Shown here: piece after piece, positions 1 through 38,224 of the stretch
How the letters are laid out: each line of letters starts with the position of its first letter
How positions within the stretch are numbered: the first letter of the stretch is position 1
Source of the DNA: Deltaproteobacteria bacterium
GTDB taxonomy: Bacteria; Desulfobacterota; UBA8473
DNA length: 38,224 nt
NCBI GenBank assembly: GCA_030643245.1
Contig: DAOWME010000003.1
Coordinates: 1-38,224, forward strand
Direction of reading: 5' to 3'
Notes under the pieces: generated by a model
Told to the model about the DNA's origin: nothing
Seen by the model: only the letters and a program-made list of their open reading frames with translations
Databases searched by the model: none
Made by a program: the position numbers and the translations under genes

Positions 1-151
1 GTGCATCTCATCTTCAGGCCATCTTTGCCCGATCTTCAAACACAAAATCCTCAAAATAGTTCGACTATTCCTGCGGTTTTGCGTTTTCAGATCGAACAAA
101 TCTAACCTAAATCTAAGCGCCAACTTGAGGAAGTTATTTCGGCCACGTCCC
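1..151 (+). mobile_element. MITE family A, copy 1 (left end cut off by window edge)
   Basis: Near-identical to 28198-28372, 37416-37717 and 38114-38224. Ends in the right TIR ggaagttatttcggccacgtccc. Confidence 0.85.
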
Positions 152-262
152 TTGTCAGGGTCACGGAAGACGAAGATTTTAACCTCAGGAATACAATGAG
201 TAGTATAAAATCTGAGTCTGACGCAGAGATTACGGAAAAGTACCATTTCTGGATGGGGGCTG
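152..262. repeat. Remnant of a second MITE-like element abutting copy 1
   Basis: Contains aacctcaggaata, the reverse complement of the family A core motif tattcctgcggtt (1 mismatch). Ends in ccatttctggatggg, similar to ccatttatggatggg near 18911. Confidence 0.4.
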
Positions 263-592
263 GTTAACAACGGGAAACAAGAAACAAACCAGGAGGGGGG
301 GGTAAAAAAGGTTACACGCGTTTGATAATTCCAAAGCTTGGTCTCAGTATCTGTTACTTTTATGTAACCATCCAAGAATGTGACCTAAGTTTTTATAAAC
401 AGGGCAAAATGTCATCTTGGAGGAACAAAGACGATAAAAAGATGTTACATTTTCTTCACGTCTCGGCCATCGAATCACATCCAGTCATCTTAATAAAGTA
501 CCCTGAACATGATCCGCTTTCATCCTTTTAAAAGACCATAACACCTTGATTATTATGGTTTTGGTGAGAATCTCTGCAAACGAGTGAGGCGA

Positions 593-610
593 TGAATGAA
601 GATTCATTCA
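593..610. promoter_or_regulatory. Palindromic operator TGAATGAA-GA-TTCATTCA (TetR/FadR-like)
   Basis: Perfect 8-bp arms, 9 bp upstream of TTGACA at 620. A second copy lies at 1656-1677. Confidence 0.7.
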
Positions 611-619
611 ATTTTTTTA

Positions 620-649
620 TTGACACCGGGCTTGCAACCATGATACAAA
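620..649 (+). promoter_or_regulatory. Putative sigma70 promoter
   Basis: TTGACA (620-625), 18-bp spacer, TG-n-TACAAA extended -10 (641-649). Confidence 0.45.
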
Positions 650-911
650 AGCCCGAAATTACGAAATTAGGGCTCACATTAAGCAATAAACACTTGGAAA
701 TTAAGTAAGTTATGGTCCTGAGATTTAAATGATTTCTAGTTGCAGTACATCCCTGGTATTTAGGCCCTTACTTCTACAATTTTAACAAGGGATCTCCTTG
801 CCCGGGTTTATCCCGGCACAACTTTTGCTGATTGTTGCTCATCAAGTGAATGGCCGAGAACATTGTATGGTATGGCTCCGGATGGTTCACAGTATTTATC
901 AGAGTTGGGCA

Positions 912-1130
912 ATGGTCAGCATCTTGATAGACGAAGAAAAGTGCAATTGTTGTGGATTGTGCGTGGGCGTATGCCCGAATGAGATATTGGTAAAAAGATC
1001 GGATGGTTGTTCTCCTCTGGTAACGGATGGAGAATGCTTTGGGTGCGAGAATTGTATAGTGATATGCGAGACTGGGGCCATTAGGATTATTGAAGAAGGT
1101 GAGGACGCCCCAAACGGGACAAAAACGTGA
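912..1130 (+). CDS. 2x[4Fe-4S] ferredoxin
   Basis: CNCCGLCVGVCP and CFGCENCIVICE motifs. Start moved to ATG 912 (MVSILIDEEKC), which looks like a typical ferredoxin N-terminus. Confidence 0.85.
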   Translation: MVSILIDEEKCNCCGLCVGVCPNEILVKRSDGCSPLVTDGECFGCENCIVICETGAIRIIEEGEDAPNGTKT

Positions 1131-1218
1131 CAAAGAGCCCCCGTTTTTGGCGAACTCGGATGGAGCACGGTAAGGGAACTCGGTAACGGATCCAAGAGTT
1201 AGAAAGGGGAGGTATCAG

Positions 1219-1542
1219 ATGGCAGATTATTATGTCAATGTCTTTATGGATGATGAAAAACTGAAGAAGATCGAAGATGCGGGGTTGGCAGGTGAGGTGA
1301 AGGAGATAGATGGCAAGAAATCGGTCCAAGTAGGCCTTAGTAAGAAGGAACATAAAAAGCTTTGCAAGAGTTTTCCGGATATGGCCACAGACGCTTCGAA
1401 TTGCTGTGTGCTTCCGGAAGAGGCAGAGAATACATTACTGGGTTTTGTAACGGACATGAAGACCCTCGATGTCATGAAGGCTGCAATCATGAAGCTCTAC
1501 AACCCCCTTGCAGGCAAGGATATCCGTAGTAGGATGCATTAA
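1219..1542 (+). CDS. Hypothetical protein, 107 aa
   Basis: Strong RBS (GGAGG), natural globular composition, contains NCC. No family assigned. Confidence 0.8.
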   Translation: MADYYVNVFMDDEKLKKIEDAGLAGEVKEIDGKKSVQVGLSKKEHKKLCKSFPDMATDASNCCVLPEEAENTLLGFVTDMKTLDVMKAAIMKLYNPLAGKDIRSRMH

Positions 1543-1611
1543 ATGGTGAGAGTTGTTGCAGACCGCCGACATTCATGAAGCAATTGATATTGCTTTTCCT
1601 TCAAAAAAGTA

Positions 1612-1640
1612 TTGACTTCTTCAAGGTGAAGTGCTATTTT
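1612..1640 (+). promoter_or_regulatory. Putative sigma70 promoter for hyp-TPR-dsrAB
   Basis: TTGACT-N17-TATTTT with extended -10 TG. Confidence 0.6.
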
Positions 1641-1655
1641 TCATCCGTCGGAGGT

Positions 1656-1677
1656 AATGAATGAATATTCATTCATT
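1656..1677. promoter_or_regulatory. Palindromic operator AATGAATGAATATTCATTCATT
   Basis: Perfect 22-bp palindrome just downstream of the predicted transcription start, a repressor position. Confidence 0.75.
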
Positions 1678-1780
1678 GTACTTCGTTAACTCGGGGGCGG
1701 GGAGATCGCATTTACGTTGGAATATTGATCTATTTGAAGGTAAGTAAAAGTAGTTGTTATCTAAATCGCAGGACGTATAA

Positions 1781-2125
1781 GTGAGCAGACTTTCCCCGGA
1801 AGAAGAGAAGAGGAAGAGAGCCATATTCGACGGTATGGCTGCCAAGAGACAGAATCGGATTCTCGACAAGGGATATGACGAGTGGGATCCTTTTCAGAAG
1901 CCGAAGGATCCCCTCGACATGAGGACCGATAAAAATAGAAATACTGCGGTGAAATTGGTAAAGGAGTTTCTGCAGACATGCAGCCACGAAAAATACAGCA
2001 ATGCTTACGGCCGAGGTGCATGGGACATATGCGTCGGCATTATCGGCAACAGCCAGCGACACATGGCGATGTACGAGTTTTCTTGCTGGTACAGGGACTT
2101 TTTAGGGAATGACAAGGATGAGTGA
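1781..2125 (+). CDS. Hypothetical protein, 114 aa, dsr-associated
   Basis: GTG start; overlaps the start of the TPR gene. Contains WDPFQKPKDP. Confidence 0.75.
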   Translation: MSRLSPEEEKRKRAIFDGMAAKRQNRILDKGYDEWDPFQKPKDPLDMRTDKNRNTAVKLVKEFLQTCSHEKYSNAYGRGAWDICVGIIGNSQRHMAMYEFSCWYRDFLGNDKDE

Positions 2126-2738
2126 AGAGATCTCCACCGAAGAGTATATCAGAGACCTGAGACAGAATTTAAGGGAGAACCCAGGGTGCGCCCTTAATCA
2201 TTACAACCTCGCGATCGCACTCGTCAAGCATCATAAATGGGATGAAGCGATATCAGAGTTTAGGGCGGCAATAAATGAGAGCCCTCGTATGGTGGAAGCC
2301 CATGTCAACCTGAGTGGTATATACTTCCAGATGGGAGAGATGGAAAAAGGGATCGAACTCTGTAAGCATGTTATAGAGTTCAGACCCGACTTTGCTCCTC
2401 CATATGGTAATCTGGGGTTCGCTTATTTGGAACAGGGTGAGGTTGAGAAGGCAATAGAGATGCTAAGGAGGGCGGTCAAGAAAGACCCGGAATTTGTCCA
2501 GGCGCTGAGCACGCTTGGGGGCGCGTATCTCATGCAGGGAATGATTGAAGAGAGTATTGAGAACAGCAAGAAGGCAATTGATATCGCTCCAAATTTTGCC
2601 GTGGCACATAATAACCTGTCTATTGCATATCTTGAAAAGGGGGAGTTTAAAAAAGCCATCGAATATTGCGACAAGGCGATATCATTTGGGTTTGAAGTAC
2701 ACCCTGAGTTTTTAAAGGAGTTAGAGGCCTATCGTTAG
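2118..2738 (+). CDS. Tetratricopeptide repeat protein
   Basis: About five 34-aa TPR units (HYNLAIAL, HVNLSGIY, YGNLGFAY, LSTLGGAY, HNNLSIAY). Start is 2109 or 2118. Confidence 0.9.
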   Translation: MSEEISTEEYIRDLRQNLRENPGCALNHYNLAIALVKHHKWDEAISEFRAAINESPRMVEAHVNLSGIYFQMGEMEKGIELCKHVIEFRPDFAPPYGNLGFAYLEQGEVEKAIEMLRRAVKKDPEFVQALSTLGGAYLMQGMIEESIENSKKAIDIAPNFAVAHNNLSIAYLEKGEFKKAIEYCDKAISFGFEVHPEFLKELEAYR

Positions 2739-2914
2739 TGAAGTTAAGAGCAGTTTTAGCAAGATAACTTCACATTTAGACATATGGTTTTATTTTGTAT
2801 GTGTCTCAGCGACCAACGGTTTGAATGACTCCGAAATCTTTGGGGAGGGGGTGAAGAGAGGGCAGTCCGCAGACAAGGGTTACAATTTACTTAACAACGA
2901 ATGGAGGTATTTTA

Positions 2915-4222
2915 ATGACAAAACGTAAGACTCCTATGTTAGATGAGCTGGAGAAAGGAAGCTGGCCTAGTTTCGTATCTGATATGAAACAGGAGGCCGA
3001 AGCCAGAGAAAAGACGGATGTCGATTTGCAGACCCCGAGGGAATGTGTCGATGATCTGCTCGGTCTTCTTGAACTTACATATGTGGACAAGGTGGTCCAC
3101 TGGAAACACGGTGGAATTGTCGGCGTATTCGGATACGGCGGCGGTGTTATCGGCAGATACTGCGACCAGCCCGAAGAATTTCCGGGTGTGAGAGACTTCC
3201 ATACAATGCGCGTCAATCAACCGTCGAGCAAGTTTTATTCCTCGGAATACTTGAGGCAAGTATGTGAATTATGGGAGAGACGTGGTAGCGGCCTGACCAA
3301 TATGCATGGTTCCACGGGTGATATCATCCTGCTTGGGACCACTACACCGCAGTTGGAAGAGGTCTTCTGGGAACTGACCCATAACCTTGATCAGGATCTC
3401 GGTGGGTCCGGTTCCAACCTGAGAACCCCATCCTGCTGTATAGGGAAGGCCAGATGCGAATTTGCCTGTTACGATACCCAGGCTATCTGCACTGAGTTTA
3501 CTATGGAATATCAGGATGAGTTGCATAGGCCCGCATTTCCTTATAAGTTCAAGTTTAAGTTCGATGGATGTCCTAACGGTTGTGTGGCAGCCATTGCCAG
3601 GGCCGACATGTCGATTATCGGCGCATGGCGAGACGATATACGAATAGACCAGGAAGCTGTCAATGCTTATGTCGGGGGTGAGATCAAACCCAACGGAGGA
3701 GCCCATTCCGGGCGTGACTGGGGGGCCTTCGATATTCAAAAAGAGGTGGTCGACCTTTGTCCCACCGAATGTATGTCATGGGATGGAAAGAAATTGGGGA
3801 TTTACAATAAAGAATGTAACCGTTGTATGCATTGTATAAATGTGATGCCCAGAGCCCTGAGGATAGGAGAGGATACAGGCGCCTCCATTCTCTTTGGAGC
3901 AAAGGCCCCTATCTTGGAGGGCGCTCAGATGTCCACATTGACTATCCCGTTCATGAAGATCGAGGAGCCGTATGAGGAACTAAAGGATATTGTCGAGAAG
4001 GTGTGGGATTATTGGTCTGAAGAGGGTAAGAACAGAGAACGCCTTGGTGAGTTGATACAGAGAGAGGGCTTTCAGAAGTTCCTCGAAGTCTGTGAACTCG
4101 ATGCAGACCCTCGAATGATCCAGGAGCCTCGATCTAACCCTTACATCTTTTGGAAGGAGGAGGATGTTCCGGGTGGATGGGAGAGGGATATCAATGAATT
4201 TAGGAAAAAACACCAGAAATAG
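2915..4222 (+). CDS. dsrA: Dissimilatory sulfite reductase alpha subunit
   Basis: HWKHGGIVGVFGYGGGVIGRY; siroheme-[4Fe-4S] motifs CIGKARC and CPNGC; YKFKFK. Confidence 0.99.
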   Translation: MTKRKTPMLDELEKGSWPSFVSDMKQEAEAREKTDVDLQTPRECVDDLLGLLELTYVDKVVHWKHGGIVGVFGYGGGVIGRYCDQPEEFPGVRDFHTMRVNQPSSKFYSSEYLRQVCELWERRGSGLTNMHGSTGDIILLGTTTPQLEEVFWELTHNLDQDLGGSGSNLRTPSCCIGKARCEFACYDTQAICTEFTMEYQDELHRPAFPYKFKFKFDGCPNGCVAAIARADMSIIGAWRDDIRIDQEAVNAYVGGEIKPNGGAHSGRDWGAFDIQKEVVDLCPTECMSWDGKKLGIYNKECNRCMHCINVMPRALRIGEDTGASILFGAKAPILEGAQMSTLTIPFMKIEEPYEELKDIVEKVWDYWSEEGKNRERLGELIQREGFQKFLEVCELDADPRMIQEPRSNPYIFWKEEDVPGGWERDINEFRKKHQK

Positions 4223-4234
4223 GAGGTTTTATCA

Positions 4235-5350
4235 ATGGTCTATGATCCAAGTGATCCATTGAAGGATAGGATAACTGATATAGGTCCGAAAAATTACAAG
4301 GAGTTTTTACCTAATGTAATCAAAGAGAATTACGGGAAGTGGCTTTACCATGAGATCCTTGAACCGGGCGTACTTATGCACGTCTCGGAAACGGGAGACA
4401 AGGTTTACACCGTTAGGGTCGGTGGATGCCGCCTCATGAGTGTTACACACATACGTGAGATATGTGAGATCGCAGACAAACACTGTGACGGATACATGAG
4501 GTTCACCACCCGCAATAATATCGAGTTTATGGTCGATGACGAAGCAAAGTTGAAACCCTTGATGGAAGACCTTGATGGCAGAGAGTTTTCGGCAGGGTCC
4601 AAGAAATTCCCGAGGGGCGGTACAGGTGCCGGTCTTACCAACATCGTGCATACCCAGGGCTGGATCCACTGCCATACACCGGCCATCGATGCTTCCGGCG
4701 TTGTAAAGTGCGTGATGGACGAACTGTTCGATGATTTCCAGGGCATGAGATTTCCGGCGCAGGTCAGAATATCCCTCGCCTGCTGTCTCAATATGTGCGG
4801 CGCAGTCCACTGCTCCGACATCGCTATCCTGGGAATCCATCGCAAGCCCCCGATGCTTGACCATGAGAATCTCGACAATATGTGTGAGATCCCGTTGGCA
4901 ATAGCAGCATGCCCAACCGGGGCTATCAAACCGGCTAAGGTTGACGGTAAGAAGAGCGTTGCGGTTAAAAATGAGAGGTGCATGTTCTGCGGCAATTGTT
5001 ATACCATGTGCCCTAGCATGCCGTTGGCTGATGAAGAGGGGAGTGGCGTCGCCCTGCTGGTGGGAGGCAAGATATCGAACAGGATAAGCGAGCCGAAGTT
5101 CTCAAAGGTGGTGGTTCCCTTTATCCCCAATGAGCCCCCGCGTTGGCCGTCAACCGTTGATGCGATCAAGAAGATCCTCTATGCATACGTAGATGACGCA
5201 AAGAAATACGAACGCCTCGGTGATTGGGCCGAGAGGATCGGCTGGGAGAGGTTTTTTGATAAGACCGGCCTGCCTTTCTCGGGACATCTCATCGACGATT
5301 ATCGCTTCGCATATACGACCTGGCGTCAGAGCACACAATTCAAATTCTAA
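4235..5350 (+). CDS. dsrB: Dissimilatory sulfite reductase beta subunit
   Basis: [37 protein letters not shown]; C-terminus [11 protein letters not shown]. Confidence 0.99.
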
Positions 5351-5361
5351 TGAACGAAATA

Positions 5362-5409
5362 GTTCACAGGGATCAGTACGGTAACAAATCATCTCTGATC
5401 TCTGTGAAC
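5362..5409 (+). other. Intercistronic RNA stem-loop between dsrB and dsrD
   Basis: gttcacagggatcag pairs with ctgatctctgtgaac (15 bp, one G-U), with an 18-nt loop. Confidence 0.6.
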
Positions 5410-5431
5410 CTTTAATTAAAAGAGGTGTCCA

Positions 5432-5674
5432 ATGGGGCCTGAAGAGGATAGACAGCTTATAGTCGATACACTGAAAAAGAAAAAAGGAAAGACGAAATTC
5501 TACCTGAAAGATTTCAATAAGATCTTTCCAGACAGGAAACCAAGGGAAGTGAAGAAGCTTGTAAATAAGATGGTCACTGAGGGGATCCTTGAGTACTGGT
5601 CAAGCGGGAGCACTACCTTGATCGGGCTGAAAGGCGCCGGTAAGCAGCACGACACTGAGGAAAAGGACGAATAA
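5432..5674 (+). CDS. dsrD: DsrD
   Basis: KTKFYLKD and LEYWSSGSTT motifs; follows dsrB. Confidence 0.96.
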   Translation: MGPEEDRQLIVDTLKKKKGKTKFYLKDFNKIFPDRKPREVKKLVNKMVTEGILEYWSSGSTTLIGLKGAGKQHDTEEKDE

Positions 5675-5679
5675 AGAGA

Positions 5680-7143
5680 ATGTATATGGACTGTCCCAGG
5701 ATAGCCTTCTCCGCATTGCGAGGAAATTCAGGCAAGACACTCTTGACTGTAGGTGTGGTAGCAAAGCTCCACAGGGATGGAAAGGCCGTCTCTCCTTTCA
5801 AGAAGGGGCCGGATTATATAGATGCGGCCTGGCTGGCCCTTGCGGCTGATCGTTCCTGTTACAACCTCGATGCGTTTTTGATGGAGCGGGAGGCCCTTAT
5901 TTCTTCCTTTACAACCCATGTGAGGCAGTCCGACTGCGCCATAATGGAGGGCAACAGGGGTCTCTTCGATGGAATGGACGCACACGGTAGTTACAGTACT
6001 GCCGAGCTCGCCAAGATGCTTCAGATGCCGGTGGTTCTCATAGTCGACTGCAGTATGGCAACCCGCACGGTCGCCGCAATGGTCCTCGGCTGTCAACACC
6101 TTGACCCTGAGGTGGCCATAAAGGGGGTCATTCTCAATCGGGTTCGGGGAAATCGCCACGAATCAATTGTGCGCCGTGCTGTAGAGGAGAATTGCGGAGT
6201 TTCAATATTGGGGGCCGTCCCCAGGATAAAAGGATCAGTCTTTCCGGAAAGGCATATGGGGCTCGTTCCACCTCAGGAACACCCGGGCGCCCGCAAAGCC
6301 GTGGACAAGGCTGTAGGGATTGTCGAAGAATTCATAGATGTAAAGGAAGTATGGAAGATTGCCTTAGAGGCGCCACCTCTCGACCTGATTGATTCTACTG
6401 AAGATAGATCACAAGAGGGGATGCAATTGATGCCTCGAAAAAGGCCGCGGATCGGATTTATCAGGGATTCTGCCTTCTGGTTTTACTATCCTGATAACCT
6501 GGAGGCCCTTGAAAGACTGGGGGCCGAAATGGTAGAGTGCAACGCCCTCCTGCAGGATGAGCTTCCGAGGTTGGATGCCCTGTACATCGGAGGGGGGTTT
6601 CCTGAGACCCATGCCGAGGCCCTGGCTGCCAACTCAGGTTTCCGAAGGTCTCTGAATGAGGCAGTAGAAGATGGACTTCCCGTGTATGCGGAGTGTGGCG
6701 GGCTGATGTATCTTGGGAGAAACCTGTTAATTGACGGAAGCACTTTCCCCATGACCGGTGTCTTTCCCTTGACTATTGAACTGAAAAGAAGTCCCCAGGG
6801 TCATGGGTACACCATCCTTGAAGTTGATAAACCCAACCCCTATTTCAAAGTAGGGGAGGCCATATGCGGCCATGAGTTTCACTATTCCAGAATCGTGGAT
6901 TTAGCGGAAAAAGAGATGCCCCTGGCATTTAAAGTCAGGAGAGGATGCGGTGTAGATGGGAGAAGGGATGGACTATATTACAGGAATGTCTTGGCAACAT
7001 ACTCTCATCTCCACGTTTTAGGGAAAAAAGAATGGGCTGAGGGTCTCTTTGACCTGGCCATTTCTTATGGTCATAAGCCCGGGAGAAAAAGAGAAGATGT
7101 GCCCTTTAACGAGGGTAATCTCCCCGCTGCCCTGAATTTCTGA
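5680..7143 (+). CDS. dsrN: Siroheme amidase DsrN (CbiA/CobB-like)
   Basis: SGKT, FKKGPDYID, EGNRGLFDG, ERHMGL; GATase motifs YAECGG and GHEFHY; follows dsrD. Confidence 0.93.
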   Translation: MYMDCPRIAFSALRGNSGKTLLTVGVVAKLHRDGKAVSPFKKGPDYIDAAWLALAADRSCYNLDAFLMEREALISSFTTHVRQSDCAIMEGNRGLFDGMDAHGSYSTAELAKMLQMPVVLIVDCSMATRTVAAMVLGCQHLDPEVAIKGVILNRVRGNRHESIVRRAVEENCGVSILGAVPRIKGSVFPERHMGLVPPQEHPGARKAVDKAVGIVEEFIDVKEVWKIALEAPPLDLIDSTEDRSQEGMQLMPRKRPRIGFIRDSAFWFYYPDNLEALERLGAEMVECNALLQDELPRLDALYIGGGFPETHAEALAANSGFRRSLNEAVEDGLPVYAECGGLMYLGRNLLIDGSTFPMTGVFPLTIELKRSPQGHGYTILEVDKPNPYFKVGEAICGHEFHYSRIVDLAEKEMPLAFKVRRGCGVDGRRDGLYYRNVLATYSHLHVLGKKEWAEGLFDLAISYGHKPGRKREDVPFNEGNLPAALNF

Positions 7144-7162
7144 TGGAAACGCCAGTGGAAGA

Positions 7163-7990
7163 ATGGAAGATGTACGCGTTGCTGTGGTGGTAATGGAATC
7201 AGTGGTGGGAAGAACATCTGACAACCTGACGCGAATAGAGGCATTTGCCCTGGACGCTGCTGCTCAAGGGGCAGACCTGGTCTGTTTTCCTGAAGCGAGC
7301 ATAACGGGGTACCGTGTTGATGCAACGATTGCAACCTATGCTGAACCCATCCCCGGACCCAGTAGCAACGTTTTAGTTAGTCTATCTAAGTATACCGGTC
7401 TCACAATATTGAGCGGCTTGATAGAGAGAGGAGAAGATGACGACCTCTTTATCAGTCATATCGTCACATCTCCCGATGGATTGGGGGATGTCTACAGGAA
7501 ACTCCACCTTGCCCCGAATGAAGAAAATGTATACAGCCATGGCGACAGGCTACCCACGTATAGATATGGCGAGACGACCTTTGGCGTTGAATTATGCTAT
7601 GACACACATTTTCCGGAACTGACTACTGTCCTGGCTCTCCGGGGGGTAGAAGTCCTTTTTCTGCCTTATGCCTCTCCTAGAGAGACCCCCATGGAGAAAA
7701 GGGAACGATGGATCCGGTACCTTTCAGCACGTGCTTATGATAATAGCATATTTGTGGTGGCGTGCAATCAGGTCGGGCGTTACGATACCGGACTGACATT
7801 TCCGGGAGTGGCCATTATCTTCGACCCGAAAGGTAGGGTTATGACTGAGAGTTGTGGTAAGGGTGAAAGTATGGCGATAACTGATTTGAGGTCCGGTGTT
7901 TTGAAACAGGTTCGAGAAAGTAAAATGGGCTTCTTTTTGAGTCGTCGTCGGCCGGAGGTATATAGGTCGCTTTCAGATTCGTTTAATTAA
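7163..7990 (+). CDS. Carbon-nitrogen hydrolase (nitrilase family)
   Basis: Glu-Lys-Cys triad in CFPEASITGY, YRKLHL and LCYD; also ARAYDN and RRPEVY. Confidence 0.92.
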   Translation: MEDVRVAVVVMESVVGRTSDNLTRIEAFALDAAAQGADLVCFPEASITGYRVDATIATYAEPIPGPSSNVLVSLSKYTGLTILSGLIERGEDDDLFISHIVTSPDGLGDVYRKLHLAPNEENVYSHGDRLPTYRYGETTFGVELCYDTHFPELTTVLALRGVEVLFLPYASPRETPMEKRERWIRYLSARAYDNSIFVVACNQVGRYDTGLTFPGVAIIFDPKGRVMTESCGKGESMAITDLRSGVLKQVRESKMGFFLSRRRPEVYRSLSDSFN

Positions 7991-8028
7991 CAAAAATTGA
8001 CAATAACAAAAAAGAGGAGGTAAAGAAT

Positions 8029-8349
8029 ATGCCAGAATTAGAACTTGGGGGGAACACTTACGAGGTTGACGAGGATGGCTTCTTACAGCAGCTTGATAAG
8101 TGGAACCCGCAATTTGCGCAGGACTATGCGCCCCTGGAAGGCATAGACGGAGAACTCACGGAAGATCATTGGAAGCTTATCAACTATATCAGAGATTATT
8201 ATGAAGAGTACGGCATTGCGCCCATGATCAGGAAACTTTGCAAGGATTGCAAGTTTAAGCTGAAATACATATATGAGATGTTTCCGTCAGGCCCTGCAAA
8301 AGGTGCGTGTAAGCTGGCCGGGTTATCTAAACCTACCGGGTGTGTCTAA
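8029..8349 (+). CDS. dsrC: DsrC sulfur-relay protein
   Basis: VDEDGFL; both C-terminal cysteines present (ACKLAGLSKPTGCV, CX10C). Confidence 0.97.
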   Translation: MPELELGGNTYEVDEDGFLQQLDKWNPQFAQDYAPLEGIDGELTEDHWKLINYIRDYYEEYGIAPMIRKLCKDCKFKLKYIYEMFPSGPAKGACKLAGLSKPTGCV

Positions 8350-8382
8350 AGATAAGTAAGGGAATGAGAAAGGAAGGTCAAG

Positions 8383-8781
8383 ATGGACCTCGTTAATGTC
8401 AAGCATGAAGGGGGGCTTTGTTTTTCCGTCAATGTGCGGAACCACAGATTCTTGGTGGACATGGCAGAGGACGAAGGGGGCTCCGATAAAGGCCCTTCAC
8501 CGGCAGAGATACTCGTCGCGGCTTTTGGTTCATGCGTAGGAGCTCACATTGCAAGGTACTGCCAGACAGCAAAGATCCCCCACGAGGGGATGGAATTGAA
8601 CCTGACTTTCCAGACGACCAAAGAAGGAACCAGGATAAGGATTTCAAGTCTTGTGGGAGAGATATCTCTCCCACAAGACCCCGGTCCCCGTTCGAAGGCT
8701 GTGATGAGTGCGGGTGAAAATTGTATAATCCGGAATACGCTGGCGCAAGGGCCTGAAATTGATCTGGATTTGGATATATGA
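8383..8781 (+). CDS. OsmC/Ohr family protein
   Basis: GGSDKGPSPAEILVAAFGSC plus a second Cys in ENCIIRNTL. Confidence 0.88.
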   Translation: MDLVNVKHEGGLCFSVNVRNHRFLVDMAEDEGGSDKGPSPAEILVAAFGSCVGAHIARYCQTAKIPHEGMELNLTFQTTKEGTRIRISSLVGEISLPQDPGPRSKAVMSAGENCIIRNTLAQGPEIDLDLDI

Positions 8782-8863
8782 TCGTCCGGTGTTCCATCGG
8801 CCTTGAAGGCTTGAACCATAGAAGAGATTCGTTGTTGAGAGTAGGGTAATAGAGAGCCGGACA

Positions 8864-9430
8864 ATGAAGTTGGAAGATTTGCTGGCACAAAAGATGACCG
8901 CCATCACGAAGGCGTGGTTTCAACTGGTCATGGAGACATATCCTCCCGATGGTTCACGGTTTCTGAAACAAGAAGAGAACCGCTTTGCTAATCCGGTTGG
9001 ATCTACGATCTCTCAGGAGTTAGGGAATATTTTCGAGGAGCTTCTTAATGGCGTGGATTCCGAGAGCATCTCTCCTTTTCTGGACAGAATCATCAGGATC
9101 AGGGCTGTTCAGGATTTTTCTCCCTCCCGGGCCCTTTCGTTTATCTTTGATCTAAAGAAGATTATAAAAAAGGAATTGGGAAGTAAAATCAGGGATAGAG
9201 AGGACTATGATGAGTTGTTGAAGTTTGATTCCAGGATAGACCTACTTGCCATGCTCGCGTTCGACATATATATGAAATGCAGAGAGGAGATCTATAAAAT
9301 CAGGGTGAATGAGGTTAAGAACAGGGCACACCGCCTACTTGAAAGGGCAAAGCTGATATGTGACCTTTCTGATGAGGAACCTGATTTCAAAGACGATAAG
9401 TTAGATGGCAAGGATATGGAATTCGTTTAA
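8864..9430 (+). CDS. dsrT: DsrT (RsbRD N-terminal domain)
   Basis: FANPVG, IRIRAVQDFSPS, AFDIYMKCRE; directly upstream of dsrM. Confidence 0.92.
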   Translation: MKLEDLLAQKMTAITKAWFQLVMETYPPDGSRFLKQEENRFANPVGSTISQELGNIFEELLNGVDSESISPFLDRIIRIRAVQDFSPSRALSFIFDLKKIIKKELGSKIRDREDYDELLKFDSRIDLLAMLAFDIYMKCREEIYKIRVNEVKNRAHRLLERAKLICDLSDEEPDFKDDKLDGKDMEFV

Positions 9431-9528
9431 ATGGTTTAAATGATTAACCTTCTGTGGGAAATCTTAATTAATCTAGCCTTTGGTATGTGAAAATTAACTA
9501 TGTAAATTTATATATGAGGTGGTAAGAA

Positions 9529-10527
9529 ATGGGTGCGTCGTTTTCTCTACTCACAGTTTTAGTATTGGTTTTGCTTGCCTTCATGGGAGTGAGGGTGGCC
9601 GGGTGGGATCCCCTCTTTGGAGTGGTAATCCCGTATACTGCCCTCTTTGTCTTCCTCGTGGGCGTTGTGTATCGTATATGGGATTGGGCAAAGTCACCCG
9701 TGCCTTTCCGCATACCGACCACATGTGGTCAGCACAAGTCTCACCCGTGGATTAAAGGAAATAATATCGAGAATCCGTCCAATATCTTTGGCGTTGTAAT
9801 AAGGATGGCGCTCGAAATTCTTTTTTTCCGTTCCCTATTCCGGAACACCAAAACTGAGTTGAGAGCTGACCCGAGCCCGCGGCTCATCTTCGGAGAAAAC
9901 AAGTGGCTGTGGGCCGCAGGGCTCGCCTTTCACTGGTCCTTTCTCTTTATTGTTGTGAGGCACCTCAGGTTCTTCACTGAACCTATACCGTTCTTTGTGG
10001 GTCTTATTGAGTATATGGATGGGTTGTTCGAGATCGGTGTTCCCACGCTTTACATGACCGACGTGGTTATCCTGGCGGCAGTCACATACCTGTTTTTGAG
10101 AAGGGTTGTGATCCCCCAGGTGCGATACATCTCCATTGCAGCAGACTATTTCCCACTCTTTCTCATCCTGGGGGTGGCCATTTCCGGTGTTCTCATGCGG
10201 CATTTTTATAAGGTGGACATGCTAAGGGTAAAGGAACTGGCCACGGGGTTGTTCAGTTTTCATCCGGTAACTCCGGAGGGTATCGGGGTGTCTTTTTATA
10301 TTCACCTCTTTCTCGTGAGCATCCTGCTGATTTACTTTCCCTTCAGCAAATTGATGCACATGGCCGGAGTCTTCCTCAGCCCCACAAGAAATATGCCGAA
10401 TGATAACCGCAAGCGAAGACACATCAATCCGTGGGATTATCCCGTCAAGGTCCATACGTACGAGGAGTATGAAGACGAATTTAGAGAAAAGATGAAAAAA
10501 TACGGAATTCCCGTGGAAAAGGAGTGA
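9529..10527 (+). CDS. dsrM: DsrM membrane cytochrome b
   Basis: PFRIPTTCGQ, FHWSF..RHLR, YFPFSKLMH, SPTRN. Confidence 0.97.
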   Translation: MGASFSLLTVLVLVLLAFMGVRVAGWDPLFGVVIPYTALFVFLVGVVYRIWDWAKSPVPFRIPTTCGQHKSHPWIKGNNIENPSNIFGVVIRMALEILFFRSLFRNTKTELRADPSPRLIFGENKWLWAAGLAFHWSFLFIVVRHLRFFTEPIPFFVGLIEYMDGLFEIGVPTLYMTDVVILAAVTYLFLRRVVIPQVRYISIAADYFPLFLILGVAISGVLMRHFYKVDMLRVKELATGLFSFHPVTPEGIGVSFYIHLFLVSILLIYFPFSKLMHMAGVFLSPTRNMPNDNRKRRHINPWDYPVKVHTYEEYEDEFREKMKKYGIPVEKE

Positions 10528-10530
10528 TAT

Positions 10531-12171
10531 ATGTCATCAGAGCTACCACCAGAACTAGCTGATTCCCCAAAACCGAAAGAACTAATGGCCATAGACTACA
10601 GGCCTCCTCAACAGCCCTGGATGGAGACACCCGTTAACTTCAAACCGGGCAACTATTGCTTCCCTACCAAGGCCAAAAACCTTCGTGTCCTTGATATGCC
10701 GAATCCGAGGGAATGGGCGCCGGAAGAAGAAGACTGGAAGCTGCCCGAAAACTGGATGGAGATAATCCGTGAGGGGATGAAGGATCGACTTGACAAATAC
10801 CGTTCCTTCAAGCTATTCATGGATATCTGTGTGAGATGCGGCGCATGCGCGGACAAGTGCCATTTTTTTCTAGGATCTGGGGACCCAAAAAATATGCCCG
10901 TTCTCAGGGCAGAGCTCCTTAGATCGGTGTATCGTGGGGAGTTCACAAAGGCAGGGAAGATCCTGGGAAAGCTTGCCGGGGCCAGGAAACTCACAATAGA
11001 CGTGATCAAGGAGTGGTTCTACTATTTCTACCAGTGTACGGAGTGTCGTCGATGTTCTGTTTTTTGCCCTTACGGCATTGATACGGCTGAAATCACTATG
11101 ATGGGAAGGGAGTTGCTCCATTTACTCGGGTTAGGTATCAACTGGGCCATGGAGCCTGTGGCGAATTGTTTCCGAACAGGGAATCACCTCGGGATTTTGC
11201 CCAATGGATTCAAGGATGCCCTTGATTTCTTCGCAGAAGATGCTGAAGAGATTACGGGTGTCAAGATAGACGTTCCCATAAATAAGAAGGGGGCGGAGAT
11301 ACTCTTTGTGGTGCCGTCCGGTGATTATTTTGGGGATCCCGGCACTTACACCTGCACCGGCTACATAATGCTCTTCCACGAGCTGGGACTCGACTATACA
11401 TGGAGCACATATGCTTCCGAAGGGGGAAATTTTGGTCTCTTTACTTCCCACGAGATGATTAAACGCCTGAATGCCAAGATATACGCGGAGGCCAAAAGAC
11501 TGGGGGTGAAGTGGATCCTCGGAGGAGAGTGCGGTCATATGTGGCGGGTTGTCAACCAGTATATGGATACGATGAACGGACCGGCGGATTTTCTCGAAGA
11601 GCCCGTCTCCCCCATCACGGGAACGAAGTTTGAGAACGCCAACTCCACGAAGATGGTCCATATCATGGAGTTTACCGCTGATCTAATCAGGCACAATAAA
11701 TTAAGGCTTGACCCGAGTAGAAATGACAACCGCATCGTAACATTCCACGACTCATGCAACCCGGCAAGGGCCATGGGAATTCTCGAAGAGCCTCGGTATG
11801 TGATAAAAAATGTCTGTAATAACTTCTACGAGATGCCGGAGAATACGATCAGGGAGCAAACGTTCTGCTGCGGAGGCGGCGCCGGGCTGGGCACGGATGA
11901 AAATATGGATACTAGGTTGAGAGGCGGGCTTCCAAGAGGGAACGCCGTGAGGTATGTACAGGAGAAACATGGTGTGAACAGCCTTGCCTGTATGTGCGCC
12001 ATTGACAGGGCTACCCTCATAACCGTGTGTGACTACTGGGCTCGGGGAGTGGAGGTTACGGGTATTCATGAGATGGTGGCAAACGCGCTGATCATGAGAG
12101 GTGAGAAGGACAGGCAGACCGATCTCCGTGGTGAACCTCTGCCCGGAAAGGAGGATGAAGAGGATGTATAA
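10531..12171 (+). CDS. dsrK: DsrK Fe-S/CCG protein
   Basis: CVRCGACADKC, CTECRRCSVFCP, GECGH, HDSC, CCGGG. Confidence 0.97.
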   Translation: MSSELPPELADSPKPKELMAIDYRPPQQPWMETPVNFKPGNYCFPTKAKNLRVLDMPNPREWAPEEEDWKLPENWMEIIREGMKDRLDKYRSFKLFMDICVRCGACADKCHFFLGSGDPKNMPVLRAELLRSVYRGEFTKAGKILGKLAGARKLTIDVIKEWFYYFYQCTECRRCSVFCPYGIDTAEITMMGRELLHLLGLGINWAMEPVANCFRTGNHLGILPNGFKDALDFFAEDAEEITGVKIDVPINKKGAEILFVVPSGDYFGDPGTYTCTGYIMLFHELGLDYTWSTYASEGGNFGLFTSHEMIKRLNAKIYAEAKRLGVKWILGGECGHMWRVVNQYMDTMNGPADFLEEPVSPITGTKFENANSTKMVHIMEFTADLIRHNKLRLDPSRNDNRIVTFHDSCNPARAMGILEEPRYVIKNVCNNFYEMPENTIREQTFCCGGGAGLGTDENMDTRLRGGLPRGNAVRYVQEKHGVNSLACMCAIDRATLITVCDYWARGVEVTGIHEMVANALIMRGEKDRQTDLRGEPLPGKEDEEDV

Positions 12172-12550
12172 TGGAGGTAAGATATTTGCAGGGCTTATTG
12201 TCTTCATCTGTCTGATAACCTTTCCTGTCTGGTATAATGTGGTTCGCGGGAAAGCAGCGTACAGACCGGAACTGAAAATAGTAACAGAGGAAAAAGAGTG
12301 TGTGGAGTCCTCGGAATACATGAGAAACGAGCATATGCATTTGCTCGATGACTGGCGAAATTCGGTTGTGCGGGAAAACAAGAGAACTTACACGGCATAT
12401 GACGGAAAGGAGCATGAGATGAGTCTTTCCAATACATGCTTGAAATGTCATTCCAATAAGGCTGACTTTTGCGACCAGTGTCACAATTATCTTGAGGTAA
12501 CGCCAACCTGCTGGGATTGCCATGTTATTCCCGAGGAGAAGAAGTTATGA
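12164..12550 (+). CDS. dsrJ: DsrJ triheme cytochrome c
   Basis: Three CxxCH motifs (CLKCH, CDQCH, CWDCH), MRNEHM, N-terminal TM segment. Start ATG 12164 overlaps the dsrK end. Confidence 0.96.
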   Translation: MYNGGKIFAGLIVFICLITFPVWYNVVRGKAAYRPELKIVTEEKECVESSEYMRNEHMHLLDDWRNSVVRENKRTYTAYDGKEHEMSLSNTCLKCHSNKADFCDQCHNYLEVTPTCWDCHVIPEEKKL

Positions 12551-13335
12551 AGATCGATAGAAGAGATTTTTTGAAGATCGGCGGACTCGGCGCACTTGGT
12601 ATTGCAGCCAAGCCGGTCATTAATGTGCTTTCAAAAGGCGAGTCGGCGGAGGCCTCGCACGGAGGGGGGGCCGTAGGAGGCAAAAGACTGGCCATGGTTG
12701 TAGACCTTAAGAAGTGCAAGGAAGGATGCACGGATTGCATTGATGCTTGTCATAAGGCCCATAACGTGCCGGATTTTCACAACCCGAAGGATGAGGTCAA
12801 GTGGCTCTGGAACGAGCCATATGAAAAGGCATTTCCGGAACAAGAACACGAATGGGTCGGGGGGGGGATGAAAGGCGGTCCCGTCATGGTCCTCTGCAAT
12901 CACTGCGATAACCCGCCCTGTGTGCGGGTCTGTCCTACAAAGGCTACATTCAGGAGAGAAGACGGGATCGTTATGATGGACTATCATCGTTGCATTGGGT
13001 GCAGATTTTGCATGGCAGCCTGTCCGTATGGATCGAGGAGCTTCAACTGGCGTAACCCCAGGGGATGTGACGCATCGGGCAATACCTTCATCGAAAAGCA
13101 GAATCCAGGCTTTCCCACCAGGACCACAGGGGTCGTAGAAAAATGCAATTTTTGCGCAGAGAGGCTCGCAAAGGGCCTGATCCCTGCCTGTGCCGAGGCC
13201 TGCAAGGAAAATGCGATTGTTTTCGGAGACCTGGAAGAAGCGGACTCAGAGGTGAGAGAAGTCCTTCATTCAAATTACACCATTCGACGTAAACCCGGCC
13301 TTGGAACAAGGCCTCAAATCTATTACATAGTGTGA
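12547..13335 (+). CDS. dsrO: DsrO Fe-S protein
   Basis: Tat motif DRRDFLK; CNHCDNPPCVRVCP, CIGCRFCMAACP, KCNFC. Confidence 0.96.
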   Translation: MKIDRRDFLKIGGLGALGIAAKPVINVLSKGESAEASHGGGAVGGKRLAMVVDLKKCKEGCTDCIDACHKAHNVPDFHNPKDEVKWLWNEPYEKAFPEQEHEWVGGGMKGGPVMVLCNHCDNPPCVRVCPTKATFRREDGIVMMDYHRCIGCRFCMAACPYGSRSFNWRNPRGCDASGNTFIEKQNPGFPTRTTGVVEKCNFCAERLAKGLIPACAEACKENAIVFGDLEEADSEVREVLHSNYTIRRKPGLGTRPQIYYIV

Positions 13336-13341
13336 GGAGTT

Positions 13342-14499
13342 ATGATTGAAAAGGCTTTGGTCGGTAGTAAGAAATACTGGGGACTGTTGATTGTTCTGCT
13401 CGCTATTATGGGAGTGGGCGGGATTTGTTATCTCTTTCAGTGGAATTACGGCTTGGGTATAACAGGGATGAGCAGGGACGTTTCATGGGGTCTATATATC
13501 GCCCAATTCACTTTCCTTGTAGGTGTCGCAGCTTCGGCGGTTATGGTTGTCCTGCCCTACTATTTGCATAATTATAAAGCATTCGGGAGGATTACAATCC
13601 TGGGAGAATTTGTGGCCGTGCCCTCGGTTATCATGTGTCTTGCGTTCATTATTGCAGACCTCGGTCAACCGACAAGGGCGCTCAATATAGTATTCCACCC
13701 GACTCTAAATTCTATACTCTTCTGGGATATGATAGTCCTAAACGGCTACCTTCTCCTCAATATCCTCATCGGGTGGAATGTGTTGGCTTCCGAGAGGAAG
13801 TCCGTGCCGCCGCCGCGTTGGTTAAAGCCTTTGATCTATCTATCTATCCCCTGGGCTGTCAGCATTCACACGGTTACTGCTTTCATTTACGCAGGCCTGC
13901 CGGGAAGGGGCTTTTGGCTTACGGCCATTATGGCCCCCCGTTTTTTGGCGTCGGCTTTCGCGGCAGGACCAGCCCTTCTCATTTTGCTCGCTCTTGTTGT
14001 TAGAAAATTCACAAAGTTTGATCCGGGAAAGGACGCGATACAGACATTAGGAAAAATTGTTACATATGCGATGTCAGTGAGTGTCTTTTTCGTCCTCCTT
14101 GAACTCTTTACTGTCTTCTACAGTCAGATACCCGAGCACATGCATCACTTCGACTATATTTTTGCGGGACTCGAAGGGCATGGAAAGCTTGTGCCGTGGA
14201 TGTGGAGTTCCGTTGTGCTTGCCGTCTTGGCGCTTATCCTTCTTTTAAACCCCGCTACCCGAAAAAATGAAAACATTTTGGCCATCGCTTGCGTTATCGT
14301 CTTCTTTTCCCTTTGGATAGAGAAGGGGTTCGTTTTAGTTGTAGCGGGTTTTATCCCCTCATCTCTTGGCAAGGTGTTTGAGTATTCGCCCACGGTACCT
14401 GAAATTTTAATCACCCTTGGGATCTGGGCGATGGGATTTTTCATACTCACCATCCTTTACAAAATGGCCATCATGGTTAAGGAAGAGATAGCAAGTTGA
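13342..14499 (+). CDS. dsrP: DsrP (NrfD family membrane protein)
   Basis: GMSRDVSWGLYI, AVSIHTVTAF; polytopic membrane protein. Confidence 0.96.
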   Translation: MIEKALVGSKKYWGLLIVLLAIMGVGGICYLFQWNYGLGITGMSRDVSWGLYIAQFTFLVGVAASAVMVVLPYYLHNYKAFGRITILGEFVAVPSVIMCLAFIIADLGQPTRALNIVFHPTLNSILFWDMIVLNGYLLLNILIGWNVLASERKSVPPPRWLKPLIYLSIPWAVSIHTVTAFIYAGLPGRGFWLTAIMAPRFLASAFAAGPALLILLALVVRKFTKFDPGKDAIQTLGKIVTYAMSVSVFFVLLELFTVFYSQIPEHMHHFDYIFAGLEGHGKLVPWMWSSVVLAVLALILLLNPATRKNENILAIACVIVFFSLWIEKGFVLVVAGFIPSSLGKVFEYSPTVPEILITLGIWAMGFFILTILYKMAIMVKEEIAS

Positions 14500-14592
14500 G
14501 ACCCGCGTGCGCGCGGTAAAGTACAGGCCAGATCATTGGGATAGGTTTATCGATAAACAGTTAGGAAAATTATACAAGGAGGTGATTAAGAA

Positions 14593-14784
14593 ATGTCTTG
14601 GATTGTAACGGTGGATAAAGATAAGTGTGACGGGGACGGAGCATGTGTGGAGAACTGCCCCGTTGAAGTTCTTGAGTTGGATGCCGATGGAAAGGCGGAC
14701 CCGGTTAATATGGAGGAATGCCTTGGCTGTGAAACCTGCATGGAAGTGTGTGAAACCGGAGCCATAAACGTAGAGGAGGAGTAA
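14593..14784 (+). CDS. Ferredoxin (CxxDxxC plus CxxCxxC)
   Basis: CDGDGACVENCP and CLGCETCMEVCE; strong RBS AGGAGGT. Confidence 0.93.
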   Translation: MSWIVTVDKDKCDGDGACVENCPVEVLELDADGKADPVNMEECLGCETCMEVCETGAINVEEE

Positions 14785-15245
14785 GAAGCTCTTCATCCTC
14801 TGCCGGTATTTGATGAGAACATGGAAACAGGGGAGCGAGTTAAATAATTTCAAAAACATCGATAATGGTTTTTTCCTCCCAAAGCACGATTTAATTTAAT
14901 CAGAACCGGATGTTTAAAGCTGCTTCTAAAGGATAAGAAACACAGGAGACCCCACTTGATGCCTTGAAAAAAAGAACGGATGTTACTGAAGACTTCTTGA
15001 AACAACAGGTGTGAAAGGGCGAGGACCTGAACAAAAATATGTTTCTGACAAAGATCATGACCAAAAAAATCAAGATGTTAAGGGAGATCTAATCTTCAAG
15101 TCTAAGGTCGGATAAAAGGTGGGGAAGTTTGGCACGGTACATTGAGAGGAGGTGATGGAGCGGGAACGAGCTAAAGAGATGTATATGTGTATATCTTAAA
15201 ACACGTTTTAGTAGGTAGTAAAATTTATTGAAGGAGGTAAGACAT

Positions 15246-15689
15246 ATGCCAAGTTATGTCATTATGGAGAAATGTGACGGCTGTAAAGGTCAGGACAAGA
15301 CCGCTTGCATGCATATATGCCCGAACGATCTCATGGTGTTGAACAAAGAGACGATGAAGGCTTACAACAGGGCACCTGAGATGTGTTGGGAATGCTACAA
15401 CTGCGTTAAGATCTGTGCGCAGGATGCCATGGACGTGAGGGGTTACGCTGATTTTGTACCTATGGGCGCATCCTGTGTGCCGATGAGGGGTTCAGAGGAT
15501 ATTATGTGGACGGTCAAATTCAGGGATGGGAGCCTCAAACGGTTCAAGTTCCCCATCAGGACAACACCCGAAGGTTCGGCTGTGCCCGATGGCGGATGGG
15601 AGACCGGAACGGATGACCTCAAGAGTCCGTTACTATTCACAGAGCCCGGATCACTGGGACTTCCTGAATTAACCACACTAAAAAAATAG
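15246..15689 (+). CDS. aprB: APS reductase beta subunit
   Basis: MPSYV..CDGCKG, CWECYNCVKIC, FKFPIRTTPEG. RBS AGGAGG precedes ATG 15246. Confidence 0.98.
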   Translation: MPSYVIMEKCDGCKGQDKTACMHICPNDLMVLNKETMKAYNRAPEMCWECYNCVKICAQDAMDVRGYADFVPMGASCVPMRGSEDIMWTVKFRDGSLKRFKFPIRTTPEGSAVPDGGWETGTDDLKSPLLFTEPGSLGLPELTTLKK

Positions 15690-15708
15690 TACAGGAGGTA
15701 AATTAGAT

Positions 15709-17592
15709 ATGGCACAGTATGAAACTGTCGAGGTAACGACCGATCTCCTTATACTCGGTGGCGGGATGGCTGCTTGCGGAGCAGCGGTGGAGGCGGCGTA
15801 TTGGGCGAAGAAGAACGGTCTGAAGGTAACTATTGTGGATAAGGCCGCGATGGACAGAAGCGGAGCAGTTGCCATGGGTCTTTCAGCCCTCAATATGTAC
15901 GTTGGTATCAAAGACGGAGAGAATACCCCTGAGGATTATGTCCACTATGTGAGACAGGACCTTATGGGCATATCAAGGGAAGATCTGGTCTATGATATTG
16001 CAAGACATATAGACAGTACAGTCCATCTCCTTGAGAAATGGGGACTCCCCATCTGGAAGGATGAGAATGGAGCCTATGTTCATGAAGGTAGATGGCAGCT
16101 CATGATCAACGGCGAATCCTACAAGGTGATCGTTGCAGAGGCTGCAAAGAATGCTTTGACAACCATGGGCGATGATGCTGAGATCTATGAGAGGGTCTTC
16201 ATAGTTGACCCCCTGATGGATGGCGACAGGGTTGCAGGTGCGGTCGGATTTAGTATTAGGGATGAGAAGTTTTACGTGTTCAAGGCAAAGGCGGTTATGG
16301 CCGCCATGGGCGGCGCCGTACACGTCTTCAAGCCAAGGTCAACCGGTGAGGGACTGGGAAGGTCATGGTATCCTCCGTTTAACTCAGGTTCAAGCGCATA
16401 CTTTACATTGAAGGCCGGCGCTGAGATGACCTGTCAGGAAGTACGGTTTATCCCGGTCAGGTTCAAGGATGCTTACGGACCGGTGGGAGCATGGTTCCTA
16501 CTCTTCAAATCGAGGGCAACAAACGCCCTTGGTGGGGAGTACATGGTCGAGAGGAAAGAGGAGCTCAATAACTGGAAACCTTATGGTCTGGCAAAACCGA
16601 TTCCTGCTAACCTTCGAAACTACTTGGGAATGCTCGATCTCAATGAAGGCAAAGGCCCATTGTACATGAGAACCGACGAGGCCATGAAGGCTATCATCGA
16701 GTCGGTTCCTGAGGGAAAAGAAAGGAAGAAAAAGATAAAAGAGGTTGAGGCCGAGGCATGGGAAGACTTCCTCGACATGACCATCTCCCAGGCCATTCTG
16801 TGGGCCGGCAGCAACATCTATCCGGAGAAAAAAGCTTCGGAAATCGCTCCATGTGAGCCTTATTTCATAGGGTCCCATTCGGGCGCGTCAGGCGCATGGG
16901 TCAGTGGTCCTGAGGATCTTTCTCCGAAAGAGTACTTCTGGGGTTATAATAGGATGGCTACGGTCAAGGGTCTGTTCTGCGCAGGGGATGCCTCCGGGGC
17001 ATCGTCTCATAAGTTCTCCGATGGTTCTCACGTGGAAGGAAGGATGGCTGCCAAAGGCGCATTGGCCTTCATCATAGACAACAACACACAGCCCAATGTG
17101 GATATGGCACAGGTGGAAGAGATGAAGAAGACTATCCTGAAACCATTGGATATCTATGAAGAGCATAAGGCGTTCGCTGACGGAGAAGTAAACCCCAACT
17201 TCATCAAGCCTATGCAGTTCATGTTCAGGATGCAGAAGATCATGGACGAGTATGTGGGCGGTGTATCGAGCGCGTTCACGACCAATACGCCTTCTCTGGA
17301 GAGGGCTCTGGAATTACTGGAATTCCTGAAAGAGGATTCAGAGAAACTCGCAGCTGAGGACGTACACGAACTCATGAGATGCTGGGAGAACGTACAGAGA
17401 ATGTGGCAGGCTGAGGCACATACGAGAACGGTCCTCTTCCGCGAGGAGACAAGATGGCCCGGTTATTACTTCAGGGCGGATATGCCGAAGATGGATGAGG
17501 ACAACTGGAAGTGCTTCGTCAACTGCAAGGTTGATCCGAGTACGGGTGAATGGGAGATGACCAAGAAGGATGTAATTCCTTTGATTGATTGA
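15709..17592 (+). CDS. aprA: APS reductase alpha subunit
   Basis: GGGMAACG, RSGAVAMGLSA, WQLMINGESYK, RFKDAYGPVGAWFL, REETRWPGYY. Confidence 0.99.
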   Translation: MAQYETVEVTTDLLILGGGMAACGAAVEAAYWAKKNGLKVTIVDKAAMDRSGAVAMGLSALNMYVGIKDGENTPEDYVHYVRQDLMGISREDLVYDIARHIDSTVHLLEKWGLPIWKDENGAYVHEGRWQLMINGESYKVIVAEAAKNALTTMGDDAEIYERVFIVDPLMDGDRVAGAVGFSIRDEKFYVFKAKAVMAAMGGAVHVFKPRSTGEGLGRSWYPPFNSGSSAYFTLKAGAEMTCQEVRFIPVRFKDAYGPVGAWFLLFKSRATNALGGEYMVERKEELNNWKPYGLAKPIPANLRNYLGMLDLNEGKGPLYMRTDEAMKAIIESVPEGKERKKKIKEVEAEAWEDFLDMTISQAILWAGSNIYPEKKASEIAPCEPYFIGSHSGASGAWVSGPEDLSPKEYFWGYNRMATVKGLFCAGDASGASSHKFSDGSHVEGRMAAKGALAFIIDNNTQPNVDMAQVEEMKKTILKPLDIYEEHKAFADGEVNPNFIKPMQFMFRMQKIMDEYVGGVSSAFTTNTPSLERALELLEFLKEDSEKLAAEDVHELMRCWENVQRMWQAEAHTRTVLFREETRWPGYYFRADMPKMDEDNWKCFVNCKVDPSTGEWEMTKKDVIPLID

Positions 17593-17599
17593 TGATCTC

Positions 17600-17655
17600 G
17601 GGGCGGGTTTCAAATCCGCCATACGAGTGTGGGGTGGGCTTCAAGCCCACCCCAC
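17600..17655 (+). terminator. Two REP-like hairpins after aprA (probable terminator or mRNA stabiliser)
   Basis: ggcgggtttcaaatccgcc and the perfect gtggggtgggctt-c-aagcccaccccac (17629-17655). Confidence 0.6.
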
Positions 17656-17777
17656 TTATATAGCTCTTATATAGGTTTTGAGATATTAAATTTCAAAAGA
17701 CCTGAGAGACGAACCCGAATAAGTGGTACATTTTGAGTGATACGTCGTGGGTTATGACCGGTAACGGAGTGAAGTTT

Positions 17778-17910
17778 GATGGTCTCGTAAAAAGTCAAAA
17801 AATACTATTTCCCGTCATTCCGGCGAAAGCCGGAATCCTGTGTTTTCAGGCAGTTGCGGATCATCTGGACTCCGGTTTTCACCGGAGTGACGACTTTTTA
17901 CGAATTCATC
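17778..17910. mobile_element. MITE family B (133 bp) carrying an inverted REP pair
   Basis: TIRs gatggtctcgtaaaaagtc / gactttttacgaattcatc (3 mismatches); flanking direct repeat aagttt. Internal gtcattccggcgaaagccggaatcc (17814-17838) and an inverted counterpart (17867-17891). Confidence 0.8.
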
Positions 17911-17917
17911 AAGTTTG

Positions 17918-18002
17918 ATATATCATAAATTTTGAAACTCATTTGAATTATGCATTTCAGCCATTTATAGCTCATAATTGAGTTTCAAAATTTCTGATAT
18001 AT
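17918..18002. repeat. 85-bp AT-rich inverted-repeat element
   Basis: 24-bp arms at 17918-17941 and 17979-18002 with one mismatch. Confidence 0.75.
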
Positions 18003-18032
18003 TGAAATCTAGAAGAAAAGGCGGCTTTTGTA

Positions 18033-18857
18033 GTGGACATCGATGCGCTCGATAAATGGAAAGAGACCATATTAAAGGACTATCCCAAACTCTCGTTGGA
18101 CGATAGGATAAGGTTTGCATGTCATAAGGGCCTCGAATGTTTTAATCAGTGTTGCGCTGACGTCAATATCTTCCTCACACCCTATGATATCCTTCGCATG
18201 AAGAGGCGGTTGCATATGACCTCCGATGAATTCCTTTCGAGATACACCTATGCCATTACCCTCGACAACAAGGGGCTTCCGGCTGTCGTATTGAAGATGG
18301 AGGAAGATGAGAGAAAGACGTGTCCATTTGTAAGCGCCGACGGGTGCACGATATACGATGACAGACCCTGGTCGTGCAGGATGTACCCCATAGGCATAGC
18401 ATCACCTGACAAAAATGCCAGGGGAAATCGAGAAGAGTTCTATTTTGTGGTAGATCAGGAATTGCCATGTCACGGGTTCAGGGAAGAGAAAGAATGGACA
18501 ATAAGAGAATGGAAGGAGAACCAGGGCGCGGATATTTATGATTCTAAAGGGGAAATCTATAAGGAAGTAACCCTACATGAATTCTTTCTGAGAGGGAACG
18601 CCCTGACCCCTGAAAAGAGAAAGATGTTTTATATGGCCTGTTATAATCTCGATAAGTTTAGAAGGTTCCTCTTTGAAAGCAGTTTCTCCCGTATTTTTGA
18701 TATCGATAAGGAGACTATGGATAGGCTTGGAACCGACGACGACGATCTTCTAGACTTCGCCTTTAGATGGATTCGATTCAGTATCTTCGGAGAGGGTGTC
18801 CTCAAAGTCAAAGAGAGGGTTCTTGAGGAAAAGAGGACTGAATTAGGTTTACAATAA
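18033..18857 (+). CDS. YkgJ-family cysteine-cluster (putative Zn/Fe-S) protein
   Basis: CHKGLECFNQCC, LTPYDI, CPF..GCTIYDDRPWSCRMYP. Confidence 0.88.
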   Translation: MDIDALDKWKETILKDYPKLSLDDRIRFACHKGLECFNQCCADVNIFLTPYDILRMKRRLHMTSDEFLSRYTYAITLDNKGLPAVVLKMEEDERKTCPFVSADGCTIYDDRPWSCRMYPIGIASPDKNARGNREEFYFVVDQELPCHGFREEKEWTIREWKENQGADIYDSKGEIYKEVTLHEFFLRGNALTPEKRKMFYMACYNLDKFRRFLFESSFSRIFDIDKETMDRLGTDDDDLLDFAFRWIRFSIFGEGVLKVKERVLEEKRTELGLQ

Positions 18858-19009
18858 AAAATTGCTCATTTCTGAATTGGAAACCAACTCGTGCCCTTTT
18901 CTCAAGAAGTCCATTTATGGATGGGCACTAGGTAGTCTGAGGATGTATAAATGAGCATGTTCGATGAATAATATCCTACATTCTATGTAATGGGAGACAA
19001 GGAGGAAAC

Positions 19010-20278
19010 ATGGCGGATACTAACATTTCTGGTGAAAAGCCCATACTCGTCATTGGAGGGGGTATGAGCGGCTTGACAACGGCCCTCGAGGCTGCGGAAG
19101 CAGGCGCTAAAGTCGTCATCGTGGAAAAAGAGCCTTTTCTCGGCGGAAGGGTGGCCAGGATCAACAAATACTACACCAAACTTTGCCCCCCGAGCTGTGG
19201 ACTGGAGATCAACTTCAGGAGGATGAAGAAAAATCCAAATATCAATTGCTATACTTTGGCGGAGGTAGAATCGGTTTCCGGTGCGGAAGGGGATTACGAT
19301 GTGTCCATAAAGGTGAACCCCAGGTACGTGAATGAGAAATGCACGGCCTGCGGAAAATGCGCAGAGGTATGTGTCACTGAGGTCACGAATGACTTCAACC
19401 TCGGCATGAATAAGACGAAAGCCGCTTACCTTCCTCATTATATGGCATTCCCCATGAGGTATGTCCTCGCCCCTGAGATCATCGGAACGGATGACGCAAA
19501 GAGGTGTCTGGATGCGTGCGCATACGACGCCATCGACCTCGATATGCAACCGGAGACTGTGAGAGTAAAGGTAGGGGCCATAGTTGTGGCCACAGGCTGG
19601 GAGCCTTACGACGCCGCAAAGATAGACAACCTCGGTTTCGGAACATGTGAAAACGTTATAACCAATGTCATGATGGAGCGGCTGGCGGCTCCCAACGGGC
19701 CCACGGAAGGGAAAATATTGCGGCCATCTGATGGAAAAGAGGTGAAGAAGGTTATTTTCGCCCAGTGTGCGGGTTCGAGGGATGAAAATCATCTCCCGTA
19801 TTGTTCCGGCGTATGCTGTCTCGCATCCCTGAAACAGGCCACGTATGTAAGAGACCAATATCCTGAATCCGAGGCTACGATTTTTTATATAGATGTGAGG
19901 GCCCTCGGGAGGTATGAAGATTTCTATCAACAGGTGGAGAGTGATGACAAGGTGTCCCTTATCAAGGGAAAGGTGGCAAAGGTAGAAGAAGACCCCGGCA
20001 CCAAGGACCCCATAGTGGAGGTGGAAGACACGCTGTTAGGTGAGAAGATCAAGGCCCAGGCAGATCTCGTTGTTTTGGCGACGGGGATAGTCCCCAATAC
20101 GCTGGGAAATAAGATCCCCGTGGACATAACCTGTGATGATTTTGGCTTTATGGTTTCTGATCCGGAGAAGCCGGGTGTATATGCAGCCGGGTGCGCCAAG
20201 AGACCTACAGGGGTTGCAGACTCGGTTCAGGATGCAACAGGAGCAGCCCTTAAGGCCATTCAAAGTATAAGGAGGTAA
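19010..20278 (+). CDS. qmoA: QmoA (HdrA-like)
   Basis: GGGMSG FAD motif, KLCPPSCG, QCAGSRD..YCSGVCC; first gene of the qmoABC series. Confidence 0.95.
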   Translation: MADTNISGEKPILVIGGGMSGLTTALEAAEAGAKVVIVEKEPFLGGRVARINKYYTKLCPPSCGLEINFRRMKKNPNINCYTLAEVESVSGAEGDYDVSIKVNPRYVNEKCTACGKCAEVCVTEVTNDFNLGMNKTKAAYLPHYMAFPMRYVLAPEIIGTDDAKRCLDACAYDAIDLDMQPETVRVKVGAIVVATGWEPYDAAKIDNLGFGTCENVITNVMMERLAAPNGPTEGKILRPSDGKEVKKVIFAQCAGSRDENHLPYCSGVCCLASLKQATYVRDQYPESEATIFYIDVRALGRYEDFYQQVESDDKVSLIKGKVAKVEEDPGTKDPIVEVEDTLLGEKIKAQADLVVLATGIVPNTLGNKIPVDITCDDFGFMVSDPEKPGVYAAGCAKRPTGVADSVQDATGAALKAIQSIRR

Positions 20279-20280
20279 CC

Positions 20281-22518
20281 ATGGACAAAAAGATCGGGGT
20301 TTATATATGTAGTGGTTGTGGAATAGGCGAGGCCCTCGACATCGATGCTCTGGCCGAAGTGGCCACTTCCGAATACAGCGTTCCCATATGCAAAAATCAC
20401 ACTGCGTTGTGCGGGAAAGAAGGGGCCGCCCTTATAGAAGGCGACATGAAAAAAGAAGGGGTGAATACCGTGGTCATTGCCGCGTGTTCGCCCAGGGAGA
20501 AGACCGAGGTCTTCTCATACGACCCTACTACAATCTCCATGGAAAGGGTAAATCTGAGGGAGCACGTCATATGGTGCCACCCTCCGAATGATGAAGATAC
20601 ACAGATGCTTGCAGAAGACTACATGCGGATGGGGCTTGTTAAGGCAGAAAAGATGGAGCCTCTTGAGCCTTTCAGCGAGGAGATAGACAGGACCATTCTC
20701 GTGGTGGGTGGCGGAATAACGGGGATAACATCAGCCCTCGATGCTGCAAAGGCAGGATCCGATGTGGTTCTGGTTGAGAAAAAGCAAGAGCTTGGCGGCT
20801 GGATGGCCAAGCTTTGGAAGGAGTATCCGAAAACGCCGCCTTATACGGATATACAGGAGACAGGCATAGATTCCATGATCAATGAGGTGAAATCCAACAC
20901 AAAGATCAAGGTCTATACCGGCGCCAAGATAGAGAAGACAGAAGGCAGCCCTGGTATGTTTGATGTCACCATAAGCCAAAACGGTAGCTCCGATACAGTG
21001 CGGGTGGGGGCCATAGTGGAGGCTGCGGGCTGGCAGCCCTACGATGCCACAAAACTCGGACACCTCGGTTTTGGGAAGTCTCCGAATGTGGTAACGAATA
21101 TCATGGTGGAAGAGATGGCATCGAATGGGAAGTTTGCCAGGCCCTCCGACGGGAAAGAGGCGAAGAGTGTGGTGTTTATCCAGTGCGCAGGGTCGAGGGA
21201 TAAGGACCACTTGCCCTACTGCTCTTCTTATTGCTGTCTCACTTCACTTAAGCAGGCCAAATATATAAGAGACCACGATAGTGATGCAAAGGTCTACATC
21301 ATTTATAAAGATATGAGAACCCTCGGTCAGAATGAGATCTTTTACAAGAAGGTACAGGAAGATGAGGGTATCTTTCTGACAAAGGGCGAGGTTGTGAGCG
21401 TGTCCGAAGATCCCGGAAATAACCTTGTCATAGATGTGGATAATACCCTTCTTGGAGAGAAGATCCAGGTGAAGGCCGAGATGGTGGTCCTGGCAACGGG
21501 CATGGTCCCCTCGGTTGGTATAAAGGTTGAGGGTGCGATTGTAGGAGAACCCGAGGAAGCCGCCGAGGAAAAAAAGAAAGAAGATGAAGAGGAGCCAACG
21601 GATATCATAATACCGTCCGACACCTTAAACCTAACCTACAGACAGGGGCCCGAACTACCCGCGTTGAAGTATGGGTTTCCTGACTCTCACTATATATGCT
21701 TTCCTTATGAGACGCGAAGGACAGGCATCTATGCCGCCGGGTGCGGCAGACAGCCCATGGACAGCGCTGCGTGTATCGATGATGCGGCCGGAGCCACGCT
21801 CAAGGCCATACAGTGCCTTGAATTGACTGCCCAGGGCAAGGCGGTCCATCCGAGGTCCTGGGATATGAGTTATCCGGATCTATACATGTCGCGGTGCACT
21901 CAGTGTAAGAGGTGCACGGAAGAATGCCCGTTCGGCATGTATAATGAGGATGAGAAGGGCAACCCGCTACCGAACCCCACGAGGTGTCGAAGGTGCGGCA
22001 TATGCATGGGCTCATGCCCGGAGAGGATAATATCCTTCAAGGATTACTCAGTCGATATTATAGGCTCAATGGTAAAGGCCATAGAGGTGCCCGAAGAAGA
22101 TGAGGAAAAACCGAGGGTTGTAGCGTTCCTCTGTGAAAATGATGCCTATCCGTCAATGGATATAGTGGGTCGAAAACGTATTTCCTATAATCCTTACATA
22201 AGGGTAATCCCCCTAAGGTGTTTAGGGAACGTTAATCTCGTGTGGGTCGCCGATGCTCTTTCAAAGGGTATCGATGGGATTCTTCTCGTCGGGTGCAAGT
22301 ACGGCGACGATTATCAGTGTCACTATATTAAAGGCAGCGAACTGGCGAATTACAGGCTGGAAAAGATAAAGGAGACCCTCGACAGGCTTGTGCTCGAGTC
22401 TGAGAGGGTGCGGGTCCTCGAATTGTCCATCGATGAATACGACAAGTTGCCGGGGATTTTTGATGATTTCATGGAGACAATAGAAGAGGTGGGTCCAAAC
22501 CCGTATAAGGGTTTCTAA
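20281..22518 (+). CDS. qmoB: QmoB (HdrA plus MvhD domains)
   Basis: CSGCG, VNLREH, CTQCKRCTEECP, CENDAYP; C-terminus GPNPYKGF. Confidence 0.96.
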   Translation: MDKKIGVYICSGCGIGEALDIDALAEVATSEYSVPICKNHTALCGKEGAALIEGDMKKEGVNTVVIAACSPREKTEVFSYDPTTISMERVNLREHVIWCHPPNDEDTQMLAEDYMRMGLVKAEKMEPLEPFSEEIDRTILVVGGGITGITSALDAAKAGSDVVLVEKKQELGGWMAKLWKEYPKTPPYTDIQETGIDSMINEVKSNTKIKVYTGAKIEKTEGSPGMFDVTISQNGSSDTVRVGAIVEAAGWQPYDATKLGHLGFGKSPNVVTNIMVEEMASNGKFARPSDGKEAKSVVFIQCAGSRDKDHLPYCSSYCCLTSLKQAKYIRDHDSDAKVYIIYKDMRTLGQNEIFYKKVQEDEGIFLTKGEVVSVSEDPGNNLVIDVDNTLLGEKIQVKAEMVVLATGMVPSVGIKVEGAIVGEPEEAAEEKKKEDEEEPTDIIIPSDTLNLTYRQGPELPALKYGFPDSHYICFPYETRRTGIYAAGCGRQPMDSAACIDDAAGATLKAIQCLELTAQGKAVHPRSWDMSYPDLYMSRCTQCKRCTEECPFGMYNEDEKGNPLPNPTRCRRCGICMGSCPERIISFKDYSVDIIGSMVKAIEVPEEDEEKPRVVAFLCENDAYPSMDIVGRKRISYNPYIRVIPLRCLGNVNLVWVADALSKGIDGILLVGCKYGDDYQCHYIKGSELANYRLEKIKETLDRLVLESERVRVLELSIDEYDKLPGIFDDFMETIEEVGPNPYKGF

Positions 22519-22531
22519 GTGTAAACCGACG

Positions 22532-22693
22532 ATACCTCACGGGGTCATAATCTGTCGCAATTTCAGCGAGTAATGAGCATGGAGCGCAAGGCGCGAAAGT
22601 GTGTAATCTCCGGTCCATATTGAAAGCCCGCACAACACAGCATTTGGCGCTCAGGGCCGATGAAAACGCGCAACTTATGGCCGTATAAGGTAT
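22532..22693. repeat. Degenerate inverted-repeat (MITE-like) element between qmoB and qmoC
   Basis: Left arm atacctcacggggtcataa... versus reverse complement of right arm ataccttatacggccataa..., about 70% identical over ~36 bp by eye. Confidence 0.45.
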
Positions 22694-22717
22694 AAACTTT
22701 ACATTGAGGTGAAAAAA

Positions 22718-23854
22718 ATGGCGGACAGACAGCTCATAGAACCAGACATGAATTTTGTCAAGAAGATAGAAGACTTTGGCGGAGATACGCTGAAGAAGTG
22801 TTTTCAGTGCGCCACATGTTCTGTCGTGTGTAAGCTATCCCCTGAAAATAATCCGTTCCCCAGAAAAGAGATGTTATGGGCGGGCTGGGGGTTGAAGGAC
22901 AGGCTGGTAACTGACCCGGATATATGGCTCTGCCACCAGTGCAACGATTGTTCTGCATATTGTCCAAGAGGCGCAAAACCAGGGGACGTTCTGGCCGCCG
23001 TCAGAAATTACAGTTTTATGCACTACGCCTTTCCGAGCATTCTTGGCAAGGCACTGAGCGATTCAAAGTTTCTTCCCATTCTCCTCGGCATCCCGGTGGT
23101 TATCCTCCTCTTTCTTATGGGGATTGCGGGCCATCTCAATATACCTCAGGGAGAAATCGTATTTGAGAAATTTGTCCCTCATTATATCGTTGACCCCCTC
23201 TTTATCACGGTCTCCATATTGATGTTCATATCGCTCATTGTGGGGGTTACCAGGTTCTGGAATGGCATGAAGCAGGGTGTTCATCCCAGTGTATCTAAAA
23301 AAGTACCTGTAGGGGATTTCGTAAAGCTACACGTGATCCCAACCCTTGTTGATATCTTTAAGCACTCGAAATTTATGAAGTGCGACAGGAATCGATGGCG
23401 GTACATTGCCCACCTGCTTATCTTTTATTCGTTCATAGCTCTCGCGATGGTGACGGGGATTGTCTTTCTGGGTTTATACTTTCTCGGATTTGAACACATG
23501 CTGCCCCTTGCCCAGTGGAACCCCGTAAAACTCCTGGCAAATGCGGGCGCTATTGCTCTATTCGTGGGCTGCACCATCGTCATTTCCAACAGACTCAAGG
23601 AGGAAGAAAAGAAGAGCAAAAGCACATACTTTGACTGGGTATTCATAATGGTGGTCTATTTCATAGCCATCTCAGGGATACTCACCGAACTCACCAGGTT
23701 GGCCCATCTGGCCGGGCTGGCCTACTCGTTATATTTTGTTCACCTTGTCCTGGTATTTTATCTCCTGGCCTACCTGCCGTTCTCCAAATTTGCTCACATG
23801 ATTTATCGAACCGTGGCCCTGGTCTATTCGAGCTATTCCGGGAGAGAAGGTTAA
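22718..23854 (+). CDS. qmoC: QmoC (HdrC-like Fe-S domain plus membrane cytochrome b)
   Basis: CFQCATCSVVC, WLCHQCNDCSAYCPRG, YLPFSKFAH. RBS GAGGTG precedes ATG 22718. Confidence 0.96.
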   Translation: MADRQLIEPDMNFVKKIEDFGGDTLKKCFQCATCSVVCKLSPENNPFPRKEMLWAGWGLKDRLVTDPDIWLCHQCNDCSAYCPRGAKPGDVLAAVRNYSFMHYAFPSILGKALSDSKFLPILLGIPVVILLFLMGIAGHLNIPQGEIVFEKFVPHYIVDPLFITVSILMFISLIVGVTRFWNGMKQGVHPSVSKKVPVGDFVKLHVIPTLVDIFKHSKFMKCDRNRWRYIAHLLIFYSFIALAMVTGIVFLGLYFLGFEHMLPLAQWNPVKLLANAGAIALFVGCTIVISNRLKEEEKKSKSTYFDWVFIMVVYFIAISGILTELTRLAHLAGLAYSLYFVHLVLVFYLLAYLPFSKFAHMIYRTVALVYSSYSGREG

Positions 23855-23965
23855 AGGAGTATAAGAGGGAAAGCAAAGAATAAATAGAAAAGCAAGGTCT
23901 TGTATAAAACAAGTCCGTGAGAATAATAATTCTTAACAACGAAGTGTAGAAAAAGGAGGAGTGTG

Positions 23966-25147
23966 ATGATTAAGCCGTTCGGATCCGACAAACTAAACCC
24001 GTTGTATGTTTCTGATGATGCAAAACGCGAAGCGCTGATCAAGGAGGCTGAAGGATTACCTTCTGTAGTAATGTCTTCCGCTGCAGCCGGAAACGCCGTC
24101 ATGTTGGGTTCCGGTTACTTTAACCCCCTGACGGGATACATGAACCTCGCCGATTCCAAAAGCGTTGCAGAGAAGATGCAGACCACTTCCGGTTTGCTCT
24201 GGCCGGCGCCTATCGTGAATGTACTAAAAGATGTATCCGCTATCAAAGGCGCCAAACGCATTGCCCTTCGTGATCCCAATGTTGAAGGGAACCCGGTTTT
24301 GGCCATCCAGGACGTGGAAGCTATCGAAGAGGCGAGCGCAGATGATATGAAGATGATAACAGAGAAGGTTTTCCTTACCACGGATGAGAATCATCCCGGG
24401 GTTGCAGCCTTCAATTCAGTTGGCAATTTTTTCGTTTCCGGTCCTATCCAGGTATTGAGCTATTCTTATTTCAAGACTGACTTCCCCGAGACATTTAATA
24501 CCGCAGTAGAACTCCGGGACCACATTGAGAAGCATGGGTGGAAAGAGGTTTGTGCCTTCCAGACCCGTAACCCGATGCACAGGGCACATGAAGAGCTGGT
24601 CAAGATGGCCATGAAGGAGTATAATGCGGATGGCGCTATCATTCACATGCTGCTTGGGAAACTGAAACCGGGTGACATCCCTGCCGATGTTCGGGATGCC
24701 GCTATACGAAAGATGGCGGAACTCTACTTCGAGCCCAATTCACTGGAGATATCGGGCTACGGTTTTGACATGCTCTACGCAGGTCCCCGCGAGGCTGTGC
24801 TACACGCAATATTCCGGCAAAATATGGGCGCTACCGTGCTGATCGTTGGACGTGACCACGCAGGTGTGGGGGACTATTATGGCGGATTTGACGCACAGGC
24901 CATATTTGACGAGGTTCCTGAGGGGGCCCTCGATATAAAGATATTCAAGGGCGATCACACAGTGTGGTGCAAAAAGTGTAAAAATGTCGTGATGATGCGT
25001 GATTGTCCCCATGGCAAGGACGACTACATCATGCTTTCAGGAACAAAGGTTCGCGAAATGCTGGCCGCCGGTCAAGAGCTGCCTCCGGAATTCTCACATC
25101 CGGAAGTGGCACATATACTCATGGGCTATTATAAGAATAGCGACTAA
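23966..25147 (+). CDS. sat: Sulfate adenylyltransferase
   Basis: FQTRNPMHRAHE, YAGPREA, GRDHAGVG, LSGTKVREML. Confidence 0.98.
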   Translation: MIKPFGSDKLNPLYVSDDAKREALIKEAEGLPSVVMSSAAAGNAVMLGSGYFNPLTGYMNLADSKSVAEKMQTTSGLLWPAPIVNVLKDVSAIKGAKRIALRDPNVEGNPVLAIQDVEAIEEASADDMKMITEKVFLTTDENHPGVAAFNSVGNFFVSGPIQVLSYSYFKTDFPETFNTAVELRDHIEKHGWKEVCAFQTRNPMHRAHEELVKMAMKEYNADGAIIHMLLGKLKPGDIPADVRDAAIRKMAELYFEPNSLEISGYGFDMLYAGPREAVLHAIFRQNMGATVLIVGRDHAGVGDYYGGFDAQAIFDEVPEGALDIKIFKGDHTVWCKKCKNVVMMRDCPHGKDDYIMLSGTKVREMLAAGQELPPEFSHPEVAHILMGYYKNSD

Positions 25148-25170
25148 AACCCGCGGCCTCTATAAACTGG

Positions 25171-25218
25171 AACGCCCTGAGAATACCTTAACGGTCATGT
25201 CTTAGGGCGTTTTTGTTT
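25171..25218 (+). terminator. Intrinsic terminator after sat
   Basis: aacgccctgaga / tcttagggcgtt stem followed by tttgttt. Confidence 0.65.
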
Positions 25219-25294
25219 CGACGTCTGGATTAAATACCCTTCAGCCGTTCCACAGTAAGACGTTCTTATCGCATTTAGGTTACGGAGTTTGGGA

Positions 25295-25807
25295 TCAATC
25301 GTGTAAGAGCTTAATGGCCTCTTGGAGCTTGTCATTACTTGCAGTCATTAGCCTGTCTTTAAGCTTTGCCCTCAGATCCTCAGTTTTACCCTCCTCCACT
25401 TGTTCAAGTCCCAGGGCTTTCTGTATCTTTCCTATATATTCTGAAGGCACCACCGGTTTTTCAATATAGGAATGGGGACCCACAAGGGCCTTTTCAGCCT
25501 TGAGTTTCATGAAATCTTCTTTTCCCAGCTCGTCATGGGCGTGAGCCGTAACAACAATAAAGGGGATGTTTGACCATTCCGGGTTTTTTTGCAAATAGGA
25601 GAGTAATTTAAGCCCTCCCATTTTGGGCATCACAAGATCGAGAGAAATCAGGTCGGGTTTGGAATCACTAATCCTCTCCAGGGCGTGCTTCCCGTTGTTT
25701 GCGGTTATGACATTGAACCCGGAATCCTCCAGTACGGTTTTCAGGAATAATTGGATATCAGGTTCATCGTCTACAACAAGGATTGTCTTATTCTTTATAT
25801 CATCCAT
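25295..25807 (-). CDS. Response regulator receiver protein with short C-terminal extension
   Basis: ILVVDDE, PDLISLDLVMP, VTA, IEKP. RBS GGAGGG precedes ATG 25807. No recognisable DNA-binding domain. Confidence 0.9.
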   Translation of the reverse strand: MDDIKNKTILVVDDEPDIQLFLKTVLEDSGFNVITANNGKHALERISDSKPDLISLDLVMPKMGGLKLLSYLQKNPEWSNIPFIVVTAHAHDELGKEDFMKLKAEKALVGPHSYIEKPVVPSEYIGKIQKALGLEQVEEGKTEDLRAKLKDRLMTASNDKLQEAIKLLHD

Positions 25808-25867
25808 TTGGCCCTCCACAAAACATAAAAGGTTAGATGCTCTGTTAACTCAACAGAGTGTAACTTC

Positions 25868-27676
25868 TTAAGAACGATCTTTCTCTTCAATTGGAGATGG
25901 CAAACGGTTCCTGGGAAATTCCAGCGCAAAGACCGATCCTTTCCCGAGTGTTGATTTGAAGGATACCTTCCCCCCATGTGCATTGACCATCTTCCTCGTC
26001 ACGAGCAGACCCAAGCCCGTACCCTGTCCGGAACCCTTTGTTGTAAAAAAGCTGGTGAAGACCTTTTTCTTGACCTCATAATCCATGCCGCATCCATTGT
26101 CCTTTATTTCATAACAGATAGTATCGTTTTTTTCAAACAAAGAAAAGGTTATCTTGGGCTTTTTTCTAGTGCTCATAAGACAGGCGTCAATAGCATTAGA
26201 AACCAGGTTGGCAAGACATGTGTGTATACCGTGGGGGTCCATGGGGGCCTCCGCTATATCTTCCTGTAATTCTGTAGAGAATACTATCCCCGATCGTTCG
26301 ATGGTATCTTTATAAAGGTCAACAATATCAGTTGCCATGAAATATGGGCGCGTCAATTCCACCTTGAGGGCGGTTCCCCTTGAAAAACTCAGGAACTCTT
26401 TTACAAAAGAGGAGATTTTTTCGATATTATTTTCGAGCATGCCCCAGCCTTGTTTGACCAATTCATTGTTGTCCCTCTTCATACCGGAGTTAACAACATA
26501 CATACCACCTTCAAGCCCCATGAGAACGTTTTTTATGCCATGGGCAAGCCCGGCCACGGTTTGTCCGACAGCAGCCAGACGTTCCGCCTCAAGCATTTCG
26601 TTTTCCAGTTGCTTTATCTTGCTGAGGTCTTGAAAAAACATTACCTTACCAACATCCTGATCATCCTTTCTCAACCGTGTGCCTGAAAATACTATCGGGA
26701 TACTATTTCCTTTGCGGTCCGTTATTTCACCCTCTCTCAGCATTACAGCGCCATCATTTCGTTCAAGTTCCTTCAAGAATTCACTGGGATATATCTCTTT
26801 CTCAGACATTTTCCCGAGAACTTTTGTTTTGGGATACTTAATCAGGTTTTTCGCTGAAGGGTTATAGATATTTATTATTCCATCTCTATTGCTGGCGATA
26901 ATGCCATCGATGGCATTGTCAATTGTAATTTGTTGAAATTCCAAGGTTTCCTTTAAGCGATCCTCCAACAGGAAGGTCTCTGTTATGTCAATGGCCATTT
27001 CGATCACATAATTTACCTGCCGATCTTCTTTAGAATATGGCGTTGTAGTGACCATATAGATAACTTTATGTCCTTTTTTGTCGTAACCCTCCTGCAGGGA
27101 ATGGTGGGTTCTTCCATCTTTGAAGACCATCTTGGCCGGACATTTTTCACAGATTTCTTTCCTCTTCTTATAGATGTCAAAACAATATTTCCCGGCATCT
27201 TTTCCAAAGGTATTTTGGAAATGCCTGTTGCTGTTTACCACTTCAAAATTCCGGTTAATTACAGTTATATAACACGGAACATTGTCGAAGATTGTCCTGT
27301 ATTCCTTTTGAATCCGCGCCCTCTCAGTAACATCTGTTGACATCTCAATGATATGAGTTATTTCTCCACTCGAATCCCGATAAGGAGATATGTGAACGAG
27401 ACTATACCGAAGGTTGCCTTCCAAATCTCGCCTTTCCTCTTCAGAAACCCTGGTCTTTCCGTCAATAAATGTCTTGGAGGCAAAACAATGTGGGCATTTT
27501 CTTTTTCTATGCTTGTATACCTCAAAGCATCTTTTTCCTTCCCAGGCTCCAAATGTCTCAACAAATTTCTTGTTTGCGTCGACAATCATGTATTTTTTGT
27601 CGATGACAGCAATACTTGTGGGAACTTGATTAAATAAGTCAAAATCCGTCCATTTCTTGGAGTTGATCTCTTTCAT
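25868..27676 (-). CDS. Multi-PAS sensor histidine kinase
   Basis: Three PAS-like domains; H box AGLAHGIKN, N box NLVSNAIDA, DNGCGM, FFTTKG, GTGLGL. Start is 27676 or 27688. Confidence 0.93.
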   Translation of the reverse strand: MKEINSKKWTDFDLFNQVPTSIAVIDKKYMIVDANKKFVETFGAWEGKRCFEVYKHRKRKCPHCFASKTFIDGKTRVSEEERRDLEGNLRYSLVHISPYRDSSGEITHIIEMSTDVTERARIQKEYRTIFDNVPCYITVINRNFEVVNSNRHFQNTFGKDAGKYCFDIYKKRKEICEKCPAKMVFKDGRTHHSLQEGYDKKGHKVIYMVTTTPYSKEDRQVNYVIEMAIDITETFLLEDRLKETLEFQQITIDNAIDGIIASNRDGIINIYNPSAKNLIKYPKTKVLGKMSEKEIYPSEFLKELERNDGAVMLREGEITDRKGNSIPIVFSGTRLRKDDQDVGKVMFFQDLSKIKQLENEMLEAERLAAVGQTVAGLAHGIKNVLMGLEGGMYVVNSGMKRDNNELVKQGWGMLENNIEKISSFVKEFLSFSRGTALKVELTRPYFMATDIVDLYKDTIERSGIVFSTELQEDIAEAPMDPHGIHTCLANLVSNAIDACLMSTRKKPKITFSLFEKNDTICYEIKDNGCGMDYEVKKKVFTSFFTTKGSGQGTGLGLLVTRKMVNAHGGKVSFKSTLGKGSVFALEFPRNRLPSPIEEKDRS

Positions 27677-27678
27677 AC

Positions 27679-28095
27679 TTATTGACACCCATTGATCGGT
27701 TCCTGTCGTTTCGTCACCAATGATTTAACCGGCAGGAAGACAGGACATGACCGGCAGAATTCCATCTTTTCCCCCCAATTTTTGTGGGCTATTCCCTGAC
27801 AAATCGTTCCGTTAATGAACCAGCATAAATGCCCAGAGTGAAATTCCCAGGCAGGACATTTTCTTTTCTTCTCAGGAGGACAATTTTCTACTTCCCAACA
27901 CAACCTCAATGGTGTTTCCTTTGCATGCTTCATGACAAGTAGATATAGTATCTGACGTTCTATATTGCTGGGGATCTTACGCCATCCCTGTTCAAAGCTC
28001 TGGACTGACCTCAGCGACACCCCCATAAGTTCAGCCATCTGTTTTTGGGTTTTATCCAGGTTCGAGCGTATGGTCAAGAATTCCTTGCTATCCAT
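27679..28095 (-). CDS. XRE-type HTH regulator with Cys/Trp-rich C-terminal domain
   Basis: TQKQMAELMGVSLRSVQSFEQG; CWE..C..CPAW..CW..GTIC..CRSC. The longer ORF call extends into a MITE. Confidence 0.85.
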   Translation of the reverse strand: MDSKEFLTIRSNLDKTQKQMAELMGVSLRSVQSFEQGWRKIPSNIERQILYLLVMKHAKETPLRLCWEVENCPPEKKRKCPAWEFHSGHLCWFINGTICQGIAHKNWGEKMEFCRSCPVFLPVKSLVTKRQEPINGCQ

Positions 28096-28168
28096 AATCA
28101 ACCGGTAAGGGAGATTAGTTTGCGTCCGCAAATTCTTTATACATCTGTGGGCTTTTCTCTTCGACTTA

Positions 28169-28372
28169 AGGACGGGGACGAAATAACTTCCCCATTTGTG
28201 CATCTCATCTTCAGGCCATCCCCCGATCGGGGTCGAGGACAGGCTTTGCCCGATCTTCAAACACAAAATCCTCAAAATAGTTCGACTATTCCTGCGGTTT
28301 TGCGTTTTCAGATCAAACAAATCTAACCTAAATCTGAGCGCCAACTTGAGGAAGTTACTTCGTCCCCGTCCC
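28169..28372 (+). mobile_element. MITE family A, copy 2 (complete; 24-bp insert at 28221-28244)
   Basis: TIRs aggacggggacgaaataacttcc / ggaagttacttcgtccccgtccc; flanks TTA and TAA. Confidence 0.9.
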
Positions 28373-28406
28373 TAAGGCTTTCAATACTTTTTCCCAGGGG
28401 GAACAT

Positions 28407-28991
28407 ATGTTTACCATTACCCTTTCCCAATACCTTATTCCACCGGTAATAGGCGGCATAATCGGCTGGTCAACAAACAAGCTGGCCATATGGATGCTCT
28501 TCAACCCGAAAAAGGAAAGAAGGGTTTTTGGCATTCGTATTCCGTTTACTCCCGGGTTGATACCCAGAGATCAAATGAGGATAGCGAGAAGCTTGGGAAG
28601 ACTCGTTGAAGAAAAGCTTATAGACTCGCAGGAGATACATGACAGGATTACAAGGGAAACTGTCAGCGGAAAGATTGAGGAGCTGATGGACAGAGCAGTG
28701 GAAAAGAATATGGGGAAACTCTACTTTCTTATCCCCGAGGCTGCCATGTGCCACGTAAAAAAGCTTGTGGCGCCAAAGATTTCTAGCTTGGTAAGGGATG
28801 AATTGCTGGGCTTCATAGATCTTATAAATTTCAGAGAGCTTGTCGAGGATAGAGTGACTAATTTTCCTTTGGCAGAGCTGGAAGAGGCGATTAGGGGCGT
28901 GGTCAAGAGGCATCTCACGCATATAACACTTCTTGGCGGTGTGTTGGGGGTTATGATTGGACTCGTACAGGTGGCGGTGAGTTTCATATGA
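28407..28991 (+). CDS. DUF445-like membrane-anchored protein
   Basis: GGIIGWSTNKLAIWMLF.P, PFTPGLIP; C-terminal LGGVLGVMIGLVQ. Confidence 0.85.
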   Translation: MFTITLSQYLIPPVIGGIIGWSTNKLAIWMLFNPKKERRVFGIRIPFTPGLIPRDQMRIARSLGRLVEEKLIDSQEIHDRITRETVSGKIEELMDRAVEKNMGKLYFLIPEAAMCHVKKLVAPKISSLVRDELLGFIDLINFRELVEDRVTNFPLAELEEAIRGVVKRHLTHITLLGGVLGVMIGLVQVAVSFI

Positions 28992-29007
28992 ATTTCGTCC
29001 CCGCCCC
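28992..29007 (+). repeat. Orphan right TIR of MITE family A
   Basis: atttcgtccccgcccc followed by TTA; 14/16 match to the reverse complement of the left TIR at 28169. Confidence 0.6.
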
Positions 29008-29036
29008 TTAACTTTAAAACCAATAGGGGAATCCTG

Positions 29037-30890
29037 ATGATAACAGTTGGGGTACTGACGATTAGTGATAAGGGAGCACGGGGAGAGAGGGAAGATAAGA
29101 GTGGTTTAGGGATAAGAAAGTTGGTAAAGAAACTGCCGGCAAGGGTAGATGCCTATGAAGTGATCCCCGATGAGAGGAATATCATAGCCAACAGGCTAAT
29201 CGATTATGTAGATAACAGGAAACTGGACCTCATTGTTACCACCGGTGGTACCGGGGTAGCCCCCAGGGATGTGACCCCCGACGCTACGTTGAGTATAATA
29301 GAGAAGGAAGTACCGGGGATGGCTGAGGCTATGAGACTGGAGGGGCTTAAGAAGACGTCCCATGCCATGATATCGAGGGCTGTAGTAGGAATTCGGAAGA
29401 GTTCACTTATCGTCAACCTTCCGGGTAGTCCAAAAGCTGTATCAGAAAATCTTAACGCAATCCTGGCCTCACTACCCCATGCAATCGCCAAGATAAAGGG
29501 AGACAACACCGAATGTGGCCCACGACAAGGCATGGAGGGGAAACGCGTTATGCCTGAAGGAAAGTCAAAGAAGAACATTAGAGAGATCTTTGAAAGTGCT
29601 GTTGCTGCAGTGAGGCCTAAGAAGGTCGTTAGTAGAAACGTTCAGTTAATGGATAGCCTGTCAGGAGTTAAACTGTTAATAGGCGGCACGGAATATGACC
29701 TTTCAGAATATCATAGGATACACGTGGTAGGTGCCGGAAAGGCAGCGTCTTCCATGGCCCTGTCAATGGAGGGGATCCTGGGAGAGAGGATCAGTGGGGG
29801 AACGGTTACCGTTAAATACGGGCACCTGGAAGAGTTAGACATAGTACATATCAATGAAGCAGGTCACCCGATTCCTGATGAGGCAGGGATAAAAGGCACC
29901 AGGGATATCCTTGAATTGGTAAAGGGGCTCACCAGCCATGATCTGGTAGTATGCCTGATCTCCGGAGGGGGGTCAGCCTTGATGCCACTACCCTGTGAAG
30001 GGATAAGCCTTGGAGAAAAACAGGATACAACCAGACTGCTTCTGGAATGCGGGGCAACAATAAACGAAATAAACGCCATAAGAAAACATATATCTCAGAT
30101 AAAAGGTGGCAAGCTTGCCGGATATGTATATCCCGCCACCTTGGTTTCCCTGATACTCTCCGATGTTATTGGTGACAGGTTAGACGTCATCGCTTCAGGG
30201 CCAACAGTCCCGGATGAAAGCACCTTCGAAGACTGCCTTAGGATCATAGAAAGATACGGGATCGAGAAGGAGATACCCAAATCAGTCCTGACACATCTCA
30301 CAGATGGATCAAAAGGGATCGTAGAAGAGACTCCAAAGCCAGGTGATGAGATCTTCAGCAAAACCAAAAACTTCGTTATTGGAAGTAACCTTCTGGCCAT
30401 TAATGAAGCAAGAATTCAATCGGAACGGATGGGGTATAATACCCTTATCCTCTCCACTTCCATTGAAGGGGAAACCAAGGATGTGGCCAAGGTACACGCA
30501 GCGATAGCAAGAGAGGTCTTGAACTCCGGGAATCCGTTGAAAAGGCCGGCATGTATCATATCCGGTGGGGAAACTACCGTCACCATCCAGGGCAAAGGCT
30601 TAGGAGGGAGAAACCAGGAGTTTGTGTTAGCTGCCGCTATGGAGATCGACGGATTAGAGGGTGTAACCATTTTAAGCGGGGGGACGGATGGTACTGATGG
30701 CCCAACAGATGCGGCCGGGGCTATTGCCGATGCCCATACCATCGAAAGGGCAAAAAAAGCGAAGATGGATCCCTATTTATACCTTAGAAACAACGATTCC
30801 TATCACTTTTTTCAGAAATTGGACGATCTACTCCTCACAGGTCCCACCAATACAAATGTAATGGATCTCCGATTAATGATAGTGGAGTGA
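29037..30890 (+). CDS. MogA/MoaB domain fused in frame to a glycerate kinase type 2 (MOFRL) domain
   Basis: N-terminal TISD, TTGGTG.APRDVTP, NLPGSPKA. C-terminal GAGKA, AGHPIPD, ISGGGSAL, GGETTV, GGRNQE, TDGTDG, TGPTNTNVMD. Confidence 0.85.
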   Translation: MITVGVLTISDKGARGEREDKSGLGIRKLVKKLPARVDAYEVIPDERNIIANRLIDYVDNRKLDLIVTTGGTGVAPRDVTPDATLSIIEKEVPGMAEAMRLEGLKKTSHAMISRAVVGIRKSSLIVNLPGSPKAVSENLNAILASLPHAIAKIKGDNTECGPRQGMEGKRVMPEGKSKKNIREIFESAVAAVRPKKVVSRNVQLMDSLSGVKLLIGGTEYDLSEYHRIHVVGAGKAASSMALSMEGILGERISGGTVTVKYGHLEELDIVHINEAGHPIPDEAGIKGTRDILELVKGLTSHDLVVCLISGGGSALMPLPCEGISLGEKQDTTRLLLECGATINEINAIRKHISQIKGGKLAGYVYPATLVSLILSDVIGDRLDVIASGPTVPDESTFEDCLRIIERYGIEKEIPKSVLTHLTDGSKGIVEETPKPGDEIFSKTKNFVIGSNLLAINEARIQSERMGYNTLILSTSIEGETKDVAKVHAAIAREVLNSGNPLKRPACIISGGETTVTIQGKGLGGRNQEFVLAAAMEIDGLEGVTILSGGTDGTDGPTDAAGAIADAHTIERAKKAKMDPYLYLRNNDSYHFFQKLDDLLLTGPTNTNVMDLRLMIVE

Positions 30891-31031
30891 TATAGGCCGG
30901 ATGGGATACCCTCTTTAGCGGGGATAGAGCGGGGATAGTAGAGCAGGATAGGGGACGTCCGGAAAGCGCCGGGATAAACAGGCATAGAGTATGGGATGAA
31001 AGAGCCCTACATGAAAGGAGTAGCTGAACCA

Positions 31032-31292
31032 TCATGGCCCCGAGCTATGCGTCGATGACAAGTAATGACATGGCGAAGCGTAACGGTTGACGCACGGGTA
31101 CCGCTTTGAATCCGGCTTACCCTGTTCATCTGTATTGAACTCCCACACAGAAAGGGTAAAATAGTCATTTTCTTCCCATCCGTCTTGCCCTATAAGACCG
31201 GCTGTTGATGTCCCCACAAAAAAAAGCGCGGCCAGGCACAGGACAAGAGAAGCGGAATGTTTTTTTATAAGGTAGCCTCTTCTATTTCTCAT
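31032..31292 (-). CDS. Small secreted hypothetical protein (possibly truncated)
   Basis: ATG overlaps the chelatase end; basic N-terminus plus hydrophobic signal-like stretch (SLVLCLAALFFVGTSTA). Confidence 0.5.
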   Translation of the reverse strand: MRNRRGYLIKKHSASLVLCLAALFFVGTSTAGLIGQDGWEENDYFTLSVWEFNTDEQGKPDSKRYPCVNRYASPCHYLSSTHSSGP

Positions 31293-34200
31293 CGCTTCTC
31301 TCTTCAAGGATACCTTCTACCTCAAGGTATGCATCCAATAACCTCTCTCTTTCTTCATCGTTTGGTTGCCAATAACCCCTCTTGTCTGTCTCCCAAAGCC
31401 TTTTAATGATCTGTGAGGTTGCAAACGGGTTGTTTTCCAGGAGGCGTTTCCGCATCTCCTCATCAAATATGTATCGTTTTGCGATGTCACTGAAGACCCA
31501 GCTTTCAACCTTACCGGTGGTTGCTGCAAGGCCAAGGATATACTCAACTCTGTCGGATATCTTCTGTGCACCATGAAACTTATGCTCCAGCATCCCGTCT
31601 ATCCATTTTGGGTTCAGTATCCTCGCCCTCATGGATTTCTCTATGGGCTTCTTTATATCTTCCACCTGTATAAGCTCTTTGGTGGTATCGGCGATCAACA
31701 TCCGGGGCTTTTCGCCCTTCACCGATTCTATGGATTTGGCCAACCCTCCGAAGAACTCATAGTAGTGATCGAGCTCGGTTATCTCTAATTCATGCGTATC
31801 CCTCACCTGGGTGATGAGATCGACCCTCGATAGGAGGGTCTCAAAGACCTCCTTTGCAGATTCGGCATTCACATTCTCCCCGTAACCGTACTGCATGCTG
31901 TCAAGATAGGATCGAGAAAGTTCACTCTCATCCTCCCAGCGGGAGGTTTCAATAAGGGTCGTCATGGAAGTGGCATATTCACCCCTGCCAGGCCCGAAGA
32001 TGCGCAAGTAAGAAAGGTCTTTATCCTCCTTGGGACTTAGTTTTGCGGCTATCTCTTGAGAGTGTTTCTTAACCATGTTAATCTCAGGCGGTTCCTGGAG
32101 GGACGAAACGAGTTTGAACGCCTCACTCAGGAAGTCGATCAGGTTGGGCAGGGTGTCGCGGAATATACCACAGATGGTCACGACCACATCTATCCTCGGT
32201 CTTTTTAGTATGTCCAGGGGGATGACCTCCAAACCTGTGAACCATGGGCCGCTCTTTCTTACTGCCTTAAGCCCGAGGTATTGCAGGATCTGACCTATGG
32301 TTTCGCCCCTGGTCTTCACGGTTTCGAAACCCCAAAGCACCACGCTAACTGTCTCAGGATATCTGCCTTCGGTCTTCATGTATTCGGCGATAGAGGCTTC
32401 AGCGATCTCTGCCCCGCGCCTGCATGCGGCGCTGCTTGGAATCAGCCGGGGATCGAACTGGTACATGTTACATCCCGTTGGAAATACCTCCGGTGTCCTT
32501 ATGGGGTCTCCGCCGATATTCGGCAGAGTATACCTGGAGGAAAGGGCGCTCAAAAAAGCCTCTATCTCCTTGCTGTTCTTTATATTCGTATAAAGATCAC
32601 CAATATAGTCAAATACTGTCTTAACCCTTTTTCTGAAACTCCTGGGGACTGTCAGCAGCAGTTGCTCATCCGCATGGCCTTCCACCTTCTTTCCAACCAG
32701 TTCTTTCACCTGGTCTTCTATCTCCGCCAGAATCTCGTCGTGGCATCCGCCTTCTTTAACTTCACCGGGGTTTTGAAGCAATTCCTCATAAGTGAACCCC
32801 CTTGCTTCAGCCACTATCCGGTGTAGAGATTCCACCTCTCTGTCGTATCTCAAGATGAAGGTGATCAACTCGATAAGCTCTTCTTTCGAGTAAGCCTCTC
32901 CCAGAATATGGAGTCCTCTTGGGATGATAGATCTCTTTACCTCAAAGAGTGTGCCCTGGATCTCCTCTATGGAAGTATCTTCCATGTTGAGGTCTTTTGC
33001 TTTTCCACGAATCTCTTCTGATACCCTGTCCGCCCTCACGGGATCCTGGACTCTCGCTTCGTAGTATTCATGGATGAGTTCTTCTAAGTATACGAGTTCT
33101 TCATAGAGGCCTGAAGTTGTAAATGAAGGGGTCTGGTGGTTTACAATGGTGGCGTAGCTCCTTCTTTTTGCGATCGTTGCTTCGGAAGAGTTGGTGACCC
33201 AGTAGACATATATATGGGGCATATCCCCTATCAGGATATCGGGCAGGCAAGACGACGATAGACCAACCTCTTTTCCCCTAGTAAATTCAAGGGTTCCATG
33301 GGTACCCACATGAACAAGGGCATCGGCCTGGAACTCCCTGTCGATCCAGCGATAGAACGCAAGATACTGATGATGGGGGGGGAGATCGCGGTCATGGTAG
33401 GATCTTCCTTCGTCTTCATGTACCCCCCTGGAAGGTTGAATGCCGATGAAGATATTCCCCAGGATGATACCCGGGATCAAAATACCGTGCCTATCGGTCA
33501 TTATCTCCCCGGGCGGGTCACCCCATTTCTCAACCATCTCATCCTGTATACCTTCAGGAAGATCATTAAACCATTTCACATACTTCTTGACCGGTACCCT
33601 TAACCCACGTCCTGCTTCCTCCGAACACCACTGGGGGGAGTTGACGATCCCTTTCTCCAAAAGGAGATCGCTCATATCTCCCTCGGGGATTTCCACAAGA
33701 TACCCCTCGCTTTTCAATGCAGAAAGGATCTTCCTCAAACTTGAAAAGACATCGAGATAGCTGGCGTTGCCGAGGTTGTGTTCTCCAGGTGGGTAGTCGT
33801 AGATGATCAAGGCTATCCTCTTCTCCCTGTTTTCCTTCTCTTGCAAAGAAAGCCTGTTCTTTAGGCGGTTGCAAAACCTCTCCAAGCGATTGTCTATGGA
33901 AGAGGGTGTCTTCACCTCACTTTGAATATCCTCGCTGAACCCGGCATTCATAAGTCCGCTCAAGACCATAGGCTCGATACAGCCATCAAGCTCCCTGAGG
34001 GCCACGGCTATGACCACCTCGATGGGGGAGAGGCCTATCTCTGATTCTTTCCATCTCTCTATCTCGCTTTGATACATGTGGACCGGTCCGAATACGGGAC
34101 AATTCAAGCCTCTCAACATCTCAAGGGTGGGCATGGGGTCTCCGCCGAGCGGCCCGCCATTGATTCTGAAGTACTGAAGGTTTATAACGGCATCTACGAA

Positions 34201-35061
34201 GGGTTTGCCATCTTTGAAGAAGAAAGAGTCTATTGCTTCCAGGTTTGTCATGACATCAGAAAAAACAGGTACAGTGGCGACCTCTGGCTCGAGTTTTTTT
34301 ATCAAGGCATTGACCACTGGAAGGCAATCATCGAAGTGCATCCCGCCATAGAAGAATATGCCCACCTTAGGTTTGCTGTCAAGCAAATCATGGATTTGCT
34401 CAAATTCATCGATCTTTGAAAAAAACCTGTCGTACCTGGGATGATAGATCCCCGCCTTTGGTGGGATCACTGGCGGATCAAACTTGATCCTTTTCTTTCC
34501 GCCATACTCCCTGGCTAAAAGAAGGAGGAGGTTCTTGAGGTTCTGTTTGCCTCCATACTGCCAGTAATCGATGGCAAAGGCCCAGTTTCGCGCGTGTCTT
34601 ATGGTCCCAAAAGGAAGGATCTTGCCTGTCTTCTTGATCAATTCCATAATCTTCAGACCCGTGGATATGTCTATCCTGTCCACGTCAAAACCTATATCAG
34701 GTTGTCTCTCGAATATCTTACGGGCGTTGAAACTCCCCATCTTCGTGAGAGAGAGGATTTCCGTGGTCCCCCCACAGAGTGTCAAAATGGTTTTATCATT
34801 CCGGGTCAGGGATTCCATAGCCATCTTTGCCCCGCGGGTTTGTCCCCTCATGTCGAGAAGGACGATATCCGCCGCGTTAAGGTCTTCTTTCAACCGGTCT
34901 TCATCGACAAGTCCCGTATCCAACTCGTGGAGGTAGTAGTTTCTTAAGGCCACGATATCCCCATGGTCAGCCCTTATCTCCTCCAAGGCCGAGGCCAGGG
35001 AGCCTGTAGTGCACATGGTCGTTATGAGTACGATTCTGGTCTCTCTCTCTTTATTATTCAT
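31282..35061 (-). CDS. CobN/magnesium chelatase H-family large subunit
   Basis: 1259 aa; YPPG, GIQPSRG, PPHHQYLAFY, HVGTHGTLEF, EATIAKRRS, PTGCN, RPRIDV, LNPKWIDGMLEH. Confidence 0.92.
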   Translation of the reverse strand: MNNKERETRIVLITTMCTTGSLASALEEIRADHGDIVALRNYYLHELDTGLVDEDRLKEDLNAADIVLLDMRGQTRGAKMAMESLTRNDKTILTLCGGTTEILSLTKMGSFNARKIFERQPDIGFDVDRIDISTGLKIMELIKKTGKILPFGTIRHARNWAFAIDYWQYGGKQNLKNLLLLLAREYGGKKRIKFDPPVIPPKAGIYHPRYDRFFSKIDEFEQIHDLLDSKPKVGIFFYGGMHFDDCLPVVNALIKKLEPEVATVPVFSDVMTNLEAIDSFFFKDGKPFVDAVINLQYFRINGGPLGGDPMPTLEMLRGLNCPVFGPVHMYQSEIERWKESEIGLSPIEVVIAVALRELDGCIEPMVLSGLMNAGFSEDIQSEVKTPSSIDNRLERFCNRLKNRLSLQEKENREKRIALIIYDYPPGEHNLGNASYLDVFSSLRKILSALKSEGYLVEIPEGDMSDLLLEKGIVNSPQWCSEEAGRGLRVPVKKYVKWFNDLPEGIQDEMVEKWGDPPGEIMTDRHGILIPGIILGNIFIGIQPSRGVHEDEGRSYHDRDLPPHHQYLAFYRWIDREFQADALVHVGTHGTLEFTRGKEVGLSSSCLPDILIGDMPHIYVYWVTNSSEATIAKRRSYATIVNHQTPSFTTSGLYEELVYLEELIHEYYEARVQDPVRADRVSEEIRGKAKDLNMEDTSIEEIQGTLFEVKRSIIPRGLHILGEAYSKEELIELITFILRYDREVESLHRIVAEARGFTYEELLQNPGEVKEGGCHDEILAEIEDQVKELVGKKVEGHADEQLLLTVPRSFRKRVKTVFDYIGDLYTNIKNSKEIEAFLSALSSRYTLPNIGGDPIRTPEVFPTGCNMYQFDPRLIPSSAACRRGAEIAEASIAEYMKTEGRYPETVSVVLWGFETVKTRGETIGQILQYLGLKAVRKSGPWFTGLEVIPLDILKRPRIDVVVTICGIFRDTLPNLIDFLSEAFKLVSSLQEPPEINMVKKHSQEIAAKLSPKEDKDLSYLRIFGPGRGEYATSMTTLIETSRWEDESELSRSYLDSMQYGYGENVNAESAKEVFETLLSRVDLITQVRDTHELEITELDHYYEFFGGLAKSIESVKGEKPRMLIADTTKELIQVEDIKKPIEKSMRARILNPKWIDGMLEHKFHGAQKISDRVEYILGLAATTGKVESWVFSDIAKRYIFDEEMRKRLLENNPFATSQIIKRLWETDKRGYWQPNDEERERLLDAYLEVEGILEERSDEK

Positions 35062-35093
35062 CTTCTCTCTTCTCTCTTCTCAGAACTCGTCCT

Positions 35094-37382
35094 TTACATC
35101 TTAAGATTCAGGCTGAACACAAAGTTTCTCCCCGGTTGAATAAAAGAGTCATCCCATCCGTACATACAGGTCATCGGAAATGATCTGTATTTCTGATTCG
35201 TAAGGTTCTTCACTGCAAATGTCAGGCTGACATCTTGAAAGATCATAAATGACTGACACTTTAACCCCGTTCTGAAGTCATAGACCTCGAAGGCCGGGGT
35301 CTTTGATCTCTCTGTCCAGTCATCCGGGATTCTGTGCTGCCTGTCATAGATCCTTGAGCATAGTTCCGCCCAAAGTCTGCCGTCCAGAGGTCTTATGTCC
35401 TCGGTTTCATACCTGATGCCGAGAATTGTTTTGAGCGGCGGTATCCCTTCCAGAGGATCTTTTTGTATCTTGTCCTTGCCCCTGGCATAACTTATGGTGG
35501 AAAAAGCAGACCAGTTTGTCGAAACCTGGAAATCAAGGGTTGCTTCTATCCCCCGGATCTCTACCTCTCCTATGTTGTCAAAGGTGAGTACTGCCGTTTG
35601 ATCGGTCGGAACCATTAGTATGTAATCATCTATTTTATTAACGAAGCCTGTAATGCTTGCAGAGAAATCAGGATACAACATCTTGATGCCTGCCTCGTAA
35701 TTAATGCTCTCTTCTGAGTTTATCTCAGGGTTGCCCCTCAATTGGGCGCCTCCAGGCACGGCTCCAACGTAGAACCTCTCTTCCAGTGAGGGAGCCCTGA
35801 ACCCTTTTGAGAATGATCCCGTAAGGTTAATCCCGTCAGAAAGAGAGAACAGGAGGCCGATTCCGCCGGTTACGGAATCGTCTTCACTCTCTTCTTTGAT
35901 CAAATTATCCTTTGTGCGGTAGTGGTCATACCTCCCGCCGAGGGTTATCCATAAGCCATCAAATACCTCTATCTCATCTTGAACGTAAAACGCTGTGTTG
36001 TCGAAACTCCCGTCCACAAGGTCGCCTTGCGTATGTATCTCGGAGAACTGAGGAGGTAGATCCAGTCCCATGGATCCAGCAAACTGGATTACGTCTTCAA
36101 GTAGGGGTCGGGGAATGGTAAATCCCATGATTGAAATATCAACGTTCATCTCAGACGGGGCCTTGGCCTCGTCTCTGTAATATTCCATGCCGACCGTCAA
36201 CACTTGAAGGCGGATAAAATCCAACGTTGAGAGGCCTCTCGCCTGGGCGCTGTAGGTATCTGTTTCGAGATTGCCTTGAAGTACGACATTTATGTTTCCC
36301 GGCATAAGATGAGGAAAGATTGTGGTCGTATTGATATACTCCATCCTCTCCTTCTGAAAATGGGCGCTAAAATCTAATGAATCCAGCCAGAAAAAAGGAT
36401 CCCTGAACTCATAATTGAGGGTGTATGTTTCGCGATCAGCACGAGGTATATCAAAGATGCAATCAACGTCTGTTACAAGCGTCATGCCGAACATCTCCTC
36501 TTCGACATCTTTCATCTTGGTCAGGGGGGTCTCCATCTCCCCCTTAAAACTATTCACGGAAACCGCAATCGATTGCTGATCATTTATAAGATAACTGGTG
36601 TGAAGATCAATGCTGGTGTCTTTATAACTACTATGATCAAGTATTCCTTCTGGGGTTTTTACATCCCCGGACTCCTTTCTTGTTACGCCTACAAGCGAAT
36701 TGAATCCTTTTCCTCCAAACTCGAATTCTATTCTGCCGGATCTCAGGTCATTTACGCCTGCATATTTTGTGGAAAGGTTAGTGTCAAAATAGGCATGCTC
36801 GCCCTTTTGCGATTTCTTTGTGATTATGTTGATAACACCGCCCATGGCTCCGGAGCCGTAGAGAACAGTCGCTGGTCCGTGAAGCACCTCTATCCTCTCT
36901 ATCTGGCTGACATCGATCTCATTAAGATAGACTCCCCCTGTTAGAGAACTCACATGGGAATTCCACCGCTTTCCGTCAAGCAGCACAAGCACCCTGTTAG
37001 CGGAAAGTCCTCTGATTCTGGCTTTGGTGATTCCAGGTGTACCATCATGATGAATTTCAACACCGGCAACAGTCTTCAGTAGATCTCCAATATTCGCGGG
37101 GGATGTCCTCTCTATCTCTTCTCTGTCGATAACGGTGACAGACATGGGTGTATCGAATGTCGACTTTTCATATTTTGTGGCTGTTACAACTATATCATCA
37201 AGTTTGAGCGCCTTTGTCTTATTTGGCTCCTCTTTTGCTGCGTCCGGGGTCGAGGAACCTTCCATATGGGTACCATCTTTTGTGCCCGGCGCCTCAAGCA
37301 CTTCCGCGGCTGAGACCGAGAAGCTGAGTATAAGGAATACAAGTGTGGCCATCACGAAGTCTGTTATTGGTCTTCTTGTCAA
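35094..37382 (-). CDS. TonB-dependent outer-membrane receptor (heme/tetrapyrrole type)
   Basis: TonB box DIVVTAT; plug motifs IRGL..VLVLLDG and IERIEVLHGP..LYG; FRAP and NPEI motifs; PGRNF. Likely TTG start at 37382 after RBS GAGGAG, giving a signal peptide. Confidence 0.93.
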   Translation of the reverse strand: MTRRPITDFVMATLVFLILSFSVSAAEVLEAPGTKDGTHMEGSSTPDAAKEEPNKTKALKLDDIVVTATKYEKSTFDTPMSVTVIDREEIERTSPANIGDLLKTVAGVEIHHDGTPGITKARIRGLSANRVLVLLDGKRWNSHVSSLTGGVYLNEIDVSQIERIEVLHGPATVLYGSGAMGGVINIITKKSQKGEHAYFDTNLSTKYAGVNDLRSGRIEFEFGGKGFNSLVGVTRKESGDVKTPEGILDHSSYKDTSIDLHTSYLINDQQSIAVSVNSFKGEMETPLTKMKDVEEEMFGMTLVTDVDCIFDIPRADRETYTLNYEFRDPFFWLDSLDFSAHFQKERMEYINTTTIFPHLMPGNINVVLQGNLETDTYSAQARGLSTLDFIRLQVLTVGMEYYRDEAKAPSEMNVDISIMGFTIPRPLLEDVIQFAGSMGLDLPPQFSEIHTQGDLVDGSFDNTAFYVQDEIEVFDGLWITLGGRYDHYRTKDNLIKEESEDDSVTGGIGLLFSLSDGINLTGSFSKGFRAPSLEERFYVGAVPGGAQLRGNPEINSEESINYEAGIKMLYPDFSASITGFVNKIDDYILMVPTDQTAVLTFDNIGEVEIRGIEATLDFQVSTNWSAFSTISYARGKDKIQKDPLEGIPPLKTILGIRYETEDIRPLDGRLWAELCSRIYDRQHRIPDDWTERSKTPAFEVYDFRTGLKCQSFMIFQDVSLTFAVKNLTNQKYRSFPMTCMYGWDDSFIQPGRNFVFSLNLKM

Positions 37383-37415
37383 TTCAATCTCCTCTAAATA
37401 GGTCATTCCGTCTAA

Positions 37416-37717
37416 GGGGCGAGGCCGAAATAACTTCCTCATTTGTACATCTCATCTTCAGGCCATCTTTGAACGATCTTCAAACACAAAATCCTCGAAA
37501 TAGGTAAGACTATTCGGCATCCTTCATACATCGGTTTACACTTTTTAAATTATGGCTGCTGAATCTATGCCGAGACCGTTTTTTTATTCGAAAGAGTAAA
37601 CTACTTTATAGCTTTTATGAAGGATGCCGACTATTCCTGTGGTTTTGTATTTTCAGATCGAACAAATCTGACCTAAATCTGAGCGCCAACTTGAGGAAGT
37701 TATTTCGTCCCCGTCCC
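37416..37717 (+). mobile_element. MITE family A, copy 3 (with nested element)
   Basis: TIRs ggggcgaggccgaaataacttcctca / tgaggaagttatttcgtccccgtccc; TAA duplicated at 37413-37415 and 37718-37720. Confidence 0.9.
37516..37628. mobile_element. MITE family C (113 bp) nested in family A copy 3
   Basis: Perfect 13-bp TIR ggcatccttcata / tatgaaggatgcc. 8-bp duplication gactattc at 37508-37515 and 37629-37636; the empty site is present in copies 1 and 2. Confidence 0.92.
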
Positions 37718-37727
37718 TAATCTAGTG

Positions 37728-37870
37728 CCCCGATTTCAATCGGGACTGAAGACCTTCGTGGCCTTGGATACTAAATCATAAGGCCCTTAGATGGAGCAAA
37801 GTGCACAAATAAAAAGGCCACAAAGTTCTCTTTCCCCGATTTCAATCAGGATTAAAGACCTTCGTGGCCT
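37728..37870. repeat. Two 37-bp direct repeats (37728-37764 and 37834-37870)
   Basis: ccccgatttcaatcRggaYtRaagaccttcgtggcct, 34/37 identical, separated by 69 bp. Confidence 0.85.
37807..37870 (-). terminator. Terminator/attenuator hairpin in the TonB-receptor leader
   Basis: On the minus strand aggccacgaag pairs with ctttgtggcct, followed by ttttattt. Confidence 0.65.
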
Positions 37871-37990
37871 GTTAGTTTTTTACCTTGTTTAAAAAGCAGT
37901 GGCCTATCTATTCACTCAAACTTCTTGCATTCATGCAAAGAATCTTCCGGTCCTTCAGAACCGTCTTTTCTTAAGCCACCAGTTTGTATT

Positions 37991-38018
37991 ATTATAACCT
38001 TCCCGGCTGCCATGTCAA
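37991..38018 (-). promoter_or_regulatory. Consensus sigma70 promoter for the TonB-chelatase operon
   Basis: Minus strand TTGACA-N16-TATAAT. Confidence 0.75.
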
Positions 38019-38113
38019 GGATTTATTTTTTGCAAGATAGTAAGAAATATTTTTCTGTGTTATAAAGGGTGTTAAAATAATATAGTAAAACATCATAAAA
38101 ATCAATTGATTAA

Positions 38114-38224
38114 GGAGCGAGGCCGAAATAACTTCCCCATTTGTACATCTCATCTTCAGGCCATCCCCCGATCGGGGTCGAGGACAGGCTTTGACCGATC
38201 TTCAAACACAAAATCCTCGAAATA
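38114..38224 (+). mobile_element. MITE family A, copy 4 (right end cut off by window edge)
   Basis: TAA followed by ggagcgaggccgaaataacttcc; same 24-bp insert (38166-38189) as copy 2. Confidence 0.88.

Follow-up and report, generated by a model that had tools for sequence, protein, structure and literature searches.

Little is settled about how sulfate-reduction genes are controlled outside Desulfovibrio, and many of the sulfate reducers that live in sediments are acyl-CoA oxidisers without cultured representatives. The stretch of DNA analysed here (the window, 38,224 nucleotides from a Desulfobacterota bacterium of the UBA8473 lineage) raises the question of what acts on the palindromes at the head of its dsr cluster. 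The original prediction had the motif occurring twice, the second time as a perfect 22-bp palindrome, and both copies were recovered: box 1, TGAATGAAGATTCATTCA, at 593-610, and box 2, TGAATGAATATTCATTCA, at 1658-1675, the core of the perfect palindrome at 1656-1677. The window contains no other exact match, and an order-4 Markov model expects 0.0002 in it. Throughout the genome to which the window belongs (G000; 2.8 Mb, 85% complete), TGAATGA-N4-TCATTCA has six exact copies, against 0.016 expected under an order-4 Markov model; allowing one mismatch brings in three further copies, and allowing two another 12. Scored with a matrix trained on relatives alone, box 2 (31.5 bits) is the best site of the genome and box 1 reaches 28.1 bits; aprBA, qmo and sat of the window are without a box by this matrix (next best score, 0.1 bit). 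We consider it probable that the boxes are operators of a Bacillus-type FadR encoded on another contig (C99), a predicted repressor of dsr and most core energy operons.

Box 2 follows a promoter, as originally proposed. The promoter scan predicts a sigma-70 promoter, TTGACT-N17-(TG)TATTTT with an extended TG, at 1612-1640 on the forward strand, which places this putative dsr operator at about +10 to +30. The genes behind it, also on the forward strand, are in the order foreseen: a conserved hypothetical protein (hyp; 1781-2125), which is the first gene past box 2, a TPR protein (2109-2738), and dsrA, dsrB, and dsrD (2915-5674; TIGR02064, TIGR02066, and PF08679). They are followed at 5680-14499 by genes for a dsrN-like amidase, a nitrilase-like protein, dsrC, an OsmC-like protein, an RsbRD-domain protein (which we take to be dsrT), and dsrMKJOP. 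The gaps past dsrA through dsrMKJOP do not exceed 98 bp, and the genes from the dsrN-like amidase to dsrMKJOP are likely to be on the same transcript as dsrABD. Family comparison revealed no conserved sigma-70 promoter between the TPR gene and dsrA. The one candidate for an internal promoter before dsrA, a 9-of-12 match at 2769, was discarded: it is not conserved, and such matches are within chance (16 found, 16.1 expected).

Several other elements were noted in the gaps of this region. About 60-75 nt before dsrA (2838-2854) is a CTTTGGGGAGGGGGTGA-like element that is recognisable in nine of ten family genomes amid divergent DNA and occurs as a single copy in G000; a leader or processing element are candidate roles. 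The dsrB-dsrD gap (5360-5410) contains a long inverted repeat, possibly an mRNA-stabilising or processing hairpin. Further downstream, the dsrP-aprB gap holds a small ferredoxin-like reading frame (approximately 14594-14782), and aprB is preceded by TGGCACG, which resembles a sigma-54 -24 element and is paired with an imperfect -12 (coordinates approximate).

The box before hyp-TPR-dsrAB is present at a conserved promoter in 11 of the 13 family genomes. DsrA, at most 78% identical to named records, was found in ten of the 12 family relatives. Where upstream DNA is available in the family (nine loci), dsrA is always preceded by an exact box at a distance of 1.2-1.5 kb, in agreement with the predicted conservation upstream of orthologous dsr operons, and in G011 an exact box precedes hyp-TPR on a contig separate from dsrA. 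Exact boxes occur in 12/12 family relatives vs. 4/28 genomes of other families, and none of ten outside dsrA loci has a box at two or fewer mismatches in the 1.0-5.2 kb searched upstream. Within the box 2 footprint 14 arm bases are invariant in an alignment with a mean identity of 44%, and TTGACTT and TG-x-T (the -35 and part of the -10) are invariant in all nine aligned family sequences. The expected enrichment in promoter regions was also seen, with TTGAC within 62 bp upstream of 90 of 99 sites vs. a background of 12%.

An alternative reading is that the palindromes fold as hairpins in RNA, or belong to a repeat element, and are not protein sites. The genome abounds in short intergenic repeats and box 2 is in the predicted 5′ leader, but we find this reading barely credible: the arms are conserved letter for letter around a free centre and between unrelated flanks, some copies overlap a -10 or precede a -35 and so would escape transcription, and the box sequence equals that of a crystallised FadR operator (GATGAATGAATACTCATTCAT), with one difference for box 2 in the 20-bp core. 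The intergenic repeats themselves are REP- or MITE-like (window 100-270, 17593-18030, 18858-19005, 28321-28373, and 37666-37718) and very abundant, three queries giving 482, 74, and 140 BLAST pieces genome-wide.

The two boxes are unequal, and the description of them as twin operators did not hold. Box 1 occurs only in G000 and G001, which are of the same genus, and it precedes a ferredoxin-DUF6955 unit. It was rejected as a family-level dsr operator, being absent in the other eight relatives with upstream DNA; of the motif proposed for the dsr promoters, box 2 thus stands as a family-conserved operator and box 1 does not. Box 1 (putative) ends 9 bp upstream of a TTGACA that starts at 620, as described, but is followed only by a poor -10 (TGa-TACAAA, 18-bp spacer). 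This possible sigma-70 promoter of the ferredoxin-DUF6955 unit (620-649, forward strand) was not called by the promoter scan; it has an identical arrangement in G001. A box upstream of the -35 recurs at hdrC, both in G000 and, in degenerate form, in ten of 11 family relatives, and box 1 is therefore plausibly functional. As a genus-level addition placed ahead of the -35, it may damp (or activate) the ferredoxin-DUF6955 unit.

The unit itself consists of a 2[4Fe-4S] ferredoxin (912-1130; start from alignment, the ORF finder start being 798) and a DUF6955 protein (1219-1542; PF22271), both on the forward strand. Upstream, a GTTAC-N6-GTAAC palindrome at 353-368, invariant in seven of seven aligned family sequences and not a FadR box, is a candidate sigma-54 activator enhancer site, and a conserved ATGTTACATTTT element at 442-453 is a second candidate. 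A sigma-54-like -24/-12 element (GG-N10-GC) precedes the ferredoxin at 814-828 on the forward strand, with TGGCA-N6-TTGC-type counterparts in relatives; the call assumes a sigma-54 consensus that we presume to apply. Box 1 lies between the enhancer-like sites and this element. The enhancer-like palindromes and the sigma-54-like promoter would give the head of the dsr cluster another, separate regulatory input, and in G006 an NtrC-like two-component pair is encoded directly upstream of the ferredoxin unit (L146 1309-2682).

The regulator gene was expected to lie outside the window, and a FadR orthologue is indeed encoded on contig C99. There, an exact box at C99:5403 stands before a tetR gene that is followed by etfB, etfA, and a gene for an FeS oxidoreductase. 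The 200-residue protein combines PF00440 (TetR_N) with PF08359 (the YsiA C-terminal domain). Among proteins of solved structure, it is closest to FadR of Bacillus subtilis (1vi0/3whb, E ~2e-38) and of B. halodurans (5gp9). The NCBIfam model for Bacillus FadR (NF053878) scores it at 185.8 bits (cut-off 200) and is the only family hit at E <1e-25. The repressor is of TetR type, as predicted, but it is a recognisable Bacillus-type FadR orthologue and not an undescribed protein. Among the DNA-contact residues of Bacillus FadR named in the available part of PMC5397183 (Gln29, Val30, Ala40, Gly42, Thr43, Tyr45, and Tyr47), six of seven are identical and Gln29 is Lys; the recognition helix is identical, with base-reading Gly42 and Tyr45 kept. 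The B. subtilis operator consensus published there, WTGAATGAMTANTCATTCAN (PMC5397183, available part), is fitted by box 2 at every position and by box 1 with one mismatch. The fadR loci of the family relatives (11/11) likewise have an exact box in front. Of the close outside FadR orthologues, six have upstream DNA, and each of these is preceded by a box with one mismatch or none, vs. none of ten distant TetRs. The genome carries a paralogue of the C99 FadR (87% identity) at the end of contig C139.

G000 holds five TetR genes, and one of the others, e.g., the C3 protein, could in principle bind the boxes, given that its own gene has a two-mismatch box of 19.9 bits. We regard this as very unlikely, in view of a different helix (AEGTVFHH vs. 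ADGTIYLY in FadR) and of an orthologue in only one of 12 relatives when boxes occur in 12/12; the C3 protein was dismissed as a family-wide binder for the latter reason. Its gene (G000:C3:14855; L008) is associated with an efflux cluster, and the related palindrome there may allow cross-talk with FadR.

What else FadR may govern was assessed across the 13 family genomes from every site within one mismatch of the motif (99 sites), for which the first gene was assigned in all but eight cases. The first genes are hyp-dsr, fadR, and an operon for an HMG-synthase-like protein, thiolase, and acyl-CoA dehydrogenase (11 of 13 genomes each), then atpI (10), fumarase (9), tmcD (8), fhs (7), livG-like and nuoA (5 each), cooC-folD-acsD (4), mrpE (3), and ferredoxin and a gene that we presume to be CoA-transferase-like (2 each). 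The motif therefore precedes both a tetR gene and acyl-CoA genes, the two kinds of target at which the original prediction proposed to look for it. Its claim that the box regulates dsr expression is retained in that dsr belongs to the predicted regulon, but has to be widened: this regulon comprises most core energy operons, not dsr alone. Of the about 60 acyl-CoA dehydrogenase loci found in G000, none has a strong box closer than 600 bp and one belongs to a box-led operon, and FadR is therefore predicted to govern the shared trunk and not the peripheral acyl-CoA pathways. No close fadN orthologue was identified in G000 (best, 31%). With ~60 such loci in 2.8 Mb, G000 appears to be an unusually acyl-CoA-centred sulfate reducer.

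We propose that FadR, as a dimer of dimers like Bacillus FadR, would bind 1656-1677 just past the start site and block the sigma-70 promoter of hyp-TPR-dsrABD...dsrMKJOP. Accumulating acyl-CoA thioesters would release it. Release would then switch on together the ETF and FeS oxidoreductase genes (the electron exit of beta-oxidation) and the Wood-Ljungdahl genes (acetyl-CoA oxidation), along with those for Tmc/Hdr/Nuo/Mrp, sulfite reduction, and ATP synthase. Such feed-forward, donor-sensing control may take the place of Rex, a protein not found in the family.

The ligand pocket of the C99 FadR carries changes, some of them specific to the family. In it His91 is Gln, Leu95 is Lys, Gln106 is Glu, and Phe66 is Ala/Ile; adenine-stacking Arg150 and Tyr174 are not kept, and Arg153 is also changed. 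The changes at 91 and 95 are found in 13/13 family sequences and that at 106 in 12/13, whereas outside FadR orthologues have His and a hydrophobic residue where the family has Gln91 and Lys95. These substitutions, the missing close fadN, and the few boxes at beta-oxidation genes would fit a FadR that represses at the boxes but whose signal is no longer long-chain acyl-CoA: it may instead be a different CoA thioester (short, branched, dicarboxylic, or aromatic) or some other energy signal. We hold this to be possible but somewhat unlikely: the FadR of another family (f46) reaches sulfate-reduction genes with His91, Gln106, and Arg117 intact, the equivalents of Phe59, Met63, Leu101, Arg110, Tyr127, Asp162, Asn120, and Glu162 are kept in the C99 protein, and ETF and the thiolase/dehydrogenase operon remain in the regulon.

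A second doubt concerns how strongly FadR would act. A rex mutant of Desulfovibrio alaskensis showed no response at the conserved Rex sites of dsrABD (PMC4045070, available part); a conserved site thus need not mean strong control. With this precedent, and with box 2 at ~+10 to +30, a greater distance than most relatives show, FadR might bind and yet only fine-tune or dampen near-constitutive energy promoters, with no on/off switch at dsr. We judge this unlikely, since no box in the genome scores higher than the one at dsr, which is exact in 11 genomes, is doubled in G002, where there are two promoters, and overlaps the -10 in G003. The reading we prefer remains repression by FadR at box 2.

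Known systems offer partial parallels. Bacillus FadR (YsiA) of B. subtilis and B. halodurans (1vi0, 3whb/3whc, 5gp9/5gpc; PMC5397183, available part) shares with the C99 protein the TetR_N and YsiA-type domains, the recognition helix, the operator, the box at its own promoter, and etfB-etfA in the operon. It represses five beta-oxidation operons, whereas the boxes of the window's family are mostly at respiratory and energy operons, with one acyl-CoA operon and ETF, and several pocket and CoA-anchoring residues differ. The FadR2 gene of Desulfococcus multivorans likewise adjoins etfAB and an FeS oxidoreductase gene, a likeness observed in gene neighbourhood, and FadR2 was detected specifically in myristate-grown cells (PMC5109826). 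This fits fatty-acid induction in a sulfate reducer, although in the available part of that paper FadR2 is proposed for myristate-specific proteins only and neither an operator nor a dsr link is named. The Desulfovibrio Rex regulon (PMC4045070, available part) resembles that of FadR here in that a single repressor has sites at operons for both sulfate reduction and energy conservation, but Rex has another fold and motif and was not found in the window's family. Predicted HcpR sites at sat and apsAB are also palindromic operators overlapping sulfate-reduction promoters; HcpR, however, has a CRP/FNR-type TTGTGA-N6-TCACAA motif that is not intergenic in the window and, in the available part of PMC545781, is not predicted at dsrAB.

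In the literature searched, including passages of PMC11887813, PMC545781, and a YsiA preprint (supplements, subscription papers, and RegPrecise were outside its scope), no link of FadR to dsr or apr was found. The FadR protein family and motif are already known; the regulon was not found in that literature. A search of sequencing runs returned no RNA holder among those listed. The analysis names a regulator, an operator, a regulon, and a candidate signal for dsr control. If the proposal is true, organic-donor supply would be reflected in the dsr transcript levels of these lineages, affecting the reading of environmental dsrAB expression, and a local catabolic repressor would, in organisms without Rex, have become a global energy regulator.

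Rex, to which the equivalent task falls in the well-studied sulfate reducers, senses NADH/NAD+. Consistent with the original prediction of no convincing Rex box, the window's intergenic regions hold no Rex-like site at two or fewer mismatches to a presumed Rex pattern. The same applies to HcpR-like sites, the pattern for which was drawn from the available part of PMC545781. The Rex DNA-binding domain (PF06971) was found in 0/13 family genomes, of which four reach at least 97% completeness, vs. 5/9 outside dsrA carriers. With neither a Rex domain in the family nor an intergenic site, Rex and HcpR were rejected as binders of the boxes.

In a sample of 301 genomes of the phylum, promoter-linked exact boxes occur in at least 77 among the matches listed, and 41 of 65 box-bearing genomes have dsrA. 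Outside the window's family (f1), boxes near dsrA were seen in f46, and also in G264, there at fad genes of the opposite strand. Among the 40 loci fetched, boxes in f46 head aprBA-qmoABC-dsrAB (6 genomes), dsrN-dsrC (5), hdrCB (4), and fadR-etf (4), and Rex is found in 0/7 genomes. Other Rex-poor families have boxes at atp genes (f38, f13), fhs (f34), or acsD, rnf, and nuoF-like genes (f7). In f18, f71, f32, and f81, which have Rex in 17/17 genomes, the fetched loci, a selection of sites, lead to fadR, fadN, or acyl-CoA dehydrogenase, with one unassigned. Exceptions run both ways: f95, f93, and f73 are without Rex and only fad-type boxes were seen, and G288 and G185 carry both a Rex-domain match and an energy-gene box. 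The families are kin, and the Rex/box pattern is therefore no statistical test. In a metagenome scan, hyp, TPR, dsrA, or apr lay behind the box in 0/80 loci examined of at least 119 found, and the assignable loci lead mostly to fadR, fadN, etfB, or acyl-CoA dehydrogenase, the ordinary role.

In a tree that is partly unresolved, the f1 and f46 FadRs fall into separate clades, and the promoters with boxes differ between the two families; this suggests, without proving it, that recruitment was independent. We give about even odds to the broader proposal that in several Rex-less lineages of Desulfobacterota an acyl-CoA-sensing FadR became the master repressor of sulfate respiration and of energy conservation, through at least two recruitments that involved different promoters, with CoA-thioester supply rather than the NADH/NAD+ ratio setting dsr, apr, Wood-Ljungdahl, and ATP synthase expression, here possibly through a new thioester and a remodelled pocket.

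Two further arrangements were observed. In f46 (L360-L364), sat is divergent from an aprBA-qmoABC-dsrAB-TPR-hyp run that is followed by dsrN-dsrC, a FadR box heading each, and the window's dsrD query gave no match in these loci. Among 80 named dsrA loci, two (L081 and L089), from unclassified Deltaproteobacteria, have a degenerate FadR-like box in the dsrA leader behind TTGACA-N17-TATAAA (4872-4889 and 4880-4897, respectively), possibly representing a third lineage.

Follow-up and report, generated by a model that had tools for sequence, protein, structure and literature searches.

Genes of a TonB-dependent receptor and a ChlH-like chelatase subunit in a sulfate-reducing bacterium: the conserved front of a candidate metal-chelate uptake operon

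What role does a large chelatase subunit play in a sulfate reducer when its gene directly follows that of an outer-membrane receptor? The pair in question is located in a stretch of 38,224 nucleotides (the window) from a metagenome-assembled genome with a completeness of 85%. On the minus strand, the window contains the open reading frame of the receptor (35094..37442, 782 aa) and that of the chelatase (31282..35061, 1259 aa), separated by 32 nt. The original prediction had described a receptor and a 1259-aa CobN/ChlH-family protein at this distance, although it ended the receptor frame at 37382 rather than at 37442. Taken as a whole, its observation was partly confirmed and its interpretation, a system for the import and metallation or demetallation of an environmental tetrapyrrole, is partly supported. 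The sulfate-reducer genes dsr, apr, qmo and sat were identified in the window with Pfam and NCBIfam; bch genes were not found there, as had been stated. The statement that cob genes are absent was nearly right, the exception being a CbiA/CobQ-type amidotransferase (5680..7143) encoded directly after two NIR_SIR (dsrAB-like) genes, probably DsrN. No inner-membrane importer is encoded beside the pair in the window. Genes hmuY, hmuT, hmuU and hmuV are absent from the locus, the receptor being the only part in common with the hmu operon. The 91-aa frame at 31032..31307 matched no Pfam family.

Pfam matches to CobN-Mg_chel (1165.6 bits) and DUF3479 identify the product of the chelatase gene (31282..35061, minus strand) as an H-type (porphyrin-binding) subunit of class I chelatases. 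Six NCBIfam models of CobN gave 556.8–785.4 bits versus cut-offs of 822–1926, all under; among the BchH models, TIGR02025 scored 974.8, above its cut-off of 829, and two others remained below theirs. The best solved relative is ChlH (647 bits), and residues 1–300 align to ChlH alone, with no match to HmuS at E up to 10, so that no alignment covers the positions of the HmuS heme ligands Met-79 and His-254 at the head/neck interface. In the trees, constructed with FastTree only and with midpoint rooting, the protein falls into a clade of 44 rows from anaerobic bacteria and archaea (support 99), which is sister to BchH/ChlH (support 89) and separate from the 21 rows of CobN and the 4 of HmuS. Since the motif of Synechocystis ChlH was not seen in P0100 and P0102, two cyanobacterial rows with the label ChlH, two BchH genes from bch clusters were added as references. 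The nearest relatives belong to non-phototrophic archaea and anaerobes, and the relatives are recorded in public databases as ‘magnesium chelatase subunit H’. Judged by its sequence, the chelatase is assigned neither to CobN nor to HmuS nor to true BchH/ChlH, but to an anaerobe/archaeal clade of its own. The expectation that it is not a canonical CobN thus held, given the scores below all CobN cut-offs and the placement outside the CobN clade.

The two body motifs of HmuS, HFG(T/A)HG and LSLDHxxEFMGG, have counterparts in the chelatase: HVGTHG is located at residue 584, and ELDHYYEFFGG at residues 1096–1106 aligns to LDHVYEFMGG of HmuS (9d26). The pattern LDHYYE(F/Y)xGG was found in 43 of the 44 clade rows, the remaining row (L080) being incomplete at this site; the CobN motif DSDDYxQxxGG is absent from the chelatase. 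The protein (P0001) has no transmembrane-like segment, no 19-residue window reaching a hydropathy of 1.8, and is predicted to be cytoplasmic. Its identity to the orthologues is 87% (L020) and 92% (L104), and dN/dS versus these two relatives is 0.14–0.15.

The other gene encodes a TonB-dependent outer-membrane receptor (35094..37406, minus strand) with Pfam matches to Plug (106 bits) and to the beta-barrel (183.4 bits). Translation probably begins at Met13 (37406), which gives a signal peptide resembling that of the L020 orthologue; the first 12 codons of the frame fall within a repeat of about 100 nt. The hydrophobic leader ends SAA/EV, and Plug, barrel and signal peptide together mark the protein as a TonB-dependent receptor in general. 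In heme receptors, the FRAP and NPNL boxes have a conserved His between them. The receptor of the window has the sequence FRAPSLEERFYVGAVPGGAQLRGNPEI, and no His occurs from FRAP to NPEI, which agrees with what had been read from it before. The top NCBIfam receptor models were TonB-hemlactrns (278.1 bits, cut-off 323.75) and TonB-hemin (276.8 bits, cut-off 316.85); with both scores under the cut-offs and the His missing, the designation ‘heme-type receptor’ is weak and not supported. TonB-hemin was the top-listed model for nine of 11 receptors adjoining chelatases of the clade (14 receptors were scored), including that of L079, located behind a cobalamin riboswitch. Three Met-containing stretches pointed out earlier are present, but the orthologues keep them only partly. 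Identity to the orthologous receptors is 79.5% (L020) and 84.2% (L104), with dN/dS of 0.28–0.30 versus the two relatives.

The receptor–chelatase pair is kept in both of these nearby relatives, L020 and L104, and the flanking genes differ. In L104, the closest relative (91% nucleotide identity), genes are arranged on one strand in the order receptor, chelatase, LolA-like protein, FtsX, FtsX, ABC ATPase, 428-aa protein, ChlI, 117-aa protein and ChlD. The window retains only the first two genes of this operon, and nucleotide homology with L104 ends at 31287. A scan of genome contigs with P0001 gave two loci; further loci came from a genome search and one metagenome scan. Of 20 genome loci, 6 have a receptor gene directly next to the chelatase gene and 10 have one somewhere in the fetched stretch; all seven nearest bacterial loci (the window, L020 and L104–L108) include one. 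The pairing with a receptor is thus conserved. Among 67 metagenome loci with a chelatase of the clade, the neighbours of which were classified with custom HMMs, a receptor (9 loci), a BtuF/FecCD-type part (19) and ChlI/D (30) were found within three genes.

The chelatase had been regarded as ‘stand-alone’, without I and D subunits. This is true of the window, on whose own contig no ChlI/ChlD-like match was obtained (all matches being on other contigs), but not of the genome: contig C221 encodes ChlI (354 aa, 438 bits) and ChlD (671 aa, 455.5 bits), their orthologues (90% and 82% identity) end the L104 operon, and a ChlD/ChlI-like gene is present in the fetched stretch of 15 of 20 genome loci. 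The genome is thus predicted to encode the I- and D-type AAA+/VWA partners of a class I chelatase. In genomes G002 and G001, orthologues of the C221 motor (80–92% identical) follow a different, Cys-type CobN, for which reason the motor is not assignable to the window chelatase with certainty. No I/D gene was found in the operon of the L020 orthologue.

Upstream of the receptor gene, a conserved leader hairpin with its U-tract, GGCCACGAAGG ... CUUUGUGGCC UUUUU, is located at 37807..37871 on the minus strand (model R1, 77.1 bits). In the model, 95.9% of cells are paired and two-sided changes occur in 6 of 13 pairs, the invariance of its conserved bases being given by construction, since the training set was chosen by a pattern that holds these bases. 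The hairpin also resembles a bidirectional terminator. A truncated second copy of its 5' half lies at 37715..37766 (minus strand), with the CCACGAAGG motif and the inner hairpin CCCGAT-TGAA-ATCGGG, without a closing stem; R1 gives it no score. The same leader hairpin precedes a receptor with a Nik-type ABC importer on contig C263, the permeases of which exceed the NCBIfam nickel cut-offs (426.4 vs 350 and 306.3 vs 300), as well as an operon on C176. Behind eight of nine further hairpin sites fetched, from five other genomes, genes of TonB/ExbB, receptors, FecCD importers or an ECF transporter were found. The fourth gene of the ECF operon of L183, the only ECF operon scored, is NikL-type by NCBIfam; the gene order of L180, which was not scored against NCBIfam, matches that of L183. 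At 37410..37510, after the leader and ahead of the receptor start, BLAST revealed an inserted copy of the ~100-nt repeat, represented by 620 BLAST rows in the source genome on many contigs, often at contig ends; a second copy is located at the contig end (38110–38224), and the same repeat is found upstream of the L104 receptor.

Regulatory signals of nickel and cobalt are represented at relatives' loci. In 5 of 20 loci, the operon with the chelatase gene starts with a cobalamin riboswitch, and in L079 and L108 such a riboswitch is located before the adjoining receptor gene; nikR is a neighbour of 3 of the 20 loci, and genes cbiM/cbiQ are located near several loci of the clade. FeoB is encoded beside L075 and L076, and an iron-dependent repressor also beside L075. 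Neither riboswitch nor nikR was detected in or near the window, L020 or L104–L107, and NikR was not found in the 85%-complete source genome with a custom HMM. At the gathering score, Rfam gave nothing in the window; at E up to 1, the matches in the region 30800–38224 were limited to a fragment of a group II intron and one snoRNA row due to chance. No Fur-box-like site (up to 6 mismatches of 19) is present in the window, and ten upstream regions gave one weak Fur-like match (6 of 19 mismatches), across the start codon of the L020 receptor; these regions share no 6-mer inverted repeats. The regulatory evidence points to nickel or cobalt rather than to heme iron. CbiK and CbiD, which belong to the anaerobic route to B12, are encoded in the source genome; both were found in all five genomes tested, and the chelatase as a replacement of CbiK was rejected on this count of five of five.

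We consider it moderately probable that the gene pair is the conserved front of a TonB-dependent uptake operon with an ATP-driven class I chelatase, for which nickel or cobalt is a likelier metal than iron or magnesium. Iron keeps some probability, given an active-site motif that HmuS employs for heme iron and the FeoB and iron-dependent repressor genes beside relatives. The receptor would carry a bulky metal chelate, most likely of the tetrapyrrole type, through the outer membrane; past the inner membrane, the chelate would reach the cytoplasmic 1259-aa macrocycle-binding H-type subunit, which, together with the ChlI/ChlD AAA+ motor of C221, may remove the metal ion from the ring or insert it. 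By analogy with HmuS, we lean towards metal harvest from the imported complex rather than re-metallation of a salvaged ring. An uptake-linked role in metallation or demetallation, proposed at the outset, remains the best reading because the chelatase is not a CobN, the genome has CbiK and CbiD, and the receptor pairing is conserved. A more specific version, to which we attach a low probability, is the scavenging of nickel or cobalt by uptake of metallo-tetrapyrroles (nickel porphyrins, F430-type compounds or corrinoids, for example) and an ATP-powered ChlH-like de-chelatase, within a regulon of receptors, TonB systems, Nik and ECF importers and chelatases under an undescribed leader RNA.

The cobalamin riboswitches at clade operons and before the receptors of L079 and L108, together with CbiM/CbiQ close by, would also suit an ordinary CobN-type cobaltochelatase in B12 synthesis, in which ChlI/ChlD replaces CobS/CobT and the receptor supplies cobalt or corrinoids; sections of two reviews cite predicted cobalt-specific TonB receptors and the use of ChlI/D for CobST (PMC7689651, PMC3595025). 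We regard this explanation as unlikely. All six CobN models stayed below their cut-offs, the tree places the protein outside the CobN clade, its sequence has no DSDDYxQxxGG motif, and searches of the window, L020 and L104–L107 gave no riboswitch. Besides, CbiK and CbiD of the genome imply early cobalt insertion, so the substrate of CobN should not arise.

It is quite improbable that the chelatase is a cytoplasmic counterpart of HmuS, removing iron from heme imported by the receptor. Its HxGTHG and LDHYYEFFGG motifs match His-538, His-1209 and Glu-1212 of HmuS, as given in excerpts of the structure report (PMC12583661), heme-family models are the best ones for the receptor, and FeoB adjoins L075 and L076, with an iron-dependent repressor also at L075. 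However, Prevotella HmuS has hydrophobic anchor segments at 2–27 and 1437–1463 and up to 14 Met per 40 residues, whereas the window chelatase has neither an N- nor a C-terminal anchor and at most 4 Met per 40 residues; its first 300 residues match ChlH only, and it belongs to another clade, the HmuS-clade member of the source genome being a second paralogue on contig C122. Relatives have AAA+ partners, while HmuS works without ATP according to the same excerpts (PMC12583661). The absence of hmuYTUV, of a receptor His between FRAP and NPxL, and of a Fur-box-like site in the window argues in the same direction.

The truncation of the operon raises another explanation, that the pair is decaying, the rest of the operon having been lost by rearrangement and the two genes being useless. 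A group II intron fragment (30999..31141, plus strand; RF02005 at E 2.1e-7, with 35.3 bits under a gathering score of 49) lies just past the chelatase stop codon, where homology with L104 ends and the gene order ceases to follow the complete operon of relatives, and the repeat is inserted in the leader. In the source assembly (85% complete), tblastn gave no match for the LolA-like, first FtsX and 428-aa genes and only weak paralogues of the second FtsX and the ABC ATPase (24–40% identity, on other contigs); custom HMMs did not find the LolA-like and 428-aa proteins in this genome either. The 428-aa and 126-aa proteins match no Pfam family, and the 428-aa and LolA-like proteins no NCBIfam family. 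The window operon is indeed a cut-down one, from which the LolA-like, FtsX, FtsX, ABC ATPase and 428-aa genes are missing, and it could be on its way to loss. Useless genes, however, hardly agree with two intact reading frames, the dN/dS values of both genes and an intact leader hairpin; with the assembly just 85% complete, the missing genes may merely be unassembled. We therefore give this explanation little credence.

That the chelatase is the H subunit of a magnesium chelatase, the name given to its relatives by automatic annotation, is extremely improbable despite the TIGR02025 score and ChlH as the best solved relative, since the protein lies outside the clade holding the two BchH from bch clusters, its nearest relatives are not phototrophs, and the window has genes of a sulfate reducer rather than bch genes.

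Anaerobic bacteria, methanogens and Asgard archaea commonly encode orphan homologues of CobN/ChlH. The window and its relatives link one orphan clade to outer- and inner-membrane chelate importers, AAA+ motors and nickel-, cobalt- or B12-linked control, and this linkage makes the question of its function assayable; the window is a truncated example, and the intact operons of relatives are better suited for tests. If the scavenging of nickel or cobalt were true, it would give a function to this large clade, and metal harvest from tetrapyrroles would constitute a new route by which nickel or cobalt is acquired in sediments and in communities that cycle methane and sulfur.

The claim that the system is undescribed is to be tempered by two earlier reports. 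In excerpts of a 2012 paper on plasmid pSZ77 of Geobacter lovleyi, CobN with flanking TonB receptors and ExbB/ExbD/TonB is described and its role called unknown (PMC3403914); excerpts from the HmuS structure group list orphan CobN/ChlH clusters as unexplained, with unclear function (PMC12583661). Literature searches found nothing specific on the function of the clade of the window chelatase. By its description (PMC3403914), the pSZ77 system is similar to the window in belonging to an anaerobic relative, in the absence of CobS/CobT and in the adjoining TonB-dependent receptors; its ExbB/ExbD neighbours suggest that this CobN is of the membrane-anchored HmuS-like type.

HmuS of Bacteroidota (hmuYRSTUV; PDB 9d26) resembles the window chelatase in superfamily, in the position of its gene right after that of a TonB-dependent receptor (excerpts of PMC12583661), and in the HxGTHG and LDHxYEFxGG motifs with their His/Glu pair. 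It differs, according to the same excerpts, in being membrane-anchored and periplasm-facing, with a Met-rich insert and a second heme site, in requiring NADH, not ATP, and in being accompanied by HmuY, T, U and V (PMC12583661). The close parallel with HmuS drawn originally could not be maintained, as the window chelatase is predicted to be cytoplasmic, has no Met-rich insert and falls into a different clade, the relatives of which have ChlI/ChlD motors. CobNST shares with it the class I large subunit and, through some clade relatives, control by cobalamin riboswitches; the window chelatase differs in lying outside the CobN clade, in lacking the CobN motif and in having a host that uses CbiK. 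Magnesium chelatase is similar in that BchH/ChlH form the sister clade, give the best sequence and PDB scores and have the same type of N-terminal head domain, and in that both the genome and operons of relatives encode I- and D-type AAA+ partners. Unlike BchH/ChlH, the window chelatase has DHYYEF rather than DHYFDT and belongs to a host that is not a phototroph, and genes of its type are linked to importers and to regulatory signals of nickel, cobalt or B12.

The receptor gene (35094..37442, minus strand) encodes a 782-aa protein with a Plug domain and a TonB-dependent beta-barrel, and is separated by 32 nt from the chelatase gene (31282..35061, minus strand), encoding a 1259-aa protein with a full-length CobN-Mg_chel domain (1165.6 bits) and a DUF3479 head domain. 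Codons 1–12 of the receptor ORF are located inside a repeat of ~100 nt, with 620 BLAST rows in the same genome; translation probably starts at Met13 (37406). The source is a metagenome-assembled genome, 85% complete in 295 contigs, and the window is the entire contig C46. Genes of dissimilatory sulfate reduction, namely dsrAB-like, a CbiA/CobQ-type amidotransferase, DsrC, dsrMKJOP-like, aprBA, qmoABC and sat, form a near-complete set on this single contig (2915–25147); this makes the host a sulfate reducer, in agreement with the original prediction. Positions 29037–30890 (plus strand) encode a 617-aa protein in which a MoaB/Mog-type molybdopterin-binding domain is fused to a glycerate-kinase-like DUF4147 plus MOFRL protein.

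Against NCBIfam, the chelatase scored 974.8 with the BchH model TIGR02025 (cut-off 829) and was under the cut-off of all six CobN models. Among solved structures, ChlH scored highest (647 bits), followed by CobN (467.5 and 441.2) and HmuS (372.9). For the phylogeny suggested along with the original prediction, a FastTree tree of 73 rows was built from 32 of 120 listed proteins, selected by name and for spread, 36 chelatase ORFs of fetched loci and five references from annotated records (HmuS of a Prevotella hmuY-R-S-T-U-V operon, two BchH in bch clusters, CobN beside cob genes). The chelatase belongs to a 44-row clade (support 99) whose members are anaerobic bacteria and archaea (Asgard groups, Thermoplasmata, Methanothermobacter). 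With midpoint rooting only, this clade is the sister group of BchH/ChlH (support 89) and separate from the clades of CobN (21 rows) and HmuS (4 rows). Among the nearest relatives of the chelatase are proteins from bins of Thermoplasmata (72% identity) and of several Asgard archaea (51–55%), pointing either to exchange of the gene between archaea and bacteria or to binning errors.

The motifs HxG(T/M)HG and LDHYYE(F/Y)xGG were each found in 43 of the 44 clade rows; one row has NIGTHG at the first motif, and the row of locus L080 is cut at the second. In the HMMER alignment, the second motif corresponds to HmuS LDHVYEFMGG, which, according to PMC12583661, includes His-1209 and Glu-1212. The same position is occupied by DHYFDTLGG in true BchH, DSDDYxQxxGG in true CobN and GCCCYFGTHGG in another CobN type of anaerobes, the latter present in tier-2 relatives and Methanocaldococcus. 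Methionine density in the chelatase reaches at most 4 per 40 residues, versus 14 in HmuS, with no Met-rich insert. No hydrophobic anchor was found in the chelatase and residues 1–300 match ChlH only, on which grounds the protein is predicted to be cytoplasmic.

Conservation of the pairing, raised as a question by the original prediction, was established. Twenty genome loci of the clade were examined: the window and L020, together with 18 retrieved by searching 401 genomes of the phylum. The receptor is adjacent to the chelatase in six and present in the fetched stretch in ten; a ChlD/ChlI-like gene is present in 15, and nikR lies beside the locus in three. In all seven nearest bacterial loci (the window, L020 and L104–L108) the receptor adjoins the chelatase or is one small ORF off. 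The two proteins co-diverge (receptor/chelatase identities 84%/92%, 79.5%/87% and 58%/60%), and dN/dS of 0.14–0.30 shows purifying selection on both genes. Among 67 metagenome loci that encode a clade chelatase, classed with HMMs built for this analysis and including many short or archaeal contigs, ChlI/D was found within three genes in 30, a BtuF/FecCD-type part in 19 and a receptor in nine.

The claim that the chelatase is stand-alone was overturned by a search of the genome for I and D subunits: ChlI (354 aa) and ChlD (671 aa) are encoded on the short contig C221, and their orthologues are found in the operon of the closest relative, the metagenome contig L104 (identity 90% for ChlI and 82% for ChlD). 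L104, whose DNA is 91% identical to window positions 31287–37334, carries on one strand, with short gaps, genes of the receptor, chelatase, a LolA-like protein, two FtsX, an ABC ATPase, a 428-aa unknown protein, ChlI, a 117-aa protein and ChlD; L107 has the same set in rearranged order. As caveats, no I/D gene was found in the chelatase operon of L020, and in two other genomes, G002 and G001, orthologues of the C221 genes come after a Cys-type CobN instead. Their operons (L093, G002:C1, and L096, G001:C24) consist of receptor, BtuFCD, CobN, ChlI and ChlD, are led by the same leader hairpin as the window's operon, and encode a CobN with Cys residues (ECCSF/DCCCF) at positions of DH or DD in other clades.

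The window holds a truncated form of the operon. Homology to L104 stops at the chelatase stop codon. Next to it, in the space before the convergent gene, lies a group II intron domain fragment (30999–31141, plus strand), which matched RF02005 at E 2.1e-7 but under the gathering score. In the window's assembly (85% complete), tblastn gave no match for the LolA-like, first FtsX and 428-aa genes, and only distant paralogues for the second FtsX and ABC ATPase. A short repeat of ~100–190 nt (37410–37510, 38110–38224, 1–152 and 28179–28375), present in hundreds of copies genome-wide, often at contig ends, and also carried by L104, probably explains the fragmented assembly; part of it reappears inverted ~60 nt off, and it resembles a MITE or REP-type element.

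Upstream of the receptor, a leader hairpin with a U-tract (37807–37871) recurs in relatives. Its covariance model was built from 13 instances chosen by a pattern holding conserved bases, which makes base invariance a product of construction; 95.9% of cells are paired, and both-side changes were found in six of 13 pairs. Over 90 loci, 15 matched at E up to 0.01, four of them outside training, and in all except L129 the hairpin lies just 5' of a receptor or chelatase operon. Only three strong sites were found in the window's genome: 5' of the window's operon, of a 268-aa ORF and methyltransferase (contig C176), and of a receptor and Nik-type ABC importer (contig C263), the permeases of which exceed NCBIfam nickel cut-offs. 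Further sites were found in five other genomes, with ExbB/TonB sets, receptors, FecCD importers or an ECF transporter downstream in eight of nine fetched; L183, the only ECF operon among them to be scored with NCBIfam, contains a NikL-family subunit. This distribution fits a nickel or cobalt uptake regulon, nickel being favoured; alternatively, the hairpin could be a conserved terminator. About 110 nt 5' of the hairpin (37800–37990, minus strand), with small hairpins such as GGTTC-TGAA-GAACC, are kept in the window, C263, C176 and two G002 sites, and therefore a regulatory RNA may be larger than the 65-nt model.

A cobalamin riboswitch heads the chelatase operon in five of the 20 loci (L064 and L076–L079) and, in L079 and L108, also precedes the neighboring receptor. 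The window, L020 and L104–L107 gave no riboswitch match, and no scanned locus combined riboswitch and hairpin. The presence of CbiK and CbiD in all five genomes tested, including that of the window, indicates that the chelatase is not simply the cobalt-insertion step of B12 synthesis.

A second CobN-family paralogue of the genome, on contig C122 (L028) with the 5' end cut, falls together with Prevotella HmuS and with a G002 gene that is CbiZ-linked and under riboswitch control, and has DNDD instead of the His motif; the adjacent 464-aa ORF presumably resembles a corrinoid iron–sulfur protein at its start. Two CobN paralogues of G002 (L097–L098, G002:C279), downstream of cobalamin riboswitches, have N- and C-terminal anchors, and each is preceded by a gene for a BtuF-CbiZ fusion. 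DUF2162, ExbB-like and DUF2149 genes come after the first paralogue, the last two of these genes matching hmuU/hmuV positions of the Prevotella operon, where the gene after hmuS is annotated only as hypothetical. In L080 (G387:C42:1-11300), of the same phylum, a clade chelatase lies 3' of two NifH-like, a fused nitrogenase-like/PCP_red and CbiX/ferrochelatase-like genes, which look like a tetrapyrrole-reducing set.

Orphan chelatase homologues in non-phototrophs (PMC3595025) and CobN beside TonB receptors in Geobacter (PMC3403914) are already published, and the HmuS authors term such orphan clusters unexplained (PMC12583661). The locus is a real, conserved, uncharacterised variant of class I chelatase systems, for which we infer cargo, metal and direction of reaction. 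One BchH model passes, but the chelatase is placed outside BchH proper, and tests for CobN were negative. Four membership features of HmuS are absent from the chelatase and its locus, and the head/neck heme ligand positions are not alignable. By analogy, the closest working likeness would be the hmu system, in which a receptor is combined with a superfamily enzyme acting on the imported cargo.
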